NCBI GenBank assembly: GCA_963723625.1
Contig: CAVRRK010000002.1
Location: forward strand, 205,668 to 269,667
Direction of reading: 5' to 3'
From: an uncultured Alphaproteobacteria bacterium
GTDB lineage: Bacteria; Pseudomonadota; Alphaproteobacteria; Rhizobiales; Xanthobacteraceae
Length of the DNA stretch: 64,000 nt
Made by a program: the position numbers and the translations under genes. Positions 1 through 64,000 of this stretch are shown piece after piece (within the stretch, counting starts at the first letter, position 1; each line of letters opens with the position of its first letter). Below the pieces are notes generated by a model. It was given only the letters and a program-made list of their open reading frames with translations. It made no database searches and was not told where the DNA came from.

Positions 1-1594
1 ATCGACCGGTTTATTCGTCTGCCTGCAGGCAAGGACGGCGCCGTGCGCCTGATCACGCTGGAGCAGGCGACCGGACTGTTTATCGGGCGGCTCTTTCCCG
101 GGTTACACCGTGAAGGGACAAGGCGCGTTCCGGATCATCCGGGATTCCGAACTCGAAATCGAGGAAGAGGCGGAAGATCTGGTTCGCCTGTTCGAGACGG
201 CGTTGAAGCGCCGGCGTCGTGGATCGGTGATCCGGCTCGAGATCGAAGCCACCATGCCGGAAGAATTGCGCGCTTTCGTGCAGCGCGCGCTGTCCACGGC
301 CGACGACGAAGTTCTTCTGGTCGATGGCGTGCTCGCAATGAACGAGCTTTCGCAGTTGACGCGGCTGGACCGGCCTGACCTCGAATTCGTGCCTTACGTG
401 CCGCGGCATCCCGAGCGCGTCCGCGATCATGGCGGCGATATTTTCGCAGCGATCCGGCAGAAAGACCTGATTGTTCATCACCCCTATGAATCCTTCGACG
501 TCGTCGTGCAATTCCTGCAGCAGGCCGCGCGCGACCCGGATGTCGTGGCGATCAAGCAGACGCTTTATCGCACGTCGCGTGACTCTCCGATCGTGCGGAC
601 ATTGGTGGAGGCTGCCGAAGCCGGGAAGTCCGTCACCGCGCTGGTCGAACTGAAAGCGCGGTTTGATGAGGAAGCCAACATCCGCTGGGCGCGCGATCTC
701 GAACGCGCCGGCGTGCAGGTGGTATACGGATTTCTGGAGCTGAAAACGCACGCCAAGCTTTCTCTGGTCGTGCGCCGCGAAGGCAGCAATCTCACCACCT
801 ATGTGCACACCGGCACCGGCAACTATCATCCGCTGACCGCGCGCATCTACACCGACCTGTCGTATTTCACGTCCGATCCGACCATCGGCCGCGACGCCGC
901 GCGGGTATTCAATTACATCACCGGGTATGCGGAGCCGAGCGACATCGAGAAGATGGCGGTATCGCCGCTCACGTTGCGCAAGCGGATGATCGAACACATT
1001 CGCGGCGAGATAAATTATGCGCGGCACGGCAAGCCTGCGGCGATCTGGCTGAAGATGAATTCGCTGGTCGATCCCGATGTGATCGATGCGCTCTATGAAG
1101 CTTCCCAAGCCGGGGTATCGATCGAACTGATCGTGCGCGGCATCTGCTGTCTGCGTCCAGGCATTCCCGGATTGTCAGAGAACATTCGCGTCAAATCGGT
1201 TATCGGCCGCTTTCTCGAACACGGCCGCATTTATTGCTTTGGAATGGGGCAGGGCCTGCCGAGCGCAAAGGCGGCCGTGTATATCTCGTCGGCCGACATG
1301 ATGCCGCGCAACCTTGACCGGCGCGTCGAAATCTTGTGTCCGTTGCAAAATCCCACGGTGCATCAGCAGGTTCTCGAACAGATCATGGTCGCTAATCTCA
1401 AGGATACCGAGCAGAGCTGGCAGTTGTTGCCGGATGGATCGTCAACGCGTATGAAGGCCGCGAAAGGCGAGGAGCCTTTCAATCTGCATAATTATTTCAT
1501 GACGAATCCGAGTCTGTCAGGCCGTGGCAAGTCGCTCAAGGAATCTTCACCGCGCCGCCTTACGCGCCGCAATGAACGTCAGCAGACGTCGTAG
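1..1594 (+). CDS. ppk1: Polyphosphate kinase 1 (5'-truncated by window)
   Basis: Motifs [59 protein letters not shown]; upstream of ppx. Confidence 0.96.
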
Positions 1595-1606
1595 GGAATC
1601 ATCGCG

Positions 1607-3116
1607 GTGGTGAAGCCGCGGGCGCGCAAGCGCGCATCCAGCGTCGCCGTCATCGATATCGGCTCGAATTCGGTTCGTCTCGTCGTCTACGAATCGATGA
1701 CGCGCAGTCTGGTTTCCATCTTCAACGAGAAGACGCTTTGCGGTCTTGGCCGCGAGGTCCAGTCCACCGGATTGCTGGCGCCTGATGCCGTCGTCAAGGC
1801 GCTGACTTCGCTGCGGCGCTTTCGCGCGCTGTGCAAGGTGATGAAGGTCGGCCGCGTTTACGCGATTGCGACCGCCGCGTGCCGCGACGCCACCAACGGC
1901 CCCGACTTCATCGTCAAGGCGGAGCGTATCTGCCGCGTGCCGATCGAAATCCTGTCCGGGCCGCGTGAAGCCAAACTATCCGCGCTCGGCGTCATCTCCG
2001 GCGTTCACAAGCCTGACGGCATCGTCGGCGATCTCGGCGGCGGGTCGCTGGAATTGATCGACGTGCGCGGCAATCGCGTCAGCCGCGGCGTGACGCTTCC
2101 GCTCGGCAGTCTGGCCTTGCAGGATTCGTCGCACAAATCGCTGAAGCGGGCCGAACGCATCGTCAAGTCAAGCCTTTCGGAAATAGCCCAGCTCAAGGCT
2201 GGGCGCGGGCGCAGTTTTTACGCGGTCGGCGGCACGTGGCGCGCGCTGGCGCGCATCCATATCATCCAGAGCGGCTATCCGCTGCGCGTGATGCACGGAT
2301 ATTCGATCCCGGCCGCCGAAGCGCTGGATTTCGCGCGCCGTCTGCGCCGTCTCGCCTCGACCGGCATTTTGGCCGATATCGAAGCGGTCGCGGATGCGCG
2401 GCGTCCGTTGCTCAGCTATGCGGCGCTCGTGCTGGAATACATCATTCGCGTGGCGCGGCCGAAGACCATCGTGTTCTCGACCTACGGCGTGCGCGAAGGC
2501 TTGCTCTACGAAAAGCTTGCCGCCGGCCGAACGCGCAAAAGATGGATTGATCGGCGCGGCGCAAACCCTGAATGAACTGCTTTCGCGGTCGGCGCGGCAC
2601 GCCGAGGAGCTGATCACCTGGACAGACCGCTTCGTGCGGATCGCAAAGCTGCGGGAAACCGAGGAGGACCGGCGGCTGCGACATGCGGCTTGCCTGTTGT
2701 CCGACATCGGCTGGCGGGTGCATCCGGATTATCGCGGCGAGCAGACGCTCAATCTTATCACCAACGGCAATTTCGGCGCGATCAGCCATCAGGGCAGGGC
2801 GTTTCTCGCGCTGTCGGTGTTCTATCGCTATGCCGGCCTGAACGAGGAAAACGAAGCGCCCGAACTGGTTCGCGCGCTGGTGGCGCCTGCCATGGTCGAG
2901 CGGGCGCGGGTTCTCGGCGCGGCATTTCGCGTGGCGCATCTGATTTCGGCGGCGCGGCCCGGCGTGCTGCCGGCGACGCATTTTCGCAGCAAGGGCCGCA
3001 AGCTGATGCTGGTGTTCGAGCACAGGATGGTCGATCTGGTGGCGGATCGCGTCGGCAGCCGCTTCAAGCAACTGGCGCGGCTGGTCGGCCGCAGCGGCAC
3101 GATCGTGCGGCGGTAA
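1607..3116 (+). CDS. ppx: Exopolyphosphatase Ppx/GppA (one frameshift near 2520)
   Basis: IDIGSNSVRLVVY, ATAACRDA, DLGGGSLEL, GVREGLL in 1607..2575; C-terminal LLSDIGWRVHPDYR continues in ORF 2394..3116. Confidence 0.93.
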
Positions 3117-3119
3117 CGC

Positions 3120-4268
3120 TTATTCGCGGTCCACCCTGACAACCCGGCCGCGTTCGATCGCCAGCGCCAGCCGGCCATGCTTGAGCGCCAGCGCCGCGTC
3201 GCCGAACAGTTCGCGCCGCCAGCCGTGTAGCGCGCCGACATCGGCATTGTCGTCGGCCGCGATCTGCTCAAGATCGTCGACGGTGGCGAGCACCTTGCTG
3301 GCGACCGCGTGGCGTTCGGACGTCATCCGCAACAGCACCTTCAAAAGCTCGACGGTGGCCGCGCCGTTGGAGTTGCTGCGTGGCTTCTCGATCTTCGGCA
3401 GCGTCGCCGGATCGCGCGCAAGGGCGCGCTGGACGGCGGCGACGATATCGGCGCCCCATTTCGAGCGATCGAAGCCCTTTGGCAGGGAGCGCAGGTTGGC
3501 CAGCCGCTCAAGGCTGGTCGGGGCATGGGTGGCGATATCGCCGACCGCGTCGTCCTTCAGCACGCGGCTGCGCGGGACGTCACGGCTTTGCGCCTCCTGC
3601 TCGCGCCAGGCCGCCACTTCCATCAGCACGGCCAAATCTTTCGGCTTGCGCACTCTCGTCTTGAGCCGCTCCCAGGCGCGCTCGGGATGAAAGTCGTAAG
3701 TTTTCGGCGAGGTCAGGACTTCCATTTCCTCAGAGACCCATTCGCTGCGGCCTCGCTTCTTGAGGTCGGCGTCGAGTGCTGCGAACACGTCACGCAGGTG
3801 GGTTACGTCTGACACCGCGTAGTGCATTTGTTCGGCGGTCAGGGGCCGGCGCGACCAGTCGGTGAAACGGTGGGTCTTGTCGGGACGATGGCCGGTGATG
3901 CGCTCGACGAGTTGGTCATAGGCGATGCTGTCGCCATAGCCCAGCACCATGGCGGCGACCTGCGTGTCGAAGATCGGATGCGGCACGATCCCGGCGCGAT
4001 GCCAGACAATCTCGATATCCTGCCGTGCGGCGTGGAAAACCTTCAGCACCTTCTCATTGGCCATCAGCTCGAAGAAGGGCTTGAGGTCGATGCCGTCGGC
4101 CAGCGTATCGATGACGACGGCTTCCTCCGCGCTTGCCATCTGGACGACGCAGAGCAGGGGATAGTAGGTCGTCTCCCGCAGAAATTCGGTGTCGACGGTG
4201 ATGACGGGATGCCTGGCAAGACGGCCGCAGACGGCGCTAAGTTCGGCAGTGGTGGTGATCAGATCCAT
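3120..4268 (-). CDS. rnd: Ribonuclease D
   Basis: [38 protein letters not shown]-like C-terminus. Confidence 0.95.
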
Positions 4269-4384
4269 GAATAGTCCATAGCGGTTCCCAACCGGCGTCT
4301 GCCGAAACTGTTAGGCTGTCAAGGGCGAGGGGGTGGATTTGGCAATGTCAAACAGCCAAGCATCCGCATTCTCGTAGCGCACGC

Positions 4385-4809
4385 GCGCGCGGGATTTATC
4401 CCGTTCGCGCCAATCAAGGAGCGCCCGAGGGGAGCGGAAGTCCCAACCCTCAAGCAATGAGGGGTGGCGGCGCGCCATCAGGCGCAAGGGTGGTTTGGTC
4501 GCGATCCGCTTCGCCGTCGGCGACGAAGCTGCAATCGCGCAACGCCGTCAGGCGCGCCACCGCGGCGATTTCTGGCTTCGGGGCCGTACTTCCGGGAACG
4601 GCTGAAGCCTTTCGGCTTCGGCCCGGACGGGCTTTCGCCCGCCTTCGTCCATTCCGCGTCCAGCCATTGAAGGCAGAGCCCCGTAGTGGGCCCGGACGGC
4701 TACCCAAAACCTCCCGAGTGCGCAGGGATACGTCCTCCCCGCGCCCGCAGGCGCCGCATCCTGCTCCACTCCAAGACGCCTCATGAAGCGCCCCTCGTGA
4801 ACAGGACGC
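4385..4809 (-). ncRNA. Putative long structured non-coding RNA / intergenic element, copy A
   Basis: Hairpin-rich intergenic tract with no credible ORF, directly downstream of a consensus promoter; 5' stem and GAGGGGCG motif shared with 29545-30100. Confidence 0.55.
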
Positions 4810-4812
4810 TTC

Positions 4813-4868
4813 TGTATATATTCCTATAGGAATATTGTCAATAGCATCTATTCCTATAGGAATAGATG
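4813..4868 (-). promoter_or_regulatory. Sigma70-type promoter TTGACA-N17-TATACA with two palindromic operator-like sites
   Basis: Minus-strand -35 at 4841-4836, -10 at 4818-4813; perfect palindromes atattcctataggaatat (4818-4835) and catctattcctataggaatagatg (4845-4868). Confidence 0.75.
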
Positions 4869-5133
4869 TGCGCAATGAGCGAGAAACTCAATACTGGCGC
4901 ATCTGTCCGGACGGCCGGTTTTGCGATGACGGGAAGGCAATTACGGCGATGCAAAGCCCAAGCATCGCCAATCCCAGAAACTCAAATACCAATGTGTTCG
5001 ACACGACAACTCTCCCCCGACGCGGCACTACTTCGCCAAGCCGATAGAATTGTAATGAAGGGTTTGACGCTTTCTTAAGTTTTGCCGGGCGCGCCTAGCC
5101 GCTTGCAGAGACGATTACCAAACGGTTAAAAGT

Positions 5134-6614
5134 TCACGTTCCGCAAAACGTCTGCAGCACGCGCTCGTGCTGCTGCGGCGGCTCGGCATAGCGCGCGTAA
5201 TCCGGCTGGTCCTCGATACGGCCTGGACAGCACCGTCAGCAGCTCTTCGAACGGCGCAAAATCGTCTGTTCAACGCGGCCTGGATCACCGCTTCGACGCG
5301 GTGGTTGCGCGGAATGAAGGCCGGGTTGACGGCGCGCATCGCCGTCTGCCGCGCGGCGGCGTCCTGCGGCTCCTGCGATAGCCGCTGGCGCCAGCGCACC
5401 GCCCATTCGTCGTAGGCCGAGGGATCGGCGAACAGTGTCCGCACGGCGGCCTCGCCGGTCGGCATCGAGCGCCGCATCGCTGAGACGCCGGAAGGTCAGC
5501 GTAAAATCGGCCTGGTTTTTGGCCATCGCATCCAGCAGATCCTGCGCCAGCGCGGGATCGCCGTCGCGTTCACTGAATAGTCCGAGCTTTCGGCGAAGCC
5601 CGGCCTGATAAGCGGCGTTGAATTTTTCGGCGAACTCGCCGAGCGATTCCTGCGCGTCCGCGATCGCTTTTTCCTGATCGTCCGCAAGCAGCGGCAACAG
5701 CGTTTCGGCAAAGCGGGTCAGATTCCACAACGCGATCCGCGGCTGGTTGCCGTAGGCGTAGCGGCTTTGTTCGTCGATCGAGCTGAACACCGTGGCGGGA
5801 TCGTAATTGTCCATGAAAGCGCAGGGGCCGTAATCGATGGTCTCGCCTGAAATCGAGGTGTTGTCGGTGTTCATGACGCCGTGGATGAACCCGACCAGCA
5901 GCCAGCGGGCGATCAGTTCAGCCTGCCGCGCGATCACCGCGTCCAGCAGCGCGCGGTAGGGTCGTTCGGCAGTCGACGACATCGGGGTAATGCCGCGCGA
6001 TGACGTAGTCCGCGAGCCGCTTCACGCCCTCGGTATCGTCGCGCGCCGCGAAATACTGGAACGTACCGACGCGGATGTGGCTTGAGGCCACGCGGGTCAG
6101 CACCGCGCCGGGCAGGGGCGTTTCCCGCAGGACGTTTTCGCCGGTAACGACCGCGGCCAGCGACCGCGTGGTCGGAATGCCCAGCGCCGCCATGGTCTCG
6201 CTGACGATGTATTCGCGCAGCACCGGTCCCAGCGCCGCGCGGCCATCGCCCCGCCGCGAGAACGGCGTCGGCCCGGAACCCTTGAGCTGGATGTCGCGCC
6301 GGACGCCGTCGCGCGTCGATGACTTCGCCGAGCAGGATGGCGCGGCCGTCGCCGAGTTGCGGCACGAAATGCCCGAACTGATGCCCGGCATAGGCCATCG
6401 CGATGGGGTCGGCGCCATCGGGCACGCGTTTGCCGGAAAGGATTTCCACGCCCTCAGGACCGGCGAGCCAGTCCGGATCGAGGCCCAGATGCACGGCGAG
6501 CGGCCGGTTCAGCTTGATCAGCCGCGGCGCAGCCACCGGCGTCGGCGCGACCCGCGCGAAGAAGTTTTCCGGCAGCGCCGTATAGCTGTTGTCGAAGGGA
6601 AAGCGGACCGTCAT
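5134..6614 (-). CDS. selO: Protein adenylyltransferase SelO/YdiU (several frameshifts)
   Basis: [52 protein letters not shown]-terminal TFCGT across ORF fragments. Confidence 0.92.
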
Positions 6615-6662
6615 GAACTCAAGATAGGCATCCACCTGAAATGGGCAATCGTTCCGCAGGAA

Positions 6663-7037
6663 TTAGCGGCAGACTCTGCGCCGGTCGGTGTCCAGTTGCG
6701 CAGCCAAAGTCGCCATCTGCTCGGTGGTGGATGTCGTAATCGTGCATTCGCCGACATGCGAGCGCATGTACTGGACGGTGTCGCCGACGGTGGTGACCGA
6801 GCGCCCAAGCACATCGCAAAGACGGCGGCGGTTCGGAGAGCGCCTGATGTTCTGCAACTCGTCGTTGAGCAGGGTGATGTCCTGCGAGTACGATTTCATC
6901 TGGGCGCAGGCGGGCTGCTCGAGCGTGAGTCGCTCGGCTTCCGACGGGCCAGCCTTGGCGCTCTGGGCTGCGAAAATCGCGCTCATAGAAATGACTGTTC
7001 CGACAAGGGCGAACAGCCGGGAATTGGCGGTGGTCAT
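6663..7037 (-). CDS. Hypothetical secreted helical protein
   Basis: Signal-peptide-like N-terminus (MTTANSRLFALVG...AKA), four Cys. Confidence 0.6.
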   Translation of the reverse strand: MTTANSRLFALVGTVISMSAIFAAQSAKAGPSEAERLTLEQPACAQMKSYSQDITLLNDELQNIRRSPNRRRLCDVLGRSVTTVGDTVQYMRSHVGECTITTSTTEQMATLAAQLDTDRRRVCR

Positions 7038-7171
7038 CAAAGTTCTCCTGGACGCCGTTGTTTCCGATCGGCGCTTTGTCAGCAATCTGAAACGGGATGT
7101 TGGCTTAGCGCAGAGGGTTTGATCCATCGCGGAAAAATGAATTATGCTGCGCCGAATGGATAGGGGGATTC

Positions 7172-7621
7172 ATGAAGGCGCGCATTACTGTTGTTGGAAT
7201 GATGATTTTAGCTGCAGCCGCCTCGCAGTCTCAGGCGCAGTCGCGTAAGGCAGGCGGCGAGTGGACGGGAAAATACGTCTGCAATCAGGGTGTCACTGGG
7301 GCACGACTGATTCTCAGCGAGGATGGCTCCTCGGGCCTCTTCCAGTTTTATCCGCTGCCCGAGAATCCGAGAGTGCCGGAAGGATGCTATAAGGTGACGG
7401 GCGTCTTCAACAACACCAGCGGCGCGCTGGCGATCATACCGGGCGAGTGGTACTTGCGCCCCCGCAACTACAATGGCGCACCTTTCAGCGGCGTCGTCGA
7501 CGAACACAGCGAGAATTTCGCCGGCAAGATTACCGGCCTGCAGGGCTGCGCCAGCGTATTCCTGTCGCGCACGGCTCCGACCCGGCCGCTGCCCTCGGTG
7601 TGCGCGCGAGGCCTGCCGTAA
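7172..7621 (+). CDS. Hypothetical secreted protein
   Basis: Purine-rich RBS, signal peptide (..SQAQ), WTGKYVCNQG beta-rich domain. Confidence 0.7.
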   Translation: MKARITVVGMMILAAAASQSQAQSRKAGGEWTGKYVCNQGVTGARLILSEDGSSGLFQFYPLPENPRVPEGCYKVTGVFNNTSGALAIIPGEWYLRPRNYNGAPFSGVVDEHSENFAGKITGLQGCASVFLSRTAPTRPLPSVCARGLP

Positions 7622-7729
7622 AGGCCACCGCATCGGTTGCCGCACCCCCTTGGCTCGGGTAAACCCACGGCGTTTGCAGGGCTGCCAATCGCGCCCGATT
7701 TTGCCCTCCGACTCCATCTCAGGATTTCC

Positions 7730-9504
<1,775 letters not shown>

Positions 9505-9565
9505 CTCTCAGAGTGCGGCCACCGGAGGGACAATCCGGGGTCGAGGATTGCGCGGGGGAGATGGT

Positions 9566-11876
9566 ATGGCGTCCTATTCCGAAGACCTTCATTCCGCGGC
9601 GCTCGCCTATCACCGGCTGCCGCGGCCCGGCAAACTGGAGATTCAGGCGATCAAGCCGCTCGCCAACCAGCGCGATCTGGCGCTGGCGTATTCGCCCGGC
9701 GTCGCCGCGGCCTGCATGGCGATTGCGGATGACCCGGCGCAAGCCGCCGAGCTGACGATCCGCCAAAATCTCGTCGCCGTGGTGACCAACGGCACCGCCG
9801 TGCTTGGGCTCGGCAATATCGGCCCGCTGGCGTCGAAGCCTGTCATGGAGGGCAAGGCGGTCCTGTTCAAGAAATTCGCCGGGATCGACGTGTTCGACAT
9901 CGAGATCGCTGCCGATACTGTTGAGCGCGTGGTGGAAACGGTGGCCGCGCTGGAGCCGACCTTCGGCGGCATCAACCTTGAGGACATCAGGGGTCCGGAA
10001 TGTTTCGAGATCGAAGCCCGGCTCAAGGAGCGGATGAAGATCCCGGTTTTCCACGACGATCAGCATGGCACGGCCATCATCGTCGGCGCCGCCATCACCA
10101 ATGCGCTGCTGCTCAACGGCAAGAAGCTGAGCCGAGGTCAAGATCGTCTGCTCCGGCGCAGGCGCGGCGGCGATCGCGTGCCTCAATCTGCTGGTGTCGC
10201 TGGGCGCGCAGCATAAGAACATCTGGGTCTGCGACATCGACGGCGTCGTCCATGAAGGCCGCAACACCTTGATGGATCGCTGGAAGGCGGTCTACGCCCA
10301 GAAAACCGATAAGCGAACGCTCGGCGATGTCATCGGCGGCGCCGATATTTTCCTCGGCCTGTCGGCCCCGAACGTGCTGAAGCCCGAAATGGTCAAGCAG
10401 ATGGCCGATGGCCCGCTGGTGATGGCGCTCGCCAATCCAAATCCCGAGATCATGCCGGAGGAAGCGCGCAAGGTTCGTCCGGACGCGATGATCTGCACCG
10501 GCCGCTCGGACTTCCCGAACCAGGTCAACAACGTCCTGTGTTTCCCCTTCATCTTCCGTGGCGCGCTCGACGTCGGCGCGACCGCGATCAACGAGGACAT
10601 GAAGCACGCCGCTGTCGAGGCGATCGCGCAACTGGCGCGCGATCCGCCGTCGGACGCGGTCGCCCCCGGCTTTGACAGCGGCGAAACGCAGGGGTTCGGT
10701 CCGGGTTCGCTCATTCCCAGCCCGTTCGACCCGCGGCTCATTCTGCGCATTGCCCCGGCAGTCGCCAAAGCCGCAATGGCATCGGGGGTCGCCACGCGCC
10801 CGATCCAGAACTTCGATGATTATACCGCGAGGCTCGAACGTTTCGCGTTCCGCTCCGGCTTCGTGATGAAGCCGGTGTTCGCCAAGGCGAAGACGCAGCC
10901 GGTGCGCGTCATCTACGCTGATGGCGAGGACGAGCGGGTGCTGCGCGCAACTCAAGTCGTGCTGGAAGAAAAGCTGGCGCGGCCGATACTGGTGGGGCGG
11001 CCCTCGGTGGTGAGCGCCCGCATCGAACGGTTTGGGCTTTCCATCAAGGCCGGCGAGGATTTCGATCTCATCAATCCAGAAGACGATCCGCGCTATCGCT
11101 CCTATGTGCAGTCCTACATCGACGTCGCCGGCCGCCACGGCGCGACGCCCGATGTCGCGCGCACGACGATCCGCACCAATGCCACCGTGATCGCGGCACT
11201 GGCGGTTGTCCGCGGCGAGGCCGATGCGATGCTTTGCGGCGTCGAGGGCAGCTACATGCGTCATCTGCGCCACGTGCGCGAGATCATCGGCTTCGCACCT
11301 GGTGTCACCGATTATGCGGCGCTGTCGCTGATGATCACCAGCAAGGGCGCTTTTTTCATTGCCGACACCCAGGTCCGCCCCAATCCGTCGGCCGAGGAAC
11401 TTTGCGATATCGCGGCGCAGTCCGCCTTGCATGTGCAGCGCTTCAACATCAAGCCGAAGATCGCGTTCGTGTCGCATTCGGATTTCGGCAGCTTCGATAC
11501 GGAATCATCGCGCAAGATGCGCCGCGCCGCGCAGCTATTTCACCAGAAGCATCCTGACATCGAGGCTGACGGCGAGATGCAGGGGGACACCGCGTTGTCG
11601 GTGGAGGCGCGTAACCTGATCCTGCCGCATTCGCGGCTGGAGGGCGTCGCCAACGTACTGATCATGCCGAACGTCGACGCCGGCAATGTCGCCTACCAGA
11701 TGGTCAAGGTGCTGGCCGACGCGCTCCCGGTCGGGCCGATCCTGATCGGACCTGCGCGGCCGGCGCATATTCTGACCCCATCGGTGACCGCGCGCGGCAT
11801 CCTCAACATGACCGCGGTTGCGGCGGTGGAGGCGCAGGCGGGGGCTGGCCGTGCGCAGCCGACGTTATTCGGGTAG
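9566..11876 (+). CDS. maeB: NAD(P)-dependent malic enzyme with PTA-like C-terminal domain (frameshift near 10130)
   Basis: [54 protein letters not shown]. Confidence 0.93.
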
Positions 11877-11995
11877 CGCCGGCGAATTTGTCGGCCGGTT
11901 TGCTGTTCATATTTGATCGTTTGAAAATCATCTGCGATACCGCCATAATCGCCTTTGCGGCGAGATGATTTCAATTCCCAGCGGGGCCCAGACCA

Positions 11996-12449
11996 ATGCC
12001 AGCGTTCATCACCTTCGGACGAGTCCTGCTCGCCGTGTTTTTTATCGTGTCCGGTGCAACGAAGCTTTTCGATCTCGCCGGCACGGCTCAGATGGTTTCC
12101 GACAAGCTACGTGATCCCCGCCATGGTCGCCACGTACACGTCTCAGCTCGAGGGCATGACCGGAATGCCCATGGCGCAAATGCTGGCGATCGCGGCAGGC
12201 GTTCTCGAATTGCTCGGCGGGTTGCTGATCGCGTTGAATTTCGGCGCGCGGTTTTTCGCGGTCCTGCTGATCCTGTTCGTGATCGCTGCTACCTTCTATT
12301 TCAATGACTTCTGGAATCAAACCGGCGTCGACGCCAAGAACAACATGGTGCAGGCACTGAAAAACCTGTCCATCATCGGCGGACTGTTCATCGTCGCGGG
12401 ATTGGGTCGGTCATCGCGGATAGTCGACCCCACCTACAACGATGTGTGA
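11996..12449 (+). CDS. DoxX family membrane protein (frameshift near 12110)
   Basis: GRVLLAVFFIVSG ... ELLGGLLI ... KNLSIIGGL. Confidence 0.85.
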
Positions 12450-12462
12450 TCAGGTGACCTTG

Positions 12463-12559
12463 CCCTCATCCTGAGGAGCGCGTTCTTACGCGCGTCTCGA
12501 AGGATGAATGTTCATTTCCCATGGTTCGAGACGGCGCAAGTCGCCTCCTCACCATGAGG
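12463..12559. repeat. Inverted pair of REP-like palindromic units
   Basis: cctcatcctgaggagcgcg..cgcgtctcgaaggatg and its inverted counterpart catggttcgagacggcg..cgcctcctcaccatgagg between convergent genes. Confidence 0.75.
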
Positions 12560-13118
12560 CAGCTATCGGCCGCCGCCACGCGGTGACGCTGACGTCATGG
12601 GCGGCGTCGAGGATCCGCACATCGCCGGCCTTGAGGCCATGGGCCGCGAGAACAGCCTGCGGCGATGACAGGTCCGCTCCGGGGAAACAGGGATAGCCGC
12701 CCGGCAGGCGCACGTGCGGCGCTACCGACAGCCAGAACGTATCGTAGCGATCCATGAACATCTCGAATACGACGGGGCCACCGATAACAGCGGCAATGCC
12801 CGAACGGACGCCGGCGCGTTCGCAGGCCTGCTCGAATGAAGCGCCCGCCGGATTCCACAATGTGGCTTTGGGGTTCGTCGGGTCCCGCGCAACCGCTTCA
12901 ATACTTCGGCTGAGAATGACGCGTGTTCGCTGCGACGAGTTCGGCTGGTCCTCGTAGGAATAGCGACCGTGGACGATGAGGTCGGCGCGGTCGAGTGCGG
13001 CGGTGAAGAACTTCTTGTCGCCCTCGAATTTCAATTCGTCCGGCATGACGCCGGCGGCGTCTGCCAGCATGCCGTCGGCGGAGACGATGACGTAGCCATC
13101 GATGCGAAGCTGTGACAT
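12549..13118 (-). CDS. Dihydrofolate reductase-like protein
   Basis: IVSADGMLA, VHGRYSYE, VIGGPVVF, DHFR-fold spacing. Confidence 0.7.
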   Translation of the reverse strand: MSQLRIDGYVIVSADGMLADAAGVMPDELKFEGDKKFFTAALDRADLIVHGRYSYEDQPNSSQRTRVILSRSIEAVARDPTNPKATLWNPAGASFEQACERAGVRSGIAAVIGGPVVFEMFMDRYDTFWLSVAPHVRLPGGYPCFPGADLSSPQAVLAAHGLKAGDVRILDAAHDVSVTAWRRPIAASW

Positions 13119-13141
13119 CGCTTGCCAGGCGCGAGAGTCAG

Positions 13142-14101
13142 CTACTGGGAAATCGTTTCCACGACGCTGTTCACCGGCCGCGTGCTGACTGTCGGGAGCT
13201 TCGCATCCTTCAAAATCTCTTCGTCGTAAGATGCAATCGTCTGCACCGGGGCTTTGGCTTTCATCTGTACGACTTTGTAGCCGCCAGCCTTCAGCTTGCG
13301 CAGCATCGCGGGAAGCGCTTCGGCCGTGTGCTTGTGGAAATCGTGCATCAGGATGATGCCTTTGCCGAGCTTGTCGAGTTTTTTGAATGTTACATCGATC
13401 ACCTGCTGGGCATTGCGCGCCTTGAAGTCGAACGAGTTGAGATCGCAGGAGAACATCGCGATGTTACGCTCGCCGAGATAGGTCACCATTTCCGGCGGGT
13501 GCTGCAGCGCCGGGAAGCGGAAGAAGGGCGAAGGCGGCTGGCCCAGCGCCCACTTGACCGCACTGAACCCCTTTTCGATCTCGTCCTTTTTCTGCTGTTC
13601 GGTCAGCTTCTTGTTGGTGAGCGTGGTGTGCCCCCAGGTGTGCGTACCGATGGTGTGGCCAGCCGCCGCGACCTGCTTCAAAATCTCGGGATAATAGGTC
13701 GCGTGTTTGCCGATCGAAAAGAAAATGCCGGTGGTGCATTCGTCCGCAAGCGCTTTCAGCACCGCAGGCGTGTTGCCTGGCCACGGGCCATCGTCGAACG
13801 TCAGCACGACTTCCTTGTCTTTGAGGAAGTCCAGTTGCTTGAAATGCTCGAAGCCGAAGCCGGGACCGCCGGTCGTGTCGATCGCAACGACGCGGCCGAC
13901 GCCGAGCGCGTCAGGTGAACCGTTGCAGGCGACTTTCGGTCCGGGGGGCATGACGGGCACTGCCGGGGCAGGGCCTTTGGCTGCGGGAGCAGGTTGCGCC
14001 GCCGGTGTACCAGCCTTGGGAGCCGCCGTCTGCGACCAAGCCGCGCTCGGCGCACACATTGAGAGCGCGCCCGCAAAGATCAAACCCGCCGCAATGCGCA
14101 T
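13142..14101 (-). CDS. Polysaccharide deacetylase (NodB/CE4 family)
   Basis: LTFDDGP, HTWGH, FFRFP, ILMHD; signal peptide. Confidence 0.92.
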   Translation of the reverse strand: MRIAAGLIFAGALSMCAPSAAWSQTAAPKAGTPAAQPAPAAKGPAPAVPVMPPGPKVACNGSPDALGVGRVVAIDTTGGPGFGFEHFKQLDFLKDKEVVLTFDDGPWPGNTPAVLKALADECTTGIFFSIGKHATYYPEILKQVAAAGHTIGTHTWGHTTLTNKKLTEQQKKDEIEKGFSAVKWALGQPPSPFFRFPALQHPPEMVTYLGERNIAMFSCDLNSFDFKARNAQQVIDVTFKKLDKLGKGIILMHDFHKHTAEALPAMLRKLKAGGYKVVQMKAKAPVQTIASYDEEILKDAKLPTVSTRPVNSVVETISQ

Positions 14102-14320
14102 GATGTTTCCCTCAGGTTTCGTCACACCATCTTCGCCAGCGCAAAGATGGCTGGCCCGGTTCCCGATAATAGTCCATGCGACCCCTTGGCCGCCATACGA
14201 CGATTTATCTGCTTCCCCTGATTCGGGTAATTTCAGTCCAGCAAGGGCTGAAAGTTTGACCGCGAAGTGTCCGCAATCGGCGTCTCACATCAACGCGTAA
14301 CAATGCCGCGGGCTAAGCAG

Positions 14321-15941
14321 TTAGCGGAGCGAAACGATGAAGTCCGTTCCTTCGCCGGTTTCGCCGGCGGTGATGCCCTGATCGGACACGATGATCGAAC
14401 CGCCGGTCGATAGCAGATCGACAATTCGCGCCATCGCATCCTGCGGAATGGTCAGCCGGTCCAGCGCTTCTGCCGCGGTGTCCGGCACCGGAGACGGCTT
14501 GACCTCAACGGCGCCGGTCATCTTCCTGCGTCGCGATGGGCGATCATCTTCGTCGTAACGCTCGACGCGGCGAGACGGCAATGAGACCACCGACCAGTGG
14601 AAGACATTGGCATCCGCCTTGTCGGCCTGCGCGGTAAAGACGTGTGTCCCGAGCGGGCGGTCGCTTGCCGCGATCGTCACGGGTGCATCGAACAGCGGCG
14701 AGAAATTCTGGCGGACGTAGAGTTTTGAATCCTTGCGGCTGATGAACACCGAAATCTGCCCGCGTCGCTTGAGTGCCGCCGTGGCTTCCGCCTTCTTGCG
14801 CATATCATCGGCGCGGCTCTGATCCTTTTTCGGATCGGGCGTGAGCGGCGCGACACCGGTTGCGGCCTTGATATCGTCGGCCTTGATATCTTCGGTCTTC
14901 GCGGGCTCCGCGTTCGCGGGATTCGCCTTTTCGGTTTCCGCGTTCACGCTCGCGAGGGGCTCAGTCGGTTTTGCTTCAGTCGCATTCGACGTCGCATCCG
15001 AAATGGTGACAGCTCCGCCGGAGAGGGCGCTGCCGGCGTCCGCGGTTCGAGTCTGTTCTGGCGTCAGCGATGGAACGGCAGGCCGATCCTCGGCAGGCGT
15101 TGCACTCTGCGAACCCACGCTAGGTTTCAATTCTAGAGTTGCAGATGAAATTTCCGGCGTTGTCGCCCCGGCGCTTGCCACCTTGTCCGATTTCGGCGCG
15201 GAAGGCGTATCCGGCTGCGGCTCGGCACTTGCGACCGGCTGCGGCGCCGGCTTTTCCGCGACCAGCAGCGGGTGCGAGAAGTTCGCCGGCGTCATCTCGC
15301 CGGGCGTCACCACGACCCGCGCGCCCATCTTGGTCCAGCCCCACATCTTGACCGCAAAATTCATCGGCATGCGGATGCAGCCATGGGACGCCGGATGGCC
15401 CGGAAGGACGCCGGCGTGCATCGCTATGCCGGACCAGGTGATGCGCTGCATGTACGGCATCGGCGCATCGCTATAAATGTTGGAGCGGTGCAGCTTGTGT
15501 TTCTGGATGATGCTGAAGACGCCCATCGGCGTCGGGTGGCCGCGCATCCCCGTGGAAATTGGGGTCTCTGCGAAAGAATCCATTCGCGTCATAGACCTTC
15601 AGTGATTGCCGATCGATCGAGATGGCGATGATCAGCGGTCCCGTCGGCTTTTTGCCTTCCTGCGCACGCTGGCCTCTGGCCTTCGGCAGGCGCTGCTTTG
15701 CGGCTTTGTGACGGTACCGCGGCGCGCGCGGGAGATATTGGGGCTGCTGGTAGTAGCCGTTATTGTCTGGCCAATAATAATAGGTGGCGGCTTGCGCCGA
15801 GGAGGCTGCGCCGACCATTCCAGCCGCCGTCAAAATGGCAAATCGCCAAACCGCCCTTGAAAAGGCGACACTACCCTTCAATACGCTTTTGACCGCAACG
15901 GGCGACCGCCCAGCGGCCGGAACAAGCAAATGCGCGTCCAC
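14321..15941 (-). CDS. L,D-transpeptidase (YkuD family; frameshift near 15575; start approximate)
   Basis: ISTGMRGHPTPMG, GIAMHAG, ASHGCIRM; N-terminus in ORF 15471..16058. Confidence 0.88.
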
Positions 15942-16152
15942 GGTCAAAAATCCTTCGATTCCAGTCTGGTAGCAAGTGTCGCAGACGCGAAAGGCGTTCA
16001 CCAGCCTCAGTGTCGGGTAGCGGACATTTTCACCGCTAACGTAGCAAAAAAGCCTCACCTTCAGTTAACGGCTGATCGTTGAGGCGGCAGGTGCATCTTC
16101 CCGCAGCGCCTGACCGCACTACATAGGGGCGACCTTGCCTTGGAGATTTTCG

Positions 16153-16701
16153 ATGAGCCGTCATGCCCGTCCCGACCTTGTTGCGCGCCTTGGAAACGGG
16201 ATTTTCGCCGTGTTCGCCTTGTTGCTGGCAACGGCGGCGCCAGCCTTCGCGGCGGACGAGCCCGACCTGATTTTCCGGCGTTCGACCGTATTCAAACTGC
16301 TGAGCCCGAATGATAAGCTCGCGACCTATGGCATCGACGATCCCGAGGTCGATGGCGTCGCCTGTCATTTCACCATACCGGAAAAGGGCGGCTACACGGG
16401 CTGGCTCGGTCTGGCCGAGCAGGTCTCGGACATCTCGCTTGCCTGCCGCCAGATCGGCCCGATCCATTTCAAGGCCAAAGCCGAGCAGGGCGAAGACATG
16501 TTCAAGCAGCGGCGATCGCTGTTTTTCAAGAAGATGCAGATCGTTCGCGGTTGCGATGCCAAGCGCAATGTCCTGGTCTACATGGTCTATTCCGACCGGC
16601 TGATCGAGGGATCGCCGAAGAATTCGACGTCCTCGGTCCCGATCATGCCCTGGGGCGCAACCGATACCGCGATACAAAAATGCGGTGATTTTATTCAGTA
16701 G
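16153..16701 (+). CDS. creA: CreA family protein
   Basis: DDPEVDGVACH, SLACRQIGPI, RSLFFKKMQIVR, GSPKNSTS. Confidence 0.88.
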   Translation: MSRHARPDLVARLGNGIFAVFALLLATAAPAFAADEPDLIFRRSTVFKLLSPNDKLATYGIDDPEVDGVACHFTIPEKGGYTGWLGLAEQVSDISLACRQIGPIHFKAKAEQGEDMFKQRRSLFFKKMQIVRGCDAKRNVLVYMVYSDRLIEGSPKNSTSSVPIMPWGATDTAIQKCGDFIQ

Positions 16702-17297
16702 CTGACGGCGGGGATCCTGTTAACGCTGCGCGGGCGAGGGCGGTCGAACCCACAACTCGCGGCAGGATTTGGGATCGCGGTGGCCGACCAGCTGAACCAG
16801 TTTTTGCGGCACCGATTGTGTTCCGCGCCCGCTATCGCTGCCTTGTTGTGACATTGCGGCATGGGTGCCGCGGTGACCGCCTCGATCGCCCATTTGCTGC
16901 TGGCTTTTCTTGCTGACATCGATGGTGTCATTGCCCACGGCGGATATCCTCCTGCTGAAGACACGCGACAACGCTTGACTGCCGGGAAAAGTTGCACGTG
17001 CTACTTAGTCGGCATTCGGAACGCTGGGTTCATCGGTTTTGCCGCTTGCAGCGCTTTTCAGCCGAGAATTATTAAAACTTCGTGGCCCCAGGCCGACGTT
17101 GGCTCCTGTCCTAGAGCTAGCGTTGATAATGCTCGGTTTTTTAATCGAATTGTTTCGTCGCCCCGCCGTGAAGAAACAATTCGTTTGCGCCACGAAACCA
17201 TTTTTTGCTTTTCACGCAGAACTCCCGAAACAGCTGGTGGTTATCAGTCCGTCAACAAAACGGCGCCCAGCGCGCCGCAGCTACCGGAGACTGCCAG

Positions 17298-17453
17298 ATG
17301 CGAACCCTCAGCTTCATCCTCGCTTTCGCCTTCATCCTTGCCGGTCCCTCAATGGCGGGTACGAGCGATGGCAGCCTGCCGGGCGTCGGCACCTTCTCCT
17401 ATAACGGCTCGCCGGTTGCCGCCGGCTCGGCGCTGCTCGTCGCGGCGCGCTGA
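17298..17453 (+). CDS. Small secreted protein
   Basis: ggaga RBS; MRTLSFILAFAFILAGPSMA signal peptide; LPGVGTFSYNGSP. Confidence 0.65.
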   Translation: MRTLSFILAFAFILAGPSMAGTSDGSLPGVGTFSYNGSPVAAGSALLVAAR

Positions 17454-17491
17454 TTTAATCTCCCCAACAACAAAATTGCCGGTAAGGCCTC

Positions 17492-17857
17492 ATGAATTTA
17501 CGCATCAGCTCTGTCGCGGTCGTTGTTTCCATTCTTCTGGGAGGTACCGCGCAGGCGCAGGTGCGCTCGCGGATAAAATTGCCCGATCCTCGCGGTGAAT
17601 TTGTGCGGCAATGCGCTCCCCACATGGAGGGACGCTGGGCTCATCCGGAGTCGGTGTGCGGATGTCTCCACGACTATGCCGCCGCTTCTGTAGAGGATAT
17701 CGACCTTCGCGAGGCGCTGCTGCGCGGCATCAGCGAAACCGGCGTGCCCACGATCGAAAATGAGTGGGTGCCGGTGTCGAAGCAGCCGCTGATCGGTGCG
17801 ACCTTCACCAAGATCGCAAAGCCGACGCTGCAGTGCATGTTCGAGCCGCTGAGCTAG
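17492..17857 (+). CDS. Hypothetical secreted protein
   Basis: Signal peptide; Cys motifs (RQC, VCGC, LQC). Confidence 0.7.
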   Translation: MNLRISSVAVVVSILLGGTAQAQVRSRIKLPDPRGEFVRQCAPHMEGRWAHPESVCGCLHDYAAASVEDIDLREALLRGISETGVPTIENEWVPVSKQPLIGATFTKIAKPTLQCMFEPLS

Positions 17858-17867
17858 CTGCCACCTC

Positions 17868-18698
17868 GTGAACGCCATTCGCCGCGACGACCGCCTGAAA
17901 GGCAAGGTGGCGATCGTCACCGGCGCGGGATCGCGCGGTGAAGGCATCGGCAACGGCCGCGCCACCGCGATCGTGCTTGCGCGGCATGGCGCACGCGTGA
18001 CGCTCGTCGATACGGTTGCGCAGTGGGCGGAAGAAACCAAACGACTGATCGACGCGGAAGGTGGCATCTCGCAAATCGTGGAGGGCGACGTCAGCAAATC
18101 CGCTTCGTCTCAGGCGATCGTCGCGCGCACGATGGTGGCGTGGGGAAGGCTGGACATCCTTGTGAACAACGTCGGCATCACCGGCCCGCGCGGCAACGCT
18201 GTCGAGGTCGACGTTGAGGCCTGGGACTCCGCGATGCGCACCAACGTCGCTTCGATGATGCTGATGGCAAAACACGCCATTCCCCAGATGATTAAAAGCG
18301 GCGGCGGCTCGATCATCAATCTCACTTCGGTTGCGGGATTGCTCGGCGGCCATCCCAGTTTGCTGTACCCGACTTCGAAAGGCGCGATCATCAGCCTGAC
18401 CCGCGCGATGGCGGCGCATCACGGTCCACAGGGAATCCGTGTCAACTGCATCGCGCCCGGCACGGTCTACACGCCAATGGTCGCGTCGCGCGGCATGACG
18501 CCCGAAATGCGCAAGGCTAGAAGCGAACGTACGCTGCTCGGCACCGAAGGCACCGGGTGGGACATCGGCTATGGCGCGTTGTTCCTGGCGAGCGACGAGT
18601 CGCGCTGGATCACCGGCATCACGTTGCCAATCGATGGCGGCGCAACCGCGGGCAGCCGCGGCTCGCCGGTGCCACCAAGCGAGCCGGGGCAGGGGTAG
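17868..18698 (+). CDS. SDR family oxidoreductase
   Basis: VTGAGS..GIG, LVNNVG, YPTSK, VNCIAPG. Confidence 0.92.
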   Translation: MNAIRRDDRLKGKVAIVTGAGSRGEGIGNGRATAIVLARHGARVTLVDTVAQWAEETKRLIDAEGGISQIVEGDVSKSASSQAIVARTMVAWGRLDILVNNVGITGPRGNAVEVDVEAWDSAMRTNVASMMLMAKHAIPQMIKSGGGSIINLTSVAGLLGGHPSLLYPTSKGAIISLTRAMAAHHGPQGIRVNCIAPGTVYTPMVASRGMTPEMRKARSERTLLGTEGTGWDIGYGALFLASDESRWITGITLPIDGGATAGSRGSPVPPSEPGQG

Positions 18699-18712
18699 CA
18701 TTCCACGCCTGC

Positions 18713-18976
18713 TTACTTCTTCTTGACGCCGAGCCGCGGGACGCATTTGCGCACCCGGACGATTCCAGCCGGCGACATCGTAGCTCCCAAAACTTCCTTG
18801 ATCTGGCCCGCTGGACACGATCCGTCATCGACCATCACGCGCTGTCCCAGCCTCAGATCGAGAATGTCCTGCTCGCGCCCGACAACTTCGGCCGCGGCTG
18901 GCAACGTAAGCCCTGCAAGCATGAGCGACGCCAAGGATAGGTGTAGAATGTGGGAAGCTGTTATTGGGCCACGCAT
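18713..18976 (-). CDS. Small secreted protein (DUF6719-like)
   Basis: Signal peptide; LRLGQRVMVDDGSCPAGQIKEV. Confidence 0.7.
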   Translation of the reverse strand: MRGPITASHILHLSLASLMLAGLTLPAAAEVVGREQDILDLRLGQRVMVDDGSCPAGQIKEVLGATMSPAGIVRVRKCVPRLGVKKK

Positions 18977-18982
18977 GGCCGT

Positions 18983-19135
18983 CTACTTGTTCTGGATCTT
19001 CAGGCCATCAGGACCGACATTGATCTGGACGCCGCTTGGCGCCTTCCTGGCCTGATAAAGATTGTAGCCGAGCACGCCCATGCCGACGATCAGCGCGCCG
19101 ATGATGAGAAACAGAATATTGCGATTGCCCGACAT
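18983..19135 (-). CDS. Small membrane-anchored protein
   Basis: MSGNRNILFLIIGALIVGMGVLGYNLYQ single TM; GVQINVGPDGL. Confidence 0.7.
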   Translation of the reverse strand: MSGNRNILFLIIGALIVGMGVLGYNLYQARKAPSGVQINVGPDGLKIQNK

Positions 19136-19272
19136 GCATGTTTCCCTTCTGCGTAGATTGCGTCCCGCCCTTGTATTGATGCGTCCGCGATTCTCATAGC
19201 GGCAGAAACGTCTGCGCGTCATGGCGAAAGTATGATTTGATCGCGACCTAATGATCCAGTGGAGTGAAATGC

Positions 19273-20552
19273 ATGAACGTGGGTGACAGCCAGCAAAAAA
19301 TCCTCGACGCCGTCGATGCGGGTTTCGACGCGCAGCTCGCGACGACCCGGGATTTCGTCGGGATACCGAGCACGCGCGGCGCGGAGGGTCCATGTCAGGA
19401 CATGATTGGCGATCTCTTGCGTCGGCGCGGTTACGAGGTCGACGACTGGCACATCGAGGTCGACGATCTCAGGGATCTGCGCGGATTCGGCCCGATCGAA
19501 CATGATTTTTCGAAAGCGCGCACGGTGGTCGGCACCTATCGCCCGGCGACCAACGCGGGAAAATCGCTGATCCTGCAGGGACACTGCGACGTGGTACCTG
19601 CCGGACCGCTCGATATGTGGGAGACACCGCCGTTCACCGCGACTGTGAAAGACGGCAGGATGTACGGCCGCGGCGCCTGCGACATGAAGTCCGGCACCAT
19701 CGGCGCGCTCTATGCGCTCGACGCCATCAAGGCCGCGGGTCTGAAGCCGACCGCGCGAATTCATTTCCAGTCGGTCATCGAGGAGGAGAGCACCGGCGTC
19801 GGCGCGCTCTCAACCTTGCAGCGGGGCTATCGCGCCGATGCGTGTTTGATTCCGGAGCCGACCTCCGGCCACATGGTGCGCTCGCAGGTCGGCGTGATCT
19901 GGTTCCGGATCAAGGTGCGCGGATTTCCGGCGCACGTATTTGAAGCAGGCGTTGGCTCGAACGCGATCACCGCGACCTATCATCTCATCCATGCGCTGGA
20001 AAAACTTGAAGCCGAGTGGAATAAGCGCGCGGCTGATGACAAACACTTCAAGGCGGTGAAGCATCCGCTCAACTTCAATCCCGGGATCATCAGGGGTGGC
20101 GATTGGGCTTCCAGCGTGCCGGCCTGGTGTGATGTCGACTGCCGCATCGCAATTCTGCCGGGCTGGTCGATCAAGGATTGTCAGGCCGAGATCCTTGCGT
20201 GCGTTTCCAGCGCGTCGCGCGATCATCGCTTTCTCTCCAACAATCCGCCCGTGGTGGAATGGTCGGGCTTCTTGTCGGAGGGTTATGAACTCAAAAATTC
20301 GGCGGCGCCGGAGGCCGCATTCGGTAAGGCTTACAATGCGGTGTATGGCGGCGCGGTGCCCGATCTGGCTTTCACTGCGCTTACCGATACGCGCTTCTAC
20401 GGGTTGAACTACAACATCCCAAGCCTGTGCTTCGGCGCCACTGGAGCGGCGATGCACGGCTTCAACGAATGGGTGGATCTGATTCGCTGCGCAAATCCAC
20501 CAAGGCCATGGCGCTGTTCATCGCCGAGTGGTGCGGCGTGGAGAACATCTGA
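19273..20552 (+). CDS. ArgE/DapE family deacylase (M20; frameshift near 3' end)
   Basis: QGHCDVVP, YGRGACDMKSG, EEE, IPEPT. Confidence 0.9.
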
Positions 20553-20554
20553 GC

Positions 20555-20953
20555 ATGACGCCGCTTGAAAAGATTCAATCGATGAAGATGCCGTTCGCTG
20601 AACTAAAAGGCATCGCGTTCACCGAGGCCGACAAAGACCGCGTGGTCGCGCGAATGCTGGTGCGTCCCGACCTCTGCACGCTCAGCCACACGATTCATGG
20701 CGGTGCGATCATGGCTTTTGCGGATTCAGTCGGCGCGGCGGCGACCGTTATCAATCTGCCTGACGACGCCAAGGGCACCACCACGATCGAAAGCAAGACC
20801 AATTTCATCGGCAGCGCGAAGGAGGGGACAACCGTCATTGCGACGGCGACGCCGGTGCATCGCGGTCGACGCACCCAGGTCTGGCAAACGCGGCTGGAGA
20901 CCGAGGAAGGCAAGCTTGTGGCCATCGTCACGCAGACGCAGATGGTGCTGTGA
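20555..20953 (+). CDS. PaaI family thioesterase
   Basis: IHGGAIMAFADS, TTIESKTNF, HRGRRTQVW. Confidence 0.92.
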   Translation: MTPLEKIQSMKMPFAELKGIAFTEADKDRVVARMLVRPDLCTLSHTIHGGAIMAFADSVGAAATVINLPDDAKGTTTIESKTNFIGSAKEGTTVIATATPVHRGRRTQVWQTRLETEEGKLVAIVTQTQMVL

Positions 20954-21090
20954 GTGGTTAACTAAGCCGGGAACGAGAAAGCCTGCCGCGATTTAGAGCA
21001 GGTGACGGCCTTGATTAACATGGTGCGGCGCACAATATTGGGTGTCTAGGGATTCGACGCCTCCTCGAGGGTCTGTACGAGGAGAAAGAC

Positions 21091-21728
21091 ATGACACTTC
21101 CGGCAACTACTTCTATCGCCGAGCGGACCAGCATCCGCACTCTCACCACGCGCGAGATGCCTCTGCTCCGTGAGCACTTGCTGCGACTCGATCCCGAAAG
21201 CCGCCGCGACCGTTTCAACGGCGCGGCCGATGAAAACTTTATCGAGTTCGTATGCATCGCGCTGCTTGGCCGACGGCACGGTGGTGATCGCCTATGTCGA
21301 GGACGGCAAGGTGCTCGCCGCCGCCGAGTTGCATCAACCCGACACATCCACAGATGGCATGCCCGAAATCGCGTTCAGCGTGGAGCGAGCGGTGCGGCGT
21401 AAGGGCATCGGCAGCATCCTGTTCCGGCGGCTGATCGCGGAGGCAGAGGGACGCCGCTATGAAAAACTGCGCATCACCACCAGCTACAGCAATCAGGCCA
21501 TGCGGGCGCTGGCGCAAAAATTCGGCGCGCATCTGACGTTTCGCAACGGTAAATCGACCGGGATTATCGATCTAACGCAGCAAACACGGGCGGAATCGGC
21601 ACAGCTTGCCAAACATGCGAGGCTCTGCGGACATGCCGGTGATCGCCGCGGCGCGCGAAATCGTCCGTTTCAATCGCGCTTGGTGGAGCCTGCTGCTGGG
21701 ATCGGCGGGCTGGGGTCGCGCAGCTTAG
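21091..21728 (+). CDS. GNAT family N-acetyltransferase (frameshifted)
   Basis: HLLRLDPESRRDRF; EIAFSVE, RRKGIGSILF, NQAMRALAQKFG. Confidence 0.8.
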
Positions 21729-21785
21729 GATGCGCTCACCTACTTGCCGGCGCACAGATGTTGCGCGCGCTGCATCGGCAGAAAG

Positions 21786-22088
21786 TTATGTGCCGGTGCG
21801 CTTGTCGTTGCCGAATTTTCTGACCACGCGCCGTTCGACCACGACCGCGCGCTGCGCGCCTGCCTGGCCGGCTATCACGTGCGTTGATGAACGCAGGCTG
21901 AGACGGCCAGCCTTTTTGACGTCAGCTTGTACGGATTCAACCGGCACGCCCATCAGCGACGCTGCAATTTCCGCCTGCTCCGCCTGATCATCGGTGATGC
22001 CAATTGCGGCGAAGATGGCCTCGTCGAGCGTCGGGGGGTCGCGCCGCACCCGTCGCGGTCCATATTTGGTGTTCCAGCCTTCGCTCAT
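21786..22088 (-). CDS. Conserved hypothetical protein
   Basis: gaggc RBS; WNTKYGPRRVRRDPPTLDEAIFAA. Confidence 0.75.
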   Translation of the reverse strand: MSEGWNTKYGPRRVRRDPPTLDEAIFAAIGITDDQAEQAEIAASLMGVPVESVQADVKKAGRLSLRSSTHVIAGQAGAQRAVVVERRVVRKFGNDKRTGT

Positions 22089-22165
22089 CGTGCCTCTCGA
22101 TTCAAATCCAAATTATATGCCATAATGCTGCAATGCAATATTGGTTCCAGAGAGGCAGCCATGCG

Positions 22166-22466
22166 CTACAGGCCGTCCAACTTCGTGGCATCGAACAGGT
22201 TCAGATCGGGAGGTGCTGCCACGAGCGAGCGCAGTTGCTTCACGAACCCGCCGGATTCAGGGACGGCAAAATGTTTCAGCAGCGCACCCCGGTCGGCCCA
22301 CTCCTCGATGAACACCAGCCGCAGCGGATTCTCGCAGTCGATGTGAACCGCGTGCGAGAGGCAGCCCGGCTCCTTGCGCGAGCGATGGACGTGTTCAAGG
22401 CTGAGCTTTCGAACCTGATCGAACGAGTTCCTGCCGCGCCACGACACTGCCGGTCACTAGGATCAT
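22166..22466 (-). CDS. Putative quinol monooxygenase (ABM family; frameshift near start)
   Basis: MILVTGSV start; SRKEPGC, LVFIEEWAD, LLKHF. Confidence 0.8.
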
Positions 22467-22476
22467 GCGTGCTCCA

Positions 22477-23193
22477 TTAAGTGGATGCTCTAGCTCTTGA
22501 AGGACCGCTCGGCGCCAGTTCACCTGCGTCGGCCACTTCGATGATCTCTTGCGGCCATCGCTTCAACGCGGCGCGGCCGGCATCGGTCAGCTCATAGACG
22601 CCGCGCTCGGCGCGAGTGAACCAGCCGTAGACGTTGTGCTGCAGAATCTTCGGCGCGTCGGGCATCCCGGACCGCAACTCGCGAACCCGGCGCGGACCTA
22701 GCGCCATCGCCGACGCGCAGGCCAGCGCCTGCTGGCGATAGGCCGTCATGATTGGGGACCGCGTGCTGCCGCCCAGCGCAGGATCGCCTCGCCGGCGTTG
22801 ATGCTCCGAAACCAGCCGCGAACGCTTTTTAGGGTTGCGGCGCGGGCTCGTGGTAACCGGCCGCACCATTACTTCGACATCGCCGGTCTCGGTGACGGCG
22901 AGCATTCCGAACCCCAGCCGCCGGCACAGGTTGCGATACCGCGCATCGCTTTCGCGCCCCTTGCCGCGCACGGACTTCTTTGCGGCGAGCCAGACTTCAT
23001 CGCAGGCGCCGGCGCGGTCCACCGCCTGCAGGATAAGTTCAAGATTGAAGGTGAGTTTCAGCTCGCCGATCACCACGACCGGCGGGTCGCTGCCGCTGAG
23101 CGCCACGACGTCGCAGCCGCCGACCTCGCCCTTGACGGTGAAACCAAGCTTCTCAAGGAAGCGTTTGACAGGCAGATAGAGCGCGGTTTCCAA
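22477..23193 (-). CDS. DUF2161 family putative PD-(D/E)xK phosphodiesterase
   Basis: ETALYLPVKRFLE, VKGEVGGCDVV, ELKL, MTAYRQQAL, NVYGWF. Confidence 0.85.
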   Translation of the reverse strand: METALYLPVKRFLEKLGFTVKGEVGGCDVVALSGSDPPVVVIGELKLTFNLELILQAVDRAGACDEVWLAAKKSVRGKGRESDARYRNLCRRLGFGMLAVTETGDVEVMVRPVTTSPRRNPKKRSRLVSEHQRRRGDPALGGSTRSPIMTAYRQQALACASAMALGPRRVRELRSGMPDAPKILQHNVYGWFTRAERGVYELTDAGRAALKRWPQEIIEVADAGELAPSGPSRARAST

Positions 23194-23489
23194 GGCGACA
23201 GCTCCGGCCGCGGGAATCCGCGAATCAATTTCCAGATTTTAGACTGAATCGACGGCGGTGACAGCGAGAGGATTTTATCGCGGAGCTGAAGCGGCTATCC
23301 TGGTGCAGTGGATTTAACATTCGCTTCCCACCTGGCCGCGAACTCGCAGAGCGAATGTTAAATCCAAAACTCCACCAGAGATCTATATTTGCTGGTGGTC
23401 CTTCGATTCTAACATTCGCAAAAACACCTTCCGAAGCCGGATGGAATGTTAGAATCGGACCACTAGGCCTGGAATTGGACGCGAATTTT

Positions 23490-23834
23490 ATGATCAGTAA
23501 TGGCCTTTATCATATCACCGTCGAGATGCTGGACGGCATCGAGGGCGGTAACCAGGGCGTCATGGTGATGCGGGACGGGACGCTTCGCGGCGGCAACTCG
23601 TTTTTTTACGCTTTCGGGACTTACACGGCCGCTGACGGCAAGTGGAAGGGCGAAGTCACCAACCAGGAGCATTCACCGACGTTTGGCGCGCGGCCCATTT
23701 GGGAGCGAAAAATCGTCACCATCGGATTTACCGGCAGCTATACCAAACAGGATGCCGAAGCCGATGGCATGGCGCTTGTGGGAAAGCAGAGCGTTCGCTT
23801 TAAATCGAAGCTGAGACTGCTCATCCCGGATTGA
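23490..23834 (+). CDS. GrlR-like beta-barrel protein (single domain)
   Basis: NGLYHITV..GNQGVMVMRDGTLRGGNSFFYAFGTY pattern. Confidence 0.7.
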   Translation: MISNGLYHITVEMLDGIEGGNQGVMVMRDGTLRGGNSFFYAFGTYTAADGKWKGEVTNQEHSPTFGARPIWERKIVTIGFTGSYTKQDAEADGMALVGKQSVRFKSKLRLLIPD

Positions 23835-23863
23835 GCTTCTATCGCGGCAACTGGAGCGAGCGT

Positions 23864-24571
23864 GTGCTGCAAGGACTCTACAAGTTCAAGTTCGAGACGG
23901 TGCGCGGCGTCGGCGCCGGCGTGATGTTCGCAACCCGAAGCGGAAAGCTGTACGGCGGTAACTCCGGCTCGTCCTTTATCGGCAGCTATGACGAATCGGG
24001 CGATGAAATCTCCGCCGAACTCATGATGTCGCGTCACAATCATGATCCGAATTACGTGCCGATGTTTCCGGTCGACAACGTGATCATGACATTCAAAGGC
24101 GAGCCGCGGGGAGACGGTGTACATTTCGAGGGCGGCACAGCCAGTCTGCCGGGCATCAAGTTCACAGCCGTGCTGACGCCCATCGACGACGACGACGCTC
24201 CGCCTCCGGGCGCTGTCGGGCCGGACGGCGTACGCAATGGCCTGTACTCGATCCATATTCGGATGCTGGACGGGATCGACGGCGGCAACACCGGCGTCAT
24301 GGTGCTGCACGAAGGCAGGATCCGCGGCGGTGACGCGTATTTCGACTATATCGGCGCCTATGCCGCCGCGAACGGCAAATGGAAAGGAGAAATCGTCAAC
24401 CGCGAGCACACCCCAAGCCTGGGCGAGCGGCCGCTGTTCGGCGGTCACGAGGTAGGCATCGGCTTTTCCGGGACCTATGACGACGAAGGCGCCGAGGCTG
24501 AAGCCACTGCATTGGCCGGCAAGCGAAGCATTCGTTTCAAGGCGGTGCTGAAGAAACTCGTGGAGGCGTGA
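23864..24571 (+). CDS. GrlR-like protein (two tandem domains)
   Basis: GLYKFKF..GKLYGGNSG and NGLYSIHI..GRIRGGDAYFDYIG. Confidence 0.75.
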   Translation: MLQGLYKFKFETVRGVGAGVMFATRSGKLYGGNSGSSFIGSYDESGDEISAELMMSRHNHDPNYVPMFPVDNVIMTFKGEPRGDGVHFEGGTASLPGIKFTAVLTPIDDDDAPPPGAVGPDGVRNGLYSIHIRMLDGIDGGNTGVMVLHEGRIRGGDAYFDYIGAYAAANGKWKGEIVNREHTPSLGERPLFGGHEVGIGFSGTYDDEGAEAEATALAGKRSIRFKAVLKKLVEA

Positions 24572-24641
24572 ACGGCTACACCTGTTCGCTGAGCGGCAGC
24601 AGCGCGTCGCTGACAAGCGCGCGTCATCGAAATCTTAAACA

Positions 24642-24959
24642 TCAAGCGCTGCCGCCAGCACGAAAAGCGGGGTAGGTATTGCTACCTCTCGGATGTCTTT
24701 CCTCGATTACAAATTGCACGGTTAGAATGTGATCCTTGCGGCAAGTTGTTATGCAATTTCGCCGAACGCGACCGTCCTCTGAGATCAACAAGACAAAAGA
24801 GGCCGGAGTTTCCAAATCACCGATGTCAAGACGCGCGCTGCCATCCATCGACAAATCAAGGATCATGCAATCGCGTAATCTTGGGTCGGGCGGCTGAATA
24901 ATGAACGCCGGTCGCTCGAACTTGATGCGTTTTTGATAGGACAAAGATCGCAAATCCAA
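24642..24959 (-). CDS. PilZ-like domain protein
   Basis: CMILDLSMDGSARL (DxSxxG), RRNC, LTVQF; RxxxR motif degenerate. Confidence 0.65.
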   Translation of the reverse strand: MDLRSLSYQKRIKFERPAFIIQPPDPRLRDCMILDLSMDGSARLDIGDLETPASFVLLISEDGRVRRNCITTCRKDHILTVQFVIEERHPRGSNTYPAFRAGGSA

Positions 24960-25034
24960 ATCTCAGGTCAATAATATGCTCGACTGGCAAGTCCCAGGCT
25001 CGCGCGCAATCCGCGCATCCTATTTCTAAATTCG

Positions 25035-25520
25035 CTACACCCCGTCTGGCAGATCAACGCCGGCGTCCACCAGGTCGCGCAGAAATTTTCGCACGAGCAG
25101 TATATTTGTTTTTTGAAGTTCGTGGTTGTTGCCGAACTTGAACTGATTTTCCTCAGTCACGATCAAGCCCTTTCGCGTTTCGCGAAGTATCCCTCGTTTT
25201 TTTAGTCGATCCGCCCTGCGTCGGACGGTCTCAATAGGTAAATTGAGAAATCGAGAGAGGGCCGCGCGCGATACGCCTAGTTTGATCTCATCGGGCTCGA
25301 CGTTTTCGACGCTGCCAAATTGCCTATCGAGTTTCGGGTTTTTCATCACGTTAAGCACGTTTGCATTCAACACGGCATGAATGATCAGCAAGTCCAGCGG
25401 ATCAAAATCGTAGTGACGAAAAAGCTCGCTGATCGCGCACAACAAGTATGCGAGCGAATGACGAGAGATTGTTCTGATCAGGTCTGTGGCAGTTTTGTCG
25501 TCTTTGGTCCGACTAACCAT
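25035..25520 (-). CDS. Winged helix-turn-helix DNA-binding protein
   Basis: VSRAALSRFLNLPIETVRRRADRLKKRG HTH. Confidence 0.7.
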   Translation of the reverse strand: MVSRTKDDKTATDLIRTISRHSLAYLLCAISELFRHYDFDPLDLLIIHAVLNANVLNVMKNPKLDRQFGSVENVEPDEIKLGVSRAALSRFLNLPIETVRRRADRLKKRGILRETRKGLIVTEENQFKFGNNHELQKTNILLVRKFLRDLVDAGVDLPDGV

Positions 25521-25745
25521 CTAGGAGCCGCTACGCATGAGTTGGCTGACTCTGTTCGATTCGGTCAGGCCAGCGCAATGGAGCCTCTACCCATTTTGGG
25601 TATGAAGACCGCTTGAAGCGACAGTGTTTCCAAGCCTACTAGCCGTCCACGCTCAACGGCTTGGTCGGTCGTAACCCCCGCTCTTTCCTTTTCAAATCGG
25701 CCTGATCAGCACGGGGCCGGCCGTCGGCTGTTAAATTGGATCATC

Positions 25746-25991
25746 ATGGTTTCTTACGATCATTTCAGACATGGGCTGCGTATTCGGTTTCAGCGGGCAG
25801 AAGCTGAGGGAAAGGATAACATTGCTATTACTTCCGTCGAATTCTGTAATTCGTTTCGCAAGGGCGCACAAAATGTCGAATCCTGCTGCCAAGCGATGAA
25901 AGACGAAATGAGCGCCGGTGACGTGCTCGAACATGAACGCGACAGCGGCGTCGGGCTGATCATCCGCTATCGGTTGCCGCGAGCCGATTAG
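25746..25991 (+). CDS. Hypothetical protein
   Basis: 81-aa ORF filling the gap between the HTH gene and the SDR; no motif recognised. Confidence 0.35.
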   Translation: MVSYDHFRHGLRIRFQRAEAEGKDNIAITSVEFCNSFRKGAQNVESCCQAMKDEMSAGDVLEHERDSGVGLIIRYRLPRAD

Positions 25992-26003
25992 GTATCTTGA
26001 TGC

Positions 26004-26684
26004 CTACACCCCTCCACTGACCGGCAGCAGCGCGCCGGTAACGGCGCTGGCCGCATCGCTCGCGAGAAACAGAATAACGTTGGCGAGTTCTTCCGGCGTT
26101 ACCCATTTGCTGAAATCGGCCTTCGGCATGCTCGCGCGGTTGGCCGGCGTGTCAATGGTCGAAGGCAGCACGGCGTTGACAGTGATCTTGCCCTTCCATT
26201 CGGCTGCCAGCGCTTCGGTGAGCCGATGCACGCCGGCCTTGGATGCGGCGTAGGCGCCCATGCCCGCGCCGGCCTGCAACGCAGCCTGCGCGCCGACATT
26301 GACGATGCGCCCGGCGTCGGATTTGGCCAGATGCGCTACCGCGGCGCGTGAGGTGTTCAGCGCGGTGAGCACATTCAGCGCATACATGCGCTGCCATGTT
26401 TTCGGGTCGCTGTCTGCAACGTTTTCGAATGCAAAACCTCCGGCGATGTTGACGAGAATATCCAGCTTGCCGAAATGCGCCACGGTGGCTTCGATCGCCT
26501 TGCCGGCCTGCGCTGCATCGGAAAGATCGATGCCACCGAGTTCGATGCTCTCCGGCTTGTCGGCGATTTGCGAAGGCGCATGATCGATGCGCGCCAGGCA
26601 CGCGCCGCGCGCCAGCGCCATGTCGGCAACCACCCGGCCTAGCGCTCCGGATACACCGGTGACGACGACGACTTTTCCATTCAT
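26004..26684 (-). CDS. SDR family oxidoreductase
   Basis: VTGVSGALG, VNIAGG, YAASK, VNAVLPS. Confidence 0.92.
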   Translation of the reverse strand: MNGKVVVVTGVSGALGRVVADMALARGACLARIDHAPSQIADKPESIELGGIDLSDAAQAGKAIEATVAHFGKLDILVNIAGGFAFENVADSDPKTWQRMYALNVLTALNTSRAAVAHLAKSDAGRIVNVGAQAALQAGAGMGAYAASKAGVHRLTEALAAEWKGKITVNAVLPSTIDTPANRASMPKADFSKWVTPEELANVILFLASDAASAVTGALLPVSGGV

Positions 26685-26814
26685 GGCGAACATCCGGTCA
26701 GCGTTGCGCCCAGAGAACAATGCAATATCATTAAAATTTGCCGGATATTTGCAAGCCGATTGCAGAAATTGCGTGGCATACGTCATGCCATCCAATCCGG
26801 AGGCTGAAAAGATC

Positions 26815-27015
26815 ATGTCGAGATATTTTCCCGATCACGGGCTGCCGCTCGTTCAACTCAAAGAGCAGCGGCGCGATATGGTGGTCGCGCTGCAGAAGCG
26901 CCAAGGCCCGGTCACGACCGAGGAGCTGATGCAGATTGCCGCCGTGCAGCAGGCGATCTCGGCTTGCGAGGACGTTATTGCCGATCTCGACGCCGAAATC
27001 CACGTCGCGGCCTAG
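26815..27015 (+). CDS. Small helical hypothetical protein
   Basis: ggagg RBS; coiled-coil-like LKEQRRDMVVAL..IAAVQQAISA. Confidence 0.6.
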   Translation: MSRYFPDHGLPLVQLKEQRRDMVVALQKRQGPVTTEELMQIAAVQQAISACEDVIADLDAEIHVAA

Positions 27016-27088
27016 CCCGCGCTCAAAACTTACTCATCATCATATTGCCTCCATGGTGCTCCGATATTGCCCATCGGAGCCAACGATC

Positions 27089-27571
27089 ATGAAACGAAGT
27101 GCCGGGCTGTTGCTGTTTCGGCGGGCATCTGAGGGCATCGAGGTTTTGCTCGTTCATCCCGGCGGCCCATTTTGGGCGCGACGCGACGACGGCGCATGGT
27201 CGATTCCCAAGGGTGAATATGCCGAAGGTGACGACGCACTCGCCACCGCACAGCGCGAATGCATCGAGGAATTAGGCGAGGGTGTGGCCAAAGCGTTGCG
27301 CGACCGGCCACGGGCAGCGTTCATTACGCTGGGCGATGTCAGGCAGAAAGCCGGCAAGGTCGTGACCGGCTTTGCGCTCGAGGCGGATTTCGATGTTCGC
27401 AGCCTGAAATCGAACACGATCGAGATCGAATGGCCGCCGCGCTCGGGAAAGCGGCTGGAAATTCCGGAGGTCGATCGTGCGCAGTGGTTCTCGCCCGGCG
27501 ATGCCCGGCGAAAGCTCAACGCTGCGCAGGCGGAATTTGTCGAGCGGCTGATCGACGCGACGCGTTTATGA
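27089..27571 (+). CDS. NUDIX hydrolase
   Basis: LLVHPGGPFW, WSIPKGE..AQRECIEELG Nudix box, EWPPRSG, PEVDRA. Confidence 0.92.
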   Translation: MKRSAGLLLFRRASEGIEVLLVHPGGPFWARRDDGAWSIPKGEYAEGDDALATAQRECIEELGEGVAKALRDRPRAAFITLGDVRQKAGKVVTGFALEADFDVRSLKSNTIEIEWPPRSGKRLEIPEVDRAQWFSPGDARRKLNAAQAEFVERLIDATRL

Positions 27572-27639
27572 CAACGGAAACCGTTTCCTGGCCCGCCAAA
27601 CCACGCTACATTACGCGGAATTGACGGGGGCGTCGGCGG

Positions 27640-28344
27640 TTGCTCGAGGGGTTCTACAAGGTCCGGTTTCAGGTCAACGATGCGGTCGGCCGCAGCGTGA
27701 TGTACGTGCATGGCGGTGCCATGCTCGGCGGCAATTCGGCCTTCGCCCACTACGGCACGTACGAGGAAATCGACGGTATCGTTACCTCCGAGATAACCAG
27801 CCACCGTCACAACGAAGACCCGAATTACAAATCCCTGCTGGGTGCCGACATCGCCACCATCGATGTGCGCGGCAGCGCGCAGGGCGACGTCTATCACTTC
27901 CGGGGCGGCTCGGCGCAGCTGCCCGGCGCCGTTTTCCAGTCGATGATGACGCCGATCACGGATGAAATTGCCGAACCCGGCGCGGTCGGCGAGGGCGGCA
28001 TCGTCAACGGGCTTTACTCCGTGCATATCCGCATTCTCGACGGCGTCGCCGGCGGGCTGACCGGCGTGATGCTGCTGCATGATGGCCGCATCCTCGGCGG
28101 CGATGCATTCTTCTATTATCTGGGGACCTACACGTCGGCGAACGGACGCTGGAAGGGACAGATCCTCAATCAGGAGCACACGCCGGCCAAGGGCGAGAAT
28201 CCGATCTTCGGTGGCCACGAAGTCGGCATCGGTTTTTCCGGCACCTGCGACGAAGCGGGCGCGGAGCTGGAAGCCACCGCGCTTGCAGGCAAGCGCAGCC
28301 TGCGGTTGACGGCGGCGCTGAAGCTGATGCGACGGGCGAAGTGA
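27640..28344 (+). CDS. GrlR-like protein (two tandem domains), paralog of 23864..24571
   Basis: NGLYSVHIRILDG, GRILGGDAFFYYLG, FGGHEVGIGFSGT, ATALAGKRS shared with the paralog. Confidence 0.75.
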   Translation: MLEGFYKVRFQVNDAVGRSVMYVHGGAMLGGNSAFAHYGTYEEIDGIVTSEITSHRHNEDPNYKSLLGADIATIDVRGSAQGDVYHFRGGSAQLPGAVFQSMMTPITDEIAEPGAVGEGGIVNGLYSVHIRILDGVAGGLTGVMLLHDGRILGGDAFFYYLGTYTSANGRWKGQILNQEHTPAKGENPIFGGHEVGIGFSGTCDEAGAELEATALAGKRSLRLTAALKLMRRAK

Positions 28345-28510
28345 TTGGTCGGCTCGTGACGGTGGCCGCGCGGGCGTTAAGCGATGTTCCGGTTAGAGCA
28401 GCGTTGACGACGAGGCCTTTCTCGCGCCAGATTGTCGCATGGAGATATCAGGTACGCGCTTCCGGCGCGATCTGATGGCGTGCCAGGGGATGCCAGGGGA
28501 GGAAAATGGC

Positions 28511-28921
28511 ATGAAGAGTATAGTGCTGCTGAGTTCGCTGTTGTGGTCGGCTTCAGCGCTGGCGCAGGGCTTGCCGCCGGCGCAAGGCTTTCCGCCGGCG
28601 CAAGCCTCGCCATCGTCATCAGCCTTTCCGCCGGTAGGGGGCGCGCAGCCGGCGGCTGCGCCGGCAAAGCCAAAGGTCGCCAGGAAGCGCGCGGCGCCGA
28701 AACAGCCGACGATGTCGACCGAGATGCAGGCCTGCCTCGAACATGAGGACAACACCAAGCTGCGGCTGGACTGCTACGACGCGGTGTTCAAGCCGGAGCC
28801 CAAGGCGAAGCCGCCGAAAGCCCGGGCCGCGATCGATTGCCGCTTCCTCAAGGAGGAAGACGAGCGGCTGAGCTGCTTCAACGGGTTCGTGGCAAAGCTG
28901 CCGAAGCCGAAGGCGGGGTAG
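28511..28921 (+). CDS. Hypothetical secreted protein with two Cys-pair repeats
   Basis: gagga RBS, signal peptide, Pro/Ala linker, CLEHEDNTKLRLDCYD / CRFLKEEDERLSCFN. Confidence 0.7.
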   Translation: MKSIVLLSSLLWSASALAQGLPPAQGFPPAQASPSSSAFPPVGGAQPAAAPAKPKVARKRAAPKQPTMSTEMQACLEHEDNTKLRLDCYDAVFKPEPKAKPPKARAAIDCRFLKEEDERLSCFNGFVAKLPKPKAG

Positions 28922-28940
28922 GGGCGCGCGCGTCCCCACG

Positions 28941-29387
28941 TTACTTCAGCGTCAGACCCATGCCGCTGAGGTCGAGGTTCACCATCAGCCCCGTCTGCTC
29001 GCCCGCGAGATTGAGGATCGCGCCTTTCTGGTTGGTCAGCACGATCGCCTGCGGGCCGCGGATGATGGTGCCGCCCGCGCCGGCCGCGCCGTAGACGCCT
29101 TCAATGTCCTGCGGCCGCTCGATGTTGGTGACGGTGCCGCGCAGATAGGTCTGCGATCCGCCGAAGGTGAAGCCGTAGCTCAAGCCCCCGATCGAGAGCG
29201 GATAGCTGCGTCCGTGGAAGGTGAGCGTGCCCGAGCCGATCGCGCCGCCGATGACGATGCCGGCCTTGATGAAGTTGATCCGCACCGTGCCGCTATCGGC
29301 GCGGGCGGAGGAGGGCAGGGCGAGCTGCGCGGCGATCACAGCCGCGGCGAGGGCGACAAGCTTCTGGAATGAGGCAAAGCGGAGCAT
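28941..29387 (-). CDS. Conserved secreted hypothetical protein
   Basis: Signal peptide (..ARA), Gly-rich beta strands, DIEGVYGAAGAG, LTNQKG. Confidence 0.75.
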   Translation of the reverse strand: MLRFASFQKLVALAAAVIAAQLALPSSARADSGTVRINFIKAGIVIGGAIGSGTLTFHGRSYPLSIGGLSYGFTFGGSQTYLRGTVTNIERPQDIEGVYGAAGAGGTIIRGPQAIVLTNQKGAILNLAGEQTGLMVNLDLSGMGLTLK

Positions 29388-29544
29388 GACAAATCCAGTT
29401 CTGATTCGAGCCGTTGTTATTTACGCTACCATTTAAAGCGATGACGCTGAAGCAGACGTGCGACATCGCCCCTGTTTTTAGCGGCGCGGGCGCGCCGTAA
29501 CCTTTTGCACGAACGGCCAACAGGCCGCGCGTGCGTTATTGTTC

Positions 29545-30100
29545 TTGCGCGCATGGGGCCGGAAGCCCCATTCGCGCTGGCATAAGTCCCTTGGCCCAAA
29601 AGAGAGGGCGCACGGAACGCCGGACGCGCGATGCGTCCGCAGCCTGGTGTGTGAGTTTGAGTTTGTACACACCAGCGTAGTCACCACGAAAGCACCGATA
29701 CGTCCGGCGTTCCGCACGCGATGGTTTTTTCGGCTTGCTTCGTGCTCTCCCCGGCGATCGATCGCTTTGGGTTGTGTCACCGTCGGAACTAAGCTCTTCC
29801 GCGCGCCGGTAGGCACGCGGTTGCTCCGCCCCTTGATGCCAGCGCGAGGCATCGGGACCACACGATTTGGGCCGGCGCGCAAAGGCGACGACGGTGAAGC
29901 GCATCTCCGCTTCGGCCGCATCGCGCAGCGTCGTCGTCAGCGCTTTGGGTTGGCGGCTCCATAGACACCGGCCAAGCCCTGCGGACTTACAGCCGGCATC
30001 CCCTGCCGCTTACCCTTCGCGCCTGACGCTGCCGCGTCCACCGCATCCCGCCCCGCGTATCGTGACGATCGCGAAACGCCCCTCTCAACGAGGCGGGATG
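29545..30100 (-). ncRNA. Putative long structured non-coding RNA / intergenic element, copy B
   Basis: Hairpin-rich, only low-plausibility ORFs; 12-bp 5' stem (30044-30055 with 30089-30100) enclosing GAGGGGCG; starts just after a consensus promoter. Confidence 0.55.
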
Positions 30101-30105
30101 ATGGG

Positions 30106-30134
30106 TTTATAATCCTAGGTAGGAATATTGTCAA
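30106..30134 (-). promoter_or_regulatory. Sigma70-type promoter TTGACA-N17-TATAAA
   Basis: Minus-strand -35 at 30134-30129, -10 at 30111-30106; first 15 nt TTGACAATATTCCTA identical to the promoter at 4841. Confidence 0.75.
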
Positions 30135-30180
30135 GGAAGATTTTGGGCCTGATTCGGTTAAGGTAGCGGTACGTTTATCC

Positions 30181-30230
30181 TCGTCATTCCGGGGCGCGCC
30201 GCTTGGCGCGAGCCCGGAATCCATAATCCC
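30181..30230 (+). repeat. REP-like palindrome, left arm flanking the GIY-YIG gene
   Basis: tcgtcattccggggcgcg..cgcgagcccggaatccata. Confidence 0.85.
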
Positions 30231-30241
30231 GGACCTCGTTC

Positions 30242-30529
30242 ATGGCTTACTACGTCTACATCCTCGCCAGCAAAAAGCACGGCACACTCTATCTTGGCGT
30301 GACCAGAGATCTCGTGCGGCGCGGTCACGAGCACCGGACCAATTCCGTTGATAGTTTCACGTCGCGCTATGGCGTCAAAATGTTGGTATGGTTTGAAATT
30401 TACGACGATGCGGCAACCGCCATCGCTCGGGAAAAAGAACTGAAGAAGTGGCGGCGCGATTGGAAAATTCGTTTGATCGAAGAGGAAAATCCGGGGTGGG
30501 TAGATTTGTATCCCGGCATCTCAAACTAA
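30242..30529 (+). CDS. Small GIY-YIG nuclease family protein
   Basis: YYVYILAS..GTLYLGVT, FTSRYGV, AIAREKELKKWRRDWK, NPGWVDL. Confidence 0.93.
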   Translation: MAYYVYILASKKHGTLYLGVTRDLVRRGHEHRTNSVDSFTSRYGVKMLVWFEIYDDAATAIAREKELKKWRRDWKIRLIEEENPGWVDLYPGISN

Positions 30530-30532
30530 CAC

Positions 30533-30580
30533 AGGGGTTATGGATTCCGGGCTCGCGCGTCGCGCGCCCCGGAATGACGA
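30533..30580 (-). repeat. REP-like palindrome, right arm (inverted)
   Basis: tatggattccgggctcgcgc..gcgcgccccggaatgacga is the reverse complement of the left arm apart from the loop. Confidence 0.85.
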
Positions 30581-30765
30581 ACGAGGGATGCTTTTCTGCT
30601 CAGGAGCCAGAGCGTGGACGAAGGCCCGATCCCGGTGGACGCAAGTGCTGCGCTGTACAAGGACGAGGGACCGATGTGGGCGGAGCTTGCAGGAGGGTTG
30701 GGCTGGAGCGGGCGCGAGGGGGCGTGTTGACCACAGCACGGCGGCCGGCACTTTGAATATGACGA

Positions 30766-31989
30766 TCAAGGTTGGTTGAGACCGCGGATGAGTGCTTCGG
30801 AAAGCCGTTCGAAACGCTTGATCTGCCTTTTGATCCGCTTTGATTTGAAAACAGTGGCGGAGTTACGCGCGTAAGACGAAAAGTTACGGGCGCCGACGGG
30901 TCCGAAACGCTTCCACAGTTTCTTCGTGAAGATATTGCTGGCGCGACCTGATGCCCGCGCAACTTCACCAGCCGATCTCGTTCGCCTGATCGCCTTTCGC
31001 AACTTTCGAAATTGTCGGGATATTGACGAAGATCGGATCGACGGCCCGTAATGAGCGAGTTCAAAGCCGAGATACTGGATGCTAGCGACGTTCGAGGCAT
31101 CGAAATCCAATCGGTCACACTTGGCTGCGCTCAGCTTGAGCTTATGGATATTGATCTGGTCTTCGAACGCATTAAGGAGCTTCATCTCGTCAGCAGCTTT
31201 ACAAATAACGATGATGTCATCCGAGTATCGCTGGTACAGCGCTTGCGCGTTGTCGCAATGTTTGCGCATCGCTGCATCTAATTCGACAAGGTATAAGTTC
31301 GCGAAAATCGCACTGATCGGCGTACCCTGTGGGATGCCAATCTTTGATGCATTTTTGGTAATTTGGATATTCGCAGCGGTAACTTCCGCCATAGTTGCGA
31401 TGAGAGGCGAATGACGCGATTGCATTCGTTTCGAGAAAATCGGGTGAGCCGCTAGCGCGTCACGCTCGACACTCCGAAATTTCGTCACTTGTCGATAGAC
31501 GGCGTACCAATCGTCTGTCAGTTCCGTGACCCCCAAGATATCACGAAGACGCGCCTTTAGAATTGAATGATCGAGAGTGTCGAAGAAATTGGAGATGTCG
31601 AAGCAGAGGATCACGCAAGGCATGTTCTCCTTTGCGAATTTCAACGCACGCGCTGAGAAGTCGTAATTCGCTTTGCCAAGCTTGCGATACCCTATCACGT
31701 TGTCTGATAGCCCAGACGCGGCGTAATGCGCTTCGAGTGGGCTTGACAGATCGTAAGCATATTTCGAGAGGACGCAGGCATCTCTGTGCGACGCGTACAT
31801 AATGTCGCGACGCTTGCGCTCAACCTTGTGCTTCAAAGGTTTGTAGCGTTTCGTTTCTTTGACATAGTGGATGTGCGGCGACCAACTGTGCCGCTCGACG
31901 AATGATGGATCGCAGGCTTCCGCAAACGATTTGTCGACCGGCACATCGAAGTGCTTGTAGCGCCGAGACCGGAACCAATCCTGGATCAA
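30766..31989 (-). CDS. drt2: Antiviral reverse transcriptase, DRT2 (UG2) family, 407 aa
   Basis: WFRSRRYKHFDVPV N-terminus, RDIMYASHRD, FDISNFFDTLDH, GIPQGTPIS, RYSDD catalytic motif, QYLGF, RSSS, basic C-terminus; TTG start at 31989 follows GAGGA RBS; no maturase or endonuclease domain. Confidence 0.9.
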   Translation of the reverse strand: MIQDWFRSRRYKHFDVPVDKSFAEACDPSFVERHSWSPHIHYVKETKRYKPLKHKVERKRRDIMYASHRDACVLSKYAYDLSSPLEAHYAASGLSDNVIGYRKLGKANYDFSARALKFAKENMPCVILCFDISNFFDTLDHSILKARLRDILGVTELTDDWYAVYRQVTKFRSVERDALAAHPIFSKRMQSRHSPLIATMAEVTAANIQITKNASKIGIPQGTPISAIFANLYLVELDAAMRKHCDNAQALYQRYSDDIIVICKAADEMKLLNAFEDQINIHKLKLSAAKCDRLDFDASNVASIQYLGFELAHYGPSIRSSSISRQFRKLRKAIRRTRSAGEVARASGRASNIFTKKLWKRFGPVGARNFSSYARNSATVFKSKRIKRQIKRFERLSEALIRGLNQP

Positions 31990-32000
31990 CGACAGTCCTC

Positions 32001-32296
32001 TAGCAAATTCTGAGGGACTAGTCCTAGACCCCTGACCTCGGAAATAAATCCGAACGTCCCTCAGAAGCACGCATAGTTCCGCTTAGTTTACCTGTCGTCC
32101 ATCACAGGGTTCACCCCGGCGCGGGTCCTTGAAACGCTATGCAGTATAAGCTCATGCTGGCTCTCCGAGCTTCGCTCTTCGATCCTACCGGCCTGCTCGC
32201 CCATATGGCGCGAACGTCAGTTCGCGTGATCTTGTCGATCATGGTCCAACTTGACGGTCCCAACACGTTTACCGCTCGGCCAATTCCGGCGGCAGC
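32001..32296 (-). ncRNA. DRT2-associated ncRNA (5' hairpin, cDNA template, 3' scaffold); ends approximate
   Basis: Immediately upstream of the RT; 5' hairpin 32271-32293; perfect 11-bp stem 32008-32018/32056-32066 with inner hairpin 32038-32053; split promoter elements on the antisense strand. Confidence 0.82.
32136..32264 (+). other. neo: Predicted 129-nt cDNA repeat unit encoding a Neo-like 43-aa stop-free repeat
   Basis: AAC direct repeat at 32133-35 and 32262-64; head-to-tail joining gives TTGACG-N17-TATAAG; one frame open, the other two contain stops. Confidence 0.78.
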
Positions 32297-32599
32297 TTCT
32301 CAGGTGGAGCGCGATAAATTGAAATTCAAGATCGCGGCAAAAACTTATCAATCTTTGAGATCATGGACAGCTGACAGAATATCTGCAGCATTTGTAATTT
32401 TCCGCTGGACTTGGAAATCGAATCGCCGCGCGAAATTGTCGTTTGCTAGCTGACTTTATCACGCGCAAAATTGTTTTTCAGTCTCTTCAGTCTCTTCAGT
32501 CAATGCCGTAGCCGGGGCCAGGCCTAGCCACGACGCTTATGTATTGCGTTGCTTAGCGCAAATCGCCAGGTACTGATTTATTTCTCGCTCTGACGATTG

Positions 32600-35500
32600 T
32601 TAAGAACACCCCGTCGTTGTTCCGCACGTGTCGCACTTCATGCAGGTGCCGTTGCGCACCAGCGAGAAGTGTCCGCACTCGCCGCACATTTCGCCCTCAT
32701 AGCCCTTGGCCTTGGCTTCGGCGCGGCGTTCGGCCTTTGACGGCGCGGCCTGTTGCGCCGTGAGTTGTCCCGATCCGGCGCGGCTCCATTGCAGCGCTTC
32801 GAGTTTTTCCGTCGGCGACAGATCGTGCTGCGCTTCCTGCTTCAGCGCGACCGCGCCTTCCAGGGTGTCGGAGACGCGGGAGGAGTGGGAAGCCGTCACG
32901 CGTGGCGACCCCTCACCCCGACCCTCTCCCGCAAGGGGAGAGGGAGAAGAGGAGGAGGGTGAAGAACCACCGCCCATAGCAACCACATTGTCGGTGCGGG
33001 AGCGCGTGATGCCCTTGGAGATGAACTTTGAGTTGTGCGCGGGCTCCGGCGCGCGGCCTTCCTCGACGCCCTTGCCGAGCGCGTCGAAATTCGAACTCGG
33101 TGGGATCGACATGCGCGAGATCGAAGCGCGACATGTAGCTGACCGCGAGCTCGCGGAACACATAGTCGAGGATCGAGGTCGCGTACTTGATGGAGTCGTT
33201 GCCCTGCACCGGGCCCGCGGGTTCGAAGCGGGTGAAGGTGAAGGCGTCGACATATTCCTCCAGCGGCACGCCGTATTGCAGGCCGAGCGACACCGCGATC
33301 GCGAAATTGTTGATGAACGATCGCAGTGCGGCGCCTTCCTTGTGCATGTCGATGAAGATCTCGCCGATGCGGCCGTCGTCATATTCGCCGGTGCGCAGAT
33401 AAACCTTGTGCCCGCCGACCACGGCCTTCTGCGTGTAGCCCTTGCGGCGATCCGGCATCTTCTCGCGCTCGCGCATGACAACGATGCGCTCGACGAGACG
33501 CTCGACGACCTTCTCCGAAAGCTGCGCCGTGCGCGCCGCCATCGGCTTGTCGTAGAACGCCGCCCGAATCTGCACGTCATCGTCCTCGTCATCATCGCTG
33601 ATGAGCTGCGAGTTCAGCGGCTGCGACAGCTTTGAGCCATCGCGGTAGAGCGCGTTGGCCTTCAGCGCCAGCTTCCACGACAGAAGATACGCGGACTTGC
33701 AATCCTCCACCGTGGCGTCGTTGGGCATGTTGATGGTCTTCGAGATCGCGCCCGAGATAAATGGCTGCGACGCCGCCATCATGCGGATGTGGCTCTCCAC
33801 CGAGAGATAGCGCTTGCCGATCTTGCCGCAGGGATTGGCGCAGTCGAACACGCTGTAGTGTTCGGCCTTCAGATGCGGCGCGCCTTCCACCGTCATCGCG
33901 CCGCAGATGTGGATGTTGGCGGCTTCGATCTCGCGCTTCGAGAAACCAACCGCGGCGAGCAGGTCGAAGCCGGGGGCTGCGATCGCTTCCGCGTCGAGCT
34001 TCAGCGTCTCGCGCAGATAGTCCTCGCCGAACGTCCATTTGTTGAACGCGAACTTGATGTCGAACGCGGTCGGCAGCGCGGCTTCGACCTTCTTCAGCGC
34101 TTCGTCGGTGAAGCCCTTTGGCCTTCAAGCGTGGAGACGTTGATCGCCGGCGCGTTGGAGAGCGAGCCGTGGCCGACGGCGTAGGCCTCGATCTCCGCGA
34201 TATCGCTCTCGCGATAGCCGAGCGTGCGCAGCGCCTCGGGCACGGCGCGGTTGATGATCTTCCAGTAGCCGCCGCCGGCGAGCTTCTTGAATTTCACCAG
34301 CGCGAAGTCAGGCTCGATGCCGGTGGTGTCGCAATCCATCACGAGGCCAATGGTGCCGGTCGGCGCCACCACGGAAACCTGCGCGTTGCGGTAGCCGTTG
34401 ATTTCGCCGAGCTCCAGCGCCTTGTCCCACGCCGCCTTGGCGTGTTCGACGATGTCGGCCTGCGGCACGCTGGCGTAATCCAGCGGCACCGGATTGACCG
34501 CCAGCGCTTCGTAGCCGCGGGATTCGCCATGCGCGGCGCGGCGATGGTTGCGGATCACGCGCAGCATATGGCCGGCGTTCTTCTTGTAGCCGGGGAAGGG
34601 GCCTAGCTCCCGGGCCATCTCGGCCGAGGTGGCGTAGCAGATGCCGGTCATCACAGCGCTCAGCGCGCCGCACAGCGCGCGGCCTTCCTTGCTGTCGTAG
34701 GAAAGCCCCATGGTCATCAGGAGGCCGCCGATGTTGGCGAAGCCCGAGACCCAGCGTGCGGAACTCGTAGGACAGCTCCGCGATCGCGCGGGATGGAAAC
34801 TGCGCCATCATCACGGAGATTTCGAGCACGATCGTCCACAACCGAACGGTGTGTTCGTAGGCGTCGATGTCGAATGTTTTCGCGCCGCCTTCCGCAGCAC
34901 TTCCATAAAACGTCAGCAGGTTGAGCGATGCCAGATTGCAGGCGGTGTCGTCGAGGAACATGTATTCCGAGCACGGATTGGACGCGCGGATATCGCCCGA
35001 CGATTTGCAGGTGTGCCAGTCGTTCATGGTGGTGTTGAAGTGCAGGCCGGGATCGGCGGAGGCCCAGGCGGCGTGGCCGATTTTCTCCCAGAGGTCGCGC
35101 GCATCGAGCGTCTTGGCGACCTTCTTGTTGGTGCGGTTGATCAGAATTCCATTTGCCGTCGGTTTCCACCGCGCGCAGGAAATCGTCCTTCAGCGAAACC
35201 GAGTTGTTGGAGTTCTGCGCCGGATACCGTGAGGTAGGCCTCCAAATCCCAATCGGTGTCGTAGGTCGGAAAATCGATCTCCTTGTAACCCTGCTTGGCG
35301 TACTGGATGACGCGCTTGATGACGTTGTCGGAAACCAGCGCGCGGCGCGCGAGTTTTATTTCGCGGCGCAAGGCAGGATTCTTCTCGGGGTCGAAGCAGT
35401 CATCGCCGCGAGCCTTCGCAATTCACGCAGGCCTTCAGCACGGCCTTGAGATGCTTCTGGTTGATCTTGGAGCCGGTCACGAGTGCGGCGACCTTCTGCT

Positions 35501-36405
35501 CTTCCTTCACCTTCCAGTCGATATAGGTCTCGATATCAGGATGGTCGGCGTCGACCACGACCATCTTCGCCGCGCGGCGCGTGGTGCCGCCGGACTTGAT
35601 CGCGCCCGGCGGCGCGGTCGCCGATTTTGAGGAAGCTCATCAAGCCCGACGATTTGCCGCCGCCGGAGAGGCGTTCGCCTTCGCCGCGCAGCCGCGAGAA
35701 GTTGGAGCCGGTGCCTGAGCCGTATTTGAACAGCCGGGCTTCACGCACCCAGAGGTCCATGATGCCGCCCTCGTTGACGAGATCGTCATTGATGCCCTGG
35801 ATGAAACAGGCGTGCGGCTGCGGATGCTCGTAGGAAGATTTCGATTTGGTCAGCTTGCCGGTAAAGGGATCGACATAGAAATGGCCCTGGCCGGGGCCGT
35901 CGACGCCGTAGGCCCAGTGCAAGCCCGTGTTGAACCATTGCGGGCTGTTGGGGGCGACCATCTGCTTGGCCAGCATGTAGCGCAGCTCGTCGTGGAAGGC
36001 GCGCGCGTCTTCTTCGGACGCGCCGAAGTAGCCGCCCTTCCAGCCCCAATAGGTCCAGCAGCCGGCGAGGCGGTCGAACACCTGCTTCGACGACAACTCG
36101 CTGACGTAGCGTTCCGCTTCGGGCAGCAGCGCGAGCGCCTCGGTGTCCGGCACCGAGCGCCACAGCCATGACGGCACGGTCTCTTCCTCGACCTTCTTCA
36201 GGCGCGCGGCGACGCCGGCTTTGCGGAAATACTTTTGCGCCAGAACGTCGGAGGCGACCTGCGACCAGAACTCCGGCACCTCGACATTTTCCAGGCGGAA
36301 CACCACGGAGCCATCGGGATTGCGAATTTCCGATGTCGTCAGCCGGAAATCAACGCCCGCGTAGGGTGACTGGCCTGATGTGGTGTAGCGCCGTTCAATT
36401 CGCAT
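32600..36405 (-). CDS. nrdJ: Class II (B12-dependent) ribonucleotide reductase (multiple frameshifts)
   Basis: [48 protein letters not shown]-terminal CGECG..CDTCG..GCS. Confidence 0.95.
32909..32946. repeat. Palindromic repeat inserted in-frame in nrdJ
   Basis: cccctcaccccgaccctctcccgcaaggggagagggag hairpin; reads [13 protein letters not shown] in the NrdJ frame. Confidence 0.7.
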
Positions 36406-36713
36406 GGTCGTGCCCCATTCTGGTAACCGGACCGCTGCTCGCGATGCCCGGTGAATTTCCTTGAGCGAACGCTGCGCCACCTCCGGTGGTCTGCATTCGC
36501 AGTTCGCCGGTAGACCCGGCCTATCCCCTGAACTAACGCCTCAACTTATACGTCGAGCCATTTTGGCTCTGTTTTCGTGCCCCAACAGGGTTCGGAATTG
36601 AGGGCAAACAAGCCCGTCACCCCTGCCTCTTACCGGCAAGTGGAGTGGTCGTTCCAGAACCCTTGAAGGGAGTGTCCGGCGGGACTTCAAACTGACCGAA
36701 CCGAACGATTTAA

Positions 36714-36742
36714 AACTAGGCCAACTCCCTTGCACCCGTCAA
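36714..36742 (-). promoter_or_regulatory. Probable nrdJ promoter TTGACG-N17-CTAGTT
   Basis: Fits the alphaproteobacterial CTTGAC-N17-CTAnnT pattern, about 300 nt upstream of the nrdJ start. Confidence 0.55.
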
Positions 36743-36767
36743 GCACTAGTACGGGTTCCCTAATCAA

Positions 36768-36783
36768 ATACTAAATATGGTGT
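36768..36783. promoter_or_regulatory. NrdR box
   Basis: Minus strand acaccatatttagtat resembles the NrdR consensus; lies upstream of an RNR gene. Confidence 0.65.
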
Positions 36784-37038
36784 AAAACCGGGATAACCAA
36801 GGGGTCAGACCGCATCTTGATCGCCACCAAGTATCAGTGAGTCCTCAGGGATTCCCAAGCGAAAAAATAATTTTCGACGTCAACAAAATCGACCTGCGCC
36901 CGCTGTTCACAGGGAAGTATTTTTCGCGGGCGAGGGGTTGCGTTTGCGGAGACTCAGGCGGTGCGACCCTTGGACGCCAGCGGTGCAGCGCCGCGCCCTT
37001 TATGGTAGCCCAATACGATCAGGCGCAGGGCGAGACGA

Positions 37039-40000
37039 ATGACCGCGCATCGGGGAGACTTCAGTGAGCCGATCTCGGCGGCAATATTGCCGAGCTGGAG
37101 CTGCAACTCCGCGCGATCACGGCCGAACGCGACGAGGCGCTGGAGCGGCAGACCGCAACCGCCGAAATTCTGAAAGTCATCGCGAGTTCGCCGTCGGACG
37201 TGCAGCCGGTATTCGATGCGATCGCGGAAAGATCGAACCGGCTGATCAGGGGTCTTTCGACAGCCGTGTACAGTCTCGTCGACGGACACGATGCATCTGA
37301 TGGCATTTACACGAACCAGCCCCGAAGCCGATGCAACATTGCAGGCGTCATTTCCCCGACCGTTGTCCGAGGCCGCGTGGGCTGATCCGATCCGCAAAGG
37401 CGAGATTGCTGAGATAGCCGATGTGCAAGTTGAATGGGCCGATCAACCATGGTTGCAGGAATTAGCGCGATTGCGCGGATTCCATAGCCTGATCTTCGTT
37501 CCGCTGCTGCGTAATCAAGCCACCATTGGGATCATCAGCGTTACGCGGGCAAAGTCAGGGAAATTTTCTGCCCATCATGTGCAGCTGCTGCAGACTTTCG
37601 CGGATCAGGCGGTGATCGCGATCGAGAACGCGCGGCTGTTCAACGAAACCAAAGAGGCGTTGGAGCAGCAGAAGGCTTCCGCGGACATCCTGAACGTCAT
37701 CAGCAACTCGGTCGCCGACCCCCAGCCGGTGTTCGACGCGATATTGCGAAGCATCGAGCATCTGTTCAGCGCCGACGAGCGCTTCGTCTTCCTGGTGGGC
37801 GAAGACGGCCTGCTGCATATCGCCGCCGTGCATGGCCCCAATGTCGAACGCACTCGCGCGCTGTTTCCGGTGCCGCTGCAGGGAAGCGCGAGTGAGATCG
37901 CGATCCGTGAACGTCGGCTGGTAAGTCATGCCGACGTCTTCAACGGCCCGGACGTACCTCCCGTACTGCGGGAGACCGCTCACCGTTTCGGAAAAAACTA
38001 TTCGATCGCCGTCGCGCCGATGTTGTGGGAAGACCGTGCCATCGGCTCGATCCTCGTAGGTCGCACCTCAATGGTGCCCTTCAGCGAAAAGGAATGCACG
38101 CTGCTGCGCTCCTTCGCCGATCAGGCTGTCATCGCGATTCAGAACGCGCGGATGTTCAACGAGACGCGGGAGGCACTCGAGCGGCAGACCGCCACCGCCG
38201 ACATTCTGAAAGTCATCGCGAGTTCGCCATCCGACGTGCAGCCGGTGTTCGAAGCCATTGCGGAGAGATCGAAGCGGCTGGTCGACGCGTTGTCTACCAC
38301 GGTGTTCCGGCTAGAGGATGGCATGATGCATCTGAAGGCTTTTACACCACAGGCCCGGAAGCCGATGCATCGCTGAAAACTATGTTTCCCGCTCCGCTTT
38401 CAAACTTCAGCTGGGGCGCGGCGATTGGCAATGGCGAGATTTACCGGGTGGTCGATACCGACCTCGAAATCGAAAGTCTGCGCGACCTCGCGCGGCTGCG
38501 CGGATTTCGAAGCATGCTGTTCGTCCCGCTGTTGGGCGACGGAAAGCCCATCGGCCTGATTGCCGTTACCCGGGTTGAGCCTGGCCCGTTCTTAGAACAT
38601 CATGTCCAGTTGTTGCAGACGTTCGCCGATCAAGCCGTCATCGCCATCGAAAATGTGCGGCTGTTCGACGAGGTGCAGGCGCGAACAAGAGATCTGAGCG
38701 AATCCTTGCAGCAGCAGACCGCGACCGCCGACGTGCTGAAGGTCATCAGCCGCTCGACGTTCGATTTGCAGGTGGTGCTCGATACGCTGACGGAATCGGC
38801 GGCGCGGCTTTGCGGAGCCGACATGGCTTCCATCGGCCGGCAGGGCGAGGACGGTTACTACCACGCGACCAACTATAACCTGCCGGCTGATTGGATTGAG
38901 CTGACAAAATCCGTACGCCTCGTACCTGGGCGGGAAAGCTTGATAGGCCGGGCTCTTATGGAGTCGACTGCCGTACAGATCGAGGATGTTCAGGCGGATC
39001 CGGAGTATGCCTTCAGCGATTTCCAAAAAGCCGCGGGATACAGGACGCTTCTTGGCGTTCCCCTTTTGCGCGCAGGCCAACCTATCGGGGTGCTCTTCCT
39101 AGGCCGCAAGAACGTGGAGTTGTTCACGGACAAACAAATAGAGCTTGTCTCCACCTTCGCCGACCAGGCCGTCATCGCCATCGAGAATGTCCGGTTGTTC
39201 GACGAAGTGCAGGCGCGCACGCGCGACTTGACCGAGTCGCTTCAACAGCAGACCGCTGTGGGCGACGTGCTGAAAACCATCAGCCGCTCGACGTTCGATC
39301 TGCAGCCGGTACTCGACACGCTGGTCGAAACGGCGGCGCGATTGTGCGATACCGAGATGGCATTCATCCTGCGCCGCGAGGGCGATTTGTACCGCGCCGG
39401 CGCCGCTGTCGGCTTCTCCAAGGAATACATCGAATTTCTCAAACAGCATCCGATCAGCGCGGATCGAGGCACCGTCACGGGGCGCGTTGCCCTCGATCGC
39501 CACACGGTGCAGATACTCGATGTTGCCGCCGACCCCGAATACACCATGAGCGAATCCGTGGCATTGGCGGGTCAGCGCACGGCGCTTGGCGTGCCGCTAT
39601 TGCGCGAGAACGAACTGATCGGGGTGATCGTGCTCGCGCGCCAGCGCGTGGAGGCGTTTACTGCGAAACAGATTGAGCTGGTCACGACTTTTGCCGATCA
39701 GGCGGTGATTGCGATCGAGAACGTGCGTTTGTTCGATGAAGTCCGGCAGCGAACCGACGATCTCAGCGAATCCTTGCAGCAGCAGACCGCGACATCTGAA
39801 GTGCTCAAGGTCATCAGCCGTTCGGCCTTCGATCTGCAGCCGGTACTGACAACGCTGGTCGAGTCGGCGGCGAGATTATGCAATGCGGACAAGGCATTCA
39901 TCTTCCAGCGCGACGGGCAGATTTACAGGTTGGCGGTCAACTACGGGTTTTCAAGTGAATTCGAGGAGTATGCGCGGCAAAACCCAATGTCGCCTGGGCG

Positions 40001-42237
40001 AGGAACGATCACCGGCCGGGCTGCGCTGGAAGGTCAGACGATTCACATACCGGACGTTCTCGCCGATCCGGAATATGACGGCATCGGATATCAGTCCCTC
40101 GGCCATTATCGCAGTGGCCTCGGCGTTCCACTGTTGAGAGGCGGCGAGACGATCGGCATTTTTACCCTCACGCGACCCGAGGTAAATCCGTTCACCGACA
40201 AGCAGATCGAGTTGGTGACTACCTTTGCCGATCAGGCCGTCATAGCGATCGAGAACGTTCGATTATTCGAAGAGGTTCAAGCGCGCACCGAAGACTTGCG
40301 TGAATCGCTTCAACAACAGACGGCCACCGCCGACGTGCTCAAGGTCATCAGCCGCTCGACGTTCGATTTGCAGTCGTGCTGGATACGCTGGTCGAATCGG
40401 CGGCCCGGCTATGCGACGCCGACAAGGCATTCATCTTCAAGCGCGAAAGGCGAAGTCTACGATGGTCGGCGAAAGCTTCGGCAATTCGCCGGGAGCTAGC
40501 AGCTTCTGCAAAGCCGAATCCGTTCCGGCCCGGACGATGCGGTGATCATCGGCCGCGCTGGCGCTGGAGGGCAGTACAGTTCACGTTCCCGACGTGCTGG
40601 CAGACCCTGAATACGACCAGCGCCATACCAGAAGCTCGGCGGTTATCGAGCGATCTCGGCGTGCCGCTGCTGCGCGAGGGGAGCCAATTGGCGTATTCGC
40701 TCTGACGCGCCACGAGGTCCGAGCCGTTCACCGACAAACAGATCGAACTGGTGCAGACCTTCGCCGATCAGGCGGTGATCGCGATCGAAAACGTGCGGCT
40801 GTTCGACGAGGTGCAGGCGCGGACCGCGGAATTGAGCGAACTCGCTGCAGCAGCAGACCGCAACGGCTGACGTGCTGAAGGTCATCAGCCGCTCGACATT
40901 CGATCTACAAGCTGTATTTGAAACGCTCGTGTACATCCGCCACGCAACTCTGCGGCGCCGATGCTAGGCTACCATATCTGGTTGCGCAAGAACGATTTGT
41001 TTTACAGCAGCGCGGCCGCAGGCTTCACGTCCCGAACAAACAGCATTTTTCAAAGATAATCCCAGATAGCATCCACGACAAGTCGCTGGCTCCGAGAGTG
41101 TTGCGTTGAGCGTCAGACCGAGCATATTCCCGATCTGTCGCTGGATCCGGAGTTCGCCTTTCCTGGCATGTCGGACTGTGCCGTTTCGAGCATGCTCGGC
41201 GTTCCGCTTGCTACGCGAACGGACGTTGATTGAGGGCGTGTTCACGCTTCGTCGCGCGAAGCTTGCGCCATTCACGTCAACGCCAAATCGAACTCGTTAC
41301 AGACCTTCGCCGACCAAGCCGTCATCGCCATCGAGAACGTGCGGCTTGTTCGACGAGGTGCAGGCGCGCACCGAAGAGCTCGCGGCTTCCCTCGAAAATT
41401 TGCGCACCGCGCAGGATCGCCTCGTGCAGACCGAGAAGCTTGCTTCGCTGGGGCAACTCACCGCCGGCATCGCGCATGAAATCAAGAACCCGCTCAATTT
41501 CGTCAATAATTTTGCGGCGCTCTCGGCGGAGCTGACCGATGAACTCAACGAAGTGCTCAAGCCCGTCGCGCTTGCCGACAAGATGCGGGGCGAGATCGAC
41601 GAACTTACGCGGATGCTGAAAGACAATCTCGAAAAGGTCGTGCAGCACGGCAAGCGCGCCGAACTCGATCGTCAAGAACATGCTGCTGCATTCGCGCGAG
41701 GGTTCGGGTGATCATCGGCCTGCCGATATCAACGCGCTGCTGGACGAGAGCCTCAACCTTGCCTATCACGGCGCGCGGGCAGAGAAGCCCGACTTCAATG
41801 TGACGCTGCAGCGAGACTTCGACGAAAGCGCCGGCATGGTCGAATTGTTTCCGCAGGAAATCACCCGCGCCTTCCTGAATTTGATCTCGAACGGATTTTA
41901 TGCGACCGCCAAGCGCAAGACTGAATCCGCGCATTCAGGTTTCGAACCGATGCTGCAGGCGACCACGAAAAACATCGGAAACGGCGTCGAGATCCGCATT
42001 CGCGATAACGGTACGGGCATTCCCGCCGAGGTGAAGGAAAAGATGTTCAATCCGTTCTTCACGACGAAGCCGGCGGGCGAGGGGACCGGGCTTGGTCTCT
42101 CGATGAGCCACGACATCATCGTCAAACAGCATGGCGGCACGATTGATGTCGAGACGCAGCCCGGACAATTCACGGAGTTCAAAATCGTGCTGCCGAGGAC
42201 AAGCAACATTCAGGACAGGAAGCGGGGTCAAACGTGA
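37039..42237 (+). CDS. Cytoplasmic multi-GAF (8 repeats) sensor histidine kinase (many frameshifts; start approximate)
   Basis: Eight FADQAVIAI(E/Q)N signatures with [13 protein letters not shown]-type linkers; [15 protein letters not shown]-box; [15 protein letters not shown]. Confidence 0.88.
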
Positions 42238-42623
42238 GCGTGCTGGTTCTTGTCGTCGACGACGAGCCCGACGTCGAAGCGCTGTTTCGCCAGCAGTTTC
42301 GGCGAGACTTGCGCGCGCAACGCTTCATCATGGATTTTGCAAGCTCGGCACCCGATGCGCTGGCGCGCGTTGCCAGTTCGATCGAACAATCGCTGATCCT
42401 GATTCTGTCCGACATCAACATGCCCGGCATGACGGGTCTGGAAATGCTGCCGAAGGTCAAGGAATTGCGGCCCGATGTTCCCGTCATCATGATCACGGCC
42501 TACGGCGATCCCGAGACCAAGCGGAAAGCCATCGAAGGCGGCGCAACGGGATTGCTGACCAAGCCGATCGACTTCGTGCTGCTGCGCGAGGAGATCGACA
42601 CCCGGCTTCAACCGGCCGAGTGA
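42234..42623 (+). CDS. Single-domain response regulator
   Basis: VVDDE, LSDINMPGMTG, TAYGD, LTKP; overlaps the kinase stop (GTGA). Confidence 0.93.
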   Translation: MSVLVLVVDDEPDVEALFRQQFRRDLRAQRFIMDFASSAPDALARVASSIEQSLILILSDINMPGMTGLEMLPKVKELRPDVPVIMITAYGDPETKRKAIEGGATGLLTKPIDFVLLREEIDTRLQPAE

Positions 42624-42701
42624 ACGGGTTCTAGGTCGCAATTTCCCTGACCCCATCCCTTCCTGACCATCGGCGGCGTGGCGTTAACGTCCGCGTCATA
42701 C

Positions 42702-42732
42702 GAAAAACGGCGCACCGAAGTGCGCCGTTTTC
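42702..42732. terminator. Rho-independent terminator between convergent genes
   Basis: gaaaaacggcgcac-cgaa-gtgcgccgttttc. Confidence 0.75.
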
Positions 42733-42754
42733 AGGAATTGTGGAGCGTGGACGA

Positions 42755-43336
42755 TTACGGGCAGGGGTGCCGCAATCCGTCATATCCGAGATAAGTGCCC
42801 GACGCCGGGTCGTACGAACGATAGGTCTGCACGCAATAGGCATCGTCATCGCCGCCGACCACGCCGGGAGACACTGCCACCGCGCCATCGTCATACGGCT
42901 CATCGTAATAGCCGTAGCTGTCATAGTAGCCCGGCGCGTAGTAGCCGCTTTGCGAGGCCAGCGCGCCGCCGATCACCGCGCCTGCGACTGCGCCGGGAAC
43001 AAACCCGCCACCGCCCCGACGATGTCCGCCGCTATACCCGCCGTGATAATTTCCGCCGCCGCCATTGAAGCGCGGGCCGGCCGCAGCCGCGCCACCAGCG
43101 AAACGTCCACCGCCGCCGCGGAACTGAGCTGCCCCGCCTCCGCCGGCCCGCATACCGCCACCGCCTCTAAAGCCGCCGCCACCGCCGCCCGCGCGCATTC
43201 CACCGCCCCCGCTGCGGGCATGAGCTCCACCACCTGCGTGGCCGGCAGGAGCCTGCGCAAAGCTAAGGGTGGGCGCGACAAGGGGCGTAACAAGCGCTAA
43301 AACGGCGGCGACGCTTAAAGCCTTTAGACGGGTCAT
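42755..43336 (-). CDS. BA14K family protein
   Basis: Signal peptide, Gly-rich region, YCVQTYRSYDPASGTYLGYDGLRHPCP. Confidence 0.92.
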   Translation of the reverse strand: MTRLKALSVAAVLALVTPLVAPTLSFAQAPAGHAGGGAHARSGGGGMRAGGGGGGFRGGGGMRAGGGGAAQFRGGGGRFAGGAAAAGPRFNGGGGNYHGGYSGGHRRGGGGFVPGAVAGAVIGGALASQSGYYAPGYYDSYGYYDEPYDDGAVAVSPGVVGGDDDAYCVQTYRSYDPASGTYLGYDGLRHPCP

Positions 43337-43583
43337 CTTCGCAACTCCATAATCGAGATACCGGGCAAACCACGTGCGAGGTGAGACGTTCCCGAACGCT
43401 GCACCTTTCGCGCATTTCAACAGATTGTGTGATTGAGACTGTATGCAGCGTGAATGCATTGCGCCGAAATCGCGACTTTTGATCGCCGATATTGCGCTAT
43501 TGAGAGCGATGTGACGGCGCAACTGGACAATCCGCCGAACCGGTGCCATCAGGACTGCAGCATCCAATCGAACTGGCGACCCG

Positions 43584-43994
43584 ATGAAACTGTTCCTGCT
43601 GAAAATGTTCACATGGTGGAGCGGCCAGACTTTCGGCACGCAGTTATGGACATGGCGCTTCGGCGAACTGGTCGGCGAAGACGAGCAGGGCAATCGCTAC
43701 TTCCGCACCAAGGGCCGCAAGATAGACCCCACGCTCGGATTCGAGCGGCGCTGGGTGGTCTACAACGGTTACGCCGAGGCCAGCAAAGTGCCCCCGTCAT
43801 GGCACGGCTGGCTGCATCACACCGTCGACATCGCGCCGACCGAAGAGAGTTACGTTGCGCGCGAATGGGAGAAGCCGCATGTTCCCAACATGACGGGAAC
43901 GCCCGCGGCTTACCGGCCCGAAGGCTCAACGCTGGCGAGCGGCCGCCGCCCCAAGGCCACCGGCGATTATCAGCCGTGGACGCCCGGACGGTAA
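43584..43994 (+). CDS. NADH:ubiquinone oxidoreductase subunit NDUFA12 family protein
   Basis: VGEDEQGNRYF, RRWVVY, VPPSWHGWLH, PNMTGT. Confidence 0.92.
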   Translation: MKLFLLKMFTWWSGQTFGTQLWTWRFGELVGEDEQGNRYFRTKGRKIDPTLGFERRWVVYNGYAEASKVPPSWHGWLHHTVDIAPTEESYVAREWEKPHVPNMTGTPAAYRPEGSTLASGRRPKATGDYQPWTPGR

Positions 43995-44013
43995 GCGCGC
44001 TGCTTGCGGTTAG

Positions 44014-44964
44014 CTACGTCTCACCCAACCCCTTCAGCCATTTGCCGATCTCGCCGATCAACTCGTTCGCCTTCGGCAGTAACTTCCCCATGGTAATGAA
44101 CGCGTGAAACTGTCCGGGATAATCGAGATGCGTCACCGGGACGCCAGCTTCCTTTAGCCGCCGCGCAAACTCGTCGCCCTCATCGTGTAGCGGATCGGCG
44201 CCCGCGGTCAGCACGAATGCCGGCGGCAAATCCTTCAGATTGGCCATCCGAAGCGGTGACACGCGCCAATCGTCGATCTGTGCCGGGTCTGCAAGATAGT
44301 GATCCCTAAACCAGCGCATCATCGAATGCGTCAGCAACACGCCGGTGTCCGGGTCGTGATGAGAGGCATGGGTCATCGCGAGGTCGGTGACGGGATAAAC
44401 CAACACCTGTCCGCGGAGCGTGGCCCGCGCCTGTCGCGCGCGTGCATGGCGACCACCGCGGCGAGATTGCCGCCGGCGCTGTCGCCACCGACGAACAACT
44501 TATCTGCGTCGATACCAAGTTTGTCGGCGTTGGCAGCAACCCAATCCGTCGCCGCAAGCGAGTCGTCGAGTGCTGCCGGGAATTTATCCTCCGGCGCGAG
44601 GCGGTAGTCGACCGCGGCAATGATCAGGCCCGCTTCGGTAGCGATCTGGCGGCAGACGACATCATGACTTTCAAGATCGCCGATAACCCAGCCGCCGCCG
44701 TGATAAAACACCAGGCCTGCTGCAAGACCGATATTCGGCTAGGGTCAGCGGTTTGTAGATGCGAACCGGTATGACGCCGTGGGGTGCCGGTACCATCACA
44801 TTTTCCACAGAAGCCATGTCCGGTGGTTCGGGCTGCACCGCAGCGCGTCCCTGCCGTGACAACTCACGCGCCTCGATGGGCGGAAGCGTATCGTACGCGG
44901 GCCGATCGGCTTCCTGCATCGCCCTGAACACGAAGGCGGCGTCGGGATCGAGTTTGACTGGCAT
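44014..44964 (-). CDS. Alpha/beta hydrolase (HSL-type esterase; frameshifted)
   Basis: HGGGW, DYRLAPE, GDSAGG, DPLHDEG, QFHAF. Confidence 0.9.
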
Positions 44965-45009
44965 TGTGAGACCTTTGTTGCTTCTGGCCGAATGGTCTGG
45001 GACGGAAAT

Positions 45010-45788
45010 TTAACTGGCCGTGCGGCCGCCGTCGACGGTGTAAGCCGAACCTGAAACGTAGCTTGCCTCATCGGAGGCGAGAAATGCCACCACCGAGGCG
45101 ACCTCGGCGGCAAGCCCCAGCCGGCGCGCGGGAATCCGTTCGACGATCTTCTCGTTCGGCACCGGAGCGTTGCCGGGATTGCGGCCCTCGATGATCGAGC
45201 TCAGCATGCGGCTGTCGATCAATCCCGGACACACGCAATTCACCCGAACATTGGTGCCGGCGCACTCCGTGGCGGCGCTTTTGGTCAGTCCGATCACCGC
45301 ATGCTTGCTGGCGCTATACACGGCGATCTCCGCGGAGCCGATCAGGCCCGCAATCGACGCGGTATTGATGATGCTGCCGCGGTTTTGCTTCAACATCACC
45401 GGTAGCACATGCTTCATGCCAAGAAATACGCCGACCACATTGACATCGAGCACGCGGCGAAACGTCTCAAGAGGATAGCGCACGATCGGCGCGATATCGC
45501 CTTCGATGCCGGCGTTGTTGTAGAACACGTCGATAGCGCCGAATTTGTCCATCGCGGAGCGGACGTATTCGGCGACCTCGTCCTCCTTGTGACATCGGCG
45601 ACAACAGCGTGCGTCTGCGCCGACGCCGGCAAATCCTTGATCGCGGCTTGCAACTGCTTTTCGTCGCGATCGACGGCGACCAGGCGCGCGCCGCGTTCGG
45701 CCAGCAGTTTCATGGTCGCGGTGCCGATCACGCCGGCTGCGCCGGTGACCACGGCGATCCTGCCATCCAGACGAATTCGATCGGTCAT
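45010..45788 (-). CDS. SDR family oxidoreductase (frameshift near 45590)
   Basis: VTGAAGVIG, NNAGIEG, YSASK, VNCVCPG. Confidence 0.9.
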
Positions 45789-45998
45789 GTCCGATGTTTC
45801 CCCTCGCTGCTTCCGGTTGATCCGGAATGTCACGACGCGCAGTATCCGGCGCGCGCCGATCGTCTCGATTTACTATTTCATTTGCGCGATGGCCTGACCA
45901 GCCGTGCCCTTTCCGCGCCGTATTCGCCATGTTAACCGGAAGGCCCCGCAAGCGGCTACACTGCCGCGAGCCCGATTCGCCTGATCAAAGCGCGCGAG

Positions 45999-46946
45999 AT
46001 GTTCCGAACCATTGCCCTGACTGGCCTTGCGGTCCTGCTTGCCGCCGCGATGAGTTCGTTCGCGCCGCCCGCGCGCGCGCAGATCGGCAATATTTTCTCG
46101 GATCCGGCGCCACGCCCGCCCGGCAACATCCCTCGCGGCGGCTACCAGCAGCAGGCACCCGACGATGACGAGGAGGTGCCGGAGTTGCCGCAGGGGCGGC
46201 TATTGCCGACGCCCAATCGTCCGCCGCCGGGGCAGGGTGTCCCTCCGCCGGGATCGGTGTCGTCGCAACCCCTGGCGCCGCCGCCCGGTACCACCGTCAT
46301 TCCGCAAAATGTCCCGCCCGGAATTGCAATAGCGCCTCCGCAGCCCGGTCAGGGCGTTGCCGTCGCGCCGCCCGGGGCCAATCCGCTGCCCGGGTTGCCG
46401 CCCGGTCAGCGTCAGCCCAAAAATCCTCCGGGCGCGGCGGCGACGTTGCAGCCCGGCGATGAGGTCGTCAGCGAACCGCCGGCCTCGAAAATCGTCAACA
46501 AGAAGGCGAGCTTTTCGGGTCTCGACAAGATCACCGGCCGCATCATCAAATTCGATGCCGATATCGGCGAGACCGTTCAGTTCGGCGCGCTGCGAATAAA
46601 AACGGATGCCTGCTACACGCGTCCTGCGACGGAAGCCGCCAACACCGACGCCTTCGTCGAGGTCGACGAAATCACGCTGCAGGGTGAGGTGAAACGGATT
46701 TTTTCCGGCTGGATGTTCGCGGCGAGCCCCGGCCTTCACGGCATCGAGCATCCGATCTACGACATCTGGCTGTCGGACTGCAAAGTACCGGAGGCAACGG
46801 TGGTGAGCGCGCAGCCCGATCCGCCGAAGCCCGCTGCGCCTGCGCCGCAGAAGCGCGCGCCGCCGAAGCAGGCTCCGCGTCCGCCGCCGCCGCCCCAGCC
46901 GCCACCTCCGCCGCAAAACAACTTCTTCCCGCCATTCGGGCGGTAG
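45999..46946 (+). CDS. DUF2155 domain protein
   Basis: [31 protein letters not shown]; usual position beside aat. Confidence 0.88.
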
Positions 46947-46954
46947 GGGTTCGC

Positions 46955-47633
46955 TTAAGCGCGCTCCGCGATGATCTGCATCGCCCTGGCGCCGCTGACG
47001 GGATGATCGATGGGCAGCTTCGAGAAATCGGCAAAGCCCTTGATCGCATCGTCCAGCCGCGCGCAGTAGCGCCGCCGGGATATTTCGGTGGCGCCGAAAC
47101 TGCGCAGATGCTCGGTGACGTATTGCGTGTCGAGCAGCACGAAACCGCCGGCGATCAGCCGCGCCACCAGATGCACCAGCGCCACCTTGGACGCATCGCG
47201 GGCGCGATGAAACATGCTCTCGCCGAAAAACGCGCGGCCGAGACTGACGCCGTATAGATCCGCCGACGAGATCGTCCCCTTGCCAGACCTCGACGCTGTG
47301 ACAATGCGAGAGCTCATGCAGTCCGATGTAGAGATCGCGAATGCGCTTGTTGATCCAGGTGTTGTCGCGGCCGGCCTGCGGCGCCGCGCAGCCGTCGATC
47401 ACGGCCTTGAACGCGGTATTGACCGTGACGCGAAAAATATCCGAGCGGACCGTGCGCGCGAGGCGGGATGTGACGCGAAAGCCGTCGAGCGGAATCACCC
47501 CGCGCATTTCCGGCTCGACCCAGAACAGCGTCGGGTCGTCGACGCTTTCCGCCATCGGAAAGATGCCGCAGGCATAGGCGCGCAGCAGGATTTGCGGCGT
47601 GATTTCAGACGATGCGGAGTCGCGCGAGCCCAT
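46955..47633 (-). CDS. aat: Leucyl/phenylalanyl-tRNA--protein transferase (frameshift)
   Basis: [38 protein letters not shown]. Confidence 0.93.
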
Positions 47634-48769
47634 GTCCGAATGTAGCAAGGAAGCCGCTCGGTCGCGAGGGCCTAACCCGCTCGACGCTGGCTGCGACCGG
47701 TACCGGAGCCGGCGCGTTGACGCGGCGGAAACGCAGAACGATGCGCGTGCCGACATGAACCGGGTCACGCTCGACATTGGCCTCAAGCTTCGACGCCATC
47801 GCGGAGATGATGCGCTGGCCCATGCCGGTGGAGCGCGGATCGGTCTTGACGTTGAGGCCGACGCCGTCGTCGGCGATTGACAATACGAGATCGTTGCCTT
47901 CGGCATGCAGTTCGACATGGATCGGGCCGGCGCCGTCGGGATAGGCGTATTTCACAGCGTTCATCACCAGCTCGTTGACGATGATGCCGATTGCGACAGC
48001 GCGATCAGGATCGATCTCGACCGGCTCGGCCTTCAGCGTCAGCCGCGACATCCGGTTGCCCTCGGCGGAGCGCCGCAGATCTTCAAGCAGTGCTTCGAGA
48101 TACTGGTTCAGCAGCACGCTTTTGAGATCGTGCGAGGTATAGAGCCGGCGATGCACCTGCGCGACGGCGGCGACGCGGCCCATCGCATTGGTCAACGCCG
48201 CCTTGACGTCATCCTGCGTGCTCGAATTGGCCTGCAGGTGCAGCAGCGATGCGATGATCTGGAGAGAATTGCCGACGCGATGGTTGACCTCGCGCAGCAA
48301 CACCTCGCGCTCGGCCGCGAGCGCGGCGTAGCGGTCGCGCGAAGCATGTACTTCGGCCTCGGCATCGTCGCGGGCTTTTTGCAGCCGCGCCTGCCGCAGC
48401 GCGCCTTCCAGGGCAATCTGCAGCAACGGGATGAAGTCGCCCTGCACATCCTTCATCAAATAGTCGGCGGCGCCCGCCTTCAACGCGGTGACGGCGATCT
48501 TGGAATCCTGTGACGCGGTGACGAACACGACCGGCGGCGCATCCGGAATCCTCGATGATGCGTTCCAGCGTCTCCAGACCATCGAGGCCGGGCATGTACT
48601 GATCGAGTGCGACGACGTCGATGCCGCCTTTGGCAATGCGATCGAGGCCTGCTTTTCCATTGGCGGCATGTTCGACGTCAAAGCCGAGCCGCGTCAGGCC
48701 ACGGCTGACGAGCCGCCCCAGCGCCTCGTCATCGTCGATATACAAAAGCTTGGGGAGCGCAGCGGTCAT
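47605..48769 (-). CDS. REC + HisKA_2-type histidine kinase (frameshift; 3' end uncertain)
   Basis: LYIDDD..LDQYMPG receiver; [27 protein letters not shown]. Confidence 0.88.
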
Positions 48770-49206
48770 GTGGCGGCTTGCGGAACCTGAATGACGGAAA
48801 AGAAAAGCCCGAGTTGACGAATAGCGTTGGCGAAGCTTTCGTAATTCACCGGCTTCGTGATGTAGACATTGCAGCCCAGTTCGTAGCAGCGCTTGATTTC
48901 CTGGGCGTCGTCGGTCGTGGTGAGAACGACCACGGGCGCGCATTTCAAGTATTTATTGTCTTTGACGCGGCGCAGGATATCGATGCCGGTCATGTCGGGC
49001 AGATTGAGATCGAGCAATATCAGCCGGGCCTGTCCCTTATGAGAAGATCCAGTGCCGTCTTCACCGAAAAGATAGTTAACCGCAGCTGTACCGTTGGTGA
49101 ACGGAATGATCTCATTGTTGACACCGGAGCGCCGGATATTGCGCTCAATCAGGCGCGCGTGGCCTTCGTCGTCCTCGATCATGATGATGGTGACTGGATT
49201 ATTCAT
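48766..49206 (-). CDS. Response regulator receiver (in frame with the upstream kinase in this sequence)
   Basis: MNNPVTIIMIEDD, LLDLNLPD, YITKP; own agga RBS. Confidence 0.85.
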   Translation of the reverse strand: MNNPVTIIMIEDDEGHARLIERNIRRSGVNNEIIPFTNGTAAVNYLFGEDGTGSSHKGQARLILLDLNLPDMTGIDILRRVKDNKYLKCAPVVVLTTTDDAQEIKRCYELGCNVYITKPVNYESFANAIRQLGLFFSVIQVPQAAT

Positions 49207-50733
49207 GAAGTTCCTGTTCCGGTTAGTGGCCGTCCATGTGGCCGGGAGTGTTATCGTGAATGTGCTGCCGCTGTGAAGTACGGAGGCAACGGTAAGGGTT
49301 CCACCAAGCCGCCGCACCAAGGCGCGAACATGAGCAAGACCGATGCCCTGACCCGGTTTGTCCTGGGTGCCGGCGCGACGAAAAAGGTCAAAGATGCGCT
49401 GGTGATCCGCCGGGTCGATGCCGCGGCCGTTGTCGGTAATCTCAAAGATCGCAAGGCCGGCCATGGTGCGACCCTTGATGGAGATGTCTCCGGGTACGCC
49501 CGGCTTGAGATATTTCAGGGCATTGTCGATCAGGTTTGAAAAAATCTGCTCCACAGCAAGCCGGTCACTGACGATCGCGGGCAGGGGCGCAATCCGGATT
49601 TGAGCGTTGGCCTCGAACGCCTGATGCGCAACGGTCGAAACGATGCTCTCGATCAGTTCTCGGGTCTCGATTTTCACCGGCTTGAATTCGCGGCGGCCTT
49701 CGCGAGTGAGGTTAAGGATCGCCGTGATCAGGCGGTCCATCTTGGCGATCGAGGATTTGATGAAGCCGAGCGCCTCGGTGAAGTCCTGCGACAGTTGCTT
49801 GTCGGGACCTTCAAGCAACGGTTCGGCATCACTCGAAGCGTCCACAGCCGGCACCGCCGCCGATCCAGCGGAACCAAGCGTGGAAATTCGCCTGAATATA
49901 TCGCCTCGCAGTTCCTCGAGCTCGCTGGTGAACCCCATGATGTTGACCAGCGGCGAACGCAGATCGTGGCTCACAATGTAAGCGAAGCGCTGGATTTCCT
50001 CATTGGCTTCGCGCAGGTCGGCGGTACGTTCCTGCACGCTTGATTCCAGATTGACATTGTTGTCACGCAATTGCGCTTCGGCCTCGTCCCGGGCGCGCGA
50101 GGAACGCCGAACGAGAAAAATCGAAATTCCGGCGAGCGTCACAACGAGGCCGGAGCCGGCCACGGTTACGATCGATGCCAGGAGCTGCGTGCGATCTGCT
50201 TTTGTGGTGCGTAGCGCAAACAGACGATCTTCCTCGGCGCGCATTTTGCTTGCGAGATCGCCGACCGACCGAACGGCCTCGCTTGGTCCGGCGCTGCGTA
50301 GCATTTCAATGCCGCCTGCCAGGTCGTTGCGTTTTGCGAACTCCATCGCGCGCGCAAGCTCGGCCAGCCGCGACCGCACCGCCGGCGCAGCTTCGTGGTC
50401 GCAGTCGACCTGAACCGGATTGTCGTTGGTCAACGTTGTCAGTTTTTCTACGTCGGGAAGGATGTTGGCGATCGCATCCTCATACCCACTGAGGAAGCGT
50501 GGCTCCGAAGTGAGCAAATATCCTCGCGCGGCACTTTCAGCGCGGCGGATTTCAAGCAGCAGCCCGGAGATCTGATTTTCGACCTCGACGGTGTGCACGA
50601 CCAGGGAACTGTCCTCGCGGGCCTGATTGACGAGCACGACCGAGCTTGTGCTGATTGCGACCAGCACCACAAATCCCGCCGCGAGCAGCAGGATCTGTCC
50701 GATCGCACGCTTGCGAGCGGCCTCAGGAGTCAC
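49207..50733 (-). CDS. CHASE3 sensor histidine kinase
   Basis: TM-AESAARGYLLT-TM, YIVSHDLRSPL, NLIDNALKY, GQGIGL. Confidence 0.9.
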
Positions 50734-50852
50734 AATAATTTTCGCATTACTACCGGATGTATCCCCGCGCCGGGAACTTCCGGGCGCGACCACGAAACGC
50801 GCCTGACATTGAAAGGTTCCGCAAGCCAACGAAATTTATCGAACATTTGGCC

Positions 50853-52202
50853 TTACTGTGCGGCCTGCCCGGCAAGATATTGCTCGAGCCAGTGGATATG
50901 GTAGTCGCCGTCGATGATAGCAGGCTCTCGCACCAGCGCCCTGAACAGCGGCAGCGTGGTTTCAATTCCGTCGACGACCATTTCGTCCAGCGCGCGGCGC
51001 AGCCGCATCAGGCATTCGGCGCGGGTCTTGCCGTGGACGATCAGCTTGCCGACGAGCGAGTCGTAATAGGGCGGGATCACGTAGCCCTGGTAGACGGCTG
51101 AATCGATCCGGACGCCGAGGCCGCCGGGTGGATGATACTGCAAGATCTTGCCGGGCGAGGGCCGAAAGCTCACCGGATTTTCTGCGTTGATGCGGCATTC
51201 GATCGAATGGCCGGTGATGATGACTTCGTCCTGCTTCACCGGCAGGTCGCCGCCCGCCGCGATCCGTATCTGTTCCAGCACGAGATCGATGTCGGTGATC
51301 ATCTCGGTGACGGGATGTTCGACCTGGATACGTGTGTTCATTTCGATGAAATAGAATTCGCCGTCCTCGTAGAGAAATTCGACGGTGCCGACGCCGAGAT
51401 ATTTCATCTCCTGCATGGCCTTGGCGACGGTGGCGCCGATCTTGTTCCGCGCAGCGGCGCTGAGAACCGGAGAGGGGCCTTCCTCCCAGATTTTCTGGTG
51501 GCGTCGCTGCAGGGAGCAGTCCCGCTCGCCGAGATGGATGGCGCCGCCGCGGCCGTCACCGAGCACCTGGATTTCGATGTGGCGCGGCTTCTGCAGATAT
51601 TTTTCGAGATAGACCGAGGCGTCACCGAATGCGGCTTTTGCTTCCGCACCCGCGGTGGACAGCGCCAGCATCAGGTCGTCCGCCGTCTGCGCCACCTTCA
51701 TGCCGCGGCCGCCGCCGCCGGAGGCGGCTTTGACCAACACCGGAAACCCGATCGATTGCGCGATCGCCATCGCATCGTCTTCGGCTCCGACGCCGCCATC
51801 GGAACCTGGCACCACGGGAATGCCGAGCTTCTTCGCGGTCTTCTTGGCTTCGATCTTGTCGCCCATCAGGCGGATGTGTTCGGCCTTGGGTCCGATGAAA
51901 TGCAGATTGTGATCGGCGAGAATTTCCGCGAATCGCGCGTTCTCCGACAGGAAGCCGTAACCGGGATGCACGGCGTCGGCGCCGGTGATCTCGCAGGCGG
52001 CGAGCAGCGCGGGAATGTTGAGATAACTGTCCTTGGATGGCGGCGGGCCGATGCAGACGCTTTCGTCGGCAAGGCGTACATGCATGGCGTCGGCGTCGGC
52101 GGTGGAATGCACGGCGACGGTGGCAATGCCCAATTCCTTGCAGGCGCGCAGCACGCGCAATGCGATCTCGCCGCGATTGGCTATCAGGATTTTATCGAAC
52201 AT
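50853..52202 (-). CDS. accC: Acetyl-CoA carboxylase biotin carboxylase
   Basis: [47 protein letters not shown]. Confidence 0.97.
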
Positions 52203-52230
52203 CGCGCGCCTGCAGGTCGAGAAGCATCAT

Positions 52231-52720
52231 TCAATGATCGACCAGCGGTTCGTCGAACTCGACGGGCTGGCCATCCTCGACGAGAATTTGCGTCACGGTG
52301 CCGGCGCGCGGCGATGGAATTTGATTCATCGTCTTCATCGCTTCGATGATCACCAGCGTCTGGCCGAGGGCCACCTTGCTGCCGATCTCAATGAACGGGC
52401 GCGCACCGGGCTCGGAGGCCCAATACACCGTGCCGACCATGGGCGAGGGCACCATGCCGGGATGCTTGGCGAGATCGCCAGTACCGGCTGGACCAGCAGC
52501 AGCAGTCGACGCGGCGGCGGGCGCATAATGCGCCGGAATCGACGATGCAACACTGAGATTGCGGGCCACCCGAACCCGCAGCCCTGCGCGTTCGATCTCT
52601 ATTTCCGATGAGATTGGTCTCGTCGAGCAGCGACGCCAGTTGGCGAACGAGCGCGCTGTCGTCGCTCAAGTTTCCGCTGCTTTTGATTTTTCCTTGGGTG
52701 TCTTCAGGCTTGCGCGCCAT
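52231..52720 (-). CDS. accB: Biotin carboxyl carrier protein (frameshifted)
   Basis: SPMVGT, EAMKTMN biotinylation site; between aroQ and accC. Confidence 0.94.
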
Positions 52721-52759
52721 GTCCTGATCCGAAACTTTCTGTTGATGGGCGAGACAGCG

Positions 52760-53242
52760 TCAGCCTTTTGACGCCGGGCCGACTGGCTTGATGCCGATTT
52801 TGGCGGCGAGGCCGTTGATCGCGAGCCGGTATCCGTCGATGCCGAAGCCGCAAAGGATTGCGAAGGCGGCTTTGGCGGTGAACGAATGATGACGAAAATT
52901 CTCGCGGGCGTGAATGTTACTGATGTGCACTTCCACCGTCGGAATTTTCACCGCCATCAGCGCGTCATGTAACGCGATCGAGCTATGGGAATAGGCTCCG
53001 GCATTGATGACAATGCCAACTGCATTCTTGGCGCGCGCGTCATGAACGAAATCGATCAGCTCGCCCTCGCGGTTGGATTGCCGGCAATCGGCGCTCAGAC
53101 CGTAAGTCGCAGCGGTTTCGCCGCACAGCTTCTCGACATCGGCCAGCGTGGCATCTCCGTACATTTCCGGCTCGCGGGTTCCCAGCAAATTCAGGTTCGG
53201 GCCGTTCAGTACGTAGATTGTCCTGGCAACAGTCTTGGCCAT
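52760..53242 (-). CDS. aroQ: Type II 3-dehydroquinate dehydratase
   Basis: [19 protein letters not shown], [15 protein letters not shown]. Confidence 0.96.
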
Positions 53243-53407
53243 TCAGAATCCGGGCAAATGATGCGGTTATGGGGAGTTTATAGGGAACAAGCGCGCCTAG
53301 GGGAAGCCTTCGGGCCAGCCACGGGCGCCTGGTCCCGTGCTCATTGATGCGCTCGTGGGAAACGAGCTGGCTAGATGAAGCCGGCTAAGAAAGTTGAGAA
53401 AACACAT

Positions 53408-53438
53408 CAGCCCCCGCCGAAGGCTCGGCGGAGGCTGG
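53408..53438. terminator. Probable terminator hairpin
   Basis: cagcccccgccga..tcggcggaggctg downstream of 53464..54261. Confidence 0.55.
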
Positions 53439-53463
53439 TTTGATACGAAAGGCCGCGAGCTTA

Positions 53464-54261
53464 TCAGCCTTCGATGATGTAAACGATCTCATGCGTCTGC
53501 GGGCGCAGGATGATGTACCTGCCGTGCACGAGGATAAAATCGTAACCGCGCCACTCCGGATAGATTTCGACGATCCGGGACGGAAGCGGATAATAGTGCA
53601 CGGACGACGGCACCCTCGTACCCACGGAGATGTTGAAGTTCACGTTTTTGACCTCCTCCACCTTCTCCGACTTGATGGCAGATACGATCTGGGTCCGTTT
53701 TTCGGCAGGAGGTGCTGCGGTTGCAGAGGTCGCGGCGTTACCCGTCGTCTTGCTTTCGCTGGTGTTTGAGCCAGCCTTGTTGTCAGCCGTGCCTTTAGTG
53801 TCGGTTGTGCCCTTGCTGTCGGCGGCGCTCTTGGTGTCCGCCTTATCCTTACCCTCGGCCGCGCCCCTGTTTTCGGCGGCACTCTTGCCCTTGGCGTCGG
53901 AGGCGCCATTGCGGGAGTCAGCGTTCATGCCGCCTTTTTGACCCGCGCTACCTTCGGCCTTCATGTCTTTGCCGGCGGCATTCCCGGGCGTGCTCTCCTG
54001 AGCGCGCGGCCCAGTGCCCCCTTCGCGTTGCATGGCTCCGCCCGGCGCCTTGGTTCCCGCGTTGGCAGGCGCGCCGCTCTTTGACGCGTCGTTATGGTTC
54101 ATCGCACCGCCAGATGAGCCGCCCGCAGCTGGGGCGCCCGCAGCTGGGGCGCTTTGCTGTGCTGCTCCACCGGCCTGGCCCCCGGGCGCCTGTGCACTCG
54201 CAACTCCAGCCCCGGCAAGCAGCGCCGCGGCCGCAACAGAAATCAGAAAACGTTTATTCAT
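53464..54261 (-). CDS. DUF1236 domain secreted protein
   Basis: Signal peptide, low-complexity linker, ISVGTRVP..YPEWRGYDFI..IVYII. Confidence 0.85.
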   Translation of the reverse strand: MNKRFLISVAAAALLAGAGVASAQAPGGQAGGAAQQSAPAAGAPAAGGSSGGAMNHNDASKSGAPANAGTKAPGGAMQREGGTGPRAQESTPGNAAGKDMKAEGSAGQKGGMNADSRNGASDAKGKSAAENRGAAEGKDKADTKSAADSKGTTDTKGTADNKAGSNTSESKTTGNAATSATAAPPAEKRTQIVSAIKSEKVEEVKNVNFNISVGTRVPSSVHYYPLPSRIVEIYPEWRGYDFILVHGRYIILRPQTHEIVYIIEG

Positions 54262-54453
54262 CGAAATCTCCTCTCATTGCATTGCCCGCGCCGACAACGA
54301 CAGGAGGTACTCCGATGTTCCGCGCCGATGCGCGAACAGGCGCATATTTATTCGGCGCGTGAACGCGGTTCCACTATTGGCTTTGACGCCGAGGTAACGC
54401 CGCCGCGCTGCTAGCCCGCTGTTAAAGTCAGGAGCTGGAAATCAGTCGTCCCG

Positions 54454-55221
54454 TCAGCAGGTTTCCTTGCCGCAACGGGCAAGGCCGACCTTCTCCTTGA
54501 GGCCATCAAGGCCTATGGCGCCGACGACAACCTGCTTGCCGATGACGTAGCTCGGCGTACCGTTCATGCCCATGTCTTCGGCGAGCTTGAAGTTCTCGGC
54601 GATGGTGGCGCGCACTTCAGGACTTGCAAGATCCTTCTCCATACGCGCCATGTCGAAGCCGGCATCTTTCGCGGCCGCCATCGCGTGCGCCTTGTCGGCC
54701 TGTCCACGGCCGCCGAGCAGCTTCTGGTGGAAGTCGAGATATTTCTTGCCGCCGGGATCCTGCATTCGCGCCGCGACCGCCACCTGTGCGGCCTCGACGG
54801 AACCAGGTCCGAGTACGGGAAATTCCTTCAGCACGACCTTGAGCTTCGGATCGGCTTTCATCAGTTCAAGCATGTCGCCCATCGCGCGCTTGCAGTAGCC
54901 GCAATTGTAATCGAAAAACTCGACAAAGGTGACGTCGCCGTCCTTGTTGCCAAGCGTGACGCCGCGCGGCGAGTTGAAAATAGTATCTGCGTTCTTCGCA
55001 ACCGCGGCCTCGTGCTTTTCGGTCTCGGCGGCGGACTGGCGCTTGCTCAATTCCGCCATTGCCTCTTCCAGCACTTCCGGGTGCGCGATCAGATAGCTCC
55101 GGACAATCGTCTCGATGTCACCGCGCTGGCCGTCGGAAAAACTTTGCGCGGATGCAGCCATCGGCGCGCCGCACAGCGCGAGCGCGCAAACAGCCGGGGC
55201 GAAAAAGCGGAACGAAAACAT
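54454..55221 (-). CDS. DsbA family thiol-disulfide oxidoreductase
   Basis: EFFDYNCGYCK, KEFPVLG, GTPSYV. Confidence 0.93.
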   Translation of the reverse strand: MFSFRFFAPAVCALALCGAPMAASAQSFSDGQRGDIETIVRSYLIAHPEVLEEAMAELSKRQSAAETEKHEAAVAKNADTIFNSPRGVTLGNKDGDVTFVEFFDYNCGYCKRAMGDMLELMKADPKLKVVLKEFPVLGPGSVEAAQVAVAARMQDPGGKKYLDFHQKLLGGRGQADKAHAMAAAKDAGFDMARMEKDLASPEVRATIAENFKLAEDMGMNGTPSYVIGKQVVVGAIGLDGLKEKVGLARCGKETC

Positions 55222-55276
55222 GGCAGCATCCTTTGTGAATTCAGGTTTCCGAGAGGTATACGGCTTGACGTATGAA

Positions 55277-56696
55277 TTAGTTGTTCTTTTGTCCGGGCGG
55301 AGCCTTGGCGGAGACGATATCGTCGGCCTTGACCCAACCGGGGGTGCCGATAGCGAAACGGGTCTTGGCGCGCGAGGCGAGCTCGCGTGCGGTCTTGTTG
55401 TCCCCGCGCAGGAAGGCGGCCTGCGCCGATGCCAGATCGGCGTCCGCGAGGTCTCCCTTGCGGCCATAAGCCATCGCCAGTTGGGTATAACCTAGCGGCG
55501 CTTCCGTCTCCTTCGCCACCGCGGCGCGCAGAATCGAAATCGCCTCCTCGGCATAGGCCCTCTTATCGGACGCCACGAGCGCTTGCCCAAGTAACATCTC
55601 GATGAGCGGCGCGTTGCTGGAAAGCTGCACGGCGCGGCGTAATGGCGCAATTGCCTCCGTAGGGTGTCCGCCCTCCAAGCAGGGCCTGCCCGCGCAATTC
55701 ATAAAAATAGGGATTGGCCGGCTGCCCCTGAATCAGCGCGTCGATCTGGGCGAGCGCGGTACGCAACTCGCCATGCCGGTACGTCGCGATGGCGTGCGCG
55801 TAACGGGCGGGCAGGCTGTCGTTGGAGAGGGGATAGCGCCGATAGACCGTGTCGGACGGCTCCATAAAGGCCGAGGTTTTGGCGCGCGCCATGTCGTGGC
55901 GCAATTGCAGCGCGGGATCGTCCTTCTTGTCCCAATACGGGCTTGATCGCGCCAGTTCTTCCAGAGCCGCGACACGCTCGGCAGGCATCGGATGCGACTG
56001 CACATAGGGGTCCGCGCCACGCGCGGCAAACAGGCTTTCATCGGTGAAGCGTTTGAAGGTTTCGTACATCCCCTTGGCCGACTGCCCGGTGGCCGTCAAA
56101 AACTTGACCCCGGCACGATCAGCGTTTTCTTCCTGCTGGCGCTGATAGGAAAGCAGCGTGCGCCGGATCGCTTCCTGTGGCGCGGAGATGGCCGCCATGC
56201 CGATATTACTGGCGCCACTATTGGCGTTGCCGCTTTTGGAGCCGGCCACCAGGGCGCCGACGCCGAGCAGCATGGCGACGATCATCTGGGTTTGAGCCTG
56301 GGCCAGCTGCGCGCGCAGCTTGGAGAGGTGACCGCCGGCAAGATGACCGGTTTCGTGCGCCAGAACCCCGATCAACTGATTGGGCGTCTGCGATTGCATG
56401 ATCGCGCCGTAGTTGACGAAGATGCGGTGGCCGTCCGCCACAAACGCGTTGAACGACTTGTCGTTGATGATGGAAATCTGGATGTTCTGCTTCTCGAGAC
56501 CTGCCGTCCGCAGGACCGGCCGGCTGTAATCGCGGAGCAATTGCTCGATTTCGGTATCGCGCAGCAGCGGAAGCCCCTCTGCGTGGACCGGGCCCGCCAT
56601 CGGGGCGAGCGCAAGCGCGGCCACGGTCAAGAGCGCCGTCAGCTTCGAAACTTTTCCGGGCGCGCTTTTACCGAGGCACTGCAAGAGGTGTTTCAT
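55277..56696 (-). CDS. M48 family metalloprotease with TPRs (frameshift near 55670)
   Basis: FNAF, LAHETGH, QEENADR, SHPMPAERV. Confidence 0.92.
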
Positions 56697-56813
56697 CGTG
56701 GCCGTAGTCTGGATAAGTTATTTGCCCTAACAAGCCAGCGAATGCGGCGGCAGCGCGGCGTTGAAGCTGATCCGTTCCAGAACTGAAACAGGCCTGATTG
56801 GTACCAGATATCC

Positions 56814-58022
56814 ATGCGCGAAGCGACACTACGAGACCGCGTCAATAGTCTGCTGACGGCATCGGGACGCAGCGACGTTCCGCCGTTCATGGTGATGGAT
56901 GTGATGGCGGCGGCGGCGCGAATCGAGGCGGCGGGCGGCCACGTCATTCACATGGAAGTCGGACAGCCCTCGGCATCGGCGCCGGCGACTGCCATCGCGG
57001 CGGCCCACGCGGCGCTCGACGAGGGACGGATCGACTACACTTCGGCGCTTGGCATTCCATCGCTGCGGGCGCGTATCGCGAGGCATTACCGTGGTGCTTA
57101 TGGCTGCGATGTCGATCCCGAGCGCATCGTCGTGACCACGGGATCATCGGGCGCGTTCATTCTGGCGTTTTTGGCGCTGTTCGAGCCCGGCGACCGCGTC
57201 GCCGTGACGGTGCCGGGATATCCGCCGTACCGGCATATCCTGACCGCGCTCGGTTGCGAGCCGGTGCTGATCGAAACGCACAGCGATACGCGTCATGCGC
57301 TGACCGGCGAGGCGTTGCTTGCGGCGCATCGAAAGACGCCGTTGAAGGGCGTGCTGGTCGGCAGCCCGGCCAATCCCACGGGCACCATGATGTCGCGCGA
57401 GGCCTTGACCAGCCTGATCGCGGCTGCGGAGAGCGAGGGCATCCGCTTCATTTCCGACGAGATCTATCACGGCCTCGACTATGCCTTTCCCGCAGTGACC
57501 GCGGCGCAGCTGTCGCCCCGTGCATTGGTGATCAACTCGTTCTCCAAGTATTTTTGCATGACGGGCTGGCGGGTAGGGTGGATGGTGGTCCCTGAACCGC
57601 TGGTGCGGCCGATCGAACGTCTGCAGCAAAACCTGTCGATCTCGGTGCCGACGTTGTCGCAGCTTGCCGCCGAGGCGGCCTTCGAGGGCCGCGACGAGAT
57701 GGAAACCGTCAAGCGCGGCTATCAGGAAAACCGCCAGATTTTGATCGAGGGATTGCCGCAGGCCGGTCTGACGAAATTTTTGCCGGCCGACGGTGCGTTC
57801 TACCTTTACGCTGACGTCTCGGATTTCACTTCCGACAGTTTCGATTTCGCCACGAAGATGCTGGAGCAGGCGCACGTTGCCGCAACGCCGGGCATCGACT
57901 TCGATCCAATCCACGGCCACCGGTTCATCCGGCTTTCCTACGCGCGATCGGCGGATGAAATGCGCGAAGCGGTGGTGCGCATTGCCCGGTGGCTGAGACA
58001 AGGTGCGCCGACGCGAGGTTGA
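56814..58022 (+). CDS. PLP-dependent aminotransferase class I/II
   Basis: SPANPTG, SDEIYH, NSFSKYFCMTGWRVG. Confidence 0.94.
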   Translation: MREATLRDRVNSLLTASGRSDVPPFMVMDVMAAAARIEAAGGHVIHMEVGQPSASAPATAIAAAHAALDEGRIDYTSALGIPSLRARIARHYRGAYGCDVDPERIVVTTGSSGAFILAFLALFEPGDRVAVTVPGYPPYRHILTALGCEPVLIETHSDTRHALTGEALLAAHRKTPLKGVLVGSPANPTGTMMSREALTSLIAAAESEGIRFISDEIYHGLDYAFPAVTAAQLSPRALVINSFSKYFCMTGWRVGWMVVPEPLVRPIERLQQNLSISVPTLSQLAAEAAFEGRDEMETVKRGYQENRQILIEGLPQAGLTKFLPADGAFYLYADVSDFTSDSFDFATKMLEQAHVAATPGIDFDPIHGHRFIRLSYARSADEMREAVVRIARWLRQGAPTRG

Positions 58023-58157
58023 TCCTTTACCGCTGACGATCCAAGTGAAAACATGCGCGGCCCATTGACACCGCATGCGCAAATGATTTGGCTGTAGCTC
58101 AGGAATTGGTTCTGCGCGCGAGCGCCAGAGCCCGGGATGTACGGGGGAGGAAATGCC

Positions 58158-59511
58158 ATGACGACAGCTACGGTGGCGCGCAGCGCGAGCTCCGGCTCGT
58201 GCGGCAAAACCTTGGTACAAGGTGCTTTATGTCCAGGTGCTGATCGCGATCGTGCTCGGCGCCATTGTCGGCTGGTTATGGCCCAACTTTGCGACCAACG
58301 ACTGGATCAAGGCGCTCGGCGACGGTTTCATCAAGCTGATCAAGATGGTGATCGCGCCCATTATCTTCTGCACCGTGGTATCGGGCATCTCTCATATTCA
58401 GGACGCCAAGAAAGTCGGACGCATCGGCGTCAAGGCGCTGCTCTATTTCGAGGTCGTCTCAACATTCGCGCTGGTTATCGGGCTCGATTGTCGGCAACGT
58501 GGTCCGGCCGGGCGCGGGGTTCGGCGGGGCCGCGGCCAATGCGCAGGCGGTAGCGACCTACGCCAAACAGGCTGAGGCACAGAAGAGCGTCGACTTCTTC
58601 CTCCACATCATTCCCGATACCGTCGTCGGCGCCTTCGCGACCGGCGAGATCCTGCAGGTGCTGTTGTTTTCAATTCTGTTCGGTTTTGCGATCATGGGGC
58701 TCGGCGAACGCGGGCATACGCGTGCGCTCGTTTATCGACGATGCCGCCCACGCGCGTTTTCGGCGTCATTTCCATCGTCATGAAGGCGGCGCCGATCGGT
58801 GCGTTCGGTGCGATGGCTTACACCATCGGCAAATTCGGAACCGGCGCGATCCTGAATTTGATCGGCCTGATCGCCACGTTCTACGTCACGGCCGCGCTGT
58901 TCGTCGTCGTCGTGCTCGGCGTTGTCGCGCGCTTCGTCGGGTTCAACATCTTCAAGTTCCTGGCCTACATCAAGGACGAACTCCTGATCGTGCTCGGCAC
59001 GTCATCGTCGGAAAGCGCGCTGCCTTCCTTGATGGAAAAGCTGGAGCGGCTGGGTTGCTCGAAATCGGTGGTCGGACTGGTGGTGCCGACCGGTTATTCG
59101 TTCAACCTCGACGGCACCAACATCTACATGACACTGGCGACGCTCTTCATCGCGCAGGCGCTCGGTTTCGACCTGACGCTGGGTCAGCAGATCACGATTC
59201 TGCTGGTAGCGATGCTGACATCGAAGGGCGCGTCCGGCATTACCGGCGCGGGTTTCATCACACTGGCGGCAACGCTTGCGGTGGTCGATCCACGGCTGGT
59301 GCCGGGCATGGCGATCGTGCTCGGGATCGACAAGTTCATGAGCGAATGCCGCGCGCTCACCAATCTATGCGGCAACGGCGTCGCCTGCGTGGTCGTGTCG
59401 TGGTGGGAAGGCGAACTCGATCACGAGAAACTGCACGCCGGTCTCAATCAAAGATATCGATCCGTCGGATTTGCAGACGGCCGTCACCACGGGCTGAGCG
59501 TTCCGCAATAG
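58158..59511 (+). CDS. dctA: C4-dicarboxylate:cation symporter (frameshifted)
   Basis: [36 protein letters not shown]. Confidence 0.9.
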
Positions 59512-59520
59512 CTTTTCAAT

Positions 59521-59552
59521 AAAAAACCGCCCGGTCGTGCCGGGCGGTTTTT
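59521..59552. terminator. Bidirectional rho-independent terminator
   Basis: aaaaaaccgcccgg-tcgtg-ccgggcggttttt between dctA and rne. Confidence 0.85.
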
Positions 59553-59569
59553 CGATTCCTCGTCTGAAA

Positions 59570-62500
59570 TTACTCTCCGTTGCCGAAGGCGCGCGACCAC
59601 CATCCAGCCTTGCGCGGCTGACTTTCGCTCGCGGATTCGGGTTTGGCCGGTGCGGGAGCAGGCTCGGGCCGGGGCTGAGGGTCGGTTGCCGCAGCCGGTT
59701 GTGCAGTCAGGAAGCTTACTTTCTCGCGTACCGTTGAACGCCGGCGCGCCGCCTTGTCAGACTCCTGCGCCGTATCGTCTTGCGCGGGAGCGGTGGGCGC
59801 GTCCTGATGCTGGCTCGGCTGCCGCGGCTCGGGCTGCGAAGGGACAGACTCCACCGCTTGCGCTTCGTGATGTTGAGGCTGCGGAGAATATGCCGGTTGA
59901 TCGGATGCGGCCGCGATCGGTTCCGAGACATGATCGTCCGCCATCGATCCCGGCAATCCATCCTCCGGTCCGCCGCGCCGGCGGCGTCCGCCCCGACGTC
60001 CGCGCCGCCGAGGCCGCCGCTCGCCGTTCTGATCTACCGGACCGGCACCCGGCGGGTGTCCGGATTCGTTATCATCGATTTCACCGTCATCGCCGGCGGT
60101 GCCGACAGCTTCGGCCTCGGGAGCGACACTCGCCATGTCGCTATCGCCGCGTGGCGGACGGTCTTCACGCGCTTCGCCCGGACGGCCGCGCCGCCGGCGC
60201 CGCCGTTTGCGCTTGTGTCCGTCGGCATCGGTCTCGCCTTCAACGCTGTCGCCGCTGCCTTCGCTGCCAGATTGATCGGAAACCAGTCCTTCGGTTTCTT
60301 CGGTTTCAACTTCAGCTTCGACATCGAAGGGCTCTTCGTCTTCAAAGGCTTCCTCGACATGCACCGGGAAGGCCGCGACTTGCGCTGCCAAAACAGCCTT
60401 CGCGGCTTCCGGGGTGTGCATCTGTTCGCCGCGCTCGATGATAAACGACTGCTGTGCGGTAACAGTCGCATCGGCGATCACGGCAAGCGTTACCTTGAAA
60501 CTGCTTTCGAGATCGCGCAGATGCGCGCGCTTATGGTTGAGCACGTAAAGCGCCACATCGGTGCGCGTTCGCACGATGAGATTATGCGTGGCGCCCTTCA
60601 TCAGGATTTCTTCGAGGCCGCGCACGAGTTGCAGCGCCACCGAAGACACCGAGCGAACATGGCCGCTGCCGCCACATTGCGGGCAAGGCTCTGTCGAACT
60701 CTCCAGAACGCTGGCGCGAATGCGCTGGCGCGACATTTCCAACAGGCCGAAATGAGAGATGCGGCCGACCTGGATGCGCGCGCGATCCTGGCGCAGGCAA
60801 TCGCTGAGTTTGCGTTCGACCGAGCGGTTGTTGCGCTTCTCATCCATGTCGATGAAGTCGATGACGATCAGGCCGGCGAGGTCACGCAGCCGTAACTGTC
60901 GCGCAACTTCTTCGGCCGCCTCCATGTTGGTTTTGAGCGCGGTGTCCTCGATGTGATGTTCGCGGGTCGAACGGCCCGAATTGACGTCGATCGAAACCAG
61001 CGCTTCGGTCTGGTTGATGACGATGTAGCCGCCCGAGCGTAACTGGACGGTCGGCGAGAACATCGCATCGAGCTGGCTCTCGACGCCCATGCGTGAAAAC
61101 AACGGCTGGCCGTCGCGATATTGCCGGACCGTGCGCACGTTCGATGGCATCAGCATCTTCATGAAATCGCGCGCTTCCTGATATCCGGCTTCGCCGGCGA
61201 CCTGGATTTCGTCGATTTCCTTGTTGTAGAGATCGCGCAGCGACCGCTTGATCAGCGAGCCCTCTTCGTAGACCAGCGTGGGCGCTTGCGACTTCAGCGT
61301 CATGTCCCGCACGGTTTCCCACATGCGGATCAGATATTCGAAGTCGCGCTTGATTTCCGGTTTGGTCCGCGACGCACCTGCGGTGCGCAGGATGATGCCC
61401 ATGCCCTCGGGCACGTCGAGATCCGACACGACGTCCTTCAAGCGCGAACGATCCTGCGCGGATGTGATCTTGCGGCTGATGCCGCCACCGCGCGCGGTAT
61501 TCGGCATCAAAACCGCGTAGCGGCCAGCCAGCGAGAGATAAGTCGTCAGCGCAGCACCCTTGTTGCCGCGCTCTTCCTTGACGACCTGGACCAGCATCAC
61601 CTGCCGGCGCTTGATGACTTCCTGAATCTTGTATTGACGGCGGGGCCGGAAAGCTCGCTCCGGCACTTCCTCCAGCACGTCCTCGCCGCCGACGGATTCG
61701 ACGATTTCTTCTTCGGCGTCCTCGCCTTCGTCTTCATCGTCGCCCTCGGCGGAGATGTCCGCACCTTCCGCGCTGATCTGCGCGCTATGGACGGCATGCT
61801 CGCTGTCGTCGTGGTGCGCGGCGACCAGCTCGCGATGCTCGTCATCATCACCATGCGAGTGAGAGTGCTCGGGGTGGTCATGGTTTGAGTGGTCATGATC
61901 GGCGTGGTGGTGGTCAGCCGGGTGTTGGACCGATCTCCGCAGGAGGAGCGGACTCCGCCTGTGACGAAGTGCCGTCATCGGGGTGCAGCGTCTGCATCGG
62001 CTGCGCGTCGCCGGCGGGCTCTGGGGCGACTGCGTGCGAGAACTCGGCCGCCGGAGCAGTCTGCTCATTGTTGTCGGCATCGTCGCGCGTCGGTTGATCG
62101 TGGTCGCCGGCATGCAATTGATGCTGCTCGGGCGCAGCGTCGGAATGGCCATGCTCGGGTTGATCCTCGTCGCTGCCGTCGCCGATATGCGGCTGCGGAG
62201 CCTGCGAGGGGTCTAGCCCAGCGTTCTCGACGATCTCGCTCTGGACACGCTCGCCACTGCCGCGCCGGCGCTGGTTGCGATGTCGCGGGCGCTTGCCGCG
62301 GCTGGAGCGGTTGTCGGTTTCTTCCTCGGCTTCACGATGCGCGCGCTCGTCGGCTTCGATCAGCGCCTGCCGGTCGGCGACCGGTATCTGGTAATAGTCC
62401 GGATGAATTTCACTGAAGGCCAGAAAACCGTGGCGATTGCCGCCGTATTCGATAAAGGCCGCCTGCAGCGACGGTTCTACCCGCGTGACCTTTGCGAGAT

Positions 62501-62627
62501 AGATGTTGCCGCGAAGCTGCTTGCGCTGCGCGGTTTCAAAATCAAATTCTTCGACGCGATTGCCGCGCACCACGACCACCCGGGTCTCTTCCGGATGCGT
62601 GGCGTCGATCAACATTTTGTTGGGCAT
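59570..62627 (-). CDS. rne: Ribonuclease E (frameshift near 61915)
   Basis: MLIDATHPEETRV, GNIYLAKV..EPSLQAAF, KEERGNKGA, IDVNSG, IDFIDM, CPQC, C-terminal KAGWW. Confidence 0.96.
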
Positions 62628-63242
62628 GTTTGAACTCTTGACGGCGGAGGCCACGCAGGGCGGCGGGCGCGCAACGCGCAGCCGGGCGACGCGACGGTCC
62701 ACCTGATTCGGGGGTGAGGGGAAGGCCGAAACGCAACCTGGCACGCCGTACCGAGGCCAAGTCCAATGCAGCGCGTCGTGCGAAGCTCTCGCTTCGCATC
62801 GGCGTCGTTGCGTAGGTCATGGTCGGCATTACAGTCTGGCGCATCAAGCGTCGGCCCGTCTGAACACGTTGGCGGCAAGATGCCGCCTCATTGACGCTGA
62901 AACCCGGCTTGGCGCCGAAGCGCTCGCCGGTCTCCATATCGCGGCATTGCGGCCGGATAATCGGTCGTGGAGTGTCTAAAGCCGTCCCTGGAAAGATAGT
63001 ACCTGGACCGGACGCCGCTCGGGCTCGAAACCGCCCATCCGATCAGCCGCGCGCCGCGCTGGCTGGAGAAAGGTCGGAAAGACGCTGGAACCTAGATTAC
63101 AGTTCCGGCGCTGCACCGGGAGGCTGAACGCTACACAACCGGGAGTTAAACCTTCAGCCTCTTGTACATACGCGGAACGTCGTTTTCGCGCAAGGGATGC
63201 GTCGCGCCTACGCAACATCAGCATTTATTAGGGAAGCGGGTG

Positions 63243-63257
63243 TTAAGGTGCGATTAA
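63243..63257. promoter_or_regulatory. CtrA binding site
   Basis: TTAA-ggtgcga-TTAA (N7) about 50 nt upstream of the amidase. Confidence 0.7.
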
Positions 63258-63305
63258 CCGTACCGTTTTATTGCCTTTAGAAGGGCTGCTTGAAGGCAGA
63301 AATCG

Positions 63306-64000
63306 TTGGCAAGCCGCGCAAATCACGGGATTTTGCTGGCAGCGACGCTTGGGTGCGCCGCAGCATTGCTATGTCTCGGGCCTGCCGATCTCCGTGCCGA
63401 TGACGCTGCCTCAAGCACGGCCGTCGCGCCAAATTTTCCGATCGCGTCGGAAGCACGTTTGGCCGGCGATGAAAAACAGACGCGCTTCATTCTCGACCTC
63501 GACCGGAACGTACCATTTCGAGCGTTCACACTGGCCGACCCCTACCGCGTCGTCGTCGATGTCCCCCAAGTCAATTTTCAATTGGCCGCGGGGACGGGCG
63601 CCACAGGGCGTGGATTGATTAGGGCGTTCCGATATGGGCTGGTGATGCCCGGAGGCTCGCGCCTCGTGTTCGATCTCGCCGGCCCGGCCAAGATCGCCAG
63701 GGCGTATGCGCTCGACGCAGCCAACGGCCAACCGCCGCGGCTCGTACTTGAACTCGAAGCAGTGGACGAATCTGCGTTCGACAGATCGCTCGCCGCGGAG
63801 GACAAGCCTGACCCGCATCCGGACCTGACCGCGACGGTTGTCCACGCGACGGCATCAACCTCCATCGAGGATAACGCTCCGGCGCTCAAAACTCCCGTGG
63901 CGCCGGATAAGCGGCCGGTGGTGGTGATCGACCCCGGCCATGGCGGCATCGACAATGGCACTCAGGCCGACGGGGAAAGCGAGAAGAATCTCGTGCTGAA
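63306..64000 (+). CDS. amiC: N-acetylmuramoyl-L-alanine amidase (3'-truncated; missing from the ORF track)
   Basis: TTG start, signal peptide, AMIN-like TRFILDLD / DPYRVVVD, then RPVVVIDPGHGGIDNG; divergent from rne. Confidence 0.9.
   Translation, partial: MASRANHGILLAATLGCAAALLCLGPADLRADDAASSTAVAPNFPIASEARLAGDEKQTRFILDLDRNVPFRAFTLADPYRVVVDVPQVNFQLAAGTGATGRGLIRAFRYGLVMPGGSRLVFDLAGPAKIARAYALDAANGQPPRLVLELEAVDESAFDRSLAAEDKPDPHPDLTATVVHATASTSIEDNAPALKTPVAPDKRPVVVIDPGHGGIDNGTQADGESEKNLVL

Follow-up and report, generated by a model that had tools for sequence, protein, structure and literature searches.

A DRT2 reverse transcriptase locus of an uncultured alphaproteobacterium and its predicted GUU-flanked template for a hidden repeat gene

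In the DRT2 defence system of Klebsiella pneumoniae (KpnDRT2), two ACA motifs bound a 120-nt template from which the reverse transcriptase (RT) makes tandem-repeat DNA; synthesis is primed from the RNA's own 3' end, and the repeat junctions rebuild a promoter with a 17-bp spacer and a stop-free gene, neo, whose product arrests growth (PMC12039810, PMC11100668). Loss of the start codon abolishes defence, and one added base has been described at the junction (PMC11100668). Tang et al. state that Neo is hard to annotate in divergent clades and that other mechanisms may apply there, leaving open whether such DRT2 clades make Neo (PMC11100668). The locus described here raises that question directly. 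It lies in a 64,000-nt stretch of DNA from an uncultured alphaproteobacterium of the Xanthobacteraceae (hereafter the window), and the template in its non-coding RNA (ncRNA) is not flanked by ACA motifs. The best explanation that we can offer, built by analogy with KpnDRT2, is that a 129-base template is probably copied head to tail, by jumps between two GUU motifs, into a stop-free gene that would carry its own promoter.

The DRT2 system itself is already known; the proposed GUU-register variant would be new. Our literature search found no description of a register other than ACA, although the Science version of Tang et al., the papers behind PDB entries 9JL3, 9LJE, 9LJF and 9LV5-7, and the supplements of bioRxiv-only preprints fell outside its scope and could hold one. 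The available parts of 10.64898/2026.09.22.753630 and PMC12489045 treat the Kpn system only.

The reverse transcriptase and its genomic setting

The RT gene lies on the reverse strand at 30766..31989 and, from its TTG start, is a stop-free frame of 407 aa, with the ribosome-binding site GAGGA (31996..32000, reverse strand) 6 nt before the TTG. The original prediction had described an RT-only ORF of this length with five motifs, and all five are present: WFRSRRYKHFDVPV at residue 5, RDIMYASHRD at 61, GIPQGTPIS at 218, YSDD at 255 (31216-31227) and QYLGF at 305. The ORF is listed as 30766-32070, but we rejected the GTG start at 32070 because it lies inside the ncRNA and the N-termini of homologues disagree with it. 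Four residues precede WFxxR in 81 of the 101 stored proteins carrying this motif (automatic gene calls, two of them from the window itself), the same number that the TTG start gives, which bears out the TTG start after GAGGA as first proposed.

The original assignment to DRT2/UG2 is strongly supported. PADLOC Drt2 profiles scored 403 and 302 bits against the RT, followed by RT_UG17 at 96.6 bits, with Drt9 at 56.5 bits, and RVT_1 was the sole Pfam domain match. The NCBIfam Drt2 model NF041746 was the best family by ~280 bits, covering model positions 1-408 of 416, with a score of 358.4 bits, below its cut-off of 390. Drt2 was the match in 53 of 53 aligned relatives, and one clade member carries the public annotation drt2. 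With E values of 1e-30 or lower, at least 714 proteins match the RT; the top 120 of these, leaving aside the window's own, are 49-58% identical and mostly ~407 aa long. The closest PDB sequences are the KpnDRT2 chains (E 1e-56), and an AlphaFold2 model of the RT (pLDDT 91) matches KpnDRT2 (9C0I) with a TM score of 0.88 over 418 columns at 30% identity, against at most 0.57 for the other RTs listed. Like KpnDRT2, it is an RT-only protein with the DRT2 fold, including the finger insertion and the long helical thumb; the YxDD active site reads YSDD here and YCDD in KpnDRT2.

It is extremely improbable that this is an RT of another class (retron, group II intron, DGR, DRT9 or DRT10) whose upstream RNA serves some other purpose. 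There are weak profile matches to those families, as any RT gives, but none exceeds 97 bits, and the retron, group II intron and DGR profiles fall below their cut-offs (TIGR04416 at 75 versus 300, retron St85 at 54 versus 235). DRT10 (UG17) and DRT9 are Class 2 defence RTs with an ncRNA, as here, and DRT10 is also described as making tandem repeats; unlike what is predicted here, the two are protein-primed and make short or homopolymer products. The RNA layout is that of DRT2, and another class identity is refuted unless the profile and fold results are wrong. We are all but certain that the locus belongs to DRT2/UG2 and works like KpnDRT2; it lies outside the ACA subclade.

As had been claimed, the RT gene is AT-richer than its host (GC 51.5% versus 61.3% for the genome, with only 0.2% of equal-sized bins as low). 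Its RVT_1 match is the only one in the assembly, which is 72% complete. The cassette directly follows nrdJ, and similarity to the window ends at the end of nrdJ in 13 of 13 genus relatives examined; the insertion at this place is common to the window and one relative, L001, only (RT identity 85%). DRT2-type RTs were found in 4/400 genus, 2/400 family, 3/400 order and 3/400 class genomes searched. Low GC and patchy spread support the horizontal gain originally proposed. The nrdJ gene (window 32600-36400, reverse strand, directly upstream of the cassette and split by apparent assembly indels) encodes a B12-dependent ribonucleotide reductase, and dNTP supply is a proposed DRT2 trigger (PMC12039810). 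Since this neighbour is common to L001 only, nrdJ is probably an insertion site.

The original prediction had stressed that the RT has no frameshift among frameshifted neighbours. The contrast is real, but the intact frame is not evidence of function because frameshifts also strike the essential genes rpoC and gyrB, which are likewise in pieces in different frames. In addition, many single-base indels separate nrdJ from its L001 counterpart, and consensus errors are most likely the source of the frameshifts in this assembly. Judged from its sequence, the system is likely functional.

No partner gene for the RT was found at the locus. The downstream GIY-YIG gene was rejected as a partner: it is on the opposite strand, has no PADLOC match and has no room at the L001 locus. 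This 95-aa gene (30242-30529, forward strand) sits between long inverted repeats (window 30181-30580), with 13 genome matches for the flanking repeat arm and one for the gene itself, and we take it to resemble REP-flanked nuclease cassettes. Elsewhere in the window, we noted a non-coding region (29521-30100) with five genome matches of at least 100 nt, itself included, and no Rfam match, and a palindromic repeat within the nrdJ coding region (~32899-32950) that is dispersed in many genus genomes. Two similar proteins on the forward strand (23831-24571 and 27640-28344) each appear internally duplicated by eye, the second with a weak GrlR match below the cut-off, and a large forward-strand protein (37291-40499), split over two frames, appears to have repeated GAF-like segments.

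Fold and 3' end of the upstream RNA

For comparison with relatives we used 99 loci with an RT hit, of which 29 were dropped because they had less than 330 nt upstream or were duplicates. Five of the remaining 70 were under 40% identity and were set apart as outgroups, leaving 65 clade loci, the window and L001 included; these loci are kin and their counts are not independent. In a quick RT tree (69 rows, L001 omitted as broken, outgroup branches long), a branch with SH-aLRT 99 separates the clade RTs from the rest, the ACA-type locus L011 included.

All 100 shuffles of the 321 nt upstream of the RT fold less well than the sequence itself (z -2.69), in agreement with the ~300-nt structured RNA originally proposed. 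We place the ncRNA at 32001..32293 on the reverse strand (~293 nt), limits suggested by clade conservation and by the predicted ends in Table S1 of Tang et al. As in KpnDRT2, it is an upstream RNA of 280-300 nt with a 5' handle, a pseudoknot and 3' hairpins. The handle is a hairpin at 32271..32293, with both partners substituted in 6 of its 8 pairs. The pseudoknot joins a 5' arm GACCC at 32123..32127 with GGGUC at 32027-32031; every cell is paired (100%), and both partners vary in 4 of the 5 pairs. The 3' scaffold hairpins (32003..32072) correspond to the Rfam RT-13 motif (RF03017). This model matches the 3' 70 nt just under its gathering score (65.7 versus 69.1 bits, E 3.4e-12) and covers the 3' scaffold only, without the template, the jump motif or the hidden ORF. 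RT-13 scored over the gathering score in 7 of 8 clade loci tested.

In an alignment of 52 of the 65 clade loci (less than 90% identical, L030 and L038 omitted), a structure consisting of the handle, basal stem, priming helix, pseudoknot and 3' hairpins had 92.9% of cells paired, compared with 29-45% in slid controls. Both-side changes occur in 38 of 49 pairs, a count that leans favourable because the structure was drawn from the same alignment. Neither the MFE structure of the single sequence nor that from RNAalifold recovers the pseudoknot or the priming helix. The window keeps the basal stem (32262-32267 paired with 32153-32158), shifted by one base. A pairing of 32272-32277 with the flank of the -10 element, drawn by eye, was dropped because those bases covary with the 5' handle.

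The likely promoter of the ncRNA-RT operon is at 32301..32329 on the reverse strand (TTGAAT, 17 nt, CACCTG), with the TT at -35/-34 and the A at -11 recurring in the clade. A consensus promoter and terminator scan of 30500-32700 found nothing, this promoter included; the lack of a match is expected for the junction promoter described below because it is split.

As in KpnDRT2, the RNA 3' end is at the template end. It reads GCUA (32001..32004, reverse strand) and is complementary to the last four bases of the template (32136-32139), giving a predicted self-priming helix. Across the clade the 3' end is GCNA, complementary to the last four template bases beside GUU-2, and this covarying 4-bp helix differs from the 2-3 bp suggested by the ACA-type rows of Table S1. 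The variable third base forms a Watson-Crick pair with the template in 60 of 65 loci (26 A:U, 20 G:C and 14 U:A). On the quick RT tree it undergoes 13 state changes over all states, and because the state switches repeatedly the pairing is not one inherited event. Because the RNA 3' end covaries with the end of the template, the position at which the cDNA starts is set without recourse to the promoter or to the open frame.

The proposed GUU register in the window and across the clade

The predicted neo repeat unit, which the original prediction had overlooked, is the forward-strand sequence at 32136..32264, AMQYKLMLALRASLFDPTGLLAHMARTSVRVILSIMVQLDGPN, whose 129 nt make 43 codons, compared with 120 nt in KpnDRT2. 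It is open in this frame only, with 0, 1 and 2 stops across the three frames. Two GUU direct repeats on the reverse strand are 129 nt apart: GUU-1 (32262..32264), which lies in the basal stem and would supply the last three templated bases of each repeat, so that the cDNA would end in AAC, and GUU-2 (32133..32135), the predicted site where the 3' AAC of the cDNA would re-anneal. On the forward strand, the -35 element TTGACG (32251..32256) ends 8 nt before the repeat end and the -10 element TATAAG (32145..32150) begins 9 nt after the repeat start, so only head-to-tail joining brings this sequence-predicted promoter to a 17-bp spacing. The arrangement is like that of KpnDRT2, where the genome likewise holds the two elements in the wrong order and joining spaces them by 17 bp, and where a triplet-length antisense template also has one open hydrophobic frame. 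It differs in the predicted jump motif (GUU..GUU instead of ACA..ACA) and in the junction (8+9 nt instead of the 6+11 of the ACA-type rows of Table S1).

Two other registers were rejected in the window. The only ACAs, at 32235 and 32095, are 140 nt apart and leave out the -35 element, and a unit cut in the Kpn 6+11 register is 125 nt long and has stops in each of the three frames. By itself the open frame is weak evidence, being open in 40-44% of shuffles as well, but only 0.56% of shuffles match the unit in both hydrophobicity and openness. In a comparable test that ignores the motifs, 58 of 23,544 genome tiles passed. Between the window and L001 the units share 99% identity, the RT DNA 83% and the spacer 79%; to the next relative the window unit is only 55% identical.

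In most of the 63 loci (of 70) covered by a motif-blind scan, the junction that it picked carried GTT/CGTT repeats; the scan mis-picked the boxes in ~15 loci and was replaced by an analysis anchored on the promoter boxes. In the anchored analysis GUU-1 is present in 63/65 clade loci, GUU-2 in 63/65 and both in 62/65. Unit lengths are 120, 123, 126, 129, 132 or 135 nt in 64/65, and 64 loci have both a triplet length and an open antisense frame, where 18.3 were expected from shuffles (29/30 versus 8.3 after clustering at 70% identity). When the junction is slid, a terminal repeat occurs in at most 5 of 65 loci, except for the 44 at -1, a 4-nt extension of the same repeat. The predicted repeats are hydrophobic in 59 of 64 loci, with a mean GRAVY of 0.56 versus -0.33 and -0.91 in the other frames.

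Two further loci of at least 40% identity were fetched after the rule had been set, and both conform to it, L123 exactly in motif and frame. L123 has GUU..GUU and an open 120-nt unit, with boxes that fit the 17-bp spacer less well than the rest, and L124 has GUU..GUA and an open 66-nt unit. The L124 template is 22 codons long with ATG as its first codon, and could be a minimal Neo or the result of an in-frame deletion. Distant DRT2 loci (28-32% identity) have the 8+9 geometry and open units of 120-129 nt with the jump motifs GUA..GUA (L098 and L121), GUU..GUU (L122) or GUU..GUA (L125). The exception L038 lost boxes, repeats and frame together, from which it follows that decay occurs in the clade, and L030 lacks 7 nt over GUU-1 that are present in L031, whose RT is identical; both L038 and L030 are likely inactivated copies or assembly errors. 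We hold with considerable confidence that the GUU register applies to the clade.

Several observations touch on DRT2 RNAs more broadly. L011 carries Rfam RT-12 and L002 carries RT-6, marks of other DRT2 clades, and L002 (Bacillota) has a candidate open unit of 153 nt, AUU..AUU, with perfect boxes; each Rfam RT-n motif may correspond to a single DRT2 jump code, and each jump code to a single motif. Public plasmid annotations at L008:2171-2305 and L009:2177-2305 place a small antisense 'hypothetical protein' in the ncRNA, overlapping the predicted Neo repeat. For the relative L094, no junction was found in six RNA contig sets and one DNA contig set that covered the locus, a weak test given that contigs drop rare forms and no test of absence; one raw RNA run gave 0 reads (8 of 24 listed runs in all).

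The 'divergent' rows of Table S1 of Tang et al. (Rhizobiales, Rhodobacterales, Caulobacter, Sphingomonas and others) belong to the same clade as the window, and their predicted ncRNAs have the same motifs and ends. In these rows the cDNA is cut at the ACA-1/ACA-2 columns, ~2 nt short per end, and stops are found; 'Neo identified = 0' stands in 18 of 18 clade rows checked, of ~70 cells with clade linker motifs (PMC11100668). A cut of this style in the window also yields 125 nt with stops in all frames. The use of an ACA register in the survey would explain why Neo was scored absent in the clade relatives checked. None of six start 12-mers of the GUU register occurs in the Table S1 file, and one of six junction peptides occurs there, once, within an RT sequence.

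Output of this copy and meaning for the DRT2 family

Unlike KpnDRT2, this copy has neither an SD-led start nor a -7T. At the start column, 62 of 65 clade loci have ATG or GTG, whereas the window and L001 have TCG. An SD is found by pattern in 56 of 65 loci and is absent in the window and L001, which have GGCTC where most loci have GGAGG. Their best anti-SD pairing reaches only -2.5 kcal/mol; the clade median is -10.0, and even the weakest pairing among the 62 others is -5.8. A -7T is present in 58 of 65 loci, and the window and L001 have G there.

One reading of these oddities is that jumping between GUU motifs holds for the clade whereas the present copy is weakened: it would still make concatemeric DNA and some RNA, yet hardly any Neo protein or none, and would be kept by constraints on RNA structure or act through its nucleic-acid product. 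We regard this as unlikely. The missing SD and -7T speak for it, the SD energy being unlike that of all 62 other open clade units, as does the position of the ATG at 32154, just 3 nt past the -10 element, which by E. coli rules is too close for a leaderless start. However, the frame has stayed open and as hydrophobic as in the clade after ~45% divergence, the template is far better conserved with L001 than the RT is, and each repeat has four in-frame ATGs. Translation starts without an SD are common in alphaproteobacteria. As for the -7T, it occurs in just 30-43% of promoters in three alphaproteobacteria (PMC7703639).

A different register, for example a 126-nt unit or the Kpn 6+11 junction with an untemplated base, would keep the frame open but leave no promoter at the junction, or would lead to some other product. 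A unit shortened or lengthened by 3 nt is still open in 64/65 loci, and the base added at the Kpn junction and the alternative mechanisms allowed for divergent clades by Tang et al. (PMC11100668) fit such a reading. We nevertheless consider it quite improbable, as direct repeats occur only in the GUU register (62/65 loci versus 0-1 for the shorter and longer units), as does the 17-bp spacer. The GUU register also abuts the covarying priming helix, and the Kpn register in the window runs into the stops described above.

On balance, then, it is probable that this copy makes Neo by the GUU register, with translation starting, as we favor, at an internal ATG of the repeat; how much Neo it produces is uncertain. 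The RT family and fold, the ncRNA fold, the GUU repeats, the open frame, the promoter geometry and the 3'-end complementarity can all be read from the sequence, and the steps that would link them, namely priming, jumping, second-strand synthesis, transcription, translation and arrest, are modelled on KpnDRT2. In this scheme the GCUA at the ncRNA 3' end would pair with the template's last four bases and prime synthesis, and the RT would copy the template up to GUU-1. The nascent AAC would then melt and re-anneal on GUU-2, and further rounds would repeat this head to tail. Phage infection would trigger second-strand synthesis, and sigma-70 RNA polymerase would read the junction promoter, perhaps aided by CarD since the -10 element lacks a -7T. 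Ribosomes would initiate at an in-frame ATG lacking a classical SD, and the poly-Neo that they make, a hydrophobic and likely toxic repeat protein, would stop growth (abortive infection).

We lean towards a broader view, in which the RT-13-marked alphaproteobacterial clade and its GUA sister clade use a second jump code (GUU/GUA, 8+9, 4-bp self-priming helix), the jump motif is free to change, the whole branch published as 'Neo-negative' does make Neo, and neo in this lineage has been further rewired to an alphaproteobacterial style of expression without SD or -7T. The GUU register would answer the question left by Tang et al. for one large clade, and it yields an exact junction and dozens of new Neo sequences. 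The covariation of the RNA 3' end with the template end offers a general rule for finding the template start in any DRT2 RNA, and the covarying pair supports self-priming, which is merely implied by the Kpn structure. If the jump motif is interchangeable, specificity would lie in the RNA geometry and not in ACA, which bears on the mechanism and on DRT2 as a programmable repeat writer.

Follow-up and report, generated by a model that had tools for sequence, protein, structure and literature searches.

The closest described system is the DRT2 reverse transcriptase (RT) of Klebsiella pneumoniae with its neo gene (bioRxiv 10.1101/2024.05.08.593200, PMC11100668; PMC12039810; PDB 9C0I and 9C0J). It shares several features with the locus described here, which lies in a 64,000-nt stretch of DNA (the window) from an uncultured alphaproteobacterium. 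In both, a noncoding RNA (ncRNA) lies upstream of a Drt2 RT, and its architecture comprises a 5′ handle, a template hairpin, a tower, a buttress and a pseudoknot, as laid out in PMC12039810. The repeat unit is a multiple of three nucleotides, and the -10 and -35 elements lie out of order in the genome and are separated by a 17-bp spacer once two units are joined. The reading frame runs through the promoter in the same phase, with Leu-Asp across the -35 element and Tyr across the -10 element, and the encoded repeat is hydrophobic and helical. Units of 129 nt are already known among Klebsiella-like orthologs (PMC12039810, available part). The available parts of PMC12596737 and bioRxiv 10.64898/2026.09.22.753630 deal with Klebsiella only. 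The Tang preprint (PMC11100668), in its available part, describes Neo annotation as hard in divergent DRT2 clades, where other mechanisms are possible.

The reverse transcriptase and its noncoding RNA

The RT gene beside the repeat template belongs to the DRT2 (UG2) family, as the sequence-only reading of this DNA had supposed. PADLOC Drt2 matches the protein with E-values of 4e-121 and 1.6e-90, compared with 3e-28 for the next family, and the closest solved structures are those of Klebsiella DRT2 (PDB 9C0I, E 3.5e-56). The NCBIfam model NF041746 scores 358 bits, under its cut-off of 390. The catalytic residues are intact (D132 and YSDD in the 255-259 region), and the gene likely starts at a TTG preceded by the Shine-Dalgarno (SD) sequence AGAGGA. 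Most of its close named homologs come from alphaproteobacteria (Bradyrhizobium, Neorhizobium, Bosea and Kaistia). The RTs of this clade are separate from the Klebsiella-type RTs. In a quick tree of 76 rows, computed without the closest relative of the window copy (L001), they branch apart from the loci with TGT anchors (SH-aLRT 100), a monophyly that is partly built in because the ingroup was picked by RT similarity. The locus belongs to the anti-phage DRT2 systems, yet lies outside the type with ACA anchors.

The predicted ncRNA is a structured RNA of ~293 nt directly upstream of the RT, with handle, template, tower, buttress and pseudoknot (Table 1), in keeping with the ~280-300 nt expected for DRT2. 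Its ends were placed from the limit of conservation and from the ends of clade members in Tang Table S1. The Rfam family RT-13 (RF03017) matches 32003-32072 at 65.7 bits (gathering threshold 69.1, E 8e-12) and thus shares the 3′ scaffold; the family spans ~70 nt of the ~293-nt RNA and is silent on the template, the anchors and the open reading frame (ORF). In the scaffold stem, 99% of the alignment cells are paired, compared with 33-59% in slid controls. The pseudoknot directly follows the left anchor and encloses the tower (~32121-32080) and buttress (32053-38) hairpins. Five base pairs covary family-wide in the helix that closes the template, offset by one column in the alignment. A further duplex joins the ncRNA's 3′ end to the start of the template, and its pair 32138:32002 occurs as three Watson-Crick types (UA in 23, CG in 16 and AU in 14 of 57 loci). 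This duplex is likely the primer duplex, because in Klebsiella the ncRNA 3′ end serves as the covalent primer of the cDNA. The two systems differ in detail here, since the clade has a covarying RNA 3′-end duplex on template positions 32135-39, whereas in Klebsiella a GATAT DNA primer sits on bases 142-146. A strict scan for a promoter of the ncRNA-RT operon returned none; a likely -35 element is listed in Table 1. Upstream of this promoter region lies a short tandem repeat with an 8-nt unit in about three copies (32469-32501).

Several neighbouring features were also observed. A GIY-YIG gene of 95 aa (30242-30529, PF01541) lies directly downstream of the RT between two long inverted repeats, at 30181-30230 and 30534-30580, and resembles a small mobile cassette with palindromic flanks. 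At 32600-36480, a class II ribonucleotide reductase gene is split into Pfam pieces over several ORFs in different frames, probably by indel errors of a long-read assembly. The genes at 23831-24571 and 27640-28344 form a paralogous pair with an internal duplication, and the latter has a weak GrlR-like Pfam match (E 2e-4, below the cut-off).

Table 1. Positions of the features of the locus in the window.
Feature	Position	Strand	Remarks
Drt2 reverse transcriptase gene, 408 aa	30766..31992	-	PADLOC, NCBIfam and structure matches
Predicted DRT2 ncRNA, ~293 nt	32001..32293	-	Upstream of RT
5-bp duplex, ncRNA 3′ end (32005-01) with template start (32139-35)	32001..32139	-	Covariation
3′ scaffold stem (32066-56 with 32018-08) and inner hairpins	32003..32072	-	Rfam RT-13 match, covariation
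Pseudoknot, 32127-23 with 32031-27	32027..32127	-	100% paired; GC/AU/GU alternates
Left jump anchor AAC (GUU in ncRNA)	32133..32135	+	AAC in 56/57 loci
Repeat unit of 129 nt with 43 open codons in frame 0	32133..32261	+	
In-frame ATG within promoter spacer	32139..32141	+	Most accessible candidate start in joined mRNA
-10 element TATAAG	32145..32150	+	Family TATAAT/TATAGT
Template-closing helix, 8 bp (32267-60 with 32153-60, from sequence)	32153..32267	-	Covariation
GGCTCT and TCG in place of the family SD (GGAGGT) and start codon 14	32159..32174	+	
In-frame ATG with best anti-SD pairing in window copy	32241..32243	+	-8.4 kcal/mol
-35 element TTGACG	32251..32256	+	
Right jump anchor AAC (GUU in ncRNA)	32262..32264	+	AAC in 56/57 loci
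5′ handle hairpin	32272..32293	-	96-100% paired, 20 compensatory cells
Likely -35 element (TTGAAT) of ncRNA-RT operon promoter, inferred	32324..32329	-	CTTG kept in clade

The junction, its promoter and its open frame

The sequence-only reading had proposed that joining the DNA at two AAC trinucleotides 129 nt apart would bring an out-of-order -35 and -10 pair into a promoter and open an endless frame. Rereading of the sequence agrees with the AAC pair, both promoter elements and the genomic -35 site (CGGGTC) at the positions given. The join places TTGACG and TATAAG around a 17-bp spacer, and frame 0 is free of stops and gives the 43-aa repeat described, with stops in the other two frames of the plus strand. 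The joined promoter and its open frame are therefore confirmed. From the window alone the arrangement is only suggestive: among 899 pairs of identical 3-mers in 32071-32500, seven share the highest promoter score, 10 of 12, and three of these are also in frame and open. That it goes beyond chance follows from its conservation across related loci.

Related loci were collected from genomes, plasmids and metagenomes; of the 269 confirmed in metagenomes, the best 80 were used. Matches to the RT are scarce (2 of 400 genomes of the class, 3 of 400 of the order and 4 of 400 of the genus), a single-protein scan of genome contigs gave just two loci, and the ncRNA DNA matched 0 of 200 relatives. The alignment comprises 57 non-redundant loci whose upstream DNA is long enough, with RT identities of 41-100%. 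Duplicates, four near-copies and loci whose upstream DNA is shorter than 400 nt were left out, as were five loci removed by hand before alignment: L002 and L092 (distant RTs), L004 and L005 (which afterwards proved to fit, at 120 and 66 nt) and L032 (template deleted).

AAC stands at both anchor positions in 55 of the 57 loci. In 56, the unit is divisible by three, the spacer is 17 bp and frame 0 is the single open frame; the exception, L024, has a deletion across the right anchor. The 56 unit lengths are 129 nt (39 loci), 132 nt (12), 126 nt (2) and 120, 123 and 135 nt (one each). When the join was shifted from -3 to +4 nt, a 3-mer was shared in 55 of 56 loci at shift 0 and in at most 11 elsewhere, so the junction noted from the window is the sole register with microhomology conserved in the clade. 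The variable core of the 56 units contains no frame-0 stop, whereas 300 shuffles gave 35 on average and never fewer than 22, although kin are not independent in this count. Thymine makes up 46% of codon position 2, versus 16% and 13% at the other positions, a bias towards hydrophobic codons. Despite this kinship the repeats, L001 excepted, are only 14-37% identical to that of the window. Outside the alignment, L004 (with an imperfect -10 element), L093 and L102 also fit, with units of 120, 126 and 129 nt.

The repeat has a GRAVY of 0.56, and AlphaFold modelling of a single repeat (with 53-54 relatives) gave helices at 2-15 and 18-40 with a pLDDT of 76.6 and a pTM of 0.36, in line with the hydrophobic, helix-prone repeat described earlier. 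It is predicted to fold as a helix-turn-helix, resembling the helical model that Tang et al. give for Neo. A Pfam search with the repeat found no match. The earlier remark that standard annotation misses the gene needs qualification, since in two plasmid relatives a single-copy ORF is annotated as a hypothetical protein.

The assignment to a divergent alphaproteobacterial Neo gains from this conservation; the Klebsiella anchor itself is not shared. The clade has GUU anchors (AAC in cDNA), whereas Klebsiella has ACA (TGT), a shift of 2 nt, and the spacer is split 8+9 in the clade and 6+11 in Klebsiella (Table S1 row 431). Of two Escherichia coli DRT2 loci, the same homology scan recovered TGT/TGT ends with a 117-nt unit in L114 alone, and in a Photobacterium DRT2 locus it recovered TGT/TAT ends with a 111-nt unit; L099, L100, L108, L112 and L113 gave no clear unit. 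Six more distant DRT2 loci (L096, L104, L105, L109, L110 and L111), mostly alphaproteobacterial and with RTs ~28-36% identical to the queries, likewise have units of 120-141 nt that are in frame and follow the 8+9 register, with TAC/TAC, AAC/AAC or GAC/AAC ends. The shifted register may, by these sequences, be more widespread than that of Klebsiella.

Two deviant loci retain an apparently intact RT, L024 with its right anchor deleted and L032 with its template deleted, and are likely inactivated copies. Another, L005 (G390), has at 2563-2628 a 66-nt unit (22 codons) with TAC/AAC anchors, a 17-bp spacer and an open frame 0. Its ATG lies 7 nt past the -10 element, at the predicted +1, and the sequence would fit a possible leaderless mini-Neo of about half the usual length.

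The joined junction sequence is absent from the assembly of the source genome. In the 13 sequencing runs listed, none of them an RNA run, no run contained half of the query words. The assembled contigs of four runs, at a depth of ~2 on the exact sequence, held no joints, and such contigs cannot show absence. A degenerate junction pattern matched 53 viral contigs, none of which (0/53) is tandem or fits the ncRNA profile (0/53).

Loss of the family start in the window lineage

An ATG or GTG is found at codons 13-15 in 55 of the 57 loci, mostly after a strong SD that pairs at ~-10.5 kcal/mol (calculated with the 16S tail of the genome's own rRNA). A second 16S-tail-like motif, GGATCACCTCCTTT, was seen near C2:8546 of the same assembly (G000), away from the rRNA context on C5. 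The window copy and L001 (2/57) lack the family SD and start codon, with five substitutions falling precisely on these two elements. The window copy thus differs from Klebsiella DRT2/neo, which has an SD and an ATG past the -10 element. The final T of the -10 element is kept in 52 of 57 loci, and a final G is found solely in the window copy and L001. Both losses are points that the sequence-only reading had not raised. With close relatives scarce, the start-less lineage is represented by two sequences.

Comparison of the window and L001 showed 131 of 132 identical positions in the template and ~80% identity in the flanks. Their RTs differ at 132 third positions, versus 40 and 32 at the other two, which indicates purifying selection. 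L001, the only close relative, apparently shares its genome with L095; a gap of 2 nt in the L001 RT is either a frameshift or a long-read error. The template conservation was considered as a peculiarity of this lineage and set aside, since other pairs at 84-87% RT identity reach 95-98%; the near-identity could also come from recent exchange instead of selection.

With the SD and ATG lost, translation in this lineage would most likely begin independently of an SD, from a different in-frame ATG. The in-frame starts left are at 32139, 32154, 32205, 32226, 32232 and 32241. Judged from sequence context, the most likely start is ATG 32139, which is the first Met of the peptide given earlier, followed by ATG 32241. 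The junction context of ATG 32139 folds at -1.0 kcal/mol (family median -4.1), the fifth weakest of 56. As this codon is upstream of the predicted transcription start (~32157), it is usable only from the next transcribed repeat. The pairing at ATG 32241 involves solely the GAUCAC part of the anti-SD, at long spacing. ATG 32154 was discarded as a leaderless start, since it lies too near the -10 element (4 nt). In Klebsiella, start-codon mutations except GUG abolish defence, according to the available part of the Tang preprint (PMC11100668).

Mechanism, alternatives and significance

The comparative evidence, rather than sequencing reads, supports the interpretation that the locus works like Klebsiella DRT2/neo, with GUU-to-GUU jumping, tandem cDNA, a junction promoter and a Neo-like repeat, to which we give a probability of about 80%. 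The ncRNA 3′ end, as its covariation suggests, would pair with template positions 32135-39 and prime synthesis. The RT would then copy the 129-nt template over and over, returning each time from one GUU anchor to its partner, and the resulting tandem cDNA would form the TTGACG-17 bp-TATAAG promoter. The joined cDNA would encode a stop-free 43-codon repeat and hence a hydrophobic helix-turn-helix, Neo-like growth-arrest protein. RNP formation, rolling-circle synthesis, the phage-triggered second strand, transcription and toxicity are taken over from the Klebsiella system by analogy. A more specific proposal is tentative and rather unlikely in full: that a mostly alphaproteobacterial DRT2 clade jumps on GUU and primes from the ncRNA 3′-end duplex, and that the junction in the window also builds a ribosome entry site at ATG 32139, embedded in the spacer and reached in the second transcribed repeat. 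If so, Neo would be made only from cDNAs of at least three units, a second, length-sensing lock on the toxic gene.

The five substitutions and the lost T of the -10 element are also compatible with a clade that makes Neo and a window lineage that is translation-dead or strongly attenuated, producing repeat DNA and RNA and little or no protein, as an escape from self-toxicity or in early decay. No in-frame start in the window has a good SD (the best of the pairings in Table 1 is at long spacing, compared with the family value), and the 2-nt gap in the L001 RT points the same way. However, the frame, the unit length, the -35 element, the spacer and both anchors are intact, and the template is 99% identical to that of L001 though about a third of the RT third positions differ. 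Start relocation also seems tolerated, because L005 retains its frame, promoter spacer and ATG at the predicted +1 without the SD module, and SD-independent initiation is common in alphaproteobacteria. We regard this reading as improbable, though less so than those that follow.

Far less probable is that the concatemers are joined elsewhere, or that the effector is made in a single pass from the genomic 104-aa ORF (32139-32453) or from the antisense frame after GGAGAG-ATG 32155. Shifts of ±3 nt do leave the frame open, but they share no homology and disrupt the 17-bp spacing. The genomic ORF exists, but a 1-nt gap just beyond the template in L001 alters its tail. In the window lineage the frame in ncRNA sense is open, with an ATG behind an SD-like sequence, but an open antisense frame is unremarkable because it is seen in 34 of 56 units; an antisense Neo was rejected. 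On the minus strand of the window (32140-32170), the GGAGAG and the ATG at 32155 precede a frame that stays open in the concatemer as well. A chance arrangement of short intergenic motifs would be compatible with the three of 899 joins that score equally in the window, but it is already refuted by the comparative data, in which the arrangement is kept in 55-56 of 57 loci down to an RT identity of 41%, with indels that are in-frame only, no stops and covarying helices; its probability is negligible.

The reading of the locus as a GUU-anchored DRT2/neo system can be set beside the published survey. Table S1 of the Tang preprint, in its available form, includes the clade, with 53 places for one ncRNA motif. 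Its clade rows, among them Bradyrhizobium sp. ORS 278, Maritimibacter alkaliphilus and Magnetospirillum molischianum, have the same RT and ncRNA motifs, and their ncRNAs were annotated by covariance models. In 18 of the 18 clade rows examined, which are 16 of the 53 motif places and two others and partly duplicate one protein, the cDNA is 4 nt short and "Neo identified" is 0; the AAC register gives in-frame units where the table has none. Five junction peptides expected from this register do not occur in Table S1 of the preprint, from which the Science version may differ, and the motifs of the window's own lineage are likewise absent from this table. Another cut is given for Bradyrhizobium daqingense (row 216). 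Literature searches found no paper on a DRT2 anchored by GUU/AAC, and Table S1 was possibly corrected in the Science version.

The DRT2/neo logic itself is already known; what is new is the clade anchored by GUU and the copy without the family start. For one large divergent clade, the same Neo logic holds when the anchor is read as GUU, with a shift of 2 nt. This gives exact predicted junctions for cultured strains that are not pathogenic, with 126 nt in Bradyrhizobium sp. ORS 278 (predicted from its row in the available part of Table S1) and 129 nt in Rhizobium and Neorhizobium plasmids. The comparison suggests that the sequence of the jump signal is free provided that both copies match, which bears on the comparison with telomerase and on engineered tandem-repeat writers. 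Natural experiments on the gating of Neo translation and on the minimum length of a toxic repeat are provided by the start-less lineage and by L005 with its mini-unit of 66 nt.
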